Assembly: GCA_048772705.1 (NCBI GenBank)
Contig: JBLWGC010000230.1
Span: 124,001-188,000, forward strand
From: Leidyana gryllorum EB-2025a
Taxonomy: Eukaryota > Protista > Apicomplexa
Length of the DNA: 64,000 bases
Direction: 5' to 3'
Under the pieces are notes generated by a model. It had not been told where the DNA came from. It made no database searches and was given only the letters and a program-made list of their open reading frames with translations. Below are positions 1-64,000 of this stretch, piece after piece; the stretch's first letter is position 1; the number at the start of each line of letters is the position of its first letter. The translations under genes and the position numbers were made by a program.

Positions 1-906
1 ACGTTCAGATATTCGCCAAGCTGAAGGATTGCAAAAAGTCACATTGGATATGAGGTCGAATGCATCCGCCTGGAACCCAATGAAACCTTTCAACTTTGTG
101 GTTGCCAATGAGGACTCGAATTTGTATACTTTCGATATTCGCAAGTTCACCAAAGCTCTTCGAATCCATCATGGCTTTGTCAACGCAGCGTAAGCGGTAC
201 TTTGTCCTCAATAATGATATCTGATGATGGTGTTACAGACTGGATGTGGACTTTAGTCCCACGGGTCAGGACATCTGTGCGGGTTCTCACGATCAGACTG
301 TCCGCATATGGAAAGAAGATCAGCCACGATCACGGGAGATGTACCACAATCGCCGACAGCAAATGTAAGTGTGCCGCCAAGTTGCACTCGTCAGAAACTA
401 TTTCTCGTCTCACAGAGTCACGAGTACTCGCTTCAGCGGGGATGGCCGCTACGTGCTGAGTGGGTCTTCGGATATGAACATACGAGTGTGGAAGTCGAAT
501 GCATCTGAGATTTTGGGACCCGTAAGTGACAAGATTGCTTTCCAAACGTCAACAATGTCTCGCCTCACAGAAAAACCGCCGTGAAACAGCTGCTGTGCTT
601 TACCGCGAGAAGTTAAAGGAGCGATATGCGGAACACGCGGAGATCAAACGCATAGCCAATGGCCGCAAAGTACCGAGATTCATCAAACGTCGTGCTGAGA
701 TGCGAGTCCAAGCGACTCAGAAGGAAAGCAAGAAGGAAGCCAACAGGCGGGCCCGAAGCGATCCGAGCGCCTCCACCAAGAAATTAAAGGAATCGATGAT
801 CCGAACAGTCGAGGTGGAAGATGCTCCAATGAAACCAGGCAAAGGGCGTCGTGGCAGTAAGAAAAAGCAGCAGGTTGGGTCTGATGCCGAGGAGGGAGCT
901 GAGTGA
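1..906 (+). CDS. SOF1: Sof1/DCAF13 WD40 U3 snoRNP-associated protein, 3' part (5' truncated)
   Basis: Spliced reading (introns 190-238, 365-415, 522-570) gives ..MRSNASAWNPMKPFNFVVANEDSNLYTFDIR..LDVDFSPTGQDICAGSHDQTVRIW..SREMYH..FSGDGRYVLSGSSDMNIRVWKSNASE..YREKLKERY..EIKRIA, typical Sof1 motifs. Confidence 0.93.
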
Positions 907-931
907 CCACTTGTGTGTGGTGTAAGCTGCT

Positions 932-2792
932 ATGCACCTCGGTTTGTGGACATTGATAATCTGTGTGGGGCTCTCCCATTCAACCTCGGCGCCTCTACAG
1001 CCTCCATTGAGCATTGAGAATCCGGAGAGTTCCTCCTTCAAGCTTCAATTCGACGACAAATTACCGGAGCCCCGTACCGATGGCGATCACGTTCGTCTGC
1101 TCAAGTCTGTGAGCCATAATTGCCCTCTGAATGGCCTTCGTGACGCCACGTTGGCCAGCTTCAGTCGCCAGGGGTTCCGCCATAGTGTGAACCAGGATCG
1201 AAAAGCCATCAATTGTCTCGAATGGGCCCCCGACCCCAGTCCCCTCCTTCAGATGGTACTGGCAGACGGACACGGCGAGAACGGTGGCTCATTCTCGGTG
1301 GCGGCGGTTGAACGGTTCCCCGTCGAGTTTCGAAAGTATCTCCATAAGGGCCGAGATTGGGCGACCGCTGCACGAAGCGCCTTCGCGTCCGTCCACTATG
1401 GAGTTGTTGATCTCGTCTCCAATGGGGGCAACACGATATCAACGGTCAATCTTCTCGATCATCCAGATCTACCTGGGAGTCTGAAGCTCATGGGCATCAA
1501 CTTGGGGGACAGTCGAGCATCGCTCTTCTCTATACCGCGTGATCCGACCAAGTCAGCCTTGACGGTGAACTTGACTGTGGACTTTAATGTCAAAGATGAG
1601 TTTGCATCTGCCGCTGAAGTCATGATGCGGTTTGTGCGGTATGGCTACAAGCCGATCCAACGGGTGCAAGGGCGGAGCTCGTGTACCATCGATGTGAACA
1701 ACAGCACGGCATTAGCCGAAGCAATAATTAGACGAGTGGATTTCCCCATTATCTTCGTTCCCCACTTTGTACAGTATGACTGGGATGTTCATGACTACTG
1801 TCGTTTTCTACCTCCCATCTCACAACCCTTCGTGTGCCACGAGCATCCTTCTCTGAAACCTCTATCCGATGTGCTACCAAAACCATTCCGCCGATTTGGA
1901 TACATGAGCAGGAATCACTGGGGCTTCATGATGGACTCCGACCCCTTACCACTCGTCTTGGAGGAGCCTCCTGCCGACGTAGGAGGGCCGCCAATAACGC
2001 TGGTGACACCCAGGCGACGAGCTCTCGTGCAGAAGCATGAGCAATCCACAGCGACAAAGACGACCTCAAGTGCGGCGACCTCCGATTCTGCCGCTGAAGA
2101 GGTGCAACGAGCTGACAGTGTACTCACAGAGGACAATGTCGAAGCCCTGAAACTCTATTCACAGTCACAATATTGCCGCTTCCTGTTCCCAGTGGAATGT
2201 GGTTTGATGGTAAGTGGGATCACCTGGGCAAACCCACACTTTGCATCAGCCTACCAATGGGATGGGCGATCCAAATTGCCTATTGTTAGAATATGCTGAT
2301 TGGGCCCCGCCACCGCAGCCTATGACCGCAATTCTCCGCCCCAGCGATGCCTATGACACTTTTCTGGTTTTGGCCTCCGACGGGGTATGGGACTCATTTA
2401 AAGCTTTTCAACATCATCCGTTTGAGGGGCATTCCGATGGACAGCCCCTCATAGATTACGTGCTGCAAATGGCAAAAAATGATAGCGCCTGGGTCAACGA
2501 GTCCTCCCAGCCTGCCACCGAAGAGCCAGCGGGCCAGGAGGCGGCTGCAGGAACGAGCACAGACTCCAAGGGTGTCGGGTTGAAGCCTCTGTCCCAACAC
2601 AAATTGCAGTTCCCAACGAGTTTGCCACGTGAACCTCCGCTCTTGGTGGCATATGCCTTGTGGAGAATGCAGGTTTATACGGGGGACGATTACACCGGCC
2701 AGGTAATAAATACTGCGTGCGCATCATTCAGGTTTATTTGAGAACAGATATTGTACCTCCCTGGGAAGGTCCTTGCGGAAAGCATCATTTAG
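932..2792 (+). CDS. Secreted PP2C/PPM-family protein phosphatase with signal peptide
   Basis: N-terminal hydrophobic signal; PP2C motifs NQDR, LADGHG, NLGDSRA, GMGD, LVLASDGVWD, GDDYT; introns 2210-2249 and 2703-2747 (last acceptor less certain). Confidence 0.8.
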
Positions 2793-4579
2793 TACAAGCC
2801 AACTTTCCCGACCCGACTGAAACCTGGAAAGGTGGCGTTGGCCGGCTGCAAAGATCCAGTCGATACAGCAGTTGGACAAGTCAAACTCACGTCTAAGACA
2901 GCCATAATCAGAACTGGCAAGCCCGATTTTCCCTCGTACAAGCTGGAAGGCCGATCACATCTCACTGCGTACTTGTCCGCATTTGTAACTCCATGTGCAG
3001 CATACTGTGTGGATCTTCGATATTCGATGGAGCTCGACAACTGCTCACCTGAGCTGCCCGCCGTAAGTACTTGGGGTCGCTGACCACGTTGGAAACCTCA
3101 ACTAATGCGATACCGTTCCCACTCAAGCCATGACATAAGCCGAGCCGTCGGAGACAGCCTCTGGTGTGCGACATTATATGAAGGTCCTCGCTCACTCACC
3201 GATCTCGAGTGACGGCTGCCAGTTCCGTCAACGCTTCGTGAAGAGAATACCGCGAGCTCATTGGTATTTTGTGAATCTTCTCGTTCCTCAACAGTTCAGC
3301 GATAACCAGGAGAGCCCCAGGCGCGCCGTGGCACCATTGAACAAGTTTGTCTTGTCGACTCCAGGCAGGGAGGGAGGAGACCAGATTGGACGAAGCGTAG
3401 CGAGCCTCGTTCAGCATGGTTTGGAGAGTCTTGAACAGCAGGGTCTTGACGGTGCCCGCCTCCAATCCAAGAACTGCAGACGACGCATAGATCCACAGGA
3501 ATCAAGCAGCGGAGTCTTACCAGCTTCCACCGATGGAAAACACTCCTGAGCCAAGAAAAGACAATGGATGATGCCCAGATATCCATGAGCCGCTCCAACA
3601 TATGCCTGTCGCCACTTTTGAGCCAGCGTTCGTTCCCAACTTACTTTCCCATGCCATTCCCACATCAGCCCCACCTCGACGGGGGTATCTTCAATGGTGC
3701 CTTCGGCTTTATTTGCCGTTGTAATTCCAGTCCGAATGATGTGCGCTGCCAATCGAACCATAGCTGGGTGCAACACGGAACGATCGGAATGCTTCTGGTT
3801 CAAAGCAAAGTGCAGAGCGTAGAGAAGTCCCGCGCTTTTGAAGAGATATCGCATTTGACTGTCTCATTTCGGCAGACTCACCGGCCGTACAAGACTTCAC
3901 ACTCCTCGGGCTCGAGAGTCTTCTCAGCGTTCCGACTCACTTGGGTCAATATGTCACAGAGAGTGTGGATCTCATCTTGGAAGGTAATGCGTTTGCCCTC
4001 ATCTTCGGTCTCCCCGATCTTTCGAGACAAAATGGCAATCTGGACGGCAATGAATCCTGGCCGTCCCTCCAAAAAGGAGAAGTGCGCGCGCTCGGAGCTG
4101 CAGCCGGGAAGATAGAGCCGAGATTTTGACCACCGCTCACTCATTTCTGGATGCCGCGTGCTTCATAAATCGCTCGGCTCGATCCAGTAGCCAAGATGGA
4201 GTGACTCCTATCTGCTCGACAGCGACTAGGTTGGCTCCCAGTCGTGAGCGTGTCACGAAGTCATATGCAGTCAAGTAGGTGAGGGCCACTCCCGCGGTCC
4301 CTGCATTTACGGTACGATCAAGTCTTCGTTCAATCCTTACCGACGTAGACACTGACCCCTTCGAGATTGCCACTTACAAAGGCCTCAGATTCGAGCTCTT
4401 GCAGCAGTTTCCCTAAGCTCCGCAATAACGGAGACCTGCTCTTCCAAGCAGCCACGTCCAGAGTAGAGAGTAGAAACTCACGTCAGTTGGGGCAGCAGGG
4501 CGCCAGTAGTTTCATCGAAGGCTGCGGGTGGTAATTCTTCAACTTTGACATATCGATCATGATCTATAGTGGCTCTCAT
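2789..4579 (-). CDS. LANCL: LanC-like protein (LanCL family), multi-exon
   Basis: Motifs EVLYGR, YVGAAHGYLGI, LVQWCHGAPG, GLCHGLSGNG, DRPSSLYEG, FPGF across spliced exons; start ATG 4579 (MRATIDHDRY) inferred. Confidence 0.9.
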
Positions 4580-4596
4580 CCCGAAGGTGCACGAGC

Positions 4597-5244
4597 ATGC
4601 CCCGTGCAACACTCGACCAAGCTGCAAGACAAGCTCTCTTCAGTGCTTTCGGGGAAGTTTTCGCTGCTGATCACTCCTTCGTGGCCTTACCCAATCATGC
4701 TTCAGTTATTACCACGCTACAACACGGCCGAAACCTTCTGCACGCATTGAAACGTCACCAAAGCATGAAAGGCCATCAGTCTCAGAAGATTGTCGCGGCT
4801 ATCGAGGATCTGCAAACCCAATTGACCAATGCTACGCTCACACAAGAAGTTGGACCCATTGCTGACCGATTGAGCATATACACCGAGCTGCTATCGCACA
4901 CCAATCGATCGGTCGTAGCTACCCCAGAATCGCTGAAGCCCGGATCTTCAAAGCGGCCCGTTGATCTTGATGATGAAAATGAGCGCAAGAAGCTTGTGGA
5001 AAAGGCTTTACGACGGGCCATCCAGGACTTCCAACGACTTGATACTGGTGCCATTTCCACCGGCAACGGGAGGCAAAGTTCGCGGAGCGCGGCAGTCGAC
5101 AATCAATCGCTCGACGTTGTTGCTCTATCACTAATGGAACGATGGATAGCTTACAAAGCGGCCTGTTCTACCTCGACGGATGAAACTATGGGAATTCTGG
5201 AAGCAGATGTTTTGAGTGAAGCTTTGGGCATTGTAAACTATTGA
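4597..5244 (+). CDS. Hypothetical protein (215 aa, helical)
   Basis: Uninterrupted ORF filling the space between neighbouring genes; no recognisable motif. Confidence 0.6.
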   Translation: MPRATLDQAARQALFSAFGEVFAADHSFVALPNHASVITTLQHGRNLLHALKRHQSMKGHQSQKIVAAIEDLQTQLTNATLTQEVGPIADRLSIYTELLSHTNRSVVATPESLKPGSSKRPVDLDDENERKKLVEKALRRAIQDFQRLDTGAISTGNGRQSSRSAAVDNQSLDVVALSLMERWIAYKAACSTSTDETMGILEADVLSEALGIVNY

Positions 5245-5331
5245 AATCAGCAAAGTTTCGAGTCTCATTATTGTATTGGCCTCCCGATTCCGTATATAAT
5301 CAGCTAATCTTTCGATTCCGTCTATAATCAG

Positions 5332-6381
5332 CTACTCTTCCGCAACAGGTGGAGTTGCTTCGATCGGAAGCGTCATCGGACGCTGAGTAGGACGGGGACG
5401 AGGACGGGGCGGACGCGGACGATGTCCACCGCCATGGCCGCCACCACCACCGTGGCCACCGCCGCCTCCGTGGCCACCACCTCCTCCGTGGCCTCCGCCA
5501 CCGCCAGATCCACCGCCACCACCGGATCCACCAGATCCGCCCGATCCGCCAGCGCCTCCTGATCCACCGGCACCACCTGATCCACCGGCACCGCCTGATC
5601 CACCGGCACCGCCTGATCCACCGGCACCGCCTGATCCACCGGCACCGCCTGATCCACCAGCGCCGCCTTCACCACCAGAACCGCCAGCGCCACCAGAGCC
5701 ACCGGAACCGCCAGAGCCACCGGAACCGCCAGAGCCACCAGATCCGCCGCCGCCTCCGTGGCCACCACCTCCACCATGGCCACCGCCACCACCCCAGCCG
5801 CCTCCGCCGCCCCATCCTCCGGGACCACCCCAGCCGCCGCCACCACCATAACCAGGACCTCCAACGTAGCCAGGACCTCCAACGTAGCCAGGACCTCCAA
5901 CGTAGCCAGGACCACCAACAACACCTCCGCCGCCAACGACACCTCCGCCAACGACACCTCCACCTCCAACATAGCCTGGACCACCGACGACATATCCCGG
6001 TGCGCCTACACCCACTGGGGCGCCTCCAACAACCACTGGTTGCACCACATATCCTGGAGATTGAACATAAACAGGACGACGCGGAGGAGGACGACGTCTC
6101 GGGGGAGGACGTCTGTAAGGACGTCTACGAGGAGGACGTCTTCGCGGGGGCCTTCCTCCTGGTCTGCCAGGCCTGCCAGGGCGACCTGGCCTGCCCGGAC
6201 GAGTCGGACGGCCGCCTGAGCCTCCGCCGCCTCCCGAACCACCAGGGCCTCCCAAACCCTCCTGACCAGGCGGGCCTCGCTGCAGCTTTCTCACAATCGG
6301 CGCTTCTACAACACTTGCATCTCCAATCGAGCTTGTAACCGCCAAAGCGGAGATAAGTCCAATGCTTGATATCAATCGCAT
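5332..6381 (-). CDS. Secreted glycine-rich structural protein (GGS/GGA, GPGYVG, GGGGH, RPG/RPP repeats) with RKLQ motif
   Basis: ATG 6381 MRLISSIGLISALAVTSSIG signal peptide, then VRKLQ, then low-complexity repeats. Confidence 0.82.
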   Translation of the reverse strand: MRLISSIGLISALAVTSSIGDASVVEAPIVRKLQRGPPGQEGLGGPGGSGGGGGSGGRPTRPGRPGRPGRPGRPGGRPPRRRPPRRRPYRRPPPRRRPPPRRPVYVQSPGYVVQPVVVGGAPVGVGAPGYVVGGPGYVGGGGVVGGGVVGGGGVVGGPGYVGGPGYVGGPGYVGGPGYGGGGGWGGPGGWGGGGGWGGGGGHGGGGGHGGGGGSGGSGGSGGSGGSGGSGGAGGSGGEGGAGGSGGAGGSGGAGGSGGAGGSGGAGGSGGAGGSGGAGGSGGSGGSGGGGGSGGGGGHGGGGGHGGGGGHGGGGGHGGGHRPRPPRPRPRPTQRPMTLPIEATPPVAEE

Positions 6382-6402
6382 TGGTTTGATAAGAGTTGAG
6401 GA

Positions 6403-6418
6403 CCCCACAACGCGTGCA
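6403..6418. promoter_or_regulatory. Putative cis-element pair CCCCAC + CGCGTGCA upstream of the Gly-rich gene
   Basis: Near-identical arrangement recurs upstream of other secreted genes (7225, 26768, 27696, 28326). Confidence 0.5.
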
Positions 6419-6697
6419 AGCTCATACTCCCCACAGTGTCCCATACCCCCCATCCTGTCCCAATTTGGCAGGGCAGGGTATCAACTCTGTTATCTAAGGC
6501 GACTGTGCCCAAGCCCTTATCATGCCCCAACACAGATTATCATAATGTAGCACCATTGTTGAGCGGGCCACAGCGCTCCGCATGTACGTGACGATGAGCG
6601 ACACTTCACTGTATCATCGCTATTGGTCTTTGCAGAATATAACATATGCAACTAAAATCAGACTTATTGTTGGTCATCGACGCGTGTTCTTTCGTCT

Positions 6698-7216
6698 TCA
6701 AGCGCGACTATCGCCTCGCGAACCGCGACTTCCGCCGCTTCGGCCTCCCCGTGAACCTCCACGCGATCCCCCACGAGATCCACCACGTCCCCGACCCCCA
6801 CGCGATCTTCCGCGCCCTCCACGCGAGCCTCGACGTCCCCCACGGGAGCCTCCACGCCCACCCCTGCCGCGACCGCCACGGCCTCTTCCACGTCCGCGAC
6901 CTCGTGGACTCCTGCCACGTGGCCGTTCCTGAGGGCCTTCAGGTCCCGATGGGCCACCCCCGGGTCCCTGAGGGTATCCCATGGGTGGACCCCCTTCATA
7001 AGGTCCGGGAGCGCCTCCGAAGTTACCCTCAGATTGTGGCGGGCCACCAGGTCCGAAAGGGGGTGGACCAGCCGGGGGGAACTCGGATTCTCCGACTTCC
7101 TGGTCTTCTACCATGTCCATTTCGAATGCATCATCCTCTTGTTGTTGTCTACTCGGAACAACCTCCGAGGCCACTAAGGCTACACCGATAGCTAAGATGA
7201 CTGAGAAAAGTTTCAT
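6698..7216 (-). CDS. Secreted protein: acidic pro-segment, GPP-rich middle, RGG/SRGG C-terminus
   Basis: ATG 7216 MKLFSVILAIGVALVASE signal peptide; SRQQQEDD; C-terminal RGG repeats. Confidence 0.8.
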   Translation of the reverse strand: MKLFSVILAIGVALVASEVVPSRQQQEDDAFEMDMVEDQEVGESEFPPAGPPPFGPGGPPQSEGNFGGAPGPYEGGPPMGYPQGPGGGPSGPEGPQERPRGRSPRGRGRGRGRGGRGRGGRGGSRGGRRGSRGGRGRSRGGRGRGGSRGGSRGGSRGGRSGGSRGSRGDSRA

Positions 7217-7224
7217 CTTGATAA

Positions 7225-7242
7225 CCCCACACAATGCGTGCA
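7225..7242. promoter_or_regulatory. Putative cis-element pair CCCCAC + TGCGTGCA in the divergent RGG-gene/mucin promoter
   Basis: ACCCCACACAATGCGTGCA versus ACCCCACAACGCGTGCA at 6402. Confidence 0.5.
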
Positions 7243-7401
7243 GTAACGGCACGCGCCTCCCCCCCCAATTGACCCTGACGATCTAGATGGTCCTGAATCC
7301 CATGAATATGTGTTCATAAGTCGATATTAGTGCGATCGCACGTGTGTGCTTTGGTGTCTCGCACCGGCACAGAAAGTGCTTTTTAACGCTCCCCATTTTT
7401 C

Positions 7402-10400
7402 ATGAAGCTGCTATGGGCCGCAGCTGCAACTGCAGCTTCGACCTGCGCGCAGTCTATTTGTTATGCTCCCGCCCCCTACCGGATCAACAATTGTGTTCCC
7501 TGTGAACAACGTGTATCATGGAATGAAAATCTTTGTCAAGTTGGATTCTATCAACTGCCTTGTGCTGCCACGGTGGATGAGTGTTGTACCGCCCCTACCA
7601 ATAATAATCAAATCAGTGATCAAGCTGAATGCCTGGCGGGAAGTGAAACGGGGTTAGACCCGGCTCCCCGATGTGAATATGCAGTGTCACGCAACACAGA
7701 GTACACCAACGAGGAATGTGTTGATTTATGCGAACAATGGAATGCACTGTCTCCCAACGTCCCCCAAGACCTTCAAGATGATTTCAATGAGCATTGTTAT
7801 GAACAACGCGGCCCTGGAGACTGTTTTGATCGATGGATCTATGGCTATGGCGATGGACAACTGGCCTCCATTGACGATGTTTACTACACAACTGACACAG
7901 CAGCGGAGTGTCAGACATTATGTCAACAGGAACCAGATTGCTTGGGATTCTTTTATCGTGTTGACAAGAAGCAATGTGGGTTGAAAAATATCTCAATGGT
8001 GACGGATGCTATCCAACAACCCACTGAAAACGGAGCTGTGATCGACACCGACATATGCAATTATAACCAGGAGTATGCGTGCGATTACCTGTACAAATGC
8101 GCGGAATGCGACGGCGTTCGTCGCTGCGTCTGGGAGTCCACAGCGCACATCGCTGGTCCGAAGTACTGTGGTCAGGATCTTGATGTTTGTGATCCAATCC
8201 CACCGTGGTTCACATCTACCACGCAGTGTCCAACCGAACCGCCTACCACAGCAGCACCACAAACTACCGTAGTCGAAACTACCACCACAACCGAGGAGAC
8301 GACCACCACCACAGAAGAGCCGACCACTTCTACTGAAGAGACAACGACAACTACAGAGGAAACTACCACGACAACCGAGGAGACAACCACCACCACAGAA
8401 GAGCCGACCACTTCTACTGAAGAGACAACGACAACTACAGAGGAAACTACCACGACAACTGAGGAGACAACGACAACCACTGAAGAAACTACAACCACTA
8501 CAGAACCCGAGACTACGACAGAAGTGGAAACGACCACTGCTGCTCCCGAGGAAACTACTACCACCACTCAAGAAACGACAACCACTACCGAGCCCGAAAC
8601 TACCACGGAAGCGGAAACGACCACTGCAGCTCCTGAGGAGACAACTACCACCACTGAAGAAACAACAACCACGACAGAGCCCGAGACCACGACAGAAGCG
8701 GAAACGACCACAGCTGCTCCTGAGGAGACAACTACCACCACTGAAGAAACTACAACCACTACAGAACCCGAGACTACGACAGAAGCGGAAACGACCACTG
8801 CTGCTCCTGAGGAGACAACTACCACCACTGAAGAAACTACAACCACTACAGAACCGGAGACTACGACAGAAGCGGAGACAACCACTGCTGCTCCTGAGGA
8901 GACAACTACCACCACTGAAGAAACAACAACCACGACAGAACCCGAGACTACGACGGAAGCGGAAACAACCACTGCTGCTCCTGAGGAGACAACTACCACC
9001 ACTGAAGAAACTACCACCACTACAGAACCCGAGACCACTACAGAAGCGGAAACAACCACTGCTGCTCCTGAGGAGACAACTACCACCACTGAAGAAACAA
9101 CAACCACGACAGAACCGGAGACCACGACAGAAGCGGAAACGACCACTGCAGCTCCTGAGGAGACAACTACCACCACTGAAGAAACAACAACCACGACAGA
9201 ACCCGAGACTACGACGGAAGCGGAAACAACCACTGCTGCTCCTGAGGAGACCACTACCACCACTGAAGAAACTACCACCACTACAGAACCCGAGACCACT
9301 ACAGAAGCGGAAACAACCACTGCTGCTCCTGAGGAGACAACTACCACCACTGAAGAAACAACAACCACGACAGAACCCGAGACTACGACGGAAGCGGAAA
9401 CAACCACTGCTGCTCCTGAGGAGACCACTACCACCACTGAAGAAACTACCACCACTACAGAACCCGAGACCACCACAGAAGTGGAAACGACCACTGCAGC
9501 TCCTGAGGAGACAACTACCACCACTGAAGAAACAACAACCACGACAGAACCCGAGACCACGACAGAAGCGGAAACGACCACTGCAGCTCCTGAGGAGACC
9601 ACTACCACCACTGAAGAGACAACAACCACGACAGAACCCGAAACTACGACGGAAGCGGAAACGACCACTGCAGCTCCTGAGGAGACCACTACCACCACCG
9701 AAGAAACTACCACCACTACAGAGCCCGAGACCACTACAGAAGCGGAAACAACCACTGCTGCTCCTGAGGAGACCACTACCACCACTGAAGAAACCACAAC
9801 CACTACAGAACCGGAGACTACGACAGAAGGGGAAACGACCACTGCTGCTCCCGAGGAGACAACTACCACCACTGAAGAGACTACAACCACGACAGAACCG
9901 GAGACTACGACAGAAGCGGAAACGACCACTGCAGCTCCTGAGGAGACAACTACCACCACTGAAGAAACAACAACCACGACAGAACCCGAGACTACGACGG
10001 AAGCGGAAACAACCACTGCTGCTCCTGAGGAGACCACTACCACCACTGAAGAAACTACCACCACTACAGAACCCGAGACCACTACAGAAGCGGAAACAAC
10101 CACTGCTGCTCCTGAGGAGACAACTACCACCACTGAAGAAACAACAACCACGACAGAACCCGAGACTACGACGGAAGCGGAAACAACCACTGCTGCTCCT
10201 GAGGAGACCACTACCACCACTGAAGAAACTACCACCACTACAGAACCCGAGACCACCACAGAAGTGGAAACGACCACTGCAGCTCCTGAGGAGACAACTA
10301 CCACCACTGAAGAAACAACAACCACGACAGAACCCGAGACCACGACAGAAGCGGAAACGACCACTGCAGCTCCTGAGGAGACCACTACCACCACTGAAGA

Positions 10401-13400
10401 AACAACAACCACGACAGAACCCGAGACAACAACGGAAGCGGAAACCACCACTGCTGCTGCTGAGGAGACAACCACCACCACTGAAGCAACGACCACCACT
10501 ACGGAACCCGAGACCACGACCGAAGCGGAAACGACCACTGCTGCTCCTGAGGAGACAACTACCACCACTGAAGAAACCACAACCACTACAGAACCCGAGA
10601 CCACGACAGAAGCGGAAACGACCACTGCTGCTCCTGAGGAGACCACTACCACCACTGAAGAAACCACAACCACTACAGAACCGGAGACTACGACAGAAGG
10701 GGAAACGACCACTGCTGCTCCCGAGGAGACAACTACCACCACTGAAGAGACTACAACCACGACAGAACCGGAGACTACGACAGAAGCGGAAACGACCACT
10801 GCTGCTCCTGAGGAGACAACTACCACCACTGAAGAAACCACAACCACTACAGAACCCGAGACCACTACAGAAGCGGAAACAACCACTGCTGCTCCTGAGG
10901 AGACAACTACCACCACTGAAGAAACAACCACCACGACAGAACCCGAGACTACGACGGAAGCGGAAACAACCACTGCTGCTCCCGAGGAGACAACTACCAC
11001 CACTGAAGAAACTACAACCACTACAGAACCCGAGACCACTACAGAAGCGGAAACAACCACTGCTGCTCCTGAGGAGACAACTACCACCACTGAAGAGACT
11101 ACAACCACGACAGAACCCGAGACTACGACAGAAGCGGAAACAACCACTGCTGCTCCTGAGGAAACAACTACCACCACTGAAGAAACTACAACCACTACAG
11201 AACCGGAGACTACGACAGAAGCGGAAACGACCACTGCTGCTCCCGAGGAGACAACTACCACCACTGAAGAAACTACAACCACTACAGAACCGGAGACTAC
11301 GACAGAAGCGGAAACAACCACTGCTGCTCCTGAGGAGACAACTACCACCACTGAAGAAACTACAACTACTACAGAACCCGAGACCACGACAGAAGCGGAA
11401 ACAACCACTGCTGCTCCTGAGGAGACAACTACCACCACTGAAGAAACTACAACCACTACGGAACCCGAGACCACGACAGAGGCGGAAACGACCACTGCTG
11501 CTCCTGAGGAGACAACTACCACCACTGAAGAAACTACAACCACTACAGAACCCGAGACTACGACAGAAGCGGAAACGACCACTGCTGCTCCCGAGGAGAC
11601 AACTACCACCACTGAAGAAACCACAACCACGACAGAACCGGAGACCACGACAGAAGCGGAAACGACCACTGCTGCTCCTGAGGAGACAACTACCACCACT
11701 GAAGAAACTACAACCACTACAGAACCCGAGACCACTACAGAAGCGGAAACAACCACTGCTGCTCCTGAGGAGACAACTACCACCACTGAAGAAACAACCA
11801 CCACGACAGAACCCGAGACTACGACAGAAGCGGAAACGACCACTGCTGCTCCTGAGGAGACAACTACCACCACTGAAGAAACTACAACCACTACAGAACC
11901 CGAGACCACTACAGAAGCGGAAACGACCACTGCTGCTCCTGAGGAGACAACTACCACCACTGAAGAAACAACAACCACGACAGAACCCGAGACAACAACG
12001 GAAGCGGAAACCACCACTGCTGCTGCTGAGGAGACAACAACCACCACTGAAGAGACTACAACCACCACAGAACCGGAGACTACGACAGAAGCGGAAACGA
12101 CCACTGCTGCTCCTGAGGAGACAACTACCACCACTGAAGAGACTACGACCACTACTGAACCAGAGACTACGACAGAAGCGGAAACGACCACTGCTGCTCC
12201 TGAGGAGACAACTACCACCACTGAAGAGACTACAACCACCACAGAACCGGAGACTACGACAGAAGCGGAAACGACCACTGCTGCTCCTGAGGAGACAACT
12301 ACCACCACTGAAGAGACTACGACCACTACGGAACCCGAGACTACGACAGAAGCGGAAACGACCACTGCGGCTCCTGAGGAGACAACTACCACCACTGAAG
12401 AGACTACGACCACTACGGAACCCGAGACTACGACAGAAGCGGAAACGAGCACTGCTGCTCCTGAGGAGACAACTACCACCACTGAAGAGACTACGACCAC
12501 TACTGAACCAGAGACTACTACAGAAGCGGAAACGACCACTGCTGCTTCTGAGGAGACAACCACCACCACTGAAGAGACTACGACCACTACTGAACCAGAG
12601 ACTACGACAGAAGCGGAAACGACCACTGCTGCTCCTGAGGAGACAACTACCACCACTGAAGAGACTACGACCACTACTGAACCAGAGACTACGACAGAAG
12701 CGGAAACGACCACTGCTGCTCCTGAGGAGACAACTACCACCACTGAAGAGACTACAACCACCACAGAACCGGAGACTACGACAGAAGCGGAAACGACCAC
12801 TGCTGCTCCTGAGGAGACAACTACCACCACTGAAGAGACTACGACCACTACGGAACCCGAGACTACGACAGAAGCGGAAACAACCACTGCTGCTCCTGAG
12901 GAGACAACTACCACCACTGAAGAAACTACGACCACTACTGAACCAGAGACTACGACAGAAGCGGAAACGACCACTGCTGCTCCTGAGGAGACAACTACCA
13001 CCACTGAAGAGACTACGACCACTACTGAACCAGAGAGTACGACAGAAGCGGAAACGACCACTGCTGCTCCTGAGGAGACAACTACCACCACAGAACCGGA
13101 GACTACGACAGAAGCGGAAACGACCACTGCTGCTCCTGAGGAGACAACTACCACCACTGAAGAGACTACGACCACTACGGAACCCGAGACTACGACAGAA
13201 GCGGAAACAACCACTGCTGCTCCTGAGGAGACAACTACCACCACTGAAGAAACTACAACCACTACAGAACCGGAGACTACGACAGAAGCGGAAACGACCA
13301 CTGCTGCTCCCGAGGAGACAACTACCACCACTGAAGAAACTACAACCACTACAGAACCGGAGACTACGACAGAAGCGGAAACAACCACTGCTGCTCCTGA

Positions 13401-16400
13401 GGAGACAACTACCACCACTGAAGAAACTACAACTACTACAGAACCCGAGACCACGACAGAAGCGGAAACAACCACTGCTGCTCCTGAGGAGACAACTACC
13501 ACCACTGAAGAAACTACAACCACTACGGAACCCGAGACCACGACAGAAGCGGAAACGACCACTGCTGCTCCTGAGGAGACAACTACCACCACTGAAGAAA
13601 CTACAACCACTACAGAACCCGAGACTACGACAGAAGCGGAAACGACCACTGCTGCTCCCGAGGAGACAACTACCACCACTGAAGAAACCACAACCACGAC
13701 AGAACCGGAAACGACCACTGCTGCTCCTGAGGAGACAACTACCACCACTGAAGGAACTACAACCACTACAGAACCCGAGACCACGTCAGAACCGGAAACG
13801 ACCACTGCTGCTCCTGAGGAGACAACTACCACCACTGAAGAAACCACAACCACGACAGAACCCGAGACCACGACAGAAGCGGAAACAACCACTGCTGCTC
13901 CTGAGGAGACAACTACCACCACCGAAGAAATAACAACCACAACGGAACCCGAGACCACGACAGAAGCGGAAACGACCACTGCTGCTCCCGAGGAGACAAC
14001 TACCACCACTGAAGAAACTACAACCACTACAGAACCCGAGACTACGACAGAAGCGGAAACAACCACTGCTGCTCCTGAGGAGACAACTACCACCACTGAA
14101 GAAACTACAACCACTACCAAACCGGACACCACGACAGAAGCGGAAACAACCACTGCTGCTCCGGAGGAGACAACTACCACCACTGAAGAAACCACAACCA
14201 CGACAGAACCCGAGACCACGACAGAAGCGGAAACAACCACTGCTGCTCCTGAGGAGACAACTACCACCACCGAAGAAATAACAACCACAACGGAACCCGA
14301 GACCACGGCAGAAGCGGAAACGACCACTGCTGCTCCTGAGGAGACAACTACCACCACTGAAGAAACTACAACCACTACAGAACCCGAGACTACGACAGAA
14401 GCGGAAACGACCACTGCTGCTCCTGAGCAGACAACTACCACCACTGAAGAAACAACAACCACTACCGAACGGGAGACCACGACAGAAGCGGAAACAACCA
14501 CTGCTGCTCCCGAGGAGACAACTACCACCACTGAAGAAACTACAACCACTTCAGAACCGGAGACTACGACAGAAGCGGAAACAACCACTGCTGCTCCTGA
14601 GGAGACGACTACCACCACTGAAGAAACTACAACTACTACAGAACCCGAGACCACGACAGAAGCGGAAACAACCACTGCTGCTCCTGAGGAGACAACTACC
14701 ACCACTGAAGAAACTACAACCACTACGGAACCCGAGACCACGACAGAAGCGGAAACGACCACTGCTGCTCCTGAGGAGACAACTACCACCACTGAAGAAA
14801 CTACAACCACTACAGAACCCGAGACTACGACAGAAGCGGAAACAACCACTGCTGCTCCTGAGGAGACAACTACCACCACTGAAGAAACTACAACCACTAC
14901 AGAACCCGAGACCACGACAGAAGCGGAAACAACCACTGCTGCTCCTGAGGAGACAACTACCACCACTGAAGAAACTACAACCACTACAGAACCCGAGACC
15001 ACGACAGAAGCGGAAACAACCACTGCTGCTCCTGAGGAGACAACTACCACCACTGAAGAAACTACAACCACTACGGAACCCGAGACCACGACAGAAGCGG
15101 GAACGACCACTGCTCCTGAGGAGACAACTACCACCACTGAAGAAACTACAACCACTACAGAACCCGAGACTACGACAGAAGCGGAAACAACCACTGCTGC
15201 TCCTGAGGAGACAACTACCACCACTGAAGAAACTACAACTACTACAGAACCCGAGACCACGACAGAAGCGGAAACAACCACTGCTGCTCCTGAGGAGACA
15301 ACTACCACCACTGAAGAAACTACAACCACTACGGAACCGGAGACTACGACAGAAGCGGAAACGACCACTGCTGCTCCTGAGGAGACAACTACCACCACTG
15401 AAGAAACAACAACCACTACCGAACCGGAGACCACGACAGCAGCGGAAACAACCACTGCTGCTCCTGAGGAGACAACTACCACCACTGAAGAAACTACAAC
15501 CACTACGGAACCGGAGACTACCACAGAAGCGGAAACGACCACAGCTGCTCCTGAAGAAACAACTACAACCACTGAAGAGACTACAACCACTACTGAACCA
15601 GAGACTACGACAGAAGCGGAGACAACCACTGCTGCTTCAGAGGAGACAACCACCACCACTGAGGAGACTACCACCACCACAGAACCGGAGGCTACGACAG
15701 AAGCGGAAACGACCACTGCTGCTCCTGAGGAGACAACTACCACCACTGAAGAGACTACGACCACTACTGAACCAGAGACTACTACAGAAGCGGAGACGAC
15801 AACTGCTGCTCCAGAGGAGACAACTACCACCACTGAAGAGACTACCACCACTACTGAACCAGAGACTACTACAGAAGCGGAGACGACCACTGCTGCTCCA
15901 GAGGCGACAACCACCAGCACTGAGGAAACTACCACCACTACCGAGCCCGAAACTACGACAGAAGCGGAGACGACCACTGCTGCTCCAGAAGAGACGACCA
16001 CCACCACTGAAGAAACTACAACCACTACAGAACCAGAGACTACGACAGAAGCGGAAACAACCACTGCTGCTCCTGAGGAGACAACCACCACCTCAGAAGA
16101 AACTACAACCACTACAGAACCGGAGACTACCACAGAAGCGGAAACGACCACTGCTGCTCCTGAGGAGACAACTACCACCACTACCGAGCCCGAGACCACT
16201 ACAGAAGCAGAAACGACCACTGCTGCTCCTGAGGAGACAACTACCACCACCGAAGAAACTACAACAACTACAGAACCGGAGACTACGACAGAAGCGGAAA
16301 CGACCACTGCTGCTCCTGAGGAGACATCTACCCCCACCGAAGAGACTACAACCACTACAGAACCGGAGACTACGACAGAAGCGGAAACGACCACTGCTGC

Positions 16401-18174
16401 TCCTGAGGAGACAACTACCACCACCGAAGAAACTACAACCACTACAGAACCGGAGACTACGACAGAAGCGGAAACGACCACTGCTGCTCCTGAGGAGACA
16501 ACTACCACCACTACCGAGCCCGAGACCACTACAGAAGCAGAAACGACCACTGCTGCTCCTGAGGAGACAACTACCACCACCGAAGAAACTACAACAACTA
16601 CAGAACCGGAGACTACGACAGAAGCGGAAACGACCACTGCTGCTCCTGAGGAGACAACTACCCCCACCGAAGAGACTACAACCACTACAGAACCGGAGAC
16701 TACGACAGAAGCGGAAACGACCACTGCTGCTCCTGAGGAGACAACTACCACCACCGAAGAAACTACAACCACTACAGAACCGGAGACTACGACAGAAGCG
16801 GAAACGACCACTGCTCCAGAGGAGACAACTACCACCACTGAAGAGACCACAACCACTACAGAACCCGAGACGACGACAGAAGCGGAAACAACCACTGCTG
16901 CTCCTGAGGAGACCACCACAGAGGCCGAGACAACCACAACATTCCAAGCTGACACCACCACCACCGAACCTGAGGCCACTACCGAAGTTGAGACGACTAC
17001 TGCACCCGAAGAGACCACCACCACACAAGCTGAGACAACCACCGTCACCGAAGAGAGTACTACTGAGCCAACGACCACCACTGAAGAGACAACAGTGCCC
17101 GAAACCACAACAGAGCCCGGCTTGACCACCCAATCCGAAACTACGCACACCACTGGTTACCCAACTCCAGGGCCACCAACCGAGCCTCAAACTACCGAAC
17201 CCGAGACAACTGAGCCAGCAACAACTGAATATCCAACTACGGAACCCGAAACTACTCAGCCTGAGACCACTGTACCGACTGTGCCGACTGTACCTCCAAC
17301 TCGACCGCCGACCACCACGACGACACGTCGACCACATCCTCCGCCCCACCCACCGATCCACCCAGGTCATCCTTGGTGGAAACCGCACCATCATAAGCAT
17401 GACAAACACCCATCTCCTGGACCAAAGCCACCTCCGATCAAACCTCCCCCCCCACCTCCGCACCCGCATCCACCTCCGCACCCGCACCCCCATCCTCATC
17501 CCCATCCCCATCCTCATTCCCATTCAAAGACACACGACCACCATACCAAAAACGGACATACTCACAAGGACCCCTTCCCAGCGCACGAACACACACATCA
17601 TTACAGCAACCATCATCCAGTTGTAGACTCCCATGCCAAGCTTCCCCACCACTCCATGTCACATGGTTTCAAAGGACCGGCAGATTACAAATCATTAACA
17701 CACGACCTGTTCAAAGATCCCTTATCACACACTAAGCATATTTCATCACATGATGATTACCATCGATTGTTACCCACACTATTCGGACCTGCAGAACAAC
17801 TTCCTGGGTTGCTTGGGGGTCTTTTCTCAGAAGGCAAGATAGCCCCTGACACTTCAATTGGATCACAAGCCTTACGATCACCTGCGGACTATGCCTCTCT
17901 CCTCTCAGAAGGCAAGAAAGCCCCTGACACTTCAATTGGAACACAAGCCTCACGATCACCTGCGGACTATGCCTCTCTCCTCTCTCTACCCAATAATTCA
18001 CGCTTGAAGACTCCGTTGAAGAGAGTGTTTGGCGACAGATCCGAGGAGGCGAACCCGGTGGCCGGAGATATGCCGATAACGGCAGACGCACCCTCAACTG
18101 CTGACACAACAGATGGCACTTCACAGGTGGACACCTGGAACAGGTTGAGTCGTTTCTACGATCAGTACGTTTGA
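7402..18174 (+). CDS. Giant secreted mucin-like protein (3590 aa): signal peptide, Cys-rich region with PAN/apple-like module, Thr/Glu repeat stalk, Pro/His-rich C-terminus
   Basis: Single ORF; AECQTLCQQEPDCLGFFY..KQCGLK..HIAGPKYC matches the PAN/apple pattern; no C-terminal transmembrane segment visible. Confidence 0.9.
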   Translation: MKLLWAAAATAASTCAQSICYAPAPYRINNCVPCEQRVSWNENLCQVGFYQLPCAATVDECCTAPTNNNQISDQAECLAGSETGLDPAPRCEYAVSRNTEYTNEECVDLCEQWNALSPNVPQDLQDDFNEHCYEQRGPGDCFDRWIYGYGDGQLASIDDVYYTTDTAAECQTLCQQEPDCLGFFYRVDKKQCGLKNISMVTDAIQQPTENGAVIDTDICNYNQEYACDYLYKCAECDGVRRCVWESTAHIAGPKYCGQDLDVCDPIPPWFTSTTQCPTEPPTTAAPQTTVVETTTTTEETTTTTEEPTTSTEETTTTTEETTTTTEETTTTTEEPTTSTEETTTTTEETTTTTEETTTTTEETTTTTEPETTTEVETTTAAPEETTTTTQETTTTTEPETTTEAETTTAAPEETTTTTEETTTTTEPETTTEAETTTAAPEETTTTTEETTTTTEPETTTEAETTTAAPEETTTTTEETTTTTEPETTTEAETTTAAPEETTTTTEETTTTTEPETTTEAETTTAAPEETTTTTEETTTTTEPETTTEAETTTAAPEETTTTTEETTTTTEPETTTEAETTTAAPEETTTTTEETTTTTEPETTTEAETTTAAPEETTTTTEETTTTTEPETTTEAETTTAAPEETTTTTEETTTTTEPETTTEAETTTAAPEETTTTTEETTTTTEPETTTEVETTTAAPEETTTTTEETTTTTEPETTTEAETTTAAPEETTTTTEETTTTTEPETTTEAETTTAAPEETTTTTEETTTTTEPETTTEAETTTAAPEETTTTTEETTTTTEPETTTEGETTTAAPEETTTTTEETTTTTEPETTTEAETTTAAPEETTTTTEETTTTTEPETTTEAETTTAAPEETTTTTEETTTTTEPETTTEAETTTAAPEETTTTTEETTTTTEPETTTEAETTTAAPEETTTTTEETTTTTEPETTTEVETTTAAPEETTTTTEETTTTTEPETTTEAETTTAAPEETTTTTEETTTTTEPETTTEAETTTAAAEETTTTTEATTTTTEPETTTEAETTTAAPEETTTTTEETTTTTEPETTTEAETTTAAPEETTTTTEETTTTTEPETTTEGETTTAAPEETTTTTEETTTTTEPETTTEAETTTAAPEETTTTTEETTTTTEPETTTEAETTTAAPEETTTTTEETTTTTEPETTTEAETTTAAPEETTTTTEETTTTTEPETTTEAETTTAAPEETTTTTEETTTTTEPETTTEAETTTAAPEETTTTTEETTTTTEPETTTEAETTTAAPEETTTTTEETTTTTEPETTTEAETTTAAPEETTTTTEETTTTTEPETTTEAETTTAAPEETTTTTEETTTTTEPETTTEAETTTAAPEETTTTTEETTTTTEPETTTEAETTTAAPEETTTTTEETTTTTEPETTTEAETTTAAPEETTTTTEETTTTTEPETTTEAETTTAAPEETTTTTEETTTTTEPETTTEAETTTAAPEETTTTTEETTTTTEPETTTEAETTTAAPEETTTTTEETTTTTEPETTTEAETTTAAAEETTTTTEETTTTTEPETTTEAETTTAAPEETTTTTEETTTTTEPETTTEAETTTAAPEETTTTTEETTTTTEPETTTEAETTTAAPEETTTTTEETTTTTEPETTTEAETTTAAPEETTTTTEETTTTTEPETTTEAETSTAAPEETTTTTEETTTTTEPETTTEAETTTAASEETTTTTEETTTTTEPETTTEAETTTAAPEETTTTTEETTTTTEPETTTEAETTTAAPEETTTTTEETTTTTEPETTTEAETTTAAPEETTTTTEETTTTTEPETTTEAETTTAAPEETTTTTEETTTTTEPETTTEAETTTAAPEETTTTTEETTTTTEPESTTEAETTTAAPEETTTTTEPETTTEAETTTAAPEETTTTTEETTTTTEPETTTEAETTTAAPEETTTTTEETTTTTEPETTTEAETTTAAPEETTTTTEETTTTTEPETTTEAETTTAAPEETTTTTEETTTTTEPETTTEAETTTAAPEETTTTTEETTTTTEPETTTEAETTTAAPEETTTTTEETTTTTEPETTTEAETTTAAPEETTTTTEETTTTTEPETTTAAPEETTTTTEGTTTTTEPETTSEPETTTAAPEETTTTTEETTTTTEPETTTEAETTTAAPEETTTTTEEITTTTEPETTTEAETTTAAPEETTTTTEETTTTTEPETTTEAETTTAAPEETTTTTEETTTTTKPDTTTEAETTTAAPEETTTTTEETTTTTEPETTTEAETTTAAPEETTTTTEEITTTTEPETTAEAETTTAAPEETTTTTEETTTTTEPETTTEAETTTAAPEQTTTTTEETTTTTERETTTEAETTTAAPEETTTTTEETTTTSEPETTTEAETTTAAPEETTTTTEETTTTTEPETTTEAETTTAAPEETTTTTEETTTTTEPETTTEAETTTAAPEETTTTTEETTTTTEPETTTEAETTTAAPEETTTTTEETTTTTEPETTTEAETTTAAPEETTTTTEETTTTTEPETTTEAETTTAAPEETTTTTEETTTTTEPETTTEAGTTTAPEETTTTTEETTTTTEPETTTEAETTTAAPEETTTTTEETTTTTEPETTTEAETTTAAPEETTTTTEETTTTTEPETTTEAETTTAAPEETTTTTEETTTTTEPETTTAAETTTAAPEETTTTTEETTTTTEPETTTEAETTTAAPEETTTTTEETTTTTEPETTTEAETTTAASEETTTTTEETTTTTEPEATTEAETTTAAPEETTTTTEETTTTTEPETTTEAETTTAAPEETTTTTEETTTTTEPETTTEAETTTAAPEATTTSTEETTTTTEPETTTEAETTTAAPEETTTTTEETTTTTEPETTTEAETTTAAPEETTTTSEETTTTTEPETTTEAETTTAAPEETTTTTTEPETTTEAETTTAAPEETTTTTEETTTTTEPETTTEAETTTAAPEETSTPTEETTTTTEPETTTEAETTTAAPEETTTTTEETTTTTEPETTTEAETTTAAPEETTTTTTEPETTTEAETTTAAPEETTTTTEETTTTTEPETTTEAETTTAAPEETTTPTEETTTTTEPETTTEAETTTAAPEETTTTTEETTTTTEPETTTEAETTTAPEETTTTTEETTTTTEPETTTEAETTTAAPEETTTEAETTTTFQADTTTTEPEATTEVETTTAPEETTTTQAETTTVTEESTTEPTTTTEETTVPETTTEPGLTTQSETTHTTGYPTPGPPTEPQTTEPETTEPATTEYPTTEPETTQPETTVPTVPTVPPTRPPTTTTTRRPHPPPHPPIHPGHPWWKPHHHKHDKHPSPGPKPPPIKPPPPPPHPHPPPHPHPHPHPHPHPHSHSKTHDHHTKNGHTHKDPFPAHEHTHHYSNHHPVVDSHAKLPHHSMSHGFKGPADYKSLTHDLFKDPLSHTKHISSHDDYHRLLPTLFGPAEQLPGLLGGLFSEGKIAPDTSIGSQALRSPADYASLLSEGKKAPDTSIGTQASRSPADYASLLSLPNNSRLKTPLKRVFGDRSEEANPVAGDMPITADAPSTADTTDGTSQVDTWNRLSRFYDQYV
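8460..16915 (+). repeat. Coding tandem repeat, 87-nt unit (29 aa EETTTTTEETTTTTEPETTTEAETTTAAP), roughly 97 copies
   Basis: Directly visible; copy number estimated as span/87; occasional shortened units. Confidence 0.95.
17824..17985 (+). repeat. Two copies of a 78-nt coding unit (SEGKxAPDTSIGxQAxRSPADYASLL)
   Basis: Direct duplication visible in both DNA and protein. Confidence 0.9.
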
Positions 18175-18271
18175 ACTCCCTTGCACGCGAGGGCATTTTT
18201 TACAAGAACTTGAGTTACCGCCGATACATCTTGCATTGAGCAGTTCATGTGGGCTTTAAAAAAGTGGGTGT

Positions 18272-18733
18272 TCAGAAATAGAATCCGCCATAGATGCCGG
18301 GGTAGCCATACCCGTAAGCGGGGTAGCCGTAGGGGTAGACGGGGTAGCCATAGCCATAGCCGCCATAGCCGCCATAGCCCCAGCCGCCGTAGCCGCCACG
18401 GTGCTTGTGGCCGAGCTTGCGAGCCTCAGGGAGCTCGGGGAGCTCGAGTCCAGCTTCGGTAGTCTCAGCTTCCTGTTCAGCCTCAGTGGTCTCGGCTTCC
18501 TCCTCCTGCTGACGACGGACCTCAGGCTCGGTGGTTTCGACTTCGGTGGTCTCAACTTCCTCCTCCTGCTGACGACGGATGGGAGCCTCAGTAGTCTCAG
18601 CCTCGGCCTCGGTGGTCTCGGCCTCAACCTCCTGCTTGTGTGACTTCTTCAAACCGAGGGAGCGGGGCTTGGGAGGCTTAGCGGTAGCGGTGGCCGCGAG
18701 AGCAGCGATGGCAATCAATTGGGTGATCTTCAT
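18272..18733 (-). CDS. Secreted precursor-like protein with acidic spacers and a Gly/Tyr/Pro-rich C-terminal peptide
   Basis: MKITQLIAIAALAATATA signal; RSL, two RRQQEEE units, RKL, then GGYGGWGYGGYGGYGYGYPVYPYGYPAY.. Confidence 0.85.
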   Translation of the reverse strand: MKITQLIAIAALAATATAKPPKPRSLGLKKSHKQEVEAETTEAEAETTEAPIRRQQEEEVETTEVETTEPEVRRQQEEEAETTEAEQEAETTEAGLELPELPEARKLGHKHRGGYGGWGYGGYGGYGYGYPVYPYGYPAYGYGYPGIYGGFYF

Positions 18734-18872
18734 GGTGTATAATGGGAGCTTGAAGAAAAGTCAGATGAGCAGTTGTCGTATATAATTCCGACAGATGCAT
18801 GCGCCCCCTCGTCCACGGGCGGAGCCGAGTGACGTGTCACCCCTCAGTGTCCCGAACCGTGTGGGGTGCACG

Positions 18873-19457
18873 TTAGAGCTGTATGAGATCTTGAAGGTGA
18901 AAGCGTTGGAGAAACTGCCTAGTGGAGAGGTGCAAACGGGTTGATGGCGGCATTCGCAGATTTGACCTGATGGCGTCGACAACGACCGGGTTGTTGAGGA
19001 GGTGGTGGGAGGATCTTTCGGCCAGACACTTTTGTAGGAGGTGTAGTTGCCAAACTTCGTCTGCTTCATGGAGGGGGCTCGGTTCTTCGTCGAGCAAGAC
19101 GGAATTGCTGTGGAAGACGGAATTGCTGTGGGAGACGGTTGTCAAAGCGTCTACCAGAGCTGACCGGAACTTCTGAAAAGCCAGTTGAGTGTTACAACTC
19201 ATGCCTTGGAGCCATAGGAGCTCATGTAGGCGAGGTAGGAGTTGTAGGAGTCCATAAAAGTCAGTCTGTGTGAGGGTTGGTCGCTTGACGATGTCGGATA
19301 GGTGAAGGAATACGACTTCAGCATCGCGATCTTCAAGATCATCATAAGGGGACTGTAGAGACAGGGCTTCTAGGGTGTTTAAGATATTATCGAACGGATG
19401 ACTGCAGGTTAGCTGGTTGGCCACGTCTCGCCATGTGGCCGTTAACTTCAAGCTCAT
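18873..19457 (-). CDS. Hypothetical protein (194 aa)
   Basis: Intact ORF; internal 18-nt duplication (HSNSV-F-HSNSV) near 19096-19131. Confidence 0.6.
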   Translation of the reverse strand: MSLKLTATWRDVANQLTCSHPFDNILNTLEALSLQSPYDDLEDRDAEVVFLHLSDIVKRPTLTQTDFYGLLQLLPRLHELLWLQGMSCNTQLAFQKFRSALVDALTTVSHSNSVFHSNSVLLDEEPSPLHEADEVWQLHLLQKCLAERSSHHLLNNPVVVDAIRSNLRMPPSTRLHLSTRQFLQRFHLQDLIQL

Positions 19458-19526
19458 AGTACTTCACACCGCGTGCATAGTGAGCACATTTTCATCATTC
19501 TAGGGTATGGTTTGAGAAGGGCTTGG

Positions 19527-21906
19527 ATGAGTGTTAGCCTTTTGCTCAAAATTCTAGAGTACAGAAGAATGGTAGTTACATGGGATCCGTACAATCGCAA
19601 TACATGTTTGGGCTTTCTGCGGCATCATCTGACACCTGTGCTTCGTTATCTGGGTGATCTTCACCAAGAGCCTGAGGATGGGTCTTTATGGTTGGTGCTC
19701 TTAATGGCTGGGGTTTTGACATACCTGCGACTATTGCGAGCTCTGACATGTCTGGCTATCGCAGGAGGAGTGCTGCTCTTAGTGGTCTTTGATCGTGGTC
19801 GATTGCTATTGTTTCGATTGCGGGCACTGGATGATAGCATGAAAACCTTTGTGCAGAGCAGCAGTGCAGAGGTGTTGAAAACGCCCAGTAATATGCTACC
19901 CGATAAGTCGCAGAGCTCGTGGGCCCAGCGGGCTTTCTGTGGATTATGCTACCTGCTTTATTTGCGTCATAGTTTGAGAGGCACTCAGTTTCTGCAATGG
20001 GGCTTCCATAGAACTCGCGATGCACTCAATTCCTTTCTGCTGTATATCCAAAGGCATCCGCCCGTGTTTCCCATAGACGCCCATGACTTTGTCTTCCTTC
20101 AAGACACTAATCGCAACCCATGTCAAGTAGCTGTAGCGGTGCAGTTCTACGAACCCATAAGTCTGGAAGAGCTGCGGGATCTCCTTTACCATCGATGGGT
20201 GGTTCACGAGCCGAAGCTACGATCTGTGCTCTCATACAAATGGAACACACCTTGTTGGAAACCGCTGCCGCTGGACATATGTCATTTACTGATGAGCGAA
20301 CTGGTCGTTGTGGATAAGACGGGTGATGGGTCGGTGGAAAGGGCCTTGAACGACATTGTGAGCACCCGTCTGCCACGAGCCCTGCCGCTCTGGAGAGCCG
20401 TATTGCTGCAAGATGAGCCCGTCGTCGACGACCCGGAAGATTATATCGCAGAGGACAGCACTTCGGGGCGAACGGTGCTATTCCAGTTCCATCATGGCGT
20501 TGCTGATGGCGGGGCCATGGTCGCATCCTTAGAAAGGCATCTGTTGGACTCCCACGCTGAAGTCAAAGCAACATGGTGGGATCAGGTAGTCGCTGTGGGA
20601 ACTTATATGTTCTCTGCTGTCCGTTCACTCTATTATCTGCCTGGATACGCTTTCTTCTGGGTCTTCTGGGCCCCTGCACCCCCCGCTCTGTTCCCAGAAC
20701 CCACCACAGGCAAATTAGTCGACCGTCCGCGCCTGACCGGACGGAAACAAGTCATATTGGACACATTGGATCTATCGCAGGCAAAGCAAACTTGCAGAAG
20801 ACTCTCTGCTATCATTCGAACTGAACAAAGAGTGACCATCAATGATTTACTCTGTACTTTACTAATGGGAACTCTCGAGAAAATGAGAGGTCCTACCACC
20901 CCCACCTCATCCAGTCTCAGACCTGAAGAATACACGCACTATGAGCGCCCCTCCATCGCATCCATGTTGTCCTCCTTCACCCCGTACCGACATTCGTATG
21001 CCAGCGCGTTCGGGGATTACTGCCAGATCCTCGTGCCCTATGCCGCTCGATGCAGCTTGCCCACCAAACTGGACAACTTTATCAGCTTTGGTTTCACTCG
21101 ACTGCCTCTCAAAGGTACCACTGATGACCCGATCTCCCACTTGAGGGCCGTCAAGTATGAGCTCGACTGGCTAAAGGCCAAAGAGGCTCGCTTCATGATC
21201 TTCAGTTGCATTGCAGCCGTATATGCCGCCTTGCCCGAATGGATAACACGGATATTCAGCAGCCGAATGTGCAGTCCAACACAGGTGAGTCGTGCTGGGA
21301 GTGTGTGTGTATGTGTGTCTCCATGATTGGTGGACCCAGGTTTGCCTGTCGAATGTCAAGGGCCCAGAAAAATTGGGCAGTATCGGCGGGAGGCGTCTCA
21401 GAGATGTGCGTGCAGTGGCATCGGTTCGCAATGAAACACAGACGACGGTTCTGGCCTTGAGTGTTGAACAATCATTACATATCGCCTTCTTAATTGACAA
21501 AGCCGAATTCGATGGTGTGCCAAATGCACGTGAACGTGTGTTGGGGAGTTTCAAAGCGACATACGAACGGTTGCTGTACTCGTTGGATTGCTACGAAAAC
21601 GGTCTACGAACGGGACAAAAGCATGGTACGCCAACTACGAGTGGAGAATTAAGCGAAAGAATACCCTCAACACGCGTCTACAGTTCTGCTTCTGCCAGCG
21701 CCACCCCGAAGGTTTCAACCACTCAGTCGAGGTATGCTGTGTCTTGGCTGGTGGCTAAGCGTACTTCACAGCCGACACGGCTCTTGTTACGGGACCGGAA
21801 GCTCAAAGTGACTGTAGTGAACACTCCGACATACGGAATGCCCAAGGCAGTGTGCACATTGATCGGCCGGAAGCATCGAAGATCAAGATCTGATTTCGAG
21901 CGATAG
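19527..21906 (+). CDS. Wax ester synthase/diacylglycerol acyltransferase (WS/DGAT) family
   Basis: Catalytic HHxxxDG (FHHGVADG), LPRALPLWR, VTINDLL, SNVKGP after intron 21285-21339; N-terminal TM segments; start at 19527 or 19569. Confidence 0.88.
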
Positions 21907-21935
21907 ATAGTTAGAGAAAAAAAAGGGAGATATGG

Positions 21936-22871
21936 ATGCGGGGTGAGGTGAGTTTTTCGCCCCCCGGAAGCTGGAACTGGGCGGCGGGGTGTCTCGGGTC
22001 CCTACAAGCCCGCGCTTTGAGCGACCGGAAAAGCTCTTTCTCCGACAATGCGTTGGCGTTGACGGCGCTGGTTGCGGAGAAACCAAATTTGCGGGCACGG
22101 GATCAGCGAGTTCACAGCCGACATGCACGGGAAGGCCGTACGATCAATTTCATCATCACCGGGATGGTTGCGTTGGCAGTGACAGTTACTCTGGCATTCG
22201 CGGTTGCGTGCGGGCTGTTCTGTGGGATCCTCATCTGGCGTCCGGTAATTCAGATTGCATCAAAGGTAATTCTAATGTTTCGGCGTGGACTGTAAACGTA
22301 GTGTGTACTGTCACTATTCTCTCAGTCGGTATCGGGCCCGGTGGTGGGTAGTCGTGTTATTTTCGAGCGCTACTCCAACGGCACTGAGGTTCTGACGGGT
22401 ACTGTTGTAGCAGAAGTAAGGTTGCGGAACCCGAGTTACTTTCCCATCCAGTTGTTGTGGGGAGACCCAAGCTCCGGAAGCCAGGGTGTTCTCTACTTGG
22501 CGAATTGGGGGAATAGTGATGTGGGCGCGATGCGTCCTATTGCTACAATGACTAGTCTGACGGATCTGCAGCAGACTTTACCGGCGGGGGAGTCGGCAGC
22601 AACGTTTGCCTTTATGGGCACCCTGAACGTTATGGAACCTGACGCCTTCCAACAAGCCGATGCGGATGTGGATGTGGAGGAGCGCCCTTCCTTAGACAGT
22701 GAGCAGTACAGTGTGCTGTGGCAATGTGAGCAAGGTCTGCTCCTGGTGGATATGGTGGTGCCGGTTGTATATTGGTATACAATGGCGGGGTTGGCTGGAC
22801 TGCAACTATTCCGCAATCTGCCGTTGGCTGTCCCATGTGTCGTGGTCGAGATTACAACAGGAAGTTTTTGA
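21936..22871 (+). CDS. Type II membrane protein, possibly LEA_2-like domain
   Basis: One TM helix (FIITGMVALAV..GILIW), intron about 22266-22325, then VRLRNPSYFPI resembling the LEA_2 NPN motif; 5' end uncertain. Confidence 0.5.
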
Positions 22872-22882
22872 ACCTTGAAAAA

Positions 22883-24395
22883 ATGCTTAGAGTGGTAGTA
22901 CCCTTCGACCTCACATGCGCGGACCTCACAGGGCTTACGGTGGGGGCCTTGCGAGTGGTGAGCAGATCCAGTTGCGGGGATGCGTGTCAGTTTCCAACTG
23001 GCATTTACGACCTTCTGGCCGAGAGACCGGTGATAGACGCGAGTACGATTGAGAAATGTGCCGGCTACTTAGCGGGCGAGCTCTCCCCACCGCCGCGAGA
23101 ATTCAAGTTCAGTGAAGGATTGGCGGCATTCTGCTGCACCCCCGTCGTAGAGTGGAACGCGGAGTCGATCACACACATGGCTTACGAATTGATAGACAGG
23201 TTGAGGGTTACTGTTAAACCATATCCTGCCGCTTTGGAGTGGTTCTTGGAGGCTTTCGAACAAGGACAACATGTATTGGCACTCACCGGAGATGTAGACC
23301 GAGCAGCACTCATTGTTAAGACGTGGCTCGAGTCCATCAATTCCTGCGACTCGTTCCTCAAACCGGAATCAAAACCCTCTGAGGACCAACGTACCCGTAT
23401 TGCTTCTGCTTTGGCAAATGTCAAATTTGTGACACTAAGCGAACTCCCCACCATCTTGGAGGAGTCAGACCGAAAGCAAACTATTGTTTTGATCAACAAA
23501 GAATCACATACTGCTGCATTCCCCGAATGGATGAATGAGGACAAACAGATATTTCAGCACATCACCAAGCTCCCGACACCGGTTTTGGTATCACAAAAAG
23601 ACTGGTGAGTGACAATCACCCTCTTACATCCTCAATCGATCTTCGCCGCGCAGTCCGCCGGTCATAATGCCCACAAAGTGCGCAAGTCGAACGCCTCTGA
23701 CTGTCGCTGCTTGGGGAAAATGGCTCGAAATGAGGTACGCATCAACTTCTCTCGCAACTCACCCTACATACAACTCCCCAATTCTACAGAGTTGAAGGTA
23801 TTCAAGGCAAAGTTATCCATGGATTCAAGCGAGGCTCCACTGAATTAGGAATGCCAACGGCCAATCTCGATGTGGAACTCAACTTTGGATGTGGAAAAGG
23901 TATATCTCTTCCAGTTCCAGGTGAGTAGCCCGACATATTCACTCCCATCAAACACTGCCTCTCTCATCAGGGGTTTTCACCGGTTGGTGTGCACTTCGTA
24001 CTGATGAAGGCAAAGATAGGATCTTCGGGTGTGTACTTAATGTGGGCTATTGTCCGTTCTACGAGAACGAGAAGCCCAGCATGGAGGTCCATATCTATCA
24101 TGCCTTTGCTACCGATTTTTACGGGGCGGAGCTGCGCGTGGATGTAACAGGAATGATCCGCTCTGAGGGTCGCTTTGCTGATTTCAGTACGTCCAAACTT
24201 GATTACAATCTTAATCCCTTTCCCACTACCATAGCCGATTTGATTAGTGCAATTCAAGCTGACTGTGAGATGTCTGAGAGTCTTTGGACCCATTTTGCAT
24301 CTCAAGACTTGCTTAAGTTGGATCATTCTGAAGCCGTTTTTCGTTATGGATCACCTTCGGCATCATTGGCACAATGGTCGACGGGGCCCAAGTGA
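22883..24395 (+). CDS. RFK: Riboflavin kinase fused to an N-terminal degenerate HAD-like domain
   Basis: Spliced exons give GKVIHGFKRGSTELGMPTANL, NVGYCPFYENEKPSMEVHI, DFYG, LISAIQAD; splicing across introns near 23605 and 23735 keeps frame with the 22883 ORF. Confidence 0.88.
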
Positions 24396-26103
24396 TTATC
24401 TTCCCAGTCATCGATTTGGCCTTTGGATATACTCGGAACAATGTCGATATCTTCCCTACAAACGAAGTTTGGGACGCCAGAGCCCAATACCTCCACACTT
24501 ACACTGGCCTCCACCAGCACCAGAAACATGCCCATACATACTCAATGATCGTGAGAAACGCGAAAAATCGTGCTGCACACACAATTCATCAATTACTTTG
24601 AGACACACATACCTGACCAAGTATTCGCGATGCATAACTTCTTCAGCTGATCATACACACTCGCTGGTTCTTCCAATACTATCTTTTGGTACACGTTCTC
24701 CTGCAAGCGAATGGCGTCAAGACGGTGGGGAAGGAAAGGAAACAACGAATCCTTTCTTTATCAGCACTTACCACGCGCCGGGCGACATCGTGCCACGAGT
24801 ACATCGTGGACACCTCATTGTGGACTTGCCATGGGTTCAGCTCGCCGTTCTCGACGCGTCGAACTTGACTGACAACAGCAGCTGCCAGAGCCTCGCCGTC
24901 AGGTTCGGTGAGCGTCACCAGATGGGGCGGCAGGACTTCGGGGACACCTCCCACGTCGGTCGACACAACAAAGAGCCCACAACTAGCCGCCTCCACTATA
25001 GCTATGCAGAAGGCCTCTGTGAGACTCGCGTTGAGAAATATATGACCTTGGCGGAGAGTGTAGCAGACCTCGTCGTTGGGAATAGCCCCAACAAAGGTCA
25101 CCCTATCGTGTAAACAGTATCTTTCCCGCATTTCCTCCAGGTGTATACGTTTGGGTCCATCGCCCCCGATCACGAATCGGGTGTTAGGACACCTCTCACA
25201 GACGAGGGGAATGCAATCGATCAGTAAATCACATCCCTTCCGATATGTTAGACGTGATACGATGCAGATGGTGATGACATCGGGCTTCTCAATGAATCCT
25301 CGTGGTGTCTTGGGATCGGGTGTGAAACGAGCAGCGTCCTTCGAAAGGGTGAACGATTTGAGCACAGGGAGAAGTCGGGCAACTTACTATGGCATTGGGA
25401 ATGACGCTCACCGTTTGTGGCGGCAGCGCGGCTCTCAGCACCAAATTCTCCTTGTTGGTATGTGAGACGCAGATGGCGTGGTCAACATTCATTAACCAGA
25501 ACTTGAGTACTTTGTTCATATGGATGGAGGCGGCGTCTCCAAACCCAAACAGCGAGTGATCAGTGAATACTGTGTGGTACCCAAGAGTGCGAGCGTGGAA
25601 GAGACACTCATGTGTCATCGAAGAAGAGGCCTGATGACCAGACGGTGGTGTAGCTCAAACCAAGTTGCGGTCAGATTCTCACCGACTAACCTGATGTCCG
25701 TGGAGGATGTCGACGTTCTCGCGTACGAGGATCTCACGCATTAGCGGCAGCGTATTGAATATCGTCGGCCATATGCAGCTTTCAATCATTGACAAAAGGG
25801 GAAAGTAATACACCTTGAGTCCATTACTCAGATATCGGATACCGTGGCGGTTTCGTCTGTCGATCAGATATCAACGCACCACTACTCGGGCATCAGCTTT
25901 TACCGGGAGTGAGTCAAAACAACCACCTTGTGGCCTCGGGCCAATAAACATATTGCCAGTTGGTACTGATGCATTTCCACCCCACCCAACCCCGGGAAGA
26001 AGAAGTCGGACGCCATACATATCGTCAGCTTCCTCCTCCCTATCGACTCTGAACCTACGGTCTCAGATTGAGGAATGGAGGCCTCCTCCAAATCAGCCGA
26101 CAT
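24344..26103 (-). CDS. PIGA: Phosphatidylinositol N-acetylglucosaminyltransferase subunit A (GPI anchor synthesis)
   Basis: [83 protein letters not shown]-terminal TM then EDIDIVP. Confidence 0.96.
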
Positions 26104-26283
26104 TTAAAATTAGGGTAAACTATAGTCACATTCGGATACCGCCAACACCCAATTCGATTTCGGTGACATTTACAACAGCGATGACAGACCTTTGACACCG
26201 TTCTCAGTGGCTTAGAAGTGATTTAGCCTCATAATCGGTGCATGAGCTTCGCGCCAAATCGCCAGTAGGTGGGGACCCCACAC

Positions 26284-26655
26284 ATGAAAGGAATATCACT
26301 AATCTGTACTGCGTTGGCCGCTCTCACATCCGCGGCTCCGGCCGAACAGAGAGCCCTCAGGTACGTCCCCCTATGATGCCACACACCACACACTCCACCC
26401 AGTCCTTGGGGCTTTGGATTTGGAGGCCCACACTTTGGCTTCGGGATTGGGTTCGGTGGCCATCATGGCTATGGTAGAGGCTTCTATGGACGTCCTTTCT
26501 ATGGCCGACCCTACGGCTATGGCGGTATTCGCCCTTATCGCTACAACTATTTCCGCGCTTATGAGAGAGGAGGCGGTCGCGAGGAGGCTTACCTCGAAGG
26601 TCTCCGTGAGGGTGAGGCCCTGGCCGAGGCCGAGGACGACTTTTATCGTCGTTGA
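26284..26655 (+). CDS. Small secreted Gly/Phe/Tyr-rich protein (two exons, not in ORF track)
   Basis: MKGISLICTALAALTSAAPAEQRAL|S; intron 26361-26402; PWGFGFGGPHFGFGIGFGGHHGYGRGFYGRPFYGRPYGYGG..EEAYLEGLREGEALAEAEDDFYRR*. Confidence 0.8.
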
Positions 26656-26828
26656 ATGAAAAAGCTTTTACATTTGTCTTTGATCGAATCGAATTGACCT
26701 GATTTCACTTCGGCCCATCATTTCTATATGATGGGGTTTGATTAGCATCGCTTAAGCCCACAAGGGACCCCACTGTCGCCTTATGCACGCAACATGCTTT
26801 TTGAGGGGTTGCACTGATCAATCTCACG

Positions 26829-27394
26829 ATGAAATTGGTGACTGTTTTCGCGATCTTCGCTGCTGTGGCCACTGCTGGCCCCAGCTCGCTGCGTTCTTTA
26901 CAGTGAGTGAAAGGCTGAATTTTGCCCTCATCTGAGACGATCTTAGAGAGCGTGACGACCGTATGGCTCGCCCCCGTCCGTATGAGCCCGGATTCGGACT
27001 CCCAGAAGGCGGTGACCGCCGTCCCGAGCGTCCGGAAGGACCCGACCGCCGCCCCGAGCGGCCCGAAGGACCAGATCGTCGTCCCGATCGCCGTCCTGAA
27101 CGCCCCGATCGTCGCCCCGGCCCTGACCGTCGTCCCGGTCCCGAAGGCCCCCCTGAGCGCACCTACCCGGTGTATCCTCCTCGGCCCCCTCGCCGTAGAC
27201 CCGGCTACAGACCTCCTCCCCCCGGCCGCCCCCGTCCCCCTCGCCCGGTTCCCACCTACCCAGTTACCCCCTGGATTCCCCCTACCTACGTTCCCGGCCC
27301 CATAATCACCACTACCGGAACTGGCAGCATTGGTGCTGCTTTCGAGGCTGGTTATCTCGCTGGTCAAGCATCTGCTGGACGCCGCGTTTTTTGA
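26829..27394 (+). CDS. Small secreted Pro/Arg-rich protein (PDRRPER repeats) with RSLQE motif
   Basis: MKLVTVFAIFAAVATAGPSSLRSL|QE; intron 26903-26946 joins in frame to ORF 26963-27394. Confidence 0.82.
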
Positions 27395-27695
27395 ATTTTA
27401 TTCGGGTTAATGAGCTGATGAAACACTATTTGCCCTATCAAAGTAACTGGGCCTGGAGAGATGCAGCCAATATCGGAGAACTGATTGCACATGGGATTTT
27501 AGCCGCCCTAACAGGCAGCGGAAGCTTAATGAAAGAAGGGGCACTCAGCTTGGTGGCTCTATGCACCATAACGTTTACCGCCTTCATTGCTATTGTCGGA
27601 ATATGGTCTTGGCGCCGCGACGCAAGTGATCGGAGGTTCTGGCGGGAGTATTTGTCCCGGAGTAGATCCGGGTATTATTGACTCGATGCGACAAA

Positions 27696-27717
27696 CCCCA
27701 TGTAAAAAACGCGTGCA
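27696..27717. promoter_or_regulatory. Putative cis-element pair CCCCAT + CGCGTGCA upstream of secreted gene 27752
   Basis: Same motif pair within 60 nt of the ATG. Confidence 0.45.
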
Positions 27718-27751
27718 CTTGCCTATACGCCTTGCAAACACGCATCGCAAC

Positions 27752-28294
27752 ATGAGGCTAACCCTGGCGCTGCTGACAGCTCTCGCCCTCAACTCCTCCC
27801 TCGCGGCCCCCACAAACAGACAATCCTCGAAGACCACTTCGTCTCGGCACACTCAGAGCAACCGTCGTCGGAGCCAGGGAAGTACACAACAAAATGCCAC
27901 TGCGGTGGCGGTCAACAACGTTCATGTGACCGTTGAGTGAGTCTCCATTTCAACCGGGACCCCGCACACTCCAATCCATTACAGAATCCGCAACAGGAAT
28001 AAGAACAAGAAGAAGACCACCAACACAAAACCACCCAGGAACCCCCAAGTGCCAACCAAATCCCCAAACGCTTCGCCCCACATTGCGAACTCGCAGATTG
28101 AGGATGCGATGATGACTGGAGGCGACGTCCAACCGTCTTTTCCCCTCATATCTGATGGAACTGGCCATTTCGGTCCCTTGTTTGACCACCGACATGGCTT
28201 TGTAGCACCTCTCAACCAAGGCATGCCCTATGCACAGCAGTTCTTTCGGGAAAGACCCTGGCTCGTCCCTCCAGGCGCACTTCGGCCTTTTTGA
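27752..28294 (+). CDS. Small secreted basic protein
   Basis: MRLTLALLTALALNSSLAAP signal; intron 27937-27984 joins in frame to ORF 28049-28294. Confidence 0.75.
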
Positions 28295-28377
28295 TAAAAT
28301 GTTGAGTGTGTGAGCCTGTTGCGCCCCCCACTATGGGGGTGTGGGCTCACAGACTTTCACGTGCATTATCAACCAAC

Positions 28378-28990
28378 ATGAAATTCTTGCCAATTCTTAT
28401 CACTGCGGCTTTGGCCCAAGGGCCTCACAGAATGTACGTATATTGTTATTTGTTGAATATATAGCACGGTACAGGCCCCCATCTGGCCGTTCCCCTGTAG
28501 GTGTCCACACCCCGCATAACGCTGCTGGACATCTTTCCCATCACGGACCCAAGCCTCAGCCCCGCGGACCGCCTCATCATCCTCCGCACCGCTTGCTCCA
28601 ACCTTTTGGACCTCCGCCTCCGTTGAGCGCTCACGGTCACGGACCCCACGGTCACGGACCCCACGGCCATGGCCCTCACGGTCACGGACCTCACGGTCAT
28701 GGACCCCATCGTCATCACGGTCATGGTCCTCATGGTCACGGCCACGGCCATGGTCACGGAGGTCCCTCCGGTGGTCCCCACATTCACCCACGCGAACTGC
28801 AGTGAGTGATGCAGAGCACTTCTGATGTGAGTCATCCGTTCGTAGAGCCTTCGAAGGCGCTTATATTCACCAATCAGGCCGCCCTTGGGAGCAATTCGGC
28901 TGGCATGGGCACAATGACCAAGAGGCCAACTTTTTGACTCCTCTTTATGGTCACGGTTTCTATCCGTCAGTAGGCCAATTCAACAACTAG
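28378..28990 (+). CDS. Secreted His/Gly/Pro-rich protein (HGHGP repeats) with RLLQ and RELQ motifs, three exons
   Basis: MKFLPILITAALAQGPHR; introns 28434-28474 and 28802-28845; last exon QAFEGAYIHQSGRPWEQFGWHGHNDQEANFLTPLYGHGFYPSVGQFNN*. Confidence 0.78.
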
Positions 28991-29028
28991 TCAAATGCAT
29001 ATACTGCCCCTTGACTCGAGTTTGAGCA

Positions 29029-30480
29029 TTAGAAGTGCGCCATTCCCTCGTCATGCGTAGCTGGGCCTTCTCCTTGGAGAGCGTCGTGCAGCCTTTGAGT
29101 GTAAGTCTCCAAAGCACTGACAATTGCTTGGTCGTTATTAAGCCGAGTCTGTAAGCAATTCCTGAATATGTGCCCAGCATCGCGCATACCTCTGCTTCGG
29201 TTCGAATTGCATTGTCCAGTCGATCCAAGCGGCTCAACAGTCGGCGCTGGAATGCTTGTGAATCCTCCAACTGCTTCGAGCGGTATTGCTTGATCTGTGT
29301 CTCAAACGATTCAACAACTTTATTCGTCCGATGCTACCGAGAGATTAGATCGCAGCTAGGGCATACTGTACCTGATCGTCTTCGAAGCGAGCCTGAACTG
29401 CTTGTTCTATGCTGTCTATTCGATCTGAGATGTCGCGTGTTCGAGTCTCGCGACAAGTCCGCATTGATTCCTGTGAGCACACCATCAATGTTTCGGAGTT
29501 TCTATCTTACTTTGATGTTGCGCATCTCGGTGAAACAGGAAGTGATTTCCTCTTCCCATCGTTGCGCTGATTCGTCCGACTCCATCATGGCAACTCTTTG
29601 TTCCAAGCCGCCTAAGCACCCAGTGGCTCTGGCAATCTCTTCATTCATCTTTTCGACATGGAGCTTGATTTGATTCTCAAGCTGTGCGCTAACATTGTGC
29701 AACTCTTGACGATATGCCTACAATGCGAGTGTCACAAAGTTCATTCTCATGACTTACTTGTTGTAGATTCCGCTGGCTCTCGATGCGGACCTTCACCTCT
29801 CCCATATGTTCATTTTGAATCTTCTTTAGAAGATCTTCTAGTGTGGAGAGCTTTTTGGTCTCGTCTTGAAGAGCTTGGTGTATTTTCTGATCGCGGTTTC
29901 GTTCACAAGCCCCCAATCTTGCATCAATAGCAGTAAAGTCCAACCGTTTCCGTGGCTCCTTCACGGGGGTGTAAGGAGCCATATGAGTGGTAGGAGCCGA
30001 CGGCGGAGTTGGACGAGGAGGAGGCAGAGTGATTCCCGCTCGGGTTGATGCCGTGTAGGTTCCTAAAGGATACCGACCTTGTTGCTGGACTCCCTCCTCG
30101 TAGCGGCGACCGTCACTGACTTCTGTCTCGTCTTTCGCACTGGCTATTGCTGCAGGTGTGGGTGGATTTCCACTTCTGTATGGATTGTCTTCGTTACTCC
30201 AATTATCGTGTTGTTGCCAACCAGATTCCAAGCGCCTGTCAAGGGGCAATCGACTCACACTGACACTCTTCCAGTGATCTGAAGCCGTAGGACTTTGTGG
30301 ATGTATCCGTTGTCGTGAAAGGTCTGGTGTGACCGATCTCGGGCACATGGCTTCGGTCGAAACGGATCCTAACCGCCGCGAGCTGTTGTCTACTGGCGCC
30401 ATCGGCCGTAGCCACTGACGGTAAATTGCCTTCTCGCCCTCACTTTGGCGTCCAATTTCAGGAAGGGCCGCTGGAGACAT
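29029..30480 (-). CDS. SF-assemblin/beta-giardin-like coiled-coil protein with disordered N-terminus
   Basis: Spliced C-terminus ..IRTEAE-TRLNNDQAIVSALETYTQRLHDAL matches the SF-assemblin terminal pattern; long coiled coil; four short introns. Confidence 0.68.
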
Positions 30481-30808
30481 CAGCACACGCGTGTGTTCGC
30501 AAATTTCATTGATCGAGCTCGTGGCATCGGGGAGGAGCTCTAGTGGGTTATATTGCTAAATGGCTACCCAGGCCGGCAGCCAGCTTATAGATTGCGGAGT
30601 ACGACAAAAGATGTGACGTATTACGATCGATAGCGTTCGCTCGAGAGGATGTACTCATACTCTTCATCACAAAATGTATAATGGCAAGATTCAACAAACT
30701 AACAACATGGGAAACGATATACTAACGCCATAGGTGATCCACGGCTAGGCCGCAGTTTCTGCCAGGACAGACTATAATGCGAGCAAGGCGATGGGGAACA
30801 CACGAAGT

Positions 30809-32772
30809 TCACCTTCGTTTGTGTCTTTGTGGTGAAGGAATATCCTGTCTCAGCGACCGATTGCAGGAGCGACGGCTGAGGGGCACGAAAGTGGCCGTGT
30901 GTACATGTGTATCAGGAAGGTCATCTGAGCCCTCACTATGTTCAAGCGGCAGCTGCGGTTCAGGTCCTGCGACTAGTGATTGAGTCGCTGCCCTGCGCTT
31001 ATTGGCGGCGGAGGATAGTGCGGTGACCTCCATCGTCTTTGTCTGAAGTCCAAACCGCGCACGTCTGGACACTAGAGTGAACTCGGCGGCAAAATCATCA
31101 TGCTGTCTCACACCGGTCAATTCCGACGGTTCCAAACCAGCAGGTTGACCTCTACGGCGTTTGAAGGGCTCGGAGTATTGGCGCTGTGCGGCTTCTGGGA
31201 CGGGGCTCGCTCCTGTTCCCGAAGTGGTATGATGTGCACCAGAGTCCATATGGGAGGCCATAGTTGCCCTGGTTGAAGGGGTATCAGTCATACTCGGTGA
31301 GATGACGGCGAGCAGCTCTGCTCGCAACTCCACCGGCAGCAGCTTGATCAACTTTTCTTTGACCGTTGATGGCGACACCAACAGTCGGAAGTCCTGCACC
31401 TGAAAGAGCTTCATCAACGCTCCGTTCAGACAGGTGAATGTACAATAAGCTCGGAAGATGTGACTGTGCCACTCCTTTATTGGACAAGCCTCATCGAAAA
31501 GCCAACTGTGCGCCAGAAACACCTAGAAGGATGAAAATGAAGTTAATGAACAAGTTATCATGGGATATTAGCCGGAGTTCCTCTGTCTACCCTGCTTGCT
31601 ACCCTGGGTGTGTGATTGTACTGTTGAGCATAGTATACTAATACAAAGTGTCCCGCTGGATGTATCAGCAGCACGTAAGGGCAAGCAGACCAACGAGGAG
31701 CGGTTCGGCGTTCTGAGTCGCTTGGTTCGGGGCTCACCTGAAGCAAAGCTATATATACTTTTTCGATGGTGTCTGAGACGTTCAAGCGTATGAACACTTG
31801 ATCAATATGGACTGCAGCGACTGCAAAGACGCAAAGGATATCATCTATCGGATAGTCGCAGGACCGTAGCATGGCCACCGCACGAAGACAGAGGTCTTCA
31901 TGTTTGTGTGGTCGCCGGCTACGAGTCTGCTCTTGGTCCAGATCCAGTCCTGCAGCGCGGGTAATCAACGCGTAATACCCGCGGGCTGTAGCTGTAAGCA
32001 GCTCAGACTCGGGGAGGCGTTTTTGTACCATGCTGAGGACCAGATTTATGAGAACCGTGTCCTGATACTCTTTCGGGGGGCAGCTGGTCAAACCGCGGGG
32101 ATCGAGGTCGCGATTGACGGGTGGAAGCAGGCGCTCCAGTACGGTCCTGCTTTGCCGTGACATAGTGAGCGGTGATGCGACCTTTCGCACACGGGGAGGC
32201 CGGGCTGTGGGTACACTGCCTCTGCTTTGATCTTTGTCGCGTTGCGGAACGAACACGCTGTAGTCATTTGAGAAACCGCGGGACCGTCCACTCGGCAATG
32301 GTATATCGAAATCAACAAGTTCAGTCATGAAACCTGAGCTAGCGGTCTCCCAAGCCAACGTAGACGTTCGGCCTGAGCGGACGGAGCGGACAACTCCAAG
32401 TGCATTTTGACGAACAAAGGGCATGGATGACCGCACTTTGGGAAGGGGCTCCTGAATGACCTCAGCTTCCGCGATGAGGTTAGAAGAAGCATAAGGGGCA
32501 GCGGAGGAGGGGGCGTCGTCTTCCTCGGCAACTACCAGGAGCGGTGTGCGCTGACGCGAGTAGTGTACAGGGGATTGGTGCCACCGTTTTGCGGTGGATG
32601 CGGTCGTAGATGAGTCCTCACGGCGGAGCTTGACCACGTGATAACCCTCTGACCACTCGTTCCACACTCTGGCGGGGTACTTTTGCCGGCAAGTGCAGAA
32701 AAGAGTGTGTTATGGACTCACAGCGAAGACTCCAGCAGGTTCACACAGTACCAAGTTGGAGGACGATGGCAT
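30809..32772 (-). CDS. Conserved alveolate-type protein, possibly cyclin-fold
   Basis: Splice 31737>31523 gives YIALLQVFLAHSWLFDEACPIKEWHSHIFRAYC..LNGALMKL; 5' exon (ATG 32772, intron 32680-32721) tentative. Confidence 0.55.
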
Positions 32773-32959
32773 CTCACGACATCTCAACAGCCACTAAAAA
32801 ACCACCACCGAGTCGACTCGCCCGACTGGGTCAGAAAACTTAACACCAATAAGGTAGCTCTATCTGGTCCAGGTAGCCTTAAACTATTTTTTTGCCCAGC
32901 AACAGCCTATTGGGAAGCAGCCACACGTCGGGAAAAGACAACAAGGTGCCGGCCGAGCA

Positions 32960-33336
32960 ATGTCGCTATTCTGTCCCACCTGTCACAACCTCTTGCACCT
33001 GGGGGATGGCGTAAATAGTGCCGGTCAAGGTATGAAGTTTTCATGCTCAAACTGCCCGTATATATTTCAAATCACTGAGAAAGTAAAGCTTAAAAAGTAC
33101 CTTACGCCTCGTCCTCCTGATGACGCGGTATCAGCCAAGGAGGAGATGCGTAAGGCGGCCAAAACGTCAGGTAGGAACTCGTATTTCGATAGATTGGCTA
33201 ATTCTGATCAGCTGTGTGTCCGGAATGTGCTCACAACGAGGCCTATTTCTTCCAAATGCAAATCCGGTCGGGTGATGAGGGCTCAACTACGTTTTTTTGC
33301 TGTACTGAGTGCGGCTCTCGCTGGAAGGAGGAGTAA
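32960..33336 (+). CDS. RPC11: RNA polymerase III subunit C11
   Basis: MSLFCPTCHNLL..CSNCPY; intron 33171-33211; CPECAHNEAYFFQMQIRSGDEGSTTFFCCTECGSRWKEE zinc ribbon. Confidence 0.92.
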
Positions 33337-33377
33337 ATCAAACCAAGTAGCATCAACAAAAATTCGGGACTCTCAAC

Positions 33378-34391
33378 ATGGCGGATGGCAAGGTTATGCA
33401 GAAGTACTATCCTCCGGACTTTGATCCGGAGGCCCTCCGCCGCAACAAAGATGTCGTCCGCCAAGTACAACGCGCTCGCCAAGGCAAACATCGCCGAGGC
33501 CCTCGCATGATGGAGATGCGTATGATGTTTCCCTTCACGCTGTTTTGCGAGAATTGTAAAGACTTTGTATACGTCGGTACTAAGTTCAACTCGAAGGTCG
33601 AAAGGGCTCGAGGCGAAGACTACCTCGGGATTCCGATTTGGCGCTTCTATGGTCGCTGCCCACACTGTCGACACCAAATCGTCTTCCGTACCGATCCGAA
33701 AAACACGGATTATGTCCTGGAATCAGGAGGTACCCGAACCTATGATTCTAACCGGGATGTCAACCTGGCTGAAGCGGCATTGAAAGAGGCGCAAGAACAG
33801 GAAGTCAAAGGCGATGCAGTCAAAGCACTGGAAGTGAAGAGTTACTCGACCGCCGAGGAGCTGCGGACTCTGGAGGCTCTGGACGATCTGAGGCGTTTAA
33901 ACCGGCGACTCATGACGCGACCGGACCAAATCTCCGACTTCATCCTCCAGAAGACAAAGGAGAGAGACGAGGCTGAACAGGAAGCCTTGGACGAAGAGGA
34001 GATGCAATGGGCCAAAGCCATTTTCGACAAGAAGGCGCTGGGCTGGTCGGATCACTCGGACGATGAGGAGGAGCTCAACGAAGCACCAGTGGCGGACGGG
34101 GCTCCTTCAGATGAAGAAGACGATTTCTCGGACGACGGTGACGACAGTGGGGGTGAGGAGGAAGAAAATAGTGGCCCGAAGGGGAAAGTGGGGGAGTCTG
34201 AGCCGTCTGCACCGGCCCGCCCTGCACGCTTCTTTGAAGCTTCCAAGTTGGACATCGGGGTAGACAAGTCTAAACCATTGCCGCCCACGGCTCGGAGGGA
34301 CAACGTCGAAGAGGATTTGGACAGTCTGTTGCAGGAATTGGACGAGGAAGACGATGCAGGAACCTGTCCTCCACGCAAACTTGCCCGTTGA
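33378..34391 (+). CDS. YJU2: Splicing factor YJU2/CWC16 (CCDC94 family)
   Basis: KYYPPDFDP, RMMFPFTLFCENC, GTKFNS, YLGIPIWRFYGRCPHC, TDPKNTDY. Confidence 0.93.
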   Translation: MADGKVMQKYYPPDFDPEALRRNKDVVRQVQRARQGKHRRGPRMMEMRMMFPFTLFCENCKDFVYVGTKFNSKVERARGEDYLGIPIWRFYGRCPHCRHQIVFRTDPKNTDYVLESGGTRTYDSNRDVNLAEAALKEAQEQEVKGDAVKALEVKSYSTAEELRTLEALDDLRRLNRRLMTRPDQISDFILQKTKERDEAEQEALDEEEMQWAKAIFDKKALGWSDHSDDEEELNEAPVADGAPSDEEDDFSDDGDDSGGEEEENSGPKGKVGESEPSAPARPARFFEASKLDIGVDKSKPLPPTARRDNVEEDLDSLLQELDEEDDAGTCPPRKLAR

Positions 34392-34428
34392 CAGCAGAGG
34401 AGCAGTCGCTTCTTCCTCTTTGAGTCGT

Positions 34429-36241
34429 TCACTTTGCCTCTTTGCCTTTCCCTTCTTCGGATTTACGACGGCTACGCTTCTTTGGCTCCGTCACCTCTCC
34501 GGGCTCTTCTTTGAACGGACGCTTGGCCGTTGGTTCCGGCAAGTAGGCGTCCATCGGACCGCCCTTTGGGAGCTTGCCGCCACTCTGCTGTATGACCGCG
34601 ACACGTGCGAGATACCGTTGCATATCAAACTTGCGCTGCACTCCGGACGACGTCATGGATCTGATGCAAATTCTGTGTAGGGTGGCGAGCTTTTCGTGTT
34701 ATATACCTCAACAATCCAAATATAGGGCGTTCTCCCCAGGGTCGATCTTTGGCCCCAAAACACCAGGCAAAGTTACACCAGCTATTTGGATCTCTCCCGT
34801 CAATTAAGTACTTATTGTTCAAATAGGCGATCCATTGCCACGCCTCATTATAAGTTTTCCCCCATTCAATCATCTTCTTTCCCCAATACATTCGTAAATA
34901 GTTTGGCATTCTTCCAGTCAAAACCATCTCTTTCTGGGCAGCATTCCATATTCTGCGACGAAGAAACCAAATCGCTATTCTGTGATCACTTTTTCTCAAT
35001 CTCACGGATCACAGGTCCTGCTCATCTCGAGCTCCTCTAATGTGTAGGTGTGTTCACGCGGGTCAGCTGCGTGCTTTTCCATAGTCTTGTGAGCCCACGC
35101 GGGTACGCATTCCAATCGCTTATATCGGGGCTCAAACCAACAATGATTGAAGCTTAATTCTCGTCTTACGACACATTCCTCGAGAAAAGGCGCGGCTTGT
35201 TGCCGATTTTGTTTCACTGCTTCGGCCACGGCTTGGATGGGACTTATCTGAGGACGATGAGAGATTCTTGAGCCAGAGGCTAGGGTGGTGCCGCGAGCTT
35301 ACGTGCCCAAAATGGAGATACATACTCAGTTGGCTCGAGCCGTCAATACAGGGGTCGTTCCTGAGGGTCTCGCACTCTTTCAGACGCTGCAAGAAAGCCG
35401 CCAATTTGCTCTGGGCGGCTATCTCGCCACCTTCCCACAGCTTCGAGATGGGAACCGATCGATCTTTCAGATCCAATCCATCCAAGACCTTCTGCCAGTC
35501 CGACAGATTGCAGGCATCAGCCGCTTGTTCCTCAACATCTGCCCAATGGGGTCGAGATTGCTGAATCGAACCATCACAATACAGCCCCCTTCCGCAGGTT
35601 TCTCTACTCACGTTCTTTACGCCCAGTTTCGGCGGCACCACCAGATACTGATTTATACGGCTCATGATTTTAGGTCGAATGGTTCGAGCAGCGAACTCGC
35701 AGTGATCAGAAACTTCTTCAACGGGGACAACGGCGTCGGCTTCGACCTGAGTCACTCTCATTGGGACCTTAGCTGCCAGCTTCTCCCGCCACTCGCCCAA
35801 ATGACTGCAAATTGCGTCAGTCGCCTTATCCGAGTGTGCCCGCATACCACACACTCACGTAAGATATCCCATGTCTACTACCAATTCATACGGCCGGTAT
35901 TTTACCGCCAAGTCTCCCGCGTACTTCCACGACTGGTCGTCTTTGACGTCGTGGCACAGCATTGTTATACCTTGGGCCTTCAGATTAGTGGCTACATCAC
36001 GAAGCCCCTGGAGGAGGAAAGCATAGTGTCTCAGCGTTGCATCTGGGTAGTGGGGTGTTAAGCCAAAGCAGACGACAACGGGGAGGTTCAAACTGTTTGC
36101 GCGTTCGATTGCATAGTCTAGGGCCAGATTGTGCTCTGATCGCATCGCTGTTTGCATCCAATACAATATGAATGTGCCCTCTTCGTTACATGGCTTATTG
36201 TTCAGAGGCCGCAGCCGACTGACGTGCAATCGAGGCTGCAT
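34429..36241 (-). CDS. PHR: Class II CPD DNA photolyase
   Basis: [92 protein letters not shown]. Confidence 0.95.
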
Positions 36242-36244
36242 GCA

Positions 36245-37285
36245 ATGAGATCAAATATGTGGCTCCTAGGAGTGGCACTGATTCCGTGCGCTTTCTCTCA
36301 ACCAGGAGCTGGACTCGAAAACTTTGATCCTACCGAAACACAATATGGAGGGGGCTTTCAACAAGCAGTCCCACTGCAGATGGCAGCTGCGATGCCCCCA
36401 ACGCCAGAGATAGCACCCCTGAAGTCTACCGACGCCACCTTTGATTCTAGTGACACTTCATCGGCGAACTCTGACTCGGGCTACTCTGATGTACGTCGCA
36501 CCTATGTCACGGTCAACTATCCGAATGGTTCACATCGTCCTGGACAGGTAGTCACTCACAGACAACGTAACAATGGTCCCGTCAAGGTGACTCACAGAGT
36601 CGCCAGTCCAAATGACTTCCCGGCTACCCATTACTATCCTATCGTACACGGCCCTATGGGTGGAAGTCGCATTAAATCCACCATTCGCGTCCACATTCCA
36701 CGCCAGAGAAGGATTATCTATCGACCACCGCCCCCCCGAACCACCAAAGTGCGAGTTAGAGTTCGAACAGGCCCGACTAGTTATCGAAGCTGGGGCTACG
36801 TACCAGTGCGAAGGAGACGTGTTCGTCGTCGCCCCCATCTGTACCAAATGGATCAGACTGGCGGCGAGGCGGCCGCTCCGGCAGCAGCCGCAACGGCTGA
36901 AGTGCCGAATGGTCCAATTGTCCAACCTGTTCCAGGCAACACAGTTGTGGTGACATCTCCCGCAGCGGGGGGGGCGGGGGCGATGCCAGCTGCCCCACCG
37001 TCACCACCTCCTGCACCAGAGGAGCCCGCAGAGAAGTCGGAGGAGCTCCCGCCGATACCTTCTTACAATCAGCCACCCCCCGTGGTCCAGGAGCCCCCGA
37101 TGGACGAGCCGGCAGCCGCTGCTGGTCCTTCGCCGTCATCTGGGGATACACAGGATTTGTTTACCGAGGATGACGACTCTTCCTTTGACGCGAGCGACGA
37201 CGGCAATGATAGCAACGAGGTGATTGGGATTGATAATTTGCAGAAAGGGGAGAGGGGCGGAAAGACTGTCAGATTTGCCGTTTGA
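36245..37285 (+). CDS. Secreted Pro/Arg-rich protein with acidic C-terminus
   Basis: MRSNMWLLGVALIPCAFSQ signal peptide (ATG 36245 or 36257); single long ORF. Confidence 0.72.
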   Translation: MRSNMWLLGVALIPCAFSQPGAGLENFDPTETQYGGGFQQAVPLQMAAAMPPTPEIAPLKSTDATFDSSDTSSANSDSGYSDVRRTYVTVNYPNGSHRPGQVVTHRQRNNGPVKVTHRVASPNDFPATHYYPIVHGPMGGSRIKSTIRVHIPRQRRIIYRPPPPRTTKVRVRVRTGPTSYRSWGYVPVRRRRVRRRPHLYQMDQTGGEAAAPAAAATAEVPNGPIVQPVPGNTVVVTSPAAGGAGAMPAAPPSPPPAPEEPAEKSEELPPIPSYNQPPPVVQEPPMDEPAAAAGPSPSSGDTQDLFTEDDDSSFDASDDGNDSNEVIGIDNLQKGERGGKTVRFAV

Positions 37286-37327
37286 TAGTTTCGGTGAAGA
37301 ATTTGTGGAGAGGCGAAAACTAATTCA

Positions 37328-39065
37328 TCATTCCTCCTCCATCTCATTGTCGTCCTCGGCATCACTTTCCTCCTCATCTCCCTCCTCGAAATCTTGATCT
37401 GAGGACTCGTCTTCTTCACCTCCCTCGTCTTCGTCCCCTTCGTCCTCATCAATGTCAAGACGGTCTTCTTTGGAGATCGTAGTGAGATTTCGTACCTTCA
37501 AGCCTTTAGCGGTGATGAAGTCCATAAAGGGCTGCAAGGTGCGAGTCGTCCGCAGAATAATGCGAAGAAGCAATGACATACCTGAAGATCCTGTCGATCA
37601 ACCGAAGTGAATTCCTGCTCGTTGCCATTTTTTAATGTCAGCTGGAAGTCAAACAAACGAGTTTGACTCCCCTGGATACGTCCAAAGTCCACGGACGCAA
37701 TCTCGTCAAACCTATTCACGCAGTCCACTCTGAACCTCTCCGAGAAGAACATTCTTACCGTACGATAACCACAGGTTTCGGGATAAAGACGAAGCGGTTC
37801 GTAAGAGGGTAGAATAGACCCGGAGTGATCTTTTGAGAGCACCGGAAGCACTGCAAGAGAGACAGGCGATGAAGAACGGCCAAGTTCGCACACCTCAAAC
37901 GTACCGGATACTCCGAGGAGCCACGGAAGTCCGAAGGGCCAATCAACGGTTTCCTCGTCAATGCTCTCAATACTTGGCCAGCGAGTTCGAATTCGATATC
38001 TAAAAAGGACAGTGAGTGGTCCCGCTTATCTTTCCTGATCGACTTACTCGACATGTGTTCCCCGATTTCCGGTACAATTTTCTTCATGTCCTCGAGCTGT
38101 TCAGGAGTGACATTCAGATCCACATCGATCTCCTTCTTGTCATCCAACTGGATAATCACTGCCGGATACTTAGTTTGGCCCCTTCGCAAAGGGGTCGCCA
38201 GCTGAAGGACCAAACAGCTCCAAGCGCCCAGCGGCGATGGCAACATAAACATCCTGTGTGAGAGATTCTGACGATTCCGGGGAAGCTATGGAACTTACGC
38301 AGTGATGTTGTCAAATGGTACACTGAAGTCGCTGCTTTTGCCGTGAAGTTTGAGAAAGTCCGGATAGTATTGAATCTCGAAACGACCGTGAGGCATTTGA
38401 CATTGCTTGTATTGAAGCTGCAGAATCGCATCACTGGCTCCAGTCGCAAGACCAGAGGCATCCAAGAGCTCTGTTTTATATTGCTCAGCGAGTTCAGCCG
38501 CATCGCCTTCTTTGGGCTGCGGAACGCAGAATCGAATCTCAACTATCTGATCGGTGTCCGCGATATCAGTCGATGAATCGAGCTCCAGAGCAATGTCACT
38601 TTTTGTGGTTGTCACATTCTTTAATCGCGTCAACGGGATTTCGAAACACTTGTGATTGTTACTCGAGAAACAAAACTCCTTATACCCAATGGCCTTGGTG
38701 CCCCAGTGCCATCCTCGAACCGATAACCGTATCGTGTCAATAGTCTTGTTCCAATGTTTGCGAACATATGGTGAAAGCTGCTCCAAATCCGCTTCTTTGA
38801 ACCCTGTGTACTCCAAACGCGGTTTGTCCGGCCCTCGATAGAACGACAGACCAAAGTCCCGACCGTTCAGCCGATACCATTCAATGGTTTCTACGTCCTC
38901 AGCATTGAAGGTTTCTACCGCTCCCTTAGAGTCCTTCCAACCGAACAGCTTCTCCAAAATACGGAAGTGGCCGCCAATCGGATTCGAACCATATCGTACG
39001 TTTACGAAAGAACACCCGCTTTTGTTTGGTTTGGCCGGCGACCGGGCAGCCCCTGCCCCTGACAT
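37328..39065 (-). CDS. SSRP1: FACT complex subunit SSRP1/Pob3
   Basis: LSVRGWHWG, FEIPL, VEIRFCVP, PHGRFEI, PLRRGQTKYP, GLFYPL..FVFIPKP, FDFQL, acidic tail. Confidence 0.93.
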
Positions 39066-39090
39066 TGCAATTTATCGTTTGTTTTTCGAC

Positions 39091-40167
39091 TCAAATACTC
39101 AAAGACCGCAGGAATGATGACAACCATATCCCTGCATATTCAACTTTCGCAAACCTTTGAGCTCCGTGCAAACCCAAAAGGGCCACTCGCCGCAGCATAT
39201 CCCATACGATGCCACACTGGACGTATATCAAACGCACTGCTTCGAGCACACGATCGTGCGACGGATTCTTGGTGAACAAAGCCGCTGGAGTGGTGTGATG
39301 CACGAGCTCTGCCCACAGGGCCACTATTCTCTCACTTAACCAAAATCTTCTCATTGTCATCAATGGCCACATCAGGAACTGCATCAGTTGTTCTTGTGTC
39401 CCGCTCTCCAGGCTGACCCCCGGGAGAGCAGCGAACGTAGACACGAGTATATCACCGGCCACCAATTTCCCGCTGGTGGTCATTGGCGCCACCACGGCTT
39501 CTTCGGTCGACCGCTCAACTCTGATATCCAGGATTGGAACCCACCGTCCTGTGGGTACGTGGTACAATCTGTCTCCAATGTGCAGTTCCTTGGCTTGGCG
39601 GGCTTGAGGGGGATCATATCCCAATCGGGAGTATATGAAATGACCCGATGTCACCTTGAGTGGGGCTGTTGTTTTGGTAGCAGCAGTTGTGATTGTATAC
39701 CACACCCGAGTGGTGTCATTGGAGGGGGAGGCTCTGTGTAAAAAGAATACTATTCTGCCCGTCAATAGTAAATCCCCTTCACGCAGCTCGATGGCGGTCT
39801 TCTTGGTGAGCTCCGGAGCGGCCAGAGTGACCTCAGTGCTTCCGGCAAGGCACTCGACAGTTTCCTGCAGGGAGATACCACACCCTTTGGCCATGAATCG
39901 GTAGTCGTCTCCCCGCGGTTCATAGCCGTCAGCCATCACCTGTCCGGCGCACGAAGTGGGTGAGAGCATCTGGGCAGCAGCAGAGAGGCCTCTGATAAGG
40001 TACCTATATTTGTGCACGGCCCGTGATACTCACGTTCTCAAAGCACCCGATTGGTCCCCCTGGGCAGTACCTACGGCTTGGGCAGCAGATAAGAACATAG
40101 GCGGTCTCGCGTCGGAGACGGCCCAGACAGCCGTGGCGGCTACGAACGGCAGTACGATCGACAGCAT
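39091..40167 (-). CDS. Secreted Hedgehog-type Hint (Hog) autoprocessing protein with a very short N-terminal domain
   Basis: Signal MLSIVLPFVAATAVWA; intron 39992-40033; CLAGSTEV..ELREGD..FFLHR..LKVTSGHFIY..AKELHIGD..VVAPMTTSGKLVAGDILVSTFA followed by a hydrophobic SRR-like tail. Confidence 0.87.
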
Positions 40168-40225
40168 ACAGTCAGCATGCACATGCTCACAGGCGTGATG
40201 GGTACATGGATGAGGTATTTTTGTA

Positions 40226-41040
40226 ATGTGGTGGGGACTGACTAGGTTGGCTTTGTTGTCTGGAGTAAATGCTGTGCTGTTTGCTGTGCCGGAAGCGAGG
40301 ATTGAAGACTGTGCCAGCGGGTTGCGTATGGGCTATAATGCCTCTTTGACGGACGCGGCGTGTATTGATAATTGCCAGACGTGGCGTTGCGACCGACCGC
40401 AGACCTACCGGGCTATCTCGAGATGTCTGGCGAACGTGTTTGCCACGGCTTGCGGGTTTGAGTATATCGCTGGATACGAGCAGATGTCAGAGTTCTGCTA
40501 TTCGGCAAATGATCGTGTGGCTGCAATTCATCATGACCAACGGTTTGTCCCACTGCAAGAGGTGCAAGCCCTGTGGACGACATATACATTCGATGGGGGA
40601 GAGGTTCACACATGTTCAAATGGTGAGTCGCGCGCACTTTCGTTCACACGCACACCAACTCTGTGAACCGCTCTTATCCCAAATTGACAGACATCAAGGT
40701 TGGTTATGTTCCTGAAACCGTGGATTTCAGTGAAGCTGATTGTGGATTGCCCACCACTTATACTCCGCTTAAATTTGATAGTGTCCTGAGAGGAACGTCT
40801 CGGTTGGGTGTTCGGTTGGCGGATCTCGACTCATTAAAAGAGCATCGATTCTTTACTATTGTTGCCTACTTTGCCAGTTGCTCAGATCCCGTAACAGAGG
40901 GGAGTGTTGAGTTCACGGTTTTGCAGCCCCGAAGATTGTTCAGTCCCAGAGAATTCGACTCGGGCATCAAATCCATTGCCCGAGAGTCTGTGGTGCTGAT
41001 CACTGTGATATCTGTGGTTGTTCTCCTCCTCTCGGGGTAG
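40226..41040 (+). CDS. Cys-containing surface protein with signal peptide and C-terminal hydrophobic anchor (TM or GPI signal)
   Basis: MWWGLTRLALLSGVNA; intron 40623-40690; ends VVLITVISVVVLLLSG*. Confidence 0.72.
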
Positions 41041-41077
41041 CGGGCGCGAAGGTTTCCTTCCACTTGCCCAAATGGTC

Positions 41078-42559
41078 TCAGAGGCGGGGGAGGGGAGCAG
41101 CGGGTGTCGGACGGCTGAGAGCGTGTATCAGCTTTGAGAGTTGTGTGGCGTGATCGATGAAACGCGATTTTCCTGTGATGGGGAATAGGCGAATGCGATT
41201 CCAATCTGACGGTGCCCCCAGGAGAAGATAGTATAGATTTTTGCATCGAGCCAACGCCACTGTGTTGGCGTAGAGCGTCCGCATCCCGGAGGCAAATGCC
41301 TCGTGGGTCTGTTCCGCCTTGTCATCGAGTTCCAATCGCTTATACAGCTGTTCCAGCTGTAGGAGCGCCTGGTCGGTTGGTAAATATCCCTCGCTACGCA
41401 ACACCTCGTTGCAAACGACCTCGTTGACGTAGGGCGCGACAGGGAATGACTGAATCAACGGCAATGCAAAGCCTTCGAAGGGTCGAGCTGCGGCCATCTC
41501 GAGTGCCGCACGCAAATGGCTCTGTTCCCTTTGGAAGGAGGGGGGTCCTCGATTACGAATGTTGGCATGGACCATTTTGTAGATCGAATGTTCTCGGACA
41601 GAGGCGAAGACATTTCCCAACTCACGTTGCAGCCGGGCGGCGTGATATCCCTCCTGCTGCAATCTGTAAGCGATCAGTTTACCTGCGGCTTCCTCCACAG
41701 CCCTATCCCACTGAGCCTTCGGAAACTCTGGGAACAACTTGGTGACCATATTGCTCTTAGCCCGAACCGTCTTGAGGACGTTCTGCAAGAAATATTTGTG
41801 ATGTGAGCCCAAAGGCATTCCCCTTCTGGGGATCTGAAGAAGTGGGGAGTGATACTCGATGGTTTGGTGCACCAATAGGTAAGCCATCGACTTGGGGACG
41901 GTCTGCAATGCCTGGAAAGATTCTGTGCCCAAACTCTTGATGCTGTCAGCCATTGCTTTTAGGCCATCGGGAGTACAGATCACACTGGAGGGGCGGAGTC
42001 CTCGTAGGGAAAAGGCTGATGGGTTTCCTGAATCGGGTTCTGAGGGAACCCACAATTCTCTGTTGTCCAATTCAACTGCGGTCAATTTGCAGTCGTCCAA
42101 GGCTACCTGATCCAAAAGGTCATCGCCGTCAGCTGCTGACGGTGGGGGGACCTCCGTCGTCGGGACGTCTGCTGATGAAGCGAGGGCTGTTTCTTCGGCA
42201 GCGGTGGCTTTGGTAGTCTCATCAGAAGCCTCACTTGTCTCTGCTGGGCGCGTGTCCGATAGAAAGCGGTCAATGCGGAAGGATTTGAGTATCTCGTCCA
42301 ATTGATCTGTGACGGTGGATTGTGACTGCAGCTGCAGAGGTCCGAGGAGATTCGATTGGACGATCGCTTGCGCAGTGCGGGGTAATTTGTGAGTGCTTAA
42401 TTTTCGAAGCTTGAATTTAGGATGCACAGGCCGGCTTGGGACTGGTTGGTACGTTGTTGCGGTCAATTCATAGCCGCTTAATTGTGCGGAGGCCACCAGG
42501 GTGGCTGTGAGTCTCTGATAGGCTGGGTGATTTCTCTCCTGATGCTCCAAGTAGAGCAT
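41078..42559 (-). CDS. Hypothetical protein (493 aa)
   Basis: Long intact ORF; no recognised motif. Confidence 0.7.
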   Translation of the reverse strand: MLYLEHQERNHPAYQRLTATLVASAQLSGYELTATTYQPVPSRPVHPKFKLRKLSTHKLPRTAQAIVQSNLLGPLQLQSQSTVTDQLDEILKSFRIDRFLSDTRPAETSEASDETTKATAAEETALASSADVPTTEVPPPSAADGDDLLDQVALDDCKLTAVELDNRELWVPSEPDSGNPSAFSLRGLRPSSVICTPDGLKAMADSIKSLGTESFQALQTVPKSMAYLLVHQTIEYHSPLLQIPRRGMPLGSHHKYFLQNVLKTVRAKSNMVTKLFPEFPKAQWDRAVEEAAGKLIAYRLQQEGYHAARLQRELGNVFASVREHSIYKMVHANIRNRGPPSFQREQSHLRAALEMAAARPFEGFALPLIQSFPVAPYVNEVVCNEVLRSEGYLPTDQALLQLEQLYKRLELDDKAEQTHEAFASGMRTLYANTVALARCKNLYYLLLGAPSDWNRIRLFPITGKSRFIDHATQLSKLIHALSRPTPAAPLPRL

Positions 42560-42599
42560 TGAATTTATTTGCTACTAATGGAATTTTGGGCGGTGCCCA

Positions 42600-45500
42600 A
42601 TGAAGGGGTCGGCCGTGGACTCACTGGTGTCGCCCCTCAAGTCGGTGAAGAATGAGGTGCACAACATAGTACAGATATTACAGCTGACTCAATACTCCAG
42701 TCCGAAACGCTTCACCCGCGAACTTCCAGTGTCTCAGGAACCTTCTTTGATCCACAGGTTTCGCAAATTGTTGACAACGCTTTCTGCTGTTGATGAGTTT
42801 GAAACCACTTTGGCCTCATTGCAGCCCTTTACGGAGGTGCTGCAAGACAACACCACTCCGGCCCCCATCGCTGCCGTGGTGCTCGCAGCCATCCACAAAT
42901 TCATCAACTATAATCTGATCCGGGTCGATCGACCAGCTGCACCGGACTGCATCAACCATATTGCCAACGCCCTAATCGAGTGGGAGTTCCGCGCCTACGG
43001 ACCCGCCGATGAAGTCGTCCTCCTCAAAGTCGTCACTGTAATGGTCGACACACTCCGATGCCCCGCAGGCGAATACCTCGACGATGCCAATGTCTGGGGG
43101 ATGATCAAGTGCTGCTATGCCATCAGGTGAGACTCACAACAGTCCTCTCCAGGCTTTCAGTCGGCAGGCATCCACCTCTATGCTGCTGCGCTCCACTGCG
43201 GAAGGAGCCCTGCAGCAACTCGTCCTACGCATCTTCTCTGGCAGGAGAATAGAGCAGACTCAACTACCGCTGCCTCCACCGTCTCCGGCACCATCTCGCA
43301 GCCCCCGCGTCACCGGACCGCCCTATGGAGAGCCCACTATGGTCCGCTGTCTCCGGTTCCTCGCCTTTTTGGTCTCATACGGATCCCGGCGCGAACCCGT
43401 GTCGCGGACGCCTCCATACGTCCACGCACCAAGTCATACCCTACGAGCGTCTTCACAACCAGCCACCGATAGCAATGAAGTGTCGGCAGATCCCTTCGAG
43501 GCTGAAATAGCATCGCTCTGCGCTGCCAATGACAGCTCCGAGACTGAACAGTTCCGGCATGAAATGCGAAGTTTGGGCCTCACTCTCCTCAATATGGCAC
43601 TAGAGACCGCCGGTGAAGAGATAAGCCGCTCTGCACGATTGATTCTCGGTGTACAAGAGCACGTGTGCAAAGCCCTCTTGCTCAATGCTGATACCCCCTC
43701 GCTCTATGTCTTGTCGATGACCCTTCGATGCATCTTCAACCTCTTCATGTATATGAAAAAGCATTTGAAGGTGCAGTTGGAGATGTTCTTCAATTCTTTC
43801 CATCTCCAAGTCGCCTCCGAAACCAAGCTGGTAAGTGAAAAGTGTGTGTGTGTGTTCCCGCGCACACGTTCGATCGCTCCACAGGAGACTCCTGGCGCTC
43901 TCGGGGGACGCCGAAGCAAAGCCGATTTAGAGCGCGGATTCAAATTCATGGCTGAGCGTCGCGAGTTGGCGCTCAGCTCGTTGCTGGAATTCTGCAGAGA
44001 GCCGGGTGAGTGTTCCGCCACACAGCGCGTCAGCTAGTCTGTCACTGCAATATTCCATCAACTGTGCCACCGCAGACCTGATGATGGAGCTCTACGAGAA
44101 TTATGACTGCGATCTGCGGTGCACTAATTTATTCGAGAACTTAGTTAAGACGTTATCCATTGCCGCAACACCCGAAATTATGCCCTTTGCGCCTCCCACC
44201 CGCGATCCCAAGTCTCCCAAGGCTTTGAGGGAGCTGCAAGATACAATGGAGCGAGGGACTGTGTATGAGACTGTATTGTTGCAGCATAAGCCGACGAGTT
44301 CATTCCGAAAGACCATTGCTCGAGTGACTGCTCTCCACCGTCTCGCTTTGGCCGGACTGAGCGCCGTGACTCAGAGTTTGGCCTTCCGCTGTGTGTGGGA
44401 TACGCGGGGCCCATTCTTGCGTCCTGACTTTGGGGAAGAAGAGAAAGCTCTGTCTGACTGTCCGGTCGATGAGGCGCGATTGGAGGATTTGAAGGCTCAA
44501 AGAGAGGCAAAGAAGCGGTTAGCGGCTGGGGCTCAGATATTCAACCGGGAGCCCACCAAGTGTCTCCCGGCGTTGGAGAATCTCGGGCTCCTCCCCACCC
44601 CGCCGACTCCAGACGCCATGGCAGAATTCCTACGCACCACAGCGGGATTGGACCTCCGCGTCATCGGAGAGTATCTGGCGAAACCCGGAGACTGGGCTGC
44701 TCAAGTGCGTAGCGCGTTTGTGGCACAGCTGTCGTTCAGAGGGATGCCTGTGGTCGATTCCCTTCGACTCTTCCTCACGTGTTTCCGGTTGCCCGGAGAG
44801 TCACAACAAATCGAACGGATTCTGGAAAGCTTCGCCGCTGAGTACTTTACTCAACAGCCCGTTGTCAAAGATGCCGAGATGCTCCCACCCCCCAAAGACC
44901 CCAAAGCTGAAGTCCTCCCAGAACCTCAACGCGTCCCGCGTTGGGTACCGCCGGAGGGATATAATGTGTGTGTGGCTGGACAGCCGCCGCGGAGTGAGGA
45001 ACGGGTTGCGACAGCTGTTTCAGGACGGTCTGCAGCACCGCCTCCGACCCCTGAGATACCATTGGAGGAGTGGGCGTCGCAAACAGAGGATCGCCCGCCC
45101 ACTGCTGGTGCAACGGTATTCAAGTCGAGCGACACCGTTTTCGTTCTGGCGTACTCTGTTATACTGTTGAATACGGATCTGCACAACCCTCAAGTCAAAC
45201 GGAAGATGTCAATAGAGGTGAGGGAGGTGTGATGTGCGATCGGTTCACTTCAGGTTCCCCCAGGACTTCTTGCGGAATAACAGAGGGATCAACGACGGGG
45301 CAGACTTATCACCTGTGTATCTGTCTTCTATCTATAAGTCCATCAAGGAGCGGGAGATAATGATTCACACGTCTTCTGATTGTTCCTATTTAGTGTCTCT
45401 GATGGTTGAGAATCGAGCGTTCTGGGACTATCTGTTGAGTCATTCTGACTTTTTGGGTACCTACAGCAGTACTTTGACGGATGCCAAAGTACGCACACCC

Positions 45501-48500
45501 ATGCAGGCCTTCCACCAGAAGGCCATGTTCATGTCCATGATCGAGGACGCGCACCTGCCGCGCACTTTGGGTATCGTGCTGGCCTCCACCCGAGACCCTT
45601 CTACCGCTGTGGAATGTGTGATAGCGTTCGGTGATCTGATCCGAATCGGCGCATTCTACGGCACATGGGACGTCCTCACCGACATAGCGGCTCTCCTCCT
45701 CAACTTTGTGCAGCCGGTGTGTTCCTTCAAGTAGGTCCCCCCTCCTCTTTCCACGACCTCAAACTCGTCGTCTCAGGACACAGCTTGCGGTGCCGGTTTT
45801 GGTCCATCTGATCTCTCTCGTCTCCACTCACTTTGACCTGCGGGGTTGGATGGTGTATCTCGAATTCATGTCGCGTTTGGCCCTCGTTCGCCTGTTGCCC
45901 TCGGCACTGACCGAGTTTGAGAGCTTCAATGTCACAGCAGCCCAACAGGCCGCGGTGGCGAGAGTTTATGGCAAGCCGCGAGTGCTCAAAGTCCCCGGCC
46001 ACCCGGAACACTTGAACAAACTTCAGGGTTTGCCGAGTGAGTGAATCCAGTCAGCGCTCACTCTCCCCCTCATGACGCTTCTCCGCCATCAGGTTCAGGG
46101 TGGCTCAATGAACTCGCTGCCATCTTCTTCTCTGACTCAAACGCGGACGGTTCGGCTGAAGCTGCAGTGAGCGACGACTCTGACGCCGCCTCAAACTTCC
46201 ACCTCCAAATCATCGGTCCGGACAAGAAGACGGAGTCCATACATCAGAAGGCCTTAGAAACCGCGTTGACGTTCTGGAAGGAATGCATCTTCTTCCCTCA
46301 GCCATTGGCTCCTGAGAAGGTTCCGCCAATGCAGGGCACCTATTGGGCGCCGCCCTCTGTACTGGACGCCTTCCAAACCATCTTCGCCGAGAGATGTCCC
46401 ATGGACGATCTTCTGCTCGGGTAAGGAACCGCGCACTTTAGTGGTCTCTCAACTTGATGTGATATTCCAATCTGCAGTCGGCTGAAAAGTATATCGGACG
46501 ACTCGCTCGAGAGTTTGGTGGCTGCTCTGATTATCAGACTGCGACGAGAAGTGCCGCCGCCACCGGCCCCCCCGGCGAAGCACTCGACGTCGGCGAAAGA
46601 AATCGCTTCGACCGCCAGAGACGGGGACAAGAAGGCCCTCGACACCGCTCCTGCCGAGTTGGGCCACAGTCGAAGCGGCTCTTTGGAGCTAAGCCCCTCT
46701 CCGATAGGGGGCAGTGAAGCCCGAATGGACACAACCAGTGGCGACGTCGCGTCGCTTTCTCCTGACAAGAGTGAGCGGGAAGCGGATCCAGCGTTAGTGA
46801 AAGTGCTCGAGGACTTTTTGCAACCTGACAGCAACAAGTTTGCGCTGGAGGAGCAATGGATCAAATACACTTTCCAGCGTGATGAGGCTCCGCTGCTACG
46901 GATCAATCAAACTGCGGCTAAACAGTATGTCTCTGATTACGATACAGCAGCCGGTCTGTCGTCCCTGACACAGATCGTGTTGATTCTGGACAAACGGCGG
47001 ATCGAAGACACGAGTACCGAATATGATTTCTGGAGAGTCTGGAAACAAGTTATGCGGCTTCTCATCAGCCTTCTGGAAAGAGTGTCGTTTCCTTTGGATA
47101 GTGGAAGCTTCGGAGTGACACCCAAACCGCTAGAAGACATTCTGTGGGACAATTCTGACATTGTGACGGAACAGCAGACTGCCGACAGAGAGGAACAGAA
47201 AATTGATCGAATGGCTTTGGCTGTTGATGAATTGTTGGCCATCAACGACGACCGTCTCTTCGACTCGTATTTCGTGGAGAGGTTGGTGGTTATGGCCCTT
47301 CGGCTCTGTATCTCGCTCGGCCATCACCCAGACGCCCTCATCTTGGCGCCGTTGGCCAGAGTCTTCGACTGCATCTGTCGGTTGGAGGAGCTGCATCTGT
47401 ATCAATTGTTCGCCCAAATCAGCAGTGGAGTCCAAATCCTGTTGAACGCCGCTGTGTATGGGAGTGGGCTCCATCGATTAGATGCTGACGCAATGTACGA
47501 GTCATCGGTCCAATTGCCAATCCCGCCCTTCTTCCTGTCGCTGTTCGACTTGCTCTATCGCGTCAGTCCCTGCCACAGTCTGATGGGCAAAGCCGCGCCG
47601 GGACCCGAGATAAGCCAATTGCAGGCGATCATTTCGGGCGCAGTGGTAGAGATCATATGCACTTTGGCATCTTCAAGTGACTTTCACGCGATCATCAGAC
47701 GGGTTGTCAGGAGAGGACGAGAGACGTCGAGTTTCTGTGTGCCCTACTTCACCAGATTCCTGATCCAAATCTTTGTGCTCCATATGCTTCCCTATGATCT
47801 GATCAGCACAACGCCGATAATGTTCGATTTGGAGGAGACTCAGAACTCCAATGAGACGCCCGGTATGAGGACGAAAATGATCGAGCTTTTGCCCAAACTG
47901 TATGCCGGGGTGACGAATCCGGAACTTCACGGACCAAATGAGGAAATAATCCCTCCGCCACACGGCGAAGCTCACACCCCATCGACCAATGATGCAGACT
48001 CACTCGCCGGAGATGAACACGAAGACTATTGGGAATTATGGTGTCCGATCGCACAGGCATTGGCCCTCGCGACCGCTTTCGGGACGCGACTGCAGAGACG
48101 TCCAGCCATGATGGTGAGCGGACTGGGTAGTCCAGCCGTAACTCTCCCGTTGCAGCATTTGCAGCACCATTTGAGTGTCATGCCGGCCTCAGCCGAGGAT
48201 CGATCCGTGACAGTTCACCGCTGGATGCAAACTATAGAGCTGATTTTGTTCCCACTAATGTCGCATAATTTCCTCTACCCCTTCCCGAGCGTTGTACGGC
48301 TCGCGCGACCACCCCACGTAGCTGTTTTCGGCAACGGCCTTCTGGAGTGCTTCCCCGATCTGGAGCTCTTGTCGGTGCGAATCCCTGGCCAGGACACCAC
48401 CAAGCGGCTCATTGACCCCGCCCACTCCCCATTCGGGGCGCTGAGTGCTCAAGCCTTGGTACAAAGAAAGGCTCAATCAGTCGGTTTTGTGTGCAGAGCG

Positions 48501-49046
48501 CTATTGGGTAAGCTGGATATGCTGTTCGAGCCGAGCGCGTGGAAGTTGGGCGAAGAAGCAGAGACGCAAACGCCGCCTTTAATCCTTTTCCCGGTGGTGC
48601 TGAGAGTTCTGAGAATCTTCCTGCATGAAATGCACGGGGCGCCTCCAGCATTGTTCGATGCGATTGTGGAGGCGACAAAGAACTTTTTGCTCGTCTTGGG
48701 TACAGCTGCACAACTGCAGAATCTGACAGAAGAAGAGAGCAACGCCGTTATGACGGGGTTGCTACGCCAAGATCCAGTGACTTTGCTCCCGGTGGGATCC
48801 TCCCGGCCCGCAGTGGATGCGAACGACGAGGAAATGTCTCTCAAGACTCCACAGGACATTCTCGCAGCCTATGATCTGTTGGCTGCGCCCTACAGTTCAG
48901 CCCTTAATGAAGCACAAAGGCGTCTGTATTCTGTTGTCTACTACATGTTGCGCCTTGCAGGCCGGATTCCTGTTCTTACTTCTGTGTTTGAGGTCCTGCT
49001 GCCAAACAAACGGTCCTCGCCACCGCCATCGTCTAATGTTGTCTGA
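42600..49046 (+). CDS. GBF1: Large Sec7-domain ARF guanine-nucleotide exchange factor (GBF1/Gea type)
   Basis: DEVVLLKV, HLKVQLEMFF, LYENYDCD, FRLPGESQQIERILESFA, LAYSVILLNTDLHNPQVK, NNRGINDGADL; multiple short introns. Confidence 0.92.
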
Positions 49047-49054
49047 CATCTGTG

Positions 49055-50777
49055 CTACTTGGTGCGGCAACTCTGAAAGGTCTTTGGGGGCGCCACAGCA
49101 CGAAAATACTGGTTAAATCTTTGCTTCTGAATGTACAAGAACGGCCATTGTAGCACACTCAGGCCCTAAAATACTGGCTGTTTCGTTCCATCGCACTTCT
49201 CACCATCATGATTGAACACCACAATCGGTACTGCGTGGTACGATTAATGGGAATGTTCAGTAAATTAGTCAACGCCGACAGAAGCCCCACCACCCCAAGG
49301 ATCTTGCCGCGGTGATCGGGAGGAAAGGTCTCGCGAACAAAGGTGAACCGAATGGTATAGACATAGGCGTGTGCCATCGTGAAAATAGTCGTTGTGAGAT
49401 ACTGTAATCCTGTCAATGGTACCATAGACAGACCGTAAACTGTGAGGTCCTGTATTGGCGAGCGTCGGTGCGACTGCAGACATCGAACCACCAACTTACT
49501 ATTATAGTAAGGCCAAATGCGGCAGTCGCAGTCGAACAGTAGTCACAAAGCGCCCCGATTGACAGAGCCCAGAAGAACAGCGAGATCTGGAAGTACCCTT
49601 GGTAGTTTGAAATCGTGGTGCCAGCCATATCTCGTAGTACAGCGGGATAGAACGTGTGCTGCAAACATTGAAAAGAAGAAAAGTGGAGTCAGCAAGGCTT
49701 TGGCCGCCCTCCGTGTCTCACCTTGATCATGAAGACATTGTACACAATATCAAAGCAGATAAAGTCTTTGGTCCAAAGCGCCCGTGCAAACTGTTTGAGT
49801 CGACTGGCTAATGTTGGATTGGTCTCATCCGTCAGCGGGGCAGCGGCTTGGCCGTCTTCCCATTGGTCTGGCTCAGTAACGCCCGTCGGTGCATCTGCTA
49901 AGGTGGTGATTCGCGCTACCGATAAGTGCCTGCTGACTTGCTGCGCCTCTGCTCGGCCAGCTGAGGGCAGTTCAAGGACTGAGGAGTCGGCCTGCTGCTG
50001 ATCGGCAGCAGCAGCCAATGTGGCGGCATGTCGTTCGGCATTCGCGAGGCGGCGAGCTTTCTCCTCGCGCGCTTTCCGTTTGGCGAAGGAAGTCGGGGGG
50101 GTGAGAGGGATATAGAGACACGAAAGGGGTAGGACTATGCAGAGCAGATAGATTCGCCAAATGCCCGTAAATGTCCAGGTGGTCTGGTTATTTGACCAGC
50201 CAGCCAACATTATGGGAGTGATAATAGCGCCCAAAAACTCGCTGGTCAGCATATAGGCGGTTGCAGCTACTGGATGGTTGGGAAACATGTCTGCGAGCAC
50301 TAAGGCTGGAAAGGCCACCAAGTTACAGCTGAAGCCATCCAAAATGATAGACCACAGGAATCCGGATCTAAAGTTGTCTCCGGCAACTAACAACAAAGCC
50401 ATCGAAACGGCGGCCAAAATGCAGCCAAGAATGACGCAGATCCGGCGACCCCAATGATCGATTATGATGCCGGCAATCATTCCACTGAGGGCTTGCATTA
50501 TGGTTAAGAGTGTATACAGATCGCCCACGGCCTTCTCCTGAGCCAAGCATAAAGCTCCAGAGCCGAATTCACGTTGGGCGGTGTTGATATCCTGTTTATC
50601 ACATAGCCACTGGTAAGCTCCGCCTTCCATAAGGAGCAAAGAATACTGTTGCCAGCTGAAGCTGACACAAGCCATTGACATTACGCTAAGTCCATAGACA
50701 ACGACCGCAATCCAACGGAATCTGCGAAAGAGTGTACTCTCGTCCCCTCGCGACCATATGGCACCCAGGAGTTTCAT
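49055..50777 (-). CDS. MFS transporter, ApiAT/SLC43-like amino-acid transporter
   Basis: About 12 hydrophobic segments; GAYQWLC..LCLAQ loop, GIIIDHWGRR, FPPDHRGKILG; last exon GLSVLQWPFLY..RTK*. Confidence 0.8.
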
Positions 50778-50810
50778 CCAGCGGAGTGGAAACAAATTTT
50801 TTTGGTCAAA

Positions 50811-52127
50811 ATGGAGCCTGAAATGGGCCTGGCGACCGAGGTCTGCAGGAGGGAGTCTTCAGAGGAGAAACGAGCCGACGAGCTCCCACCTTCAATGCCG
50901 GAAATAGAGCCATTAGAATCAAACTGTGGCGAGGAGACGGTTTTGGAGGGCACCGAATTCGATGATGCCTTGAACGAAGCCTTGAAGGAAGTTGGTCTCG
51001 CCGAGGAGGAGAGCGGGAGTTCTTCGGGCAGTTCAGGCGAATGCGGAGGCGGAGACTGCACCATAACCAATGGTTGTCAAGAGGCTGAGAGTTTGAACTA
51101 TGATGATGACTTTGAGTTTCTGGTTTTGGCCTCGAAACAGCCAGATGGTTTGGAAAGTCGCCTCGTCAAAGAGGGCACCCAACGACGTGCGAAACGGAAT
51201 GTCGTATGGGCGCTGGAGGTTTTGGACAATGAAGACAAGTTGACCTTCCTGAGTCAGCAAATGAGGAGCCAACGTGCCATGTCTCGGATGGCAAAGTTGC
51301 AGAGAATACGCGAATACGCGGGCGTCTTGCCCTCCATTTTTGATCAAAATTCGCTAGCGATCAAGCGGAATGTTCTGGATGTAGAAGCACTGATTTCTCC
51401 GCATTATGGATGGCGCGCATGGCACCAGATTGGGTGTCTCAAAGAGATGACGCCCTCTGAGTGGACATGCCGACACCTAATTGGACTGGATCTGGATATG
51501 CCTGCCCTCTTGGCCAGAGACGACGACTTTGACCACATATGGGCCAGAACGGCTTACGTATTGTACTACTGTCCAGACGTCAAGTTGGACTCTAACTTCC
51601 TTTTCTCCGCTCAACCCGATCGAATGCATACACTCGATCTCATATTCGACCACATTCGATTACCCTCTGTGAGGGACGCCGAAGAAGACGGCTCCTCAGT
51701 ACGGGAAAATGGTGAGGACGAAGAAGATAGCTCGCTGGTACGGTATGACGGCGACTCTGATGAAGAAGAAGAAGAGCCGTCCGAGGACAACGACGCCGAT
51801 AGAGGAGACCACAGCAGAGTCCATGACCAGTCTTCGACGACATCCCCCCCCTCAGAGGCTAAAGAAGAAGAGGAGGCCCCTCCAGCGCCCCCAGTGCCTC
51901 TGCGCCAGGATACACGAAGAGATGCCGTCACTCTGAGCGAAGATCTATTGGATCATCTCCACGGGTGTACCACCGCCCCTACTGTAGAAGAACAATCTAC
52001 CACGGCTGAAGCCGAATTCACTCCAATAAAGTGGCTCGAGGCCCTGAGAGCCCTCAACCCGGATCACACCCTACTCCTATCATTGTTAGATAAGCTAGCC
52101 CCGAGCTTGTATGCTGTCTATAAATAA
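50811..52127 (+). CDS. Hypothetical acidic protein
   Basis: Long intact ORF, first ATG 50811. Confidence 0.7.
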   Translation: MEPEMGLATEVCRRESSEEKRADELPPSMPEIEPLESNCGEETVLEGTEFDDALNEALKEVGLAEEESGSSSGSSGECGGGDCTITNGCQEAESLNYDDDFEFLVLASKQPDGLESRLVKEGTQRRAKRNVVWALEVLDNEDKLTFLSQQMRSQRAMSRMAKLQRIREYAGVLPSIFDQNSLAIKRNVLDVEALISPHYGWRAWHQIGCLKEMTPSEWTCRHLIGLDLDMPALLARDDDFDHIWARTAYVLYYCPDVKLDSNFLFSAQPDRMHTLDLIFDHIRLPSVRDAEEDGSSVRENGEDEEDSSLVRYDGDSDEEEEEPSEDNDADRGDHSRVHDQSSTTSPPSEAKEEEEAPPAPPVPLRQDTRRDAVTLSEDLLDHLHGCTTAPTVEEQSTTAEAEFTPIKWLEALRALNPDHTLLLSLLDKLAPSLYAVYK

Positions 52128-52304
52128 CGTATATGACCACCATCACCAGCACCACCACACCACCAATATGTATTATCTACCATTTCACTTGTGTGGTCCC
52201 CCTTTCTTCACTCATATTGATTGATTGATTGTTGATACATCATCCTCTTTATCCTTCAACCTGTGCTGCCGCCGGCTGGGCGGGCCGGTGTCGACCACCA
52301 GCGC

Positions 52305-52703
52305 CTAGTCGCTCGTCGTTTGCCATATCCGCTCGTGCTCATCAAAGTTGATAAGATCCTCTTGAGCGTTGTGATTTCTCTCAATGCCATCCCTCAATGC
52401 TCGTGGACGCGCGTGCGGTACTTGGCTGGCGCCTGATATCGGTCGCTCGGCGAGCGCTGCACTCTGAGGCGCCGCCGGAAGACTGCTGGGAGCGGTAGTT
52501 GGCTGTTGATACCATGGGATGTCGACTGCATAGAAGTGTGTGTGACAATCACCGTCTGGCGAAACCGACTAACCATAAAAGGGCTGAGGAACATATCGGA
52601 ATATTTCCACCGGATATCGTACGTAAACGTATCCGGGAGATTCAGGAGGAGTGGCTAGAGTGCCTGTCCAGCTTGATATTGCTAATATGCTCAACAGCTT
52701 CAT
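52305..52703 (-). CDS. Small secreted protein, family member 4 (shares exon 1 type with members 1 and 3, unrelated C-terminus)
   Basis: MKLLSILAISSWTGTLATPPESPGYVYVRYPVEIFRYVPQPFY|VDIPW..RALRD..; phase-1 intron 52526-52573. Confidence 0.72.
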
Positions 52704-52815
52704 TTGTCGTTACTTTTCTGAGCACAACCCGCAGTTGTTCGCGCAACGGAAAATGTAATTTCACAGAAGCCATGTAACAATGGTTGTTGTTGCGATACAT
52801 AAGATGTAATGCGAT

Positions 52816-53237
52816 TTAGGCCACAAAGCTCGATCGACTTGATTGGTCATTATCGGCGCTGCCCAGCACTCCGTCCGCGACATTGGCTTTCCCCGCTATA
52901 GTAAGCATATCGAGCAGACCGCTGAGCATATTCCAGGCATTTGCTACGCTTGCGTCGTCGGTATTGTCATTCTGGACAGGCGAGAATGCCTGAACGCCTC
53001 TTCCCCCCATAACGGAGCTCGCCGCCGGTTGAGCGCCACCTGATCTCTGAGCCAGGGGCAGCGGGAAGGATACTGCGACCGTGAATATGCCCACTGCCTG
53101 CTGCGATCTTCTGACTCACCTGGCATCGCTACGGGAACATATTGGTTGATCACAACCTCGTAAGGTTCAAATATGTACTTGGGGCATCCACTTGCCGCTA
53201 AGGCTACTGGTAAAGCAAGGGAACCAAGGAGCTTCAT
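52816..53237 (-). CDS. Small secreted protein, family member 1
   Basis: MKLLGSLALPVALAASGCPKYIFEPYEVVINQYVPVAMP|VSFP; intron 53073-53119; C-terminus ANVADGVLGSADNDQSSRSSFVA*. Confidence 0.82.
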
Positions 53238-53685
53238 AGTGGAGGTGCTTAATCGCTTGTGGTCGGTATTTTCTGTGTGCCGGCCTGAGCGAACGGCCAC
53301 CCGCTTTTCCCGGTCCCATTGTCGGGCTGCACTTACAGCAGCATTGCCGGGATGCAGAGCTTATCCTCACAAACGACGCAATCCCCCCGTCTGCCAGCCT
53401 CCTTCCCTCCACATTCCGAGAATGACTGGGCTGATCTTTAGTCGCCATCACTGAAGATGATGGATGGTTGGGCTGTGTCTTACATAACAAAATACTTTGA
53501 GTGGTCGGGGTTGTGGTGGTGGTAACCGGTGGGACTCCTCTGGTCTTCTTTTCTCCAGAGTTCCAGCTGTGGTCTTGAACAGGTGGTTCCCATTGCAGGA
53601 GGAAGCCAGGCATAGCACAGTAAAAGGCGTGGCGGCAGTCAAGTGCTGCTGCTGAGTCACGCGACAACACACACACGTGTCTCCC

Positions 53686-54177
53686 TCATGCTGCGAAATT
53701 GGACCGGGATGACTGTTGATTGTCAGCACTGCCCAGCACCCCGTCAAGCACATTCGCATGGCCTCCCACCCCAAGAGCGTTCACCAACCCGCTCGCATAG
53801 CCTCCTGCATTTGCTACGCCGGCACCCCTGGTGTTGTCCTCCTGCAGGGGGAAGGCTTGTGCATCTCGGCGGAGCGGGCGTCCACCCGGGACGAAAAATT
53901 GGGGAGCAGCCGCCTGGGGCGCGAAACCTTGGCCAAAACCTTGTGAGCCGCGCAGCCATGGAGGTATGGCTTGACTTAGACGCCCAAAGGCACGGGTACC
54001 CAATGTGTTGTAGCCTGTTCAAGTCACGTGTGATGGATGTTCCAGCCTGTTCTCATTACCAGCGTAGGCGTTCCAGAGGGCTGGGGGAATTGGCCAGTTC
54101 TGAAGCATAGACGACGATTCAGGACCATAGCAGCTCGCAAGCGCGCATGGCAAGCCGATGATCGGGAGAAACCTCAT
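53686..54177 (-). CDS. Small secreted protein, family member 2
   Basis: MRFLPIIGLPCALASCYGP..WNAYA|GYNT; intron 54015-54059; C-terminus ANVLDGVLGSADNQQSSRSNFAA*. Confidence 0.82.
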
Positions 54178-54376
54178 TCTCGAAGAGTCAGAATGCGTCT
54201 TTTCTCGACCGCCGGTCGACAGTGCAGCAAATATCTCAAGTTTGTCCGTTGTCCCGAAGGCTCATATGGGAATTGGGATAAAATCTTACGCGATTTACTC
54301 GACTCGACAATCAAAGAGCTCGGAGGTTGTTCCATTATTACGATAATAAAGAGGGAGTACTCACAAAAGAAGGTGA

Positions 54377-54793
54377 TCAAGCAGCAAAGTTAGACCGGGT
54401 AGACTGATCATTGTCGGCGCTGCCCAGAACCCCATCTAGAACGTTTGCGCGGCCACTAAGCGAGAAAGCGTTGATCAAGCCAGAGAGTTGGTTGAAAGCA
54501 TTAGCAACCGCAGCTTCTTTAGTATTGTCGGTTTGAGTTGGACTCAAGCCCTCAAACGCTTGCTCCCCCCGCGCGGACGCGAATTCTTGTCCGGTTCTGC
54601 CTGCGAAAGTGCCCGACCACGGGAAGCTCACTGTAGAACAGTATGATGAGCCCCTCTACGAAAGATCAACCATACCTGGGAGTGTCCTAGGAACATATTG
54701 ATTCAGAGTGACCTCGTAGGGGACGAAGAGAATCTTCGGGCCATCGCAAGATGCCAGAACAGCTGGTATACCTAGTAGAGAAAGCAGCTTCAT
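54377..54793 (-). CDS. Small secreted protein, family member 3
   Basis: MKLLSLLGIPAVLASCDGPKILFVPYEVTLNQYVPRTLP|VSFPW; intron 54631-54675; C-terminus ANVLDGVLGSADNDQSTRSNFAA*. Confidence 0.82.
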
Positions 54794-55208
54794 AGTGTGC
54801 TGCAGGTTGCTCAGTTACTTTTCCCGGATCGACCGGCCCCGCGACACACGCTTTCAGAGGTGTCACAATCTTCCCTCCCGGGTCCCGCCTCTCAATCACA
54901 TGAGACCAACACTGTAATAAAATGCTTTCTGATTATCTGTGAGAGGCAGAGTGTTGTTACACATGGGCTGTTCGATCCAGTCAAAAGCTGTCATCAGCTC
55001 CCCCACATACGCACACCAACGAGAGGCTCAAACACATATCGGTCATCGCCCTTCCTGCGTCGATAGCCTCATAATTGAGGCTACGCCAGGGTGGTGTGCC
55101 CCCTTCGGGCCCCGTTCGGACCCCTTGTGTGATGCCGATTCATTCTATGCAAGCCGGCACCAGTTGCAGGGCATGGATTATCCATCCTCCCTTGTAAGCC
55201 CGAGTGTT

Positions 55209-58200
55209 TCAGCCGCCCCTGCGAACTTGCCCTCGTCCCCGTCCCCGTCCACGGCCCCGGCCTCCACGTTTGCCACCTCGCCCAATAGAGTCTTGGAGCG
55301 AGCGACGAATAGCTTCTTGTATCAATCTCTCTTCCTCCTCGGCCACACGGATGGCCGCCAAGGCAGCCTGGATCTCTTCCTCCTCCTGACTCGCCTGCGC
55401 AGGAGTTACCATGGGAGGCAGCCGAGTTGTGGGGCTTTTGGCCCAGGTAGCCTTGCCCCCTACTGTGTCCCCGTGAAGAAGGTTTCGGACGGTGGGGCTA
55501 CTCATCTCACCCACACGGATCACCTCCGCTTTGGGCTGCGGGAGACGGGAAGGACTGTTCTGGAGTGGTGGGGGCGACGGGCGGGCGGGTCCCACTCTGT
55601 GACCCATAACCGATCGAGATAACTCCGGGAAAGCCTCGTTTTTGGTTGATGTAGACTCTCTCCAATCGGAAGTAACCGACTGAGTGATCAGTCTGCCTGC
55701 GCTTCCAACTTTGGAGGTACTGTCTCTGCCTTGGTCGCGATGCACACGACGTCCAGCGAGATGCCACTCATCAGCTCCAACGTCTTCCTGGGATTCGATC
55801 TGGAAACCCGGAGGTGCCGACTCTTGTGGTGGTTGATCCGTTTTGGTCGAGTCTGTGGCGCAGGAGTCATGTTCAGCAGTGACGACCACCAATGCCACCC
55901 GGCCTTGAGATTTATTATTTCGCCGTTGCTCTTGTTGACCTTTGGGCATTGTTGGTGACTGTGGGAACTGCAAAACTTCCCCGTCTCCACTAGCGCCCTC
56001 CTCCAACTCGGGCGACTGGAGCTCTGACTTGTCCGCTTTGGGGCCTAAATCCCATCGCTCGAGCACCTCAGAAGGGTCGATAGGCCCGTAGAACGCCTCT
56101 GAGCCTTCAGAACAAGTCTCTGATGAGCGTATAGCGGGCTTGAGGAGGTCCAACTCAGCCACAGAGCAGTCGAGTTCGGCGTTGACGCGTAAGCAGAGCG
56201 GTATGCGCGCCCCCACCCGCAGGTAATCGATTAATTGAGCGTCGGGATCGCGTAAAGCGAGCAGAAGCAGCATTGCCACCGATCCAGCGCTGGCCCGCAG
56301 ACACTTTGTACGGGCCAGAGTCGGCAGTGGACCATCGGTTGTACTGAATTTGACAATACTTCGGCTCAAATTGCTCACCAAGTAGCTCAGACAGTAAAGG
56401 TGTAGGGCGTCTGCAGCTACCCCCAGAGCACTCAAATTGATCATCTCGGAAATGTTCCCAAAGTGCACCAGTCGCTTTGCGATTGTTAACTCTGTGAGAC
56501 GCTTCAACGATGGCAGTTGCGTCGCAAATACGTCACTCCATCGCTCGCTGGATGATTCTGCGTCCATAGCGCGTACAACCTCGAGTGCTTCCTCACTGTC
56601 GAGGTCCCACTCGTCTTCGTCTTGGAGCAGTCCGCTCTCTTGAGGGGCATCAAGAGGCCGCATTGGAGCCACGAGTGCCCACGGTTCCTTTTGGATCTTC
56701 CCGATTGCGCGAAAGAATTGCATCGCATTGGGTCTCCATTCCATAGTTCGAAGGTAGAGGCCCCGATTGGATGGCACCACAGCGTCCACAGTCGCCACTT
56801 GATTCAAAGGCCATATATGAACTTGTTTGGATCCCTTGATGCCTTGCCCAAAGCGGCCGCTGAATACGAGCGCCGAGTCAGTGGAGACAGGCAGAGGTCC
56901 CACAATCATCACTATGCCACTCTTATGCAGACAGAAGAGATACTCATCATTCGCACCAACCGTCAGCAGATCACGCAGCAACGGCACCTGGACAGCCATT
57001 GCAGGGCGTCGATCAGTGGGAGCCATCCACAATCTGCACAAACAACATCCAAGCCACGTCACACTTGCTTGCCTCACCTTCCGTCTGCGGACACCATACT
57101 TGCCCAACAAGATCGCCGGCCAGCTAGCGTGATACTGCACATTTTACGTAGTTTATTCACAATTGGACCCGTGGCTGAATGCCATTGTTCGGGCCGACTC
57201 TTGGATTTCGGTGTTTGACCTTCAAAGACGATCCGGCCTTTAGAAAGCCCAGCTCCGAAAACCAAGAGGTCTCCCCGAGCAGTGTACACCAGCGATGTGT
57301 TGTCGCGAGCTTCGACCATTGTGACATGGGCCTCGTCGTCGTCTATGTTCAGATTGATCTCGCGAGGTTCGGCTACCGAAGGAAACTGATCCCACTCCTG
57401 GCCAGCCTGGCCTTGATGATTTCGACCCCAGCCGAATAACGCCCCTACCAACAAGAATGGCGATCGAACATCCTTCTTGATCCACTTTTACCATCGCTGG
57501 TCCATAGTAAGGTATGGTCGGCGCCCGCTGCCACGCCGAGCACTCTCTTGCGTTCCTTGCTTCTCAAGCGGACCTCAACGGGAAATGGTATGTGGACGAT
57601 GGGCGGTCTGGTAGAGCACGGGACACCCAGTTGCCCGTAGTCGTTGGCCCCCCAAGCATATACCAGGCATGACTTGTCAGACGCATCCTGCGACCTGCAA
57701 CGCACCACCGCAACTGTGTGATTGTCGCCACACACGATCTGCCGATTTGAGGTAAGATAGTGCGTGTGGTTTGGATTGCGTGATGGGGTTACCTGACGGA
57801 TTTGCAGCGTGCCGTCAAAGAAAGGGAGCGGTAATGGATCGGTCTCAATGCGCGTGCGTCCATACACAGATATAGGTTTGTCCCGGTCTGCGAGCCCCAA
57901 CCGGCCACATTGACCGTCGTTTCCCCAGACATAGACTTTGTTGGTGGTGTCGCACATGACACCATGATTAGAGCCAATGGACACCGCGGCGATTTGAGCG
58001 TCGCCAGCTCGGAGTCGCCGGACCGGGAGCTCATTCCGCAAAAGGTCGAGTTCACCTTCGAGTATATCACCCCCGACTTTCAACCAAGTGGGCAAATCCG
58101 GAACCGCTCCGGTTGTCTTCCGTATTCTGAGCATCCATCTGTCCTGGATGGCGATGGCGGGCAGAAGGTCAAGACGGCGGTTGCATCCTTCGGCGAAGGT

Positions 58201-58447
58201 GAAGACATTGGCTCCGTGTCTCAGAAGGAGTAGAAGGGCCAAAGGATTGGAGTAGTCTATGGCAGCGTTGAGAAAAACGCTCAAGTTGGCGAGATCCTGG
58301 AGGTTGTGGTTGGATTTGTGTGAGAGGTCTGCTCACCTTTGCGTTCCTCTTGGAGCCAAGGGGGTGATAATCGCGCAAATGGGCTTTGAGAAGGGATGTG
58401 CGCCCATTCGAAACCTCTTGGAGTAATTCGTGGTGGTCTATTCCCAT
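55209..58447 (-). CDS. Ankyrin + RCC1-repeat protein with BTB-like region and C-terminal UIM/RGG (IBTK-like)
   Basis: AAIDYSNPLALLLLLRHGANV (ankyrin); VYVWGNDGQCGRLG, VYAWGANDYGQLG, VAAGADHTL, FGWGRNHQGQAG (RCC1); ERLIQEAIRRSLQD (UIM-like). Confidence 0.75.
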
Positions 58448-58466
58448 TAGAAAAAGTGGCTGGCAT

Positions 58467-59421
58467 TCAGGTGAGCACTTTGTGTACGCTCAAATCGATA
58501 GGGATGAGGGTGGTTCGCCCGGACAATGCGTCCGACTCCATCATCAAAAGTGCAGCGTTCCTGTCATCAGCAAGGCGGGTTTCGTGGTCCAGCAGGATAT
58601 CCAGAATGAGTTGACCGATGGCTTCGCCGGTCCGAGCGCCCTCCAACGCACACCCGGCGACTACAGCGGCAATGGTGGGGCGCGGTACCTTGTGGGAGCC
58701 CGGCAGCGGTTTATCTTTGTTGTTTGTCTCTCCAATTCGTTGTCTGTTACCAGCGGGGACTCTTTCCTCTTCCCGAGGGCTCCCTGCGTCATCTTCCTCA
58801 ACGTTCAGACTAGTAAACAAGGCATGCATTGCTCGGAACTTTGACATTCTTTCAGCCGGGTGCTGGAGATCTGCTTTGTTCAGAAAGACCACAACAGGGA
58901 TTGAGCGGCCCTGGAATGCACTTTAGAGAAGATGATGGAACCCGTTTGAATGTTTGGAGGCCGCAAGTCGCTCACCTATGGCGTATCACTCCACGCAGGG
59001 TGTTTCGACTCTCCTCAAGTCTATCCTCGTCGCTGCAATCACATAGATACAGTATGCCATGGGACTCTTCGTAGTATTGCCACCACAGGGTGCGTAAGGA
59101 AGTCTGACCCCCGACGTCCCAGAAGAGCATCGAGCCGCGGCTTCGCTCCACTTTGGCAATATTGAAGCCAATGGTGGGCTGGATGTTTTCTGGGGGGAGA
59201 CTCGGTTGGCCTGCGTGGGTGATCCACTTTGTGCTGTCAAGATTGATCATCGAGGGGTTTACCTGTGCTGGCCTTCAGTGCTTCGAGTGTGGTTGTTTTA
59301 CCAGCATTATCTAGCCCGAGAAGGAGGAAGTGCTACACCAGAATACACCGCATTTGATCGATCTTACGAAGCTGGGTTTTTCAAAGAGCCATCTGAGCAG
59401 ACCTGCGAGGAGTGAAAACAT
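58467..59421 (-). CDS. ARFRP1: ARF-related small GTPase ARFRP1 (yeast Arl3)
   Basis: MFSLLAGLLRWLFEK N-terminus (no Gly2), GLDNAGKTT, PTIGFNI, WDVGGQ..LRTLW..YYEESHG, NKAD. Confidence 0.85.
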
Positions 59422-59451
59422 CACGAAAACTACCTTGTCTTTTTGTGGGCT

Positions 59452-60434
59452 ATGAACCAACTGGCTTCGTGGCCCTCCTTCAATACAGAAGGACCCCCAG
59501 CCGCTCCTGCTGACCCTCAGAGGACAATTGCTGAGAGCGCTGATGAGACCAAGGCGACTAAATGGAGGCTAAAGGCAGAAGCTCTAGAAGCGGAAGTTAT
59601 TCGCCTTAATGCTCTGATATCGGGCAGCGGCTCAGCCATATTAACGTCTGCCGAAGGCTTTGACGAGGCCAGGCGTTCCCACACCACGGCCCAAACAGAG
59701 GGCTTGGACACCACTATCTTATTGGACCCCCTTGTGGCCACTGAAATGAAGACTTTACGTAGCCGTCTCCATGAAACCGAGGAGGCCTACAGACAGCTGA
59801 AGGAAGATGTGCAAGTGATGACGCAATTCACGACCGAAGGGTGAGTTGTCGCCTGCGTAGCTGACCTCTAACACCTCCCCCCTCCGTCGACAGGCCTCTG
59901 GGACGGCGTTTGTTGGAGAAATGCCGTCGCCTGATGAGGGAGAACGAGCAATTAGGGGAAGCCCTTGTGGCTGCACGAGTGACCAATCCAGACCAAGCAA
60001 GTTTGTTCCAGGCCGAAAAGGAGTCTTTCCTGGTATCTCAGCTCAAGTGAGTGAAATGGAATAATAAGATGCTGTGACAAATGTACATAGGCTATTGTAC
60101 ACCTTTAATGCGGACTTAGAGGCGGAATGTGGAGCATTGATAAAGTCAGTGAACCGGCTGGCATTAGCTAACCAGGTGTGTGCGAAGTTGTATGGTGGTG
60201 CTTTTATTGCTGCTTTCTTTGTAGACCCTCAAGAGTGACAACGAGAAGCTGGAGACGCAGCTGTCTGATCTGCAGCGCCGGTTGGAACGGGACCGCTCGC
60301 CTCCTCCCTCTCGTGCCACTGGATCGGACAGACGTCACAGACCCAGTCCCGTAGGTCGACGACGAGAGCGGAGTCCGAGTTTCGAGAAACATAGAGACGT
60401 TGATCGCAGGCGAGGGCCTCGTCGCGGTGACTAG
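59452..60434 (+). CDS. WTAP: WTAP/Mum2/FIP37 m6A writer complex subunit
   Basis: Spliced LLDPLV..FTTEGPLGRRLLEKCRRLMRENEQLG matches the WTAP core; three short introns; Arg-rich tail. Confidence 0.85.
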
Positions 60435-60461
60435 ACCCTTTATCTTAGATAGCCCACATAG

Positions 60462-62717
<2,256 letters not shown>

Positions 62718-62729
62718 ACTGCTGCCTGC

Positions 62730-64000
62730 CTAATCATCTTCCTGTTCCATCTTGGCGGATTGCGCCTCTCGCTGAGGAGCCGAGGCACGTTTGATGGCTG
62801 CTGCCACCCAAGCATTTTCGTAGAGGACTCTGTCAGCAATGTCAGACCGGACCTTCTTGTACGGAGCTCTGTGGTGCAGTGAAGAAAAGATTTAGTAGTT
62901 TCCAAAGTCAACTCGAGAGTACGTACCTGTAGTGTCTGTTGGGTCCAAAGTATGTTTCTTGCAGGAGATGTCGGTGACGTGCGGCTATGCGCCGACGCAA
63001 CTGAGTGCGCGCGCAGTTCCAATTCACCATCAGATGAGCTTTCACTCTGTTCACACCGCTGAACCTCTCCCGGTCCTCCGCCACCTGTCGAGCTGTTCGG
63101 GTTTGTATTTTTGCTTCCTCAATGCCAACTGTTAACGGTCTTCTCTCTTTGTCAACTGTCAAAGATATCTTAGACGCTGCCGGAACGGCACCATCAGAGT
63201 CTGCTGCTGTGGTCGAGTCATCGTCCTCCGCGTCCTTCCCGGGTTCCAGATCCTCGTACTCTACTCCACTCAGATCAGACTCAGATATGGCCTGAGGGTC
63301 GTAAGTGGGATTGTCAGCGTACTGATAATGGAAGTTGGGGGTGCCCTGCTCGTCCAGTGCTCTGATGACGCGAGTCGACAACGGCCGCATCGGTAGATTC
63401 CGGGGATTTGGGAACGAGTTGGTCTCAATAGCCTTTCCTTTGAGCTTCTGATACTTGTCCAAATCCTCCTTCCACACCGCTGCGTTGTTATCCAAAAAGT
63501 TACGGTACCGAACGGCCTTGCGGATCACATGATGATCCATACCGCCAGCCCGGGCCTTCTCCCAGTAGAGTTTCCACATGTACTCCCGCATCACCTCTTC
63601 CGGGGCATCTCCCATAATGAGCTGTGTCGGGGCGGCCTGAACGATCCGTGCTTCTCCAGTCACTTCGTCTATGATGACGGCGAAGTGTCTCCGATGAGCC
63701 ATCAACGCGTCGACTTTGGGAACTGAGTCCTGGAAGACTCGAGTCAGCCCAAATCTGCGTCCAAACTCGGCCATATCGACTCCAATCAATTGAGTCTCAC
63801 GACCGGCAATCGACTCTCCTTGAGCAACGAACCCGAGAGGGACTCGAGATTGGGGGTCTCTGTCCATTCGCCACTCGGCATTTCGAACTCGCGGCTTCAA
63901 ATTGAATCCGGTCCAATTCTCTTCGCGCAAACCGAGTTCTTCCGCCATCTTCAGTGACTCATTGAAGCTTTCCACTGCTGCATCATTCGTTGGACCCGCA
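62730..64000 (-). CDS. Hypothetical protein, 3' part (continues beyond the window)
   Basis: Open frame of at least 355 aa; short intron near 62873-62926; last exon RAPYKKVRSDIADRVLYENAWV..EQEDD*. Confidence 0.7.

Follow-up and report, generated by a model that had tools for sequence, protein, structure and literature searches.

Three neighbouring genes of a gregarine-like apicomplexan with a predicted signal-peptide/xPxxxR[A/S]L module, two of them in a cluster of small secreted low-complexity proteins

The 64,000-nucleotide stretch of DNA analysed here (the window) carries, between positions 26284 and 28990, four co-oriented genes, g1 to g4 (Table 1), that encode signal-peptide proteins of 109–173 residues, each compositionally biased. 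This is in agreement with an earlier note on the same DNA, which had described four co-oriented signal-peptide genes of differing biased composition. Mature regions in the cluster lack Cys and are dominated by Gly, Tyr, Arg and Phe in g1 (27, 13, 13 and 11%), by Pro and Arg in g2 (27 and 20%) and by Gly, His and Pro in g4 (21, 21 and 18%); that of g3 is mixed basic and rich in Lys, Asn and Thr. A further gene, g0, lies on the opposite strand. Signal peptides were judged by a heuristic, i.e., a hydrophobic core and small residues at −3 and −1, according to which the N-termini of g0, g1, g2, g3 and g4 are all signal-peptide-like. A neighbouring gene encodes a secreted mucin of 3590 residues.

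Table 1 Features of the cluster, of g0 and of the upstream 10-mer (window coordinates; gene structures are predicted)
Feature	Position	Strand	Description
g0	18272-18733	-	intronless, 153 aa; signal peptide and KPPKPRSL, acidic ETTEAE repeats, RKL, Gly/Tyr-rich tail
GGGACCCCAC	26272-26281	+	2 nt 5' of g1 ATG
g1	26284-26360 and 26403-26655	+	109 aa, one predicted intron
g1 exon 1	26284-26360	+	signal peptide, pro-piece APAEQRAL, 2 nt of Ser codon
g1 intron	26361-26402	+	42 nt, GTACGT..CAG, phase 2, follows RAL; predicted
g1 exon 2	26403-26655	+	Gly/Tyr/Phe/Arg-rich, acidic tail, stop
GGGACCCCAC	26764-26773	+	55 nt 5' of g2 ATG
g2	26829-26902 and 26947-27394	+	173 aa, one predicted intron
g2 exon 1	26829-26902	+	signal peptide, pro-piece GPSSLRSL, 2 nt of Gln codon
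g2 intron	26903-26946	+	44 nt, GTGAGT..TAG, phase 2, follows RSL; predicted
g2 exon 2	26947-27394	+	DRRPERPEGP repeats, then Pro/Arg-rich stretch, then short Ala/Gly tail
g3	27752-27936 and 27985-28294	+	164 aa, one predicted intron
g3 exon 1	27752-27936	+	signal peptide, Ser/Thr/Asn/Arg-rich stretch without RxL
g3 intron	27937-27984	+	48 nt, GTGAGT..CAG, phase 2, follows VTV (no RxL); predicted
g3 exon 2	27985-28294	+	Lys/Asn basic stretch, non-repetitive C-terminal part
g4	28378-28433, 28475-28801 and 28846-28990	+	166 aa, two predicted introns
g4 exon 1	28378-28433	+	signal peptide MKFLPILITAALA and QGPHR
g4 intron 1	28434-28474	+	41 nt, GTACGT..CAG, phase 2; predicted
g4 exon 2	28475-28801	+	His/Gly/Pro-rich, HGHGP repeats; RLL/Q inside, REL at end
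g4 intron 2	28802-28845	+	44 nt, GTGAGT..TAG, phase 2, follows REL; predicted
g4 exon 3	28846-28990	+	47 codons, His/Gly/aromatic-rich, stop; composition like exon 2

Where DNA repeats of g2 and g4 are in register, all eight variable sites are synonymous third positions: the two 30-nt units of g2 differ at four sites, each a synonymous third position, and variation among the five in-register 15-nt units of g4 exon 2 is confined to third positions. This synonymous-only variation, together with the signal-peptide-like N-termini, speaks for a coding role of the frames. The predicted introns of 41–48 nt are of the GT..AG type and fit the 42–56 nt peak and the GTRAG/GTACG donors of the genome, as profiled from 175 ORF-bridging candidate introns in a 264-kb sample. 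Splicing of g1–g4 at these junctions is predicted from the DNA: read-through of the g1 intron meets a TGA four codons on, and the 92-codon open frame of g1 exon 2 does not include a start codon; in g2 an in-frame TGA lies at the donor itself; and intron 1 of g4 must be 41 nt long for the frame to stay open, the 67-nt alternative disrupting it. In g3 an alternative acceptor (60 nt) leaves the frame open too. Genes of this type would be easily overlooked in annotation, as most of their coding sequence lacks a start codon of its own. The cluster is most likely a set of lineage-specific genes of a gregarine-like apicomplexan, each encoding a small secreted protein of low complexity that lacks Cys.

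Three of the five predicted junctions directly follow an RxL tripeptide (RAL in g1, RSL in g2 and REL in g4), and positions 26361, 26903 and 28802, where the earlier note had placed phase-2 interruptions after these tripeptides, are indeed the first bases of the predicted introns. The predicted spliced g2 protein reads RSLQE across its junction and conforms, as had been pointed out, to the PEXEL consensus RxLxE/Q/D; this five-residue form occurs in g2 only. The other RxL tripeptides are RLL in g4 as well as RSL and RKL in g0, no tripeptide of the whole set being RRL, and RxL counts in the cluster proteins are by arithmetic barely above the expectation from composition. Among all exons of the cluster, exon 3 of g4 is the least certain. 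It is unlikely, however, that g4 stops at the in-frame TGA at 28803-28805 (...RELQ), with the 47-codon exon 3 unreal and only two junctions after RxL, since the donor and acceptor are canonical, the 44-nt length is typical of the genome and exon 3 keeps the His/Gly/aromatic composition of exon 2, even though the donor GTGAGT overlaps the TGA and an open frame of 47 codons is not rare by chance. If g4 did end there, the REL/Q junction would disappear.

What is new here is a predicted three-gene module: g0, g1 and g2 have in common a signal peptide and an 8-residue pro-piece, xPxxxR[A/S]L, which in g1 and g2 is exactly the first exon and in g0 is unsplit by an intron. Alignment of the three genes reveals invariant M, K, A, A, A(−1), P(+2), R(+6) and L(+8), the RxL thus standing at the same offset, +6 to +8, from the predicted signal-peptidase site in each; the module is absent from g3 and g4. 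All three are found inside 8.2 kb, and in the whole genome (15.5 Mb) the module pattern occurs as an in-frame signal peptide in g0, g1 and g2 only, which are also the only matches of a three-member module profile. In six-frame leave-one-out searches of 264 kb the omitted member was in all three cases the best non-training match (E 0.0067–0.11), and the g1–g2 signal-peptide score ranks among the highest 0.7% of all signal-peptide pairs. At genome scale the putative homology of the module is not significant: a profile of g1 and g2 did not retrieve g0 at E ≤ 10 in a genome-wide search. The exon-1 DNA of g1–g4 has no similarity among the four genes. g0, g1 and g2 most likely derive from one ancestral 5' end, and the retention of P, R, [A/S] and L in an otherwise variable pro-piece suggests a maturation signal.

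Upstream of the coding regions, the 10-mer GGGACCCCAC, of which there are 33 copies genome-wide, precedes the starts of both g1 and g2, these two copies being 492 nt apart. GTGCA precedes each of the g1–g4 start codons by no more than 60 nt and is also present at 13% of long-ORF starts; it is absent upstream of g0 and of the mucin gene, and as a shared upstream feature of g1–g4 it is suggestive only.

Pfam searches with all exons of g1–g4, exon by exon, found no match, and paralogue searches of the genome with g1 exon 2 and g3 exon 2 returned self-matches only. With g1 exon 2 the ESM Atlas gave no lead (scores ≤0.81); for g3 exon 2 a word search found no relative, and a full HMMER search of 1.84 billion representatives produced one spurious repeat match only. 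A word search with g4 exon 2 found GPHGHGP-repeat proteins only and no homology to GAM22, and the search with g0 found GYGYP repeats only. The possibility that g1–g4 are all paralogues was rejected after BLASTP and shuffled Smith-Waterman comparison of the mature exons, where a single nominal p = 0.01 among 13 tests was all that emerged, and a C-terminal likeness spotted by eye (AFEAGY, AYLEG and AFEGAY) is not significant. Behind the module, the mature regions have most likely diverged or been replaced beyond recognition.

RxL accounts for 0.89% of tripeptides in the background, and it precedes 1 of 173 other candidate introns in the 264-kb sample. In the same sample none of about six other signal-peptide first exons ends in RxL, and 18–60 residues into signal-peptide ORFs there is no enrichment (8 RxL against 7 LxR). 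Whole-genome pattern scans gave no excess over the control either, with 24 matches against 27 for a narrow pattern, g1 and g2 being the only in-frame signal-peptide matches among the matches listed, and 378, the first 100 of them listed, against 345 for a broader one. Neither the 264-kb sample nor the pattern scans revealed the excess for which the earlier note had proposed to look genome-wide, be it of RxL preceding introns or of RxL terminating first exons with a signal peptide. A splice-site consensus was rejected as a cause of the RxL, the exon side being nearly devoid of consensus apart from a G at −1, present in about 42%.

Taken as independent events, three of five junctions after RxL would by arithmetic occur with a chance of about 7e-6 per cluster. 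The junctions of g1 and g2 are to be counted as one event because of the related 5' module in both, which leaves two of four junctions and a chance expectation of about once per genome. Since the module is common to g0, g1 and g2 and found nowhere else in the genome, the g1 and g2 junctions are probably a single inherited event, and REL/Q in g4 is probably a coincidence. As it stands, introns aimed at RxL reduce to one inherited junction and one coincidence, and the module is one local gene family without a genome-wide rule tying introns to cleavage motifs.

The same observations bear on two other readings. The genes might be real and their RxL tripeptides functionless, the place of RxL at three junctions and the N-terminal likeness reflecting generic signal-peptide composition and chance in Arg-rich proteins; the background-level frequency of RxL before other introns, its lack of enrichment after signal peptides, the failure of the g1–g2 profile to find g0 and the unrelated mature regions and exon-1 DNA are all in line with this. 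We consider it somewhat unlikely in view of the leave-one-out ranking, the confinement of the module to three genes in 8.2 kb, the identical RxL offset and the rare 10-mer upstream of both g1 and g2. The earlier note, on the other hand, had envisaged a signal-plus-RxL exon reused as a cassette in front of interchangeable exons in a family of processed peptides; in its broad form this would be a mobile cassette spread by exon shuffling, with introns systematically after RxL and a wider family. Exon 1 of g1 and g2 does precede unrelated second exons, a plasmepsin V orthologue is encoded, and for PEXEL genes a shuffling of pre-sequence exons has been put forward (PMC1431722). Wide reuse, however, finds no counterpart in the genome, where one profile and two pattern scans of 15.5 Mb confine the module to three neighbouring genes and only two such exons were seen among the matches listed. 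The cassette idea thus retains the first exons of g1 and g2 and fails for g3 and g4, which lack the module, and for the REL/Q junction, which lies near the C-terminus of g4 and not behind its signal peptide. With g0 carrying the module without an intron, no other RxL-ending signal-peptide first exon in 264 kb and dissimilar exon-1 DNA, a mobile cassette is very improbable.

The orthologue of plasmepsin V or ASP5 for which the earlier note had suggested a search is present. The translated candidate at L006:1054-2253 (minus strand) matches P. vivax plasmepsin V (4zl4) with E 8e-53, compared with 1e-7 for other aspartic proteases, and contains both catalytic Asp residues (DSGS and DSGT). Among the residues whose roles in specificity have been described for plasmepsin V (PMC4987639), the flap Tyr and Glu (Y-S-E), Phe219 and Gln222 are kept, and Val227 is replaced by Ile. 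The gene, at about 292.1–293.3 kb of C33, is split over exons. As the encoded protease keeps the Arg- and Leu-pocket residues of the S3 and S1 sites, cleavage after RxL by this plasmepsin V/ASP5-type enzyme is possible.

The explanation that we favour, tentatively and at somewhat less than an even chance, is that of a lineage-specific secreted low-complexity cluster in which g0, g1 and g2 stem from one 5' module, are matured at RxL and yield wall or matrix products; splicing, common descent, cleavage and function are here inferred. An ancestral 5' end encoding a signal peptide and the pro-piece x-P-x-x-x-R-[A/S]-L would have been passed to g0, g1 and g2. In g1 and g2 the module would have formed a separate first exon, its 42–44 nt phase-2 intron having been inherited together and not placed twice, and the mature regions behind it would have diverged or been replaced. 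The likeliest mechanism of maturation would be a cut after Leu by the plasmepsin V/ASP5-type protease in the ER, and the Gly/Tyr-, Pro/Arg- and His/Gly/Pro-rich products set free in this way would become structural components of an extracellular wall or matrix, i.e., a gametocyst or oocyst wall or a surface coat.

Structural wall or matrix proteins are most likely the role of the cluster products, as judged from composition, the named wall proteins having no sequence homology to the cluster. Pro/Arg-rich and Gly/Tyr-rich regions of the kind found in g0, g1 and g2 may resemble animal antimicrobial peptides. With the same genes and the same processing, the products could instead be soluble cationic Gly/Tyr-rich, Pro/Arg-rich and His-rich peptides of effector or antimicrobial type, made with acidic pro-regions and released in the host gut: the acidic ETTEAE region of g0 precedes a basic Gly/Tyr tail, half of g2 is Pro/Arg-rich, and g1 has a cationic core and an acidic tail. 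This is distinctly improbable, however, as there is no homology to a named antimicrobial family, the 90–150 residues that follow the signal sequence are more than such peptides usually have, and Gly-rich, Pro-rich and His-rich proteins occurring together next to a mucin gene are rather what one sees in structural matrices. To our knowledge, little is known of the protein make-up of gregarine cyst and oocyst walls, for which the cluster genes are candidate building blocks.

Gregarines are mostly extracellular, and export into a host cell is hence not expected. That xPxxxR[A/S]L is a genuine plasmepsin V-type site that matures structural or wall proteins in an extracellular gregarine is a doubtful proposition; if true, RxL processing would have begun as general secretory maturation acting on a very short pro-piece directly after the signal peptide, it would have been recruited only later to host-cell export by Plasmodium and Toxoplasma, and the intron at the g1/g2 module boundary would be a trace of pre-pro modules spreading to new genes. 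Cleavage of R-[A/S]-L by the plasmepsin V-like enzyme would represent an early-branching, non-export form of PEXEL/TEXEL-type processing and would bear on the origin of the malaria export signal.

Compared with the PEXEL of Plasmodium, the module presents the same succession of an ER signal sequence and RxL, with the signal on a short first exon, in a genome that encodes the orthologous protease, and a general role in maturing secretory proteins has been ascribed to plasmepsin V (PMC10900883). In Plasmodium PEXEL genes a phase-0 intron separates the signal sequence from the motif (PMC1431722), whereas here exon 1 ends with the motif and a phase-2 intron follows (g1 and g2) or the gene is intronless (g0). 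Substrates of the PEXEL/TEXEL type carry the motif some 15–30 residues past the signal sequence or its cleavage site. For PEXELs that are processed after a classical signal peptide, the reported distance from the signal-peptidase site is 24–28 residues (PMC10900883), in contrast to the predicted gap of five residues here, and the present family has three members only. In Toxoplasma the clade-D aspartic protease ASP5 acts as a maturase of secreted proteins in the secretory pathway (PMC8540915), a role comparable with that suggested here, and the ASP5/ASP7 pair is paralleled by a second, weaker plasmepsin V-like gene (L013). The differences from TEXEL are R-[A/S]-L in place of RRL, the lack of dense-granule-type proteins and the putative nature of the cleavage.

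Among proteins of similar composition, three secreted GYGYP-repeat proteins without names or functions (P0004, P0006 and P0007) share the YGYGYP-type Gly/Tyr repeat of the g0 tail and, in the case of P0004, a signal peptide, but the similarity is restricted to the repeat and none has xPxxxR[A/S]L. The coccidian Tyr-rich wall proteins GAM56, GAM82 and EtSWP1 and those of Toxoplasma are described as proteolysed precursors that are cross-linked in walls; g0 and g1 are likewise predicted to be secreted and Tyr/Gly-rich (13% Tyr and 27% Gly in g1), but have no homology with them. A search of the genome for an animal-type haem peroxidase (An_peroxidase), which could cross-link dityrosine, found none, a weak negative given that the control genomes were silent too. 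For Eimeria wall proteins the proposed processing protease is a subtilisin, not an enzyme of plasmepsin V type. The Eimeria wall-forming-body and oocyst-wall protein GAM22 has 186 residues, a 19-residue signal peptide and 22% His and 15.6% Pro (PMC3896727); g4 differs in being Gly-rich with HGHGP repeats and in having two predicted introns, GAM22 being intronless, and no sequence homology is detectable between them, but with 166 residues, a signal peptide, 21% His and 18% Pro it resembles GAM22 in size and composition.

The claim of an earlier note that four co-oriented, signal-peptide-like genes of biased composition (g1–g4) form a cluster agrees with the models built from the DNA, in which the phase-2 introns directly after RAL (g1), RSL (g2) and REL (g4) were correctly placed. 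All five predicted introns are GT..AG and phase 2, and none has a CTRAY-type branch-site match; the 41-nt version of g4 intron 1 was adopted because a 67-nt version disrupts the frame, and g4 may alternatively end at a TGA overlapping its second donor. The ORF track had been remarked to miss most of these genes; exon 2 of g1 and exon 2 of g4 lack a start codon, which explains their absence from an ORF list. Each of the four N-termini shows a hydrophobic core with small residues at −3/−1, and the mature regions behind them are strongly biased in composition and free of Cys. In the repeats of g2 (two 30-nt DRRPERPEGP units) and g4 (five in-register 15-nt HGHGP units), eight of eight variable sites are synonymous third positions, which marks these frames as truly coding. 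The genes look real, and what had been stated of their junctions is correct for the predicted models.

Features of the cluster, its neighborhood and the plasmepsin V-like loci (window positions unless a contig is given; g1–g4 are models from DNA)
Feature	Position	Strand	Description
Mucin-like secreted protein	7402-18174	+	3590 aa; upstream of PIG-A
g0	18272-18733	-	secreted, 153 aa, intronless; upstream of PIG-A
PIG-A		-	upstream of g1–g4
GGGACCCC[A/G]C	26272-26281		upstream of g1 start
g1	26284-26360, 26403-26655	+	109 aa; intron 42 nt, after RAL
GGGACCCC[A/G]C	26764-26773		upstream of g2 start
g2	26829-26902, 26947-27394	+	173 aa; intron 44 nt, after RSL
ORF between g2 and g3	27418-27681	+	87 codons
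g3	27752-27936, 27985-28294	+	164 aa; intron 48 nt, after VTV
GGGACCCC[A/G]C	27956-27965		in g3 intron
g4	28378-28433, 28475-28801, 28846-28990	+	166 aa; introns 41 nt, and 44 nt after REL
Plasmepsin V-like protease	L006:1054-2253 (G000:C33, ~292.1-293.3 kb)	-	
Second plasmepsin V-like gene	L013:1180-3148 (G000:C177, ~31.6-33.6 kb)	+	

Gln comes directly after RxL in three places, as RSLQ in g2 (26892-26903) and as RLLQ (~28596-28607) and RELQ (28791-28802) in g4, and the signal-peptidase site predicted for g4 likewise exposes Gln. If cut at these sites, the products would begin with Gln and could form pyroglutamate.

What merits testing is the small, local gene family that shares a conserved signal-plus-RxL module. 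The N-terminus of g0, a signal peptide followed by KPPKPRSL, aligns with those of g1 (APAEQRAL) and g2 (GPSSLRSL), with M, K, A, A, −1 Ala, P(+2), R(+6) and L(+8) invariant and A or S at +7; g0 has no intron at the module end. Across the 15.5-Mb assembly the module DNA pattern gave 12 matches versus 1 in the control, with in-frame signal peptides only in g0, g1 and g2, and a three-member profile matches only these genes. In leave-one-out searches of a six-frame-translated 264-kb sequence the omitted gene was the top non-training match each time (E 0.0067–0.11); a g1+g2 profile did not reach g0 at genome scale. Among signal-peptide pairs, g1–g2 ranks within the highest 0.7% by score. Local duplication of the three 5′ ends is likely but not proven, because no similarity was found between the exon-1 DNAs. 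Of the proposal that a signal-plus-pro-RxL exon was reused as a cassette, the module standing before unrelated mature regions in g1 and g2 is retained; however, it occurs genome-wide only in g0–g2, and in g0 without the intron.

The further suggestion that introns are placed at RxL as a rule is not supported. An ORF-bridging search of 264 kb (G000:C230:124001-388000, the window plus 200 kb) returned 175 candidate introns, with a threshold-dependent false-positive rate of ~5–20% estimated on the reversed sequence. Their lengths peak at 42–56 nt, donors are GTRAG (89%) or GTACG (11%), and phases 0/1/2 number 61/41/73, phase 2 being commonest (42%) under a filter demanding a stop on intron read-through, which may slightly favor it; a phase-2 intron with a GTRAG donor always creates an in-frame stop there (TAA or TGA). 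The introns of g1–g4 thus fit the norm of this genome, and, since the exon side of the donor is almost without consensus, splice signals do not favor Arg-x-Leu. RxL, with a background of 0.89% per tripeptide in exon flanks, precedes 3/175 junctions (g2, g4 and one elsewhere), and none of ~6 further first exons with a signal peptide in the sample ends in it. Residues 18–60 of signal-peptide ORFs hold 8 RxL versus 7 LxR, no excess. Genome-wide, the pattern ATG, 48–78 nt, [R/S]x[L/F], 2 nt, GTRNGT occurs 378 times versus 345 in the backwards control, and 24 versus 27 times when restricted to a Met-Lys/Arg start, where only g1 and g2 have a signal-peptide reading among the matches listed; this census comprises the 264 kb and whole-genome pattern counts. 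By our arithmetic, three independent RxL in five junctions have a chance of ~7e-6 per cluster (p = 0.0089). If the 5′ ends are related, the g1 and g2 junctions would be one inherited event, leaving two RxL in four junctions, expected about once per genome of ~8000 introns by the same arithmetic, so that REL|Q in g4 would need no special explanation.

A PMV/ASP5 orthologue had been proposed as a search target, and the aspartic protease at L006 has Plasmodium plasmepsin V as by far its closest solved relative (E 8e-53, versus 1e-7 for chymosin and similar enzymes), which fits an apicomplexan. In an alignment of ~300 residues with P. vivax plasmepsin V, its two catalytic Asp (DSGS, DSGT), the Tyr and Glu of the flap (Y-S-E versus Y-C-E in Plasmodium) and the Phe and Gln of LFxxQQ are all retained, with Ile replacing Val227. 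In simulations of the P. falciparum enzyme, Glu179 and Gln222 are assigned to P3 Arg, and Tyr177, Phe219 and Val227 to P1 Leu (PMC4987639). A second, much weaker gene matches only plasmepsin V (E 3e-5), and there are at least four further pepsin-family loci. Retention of P, R, [A/S] and L amid variable residues argues for some function of the pro-piece, which would most likely be cleavage at RxL. Plasmepsin V also matures non-exported proteins (PMC10900883). Spacing and gene structure speak against such cleavage: processed motifs behind classical signal peptides lie 24–28 residues past the signal-peptidase site (PMC10900883), whereas the gap from the predicted site in g0, g1 and g2 is 5, and in PEXEL genes the motif is preceded by a phase-0 intron (PMC1431722), in contrast to the phase-2 intron after it in g1 and g2.

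Of the 33 genome copies of the 10-mer GGGACCCCAC, versus 12 in the backwards control, two shortly precede the start codons of g1 and g2, at a spacing of 492 nt, and the three GGGACCCC[A/G]C sites of the window (0.24 expected) all lie within the cluster; none of the remaining 10-mer copies in the 264-kb sample is upstream of a signal-peptide gene. GTGCA (either strand) is found at −46, −46, −39 and −17 from starts 26284, 26829, 27752 and 28378, and ACCCC is common to all four 60-nt upstream regions. Four 60-mers drawn at random have a mean of 0.09 five-mers in common, and among long-ORF starts 13% carry GTGCA at comparable distances; the sharing may reflect a common cis-element. The ORF between g2 and g3, 24 nt past the g2 stop and 70 nt ahead of the g3 start, encodes a single clear transmembrane helix with RRD after it and may be a fifth small gene.

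The mature regions of g1–g4 are unrelated to one another, and searches with single exons found no Pfam match for any exon, no own-genome paralogue of g1 exon 2 or g3 exon 2, and no genuine relative. The neighboring mucin-like protein, whose gene accounts for the marked AT and GC skew between 8 and 18 kb, combines a Cys-rich N-terminal domain with ~3000 residues of near-identical Thr/Glu repeats (Thr 47%, Glu 23%) and a C-terminal part rich in His and Pro. Its repeat is echoed by acidic ETTEAE repeats in the adjoining g0, where a second RxL (RKL) directly precedes a basic stretch and the tail is of Gly/Tyr type, with YGYGYP units. That the cluster products are soluble antimicrobial-type peptides appears improbable to us; a set of secreted proteins rich in Gly/Tyr, in Pro and in His, next to a mucin, fits an extracellular structural matrix. 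A search for a haem peroxidase that could form dityrosine links gave a weak negative. g0 and g1 are reminiscent of Tyr-rich wall proteins, and g4 is matched in size and composition by Eimeria GAM22, a wall-forming-body and oocyst-wall protein.
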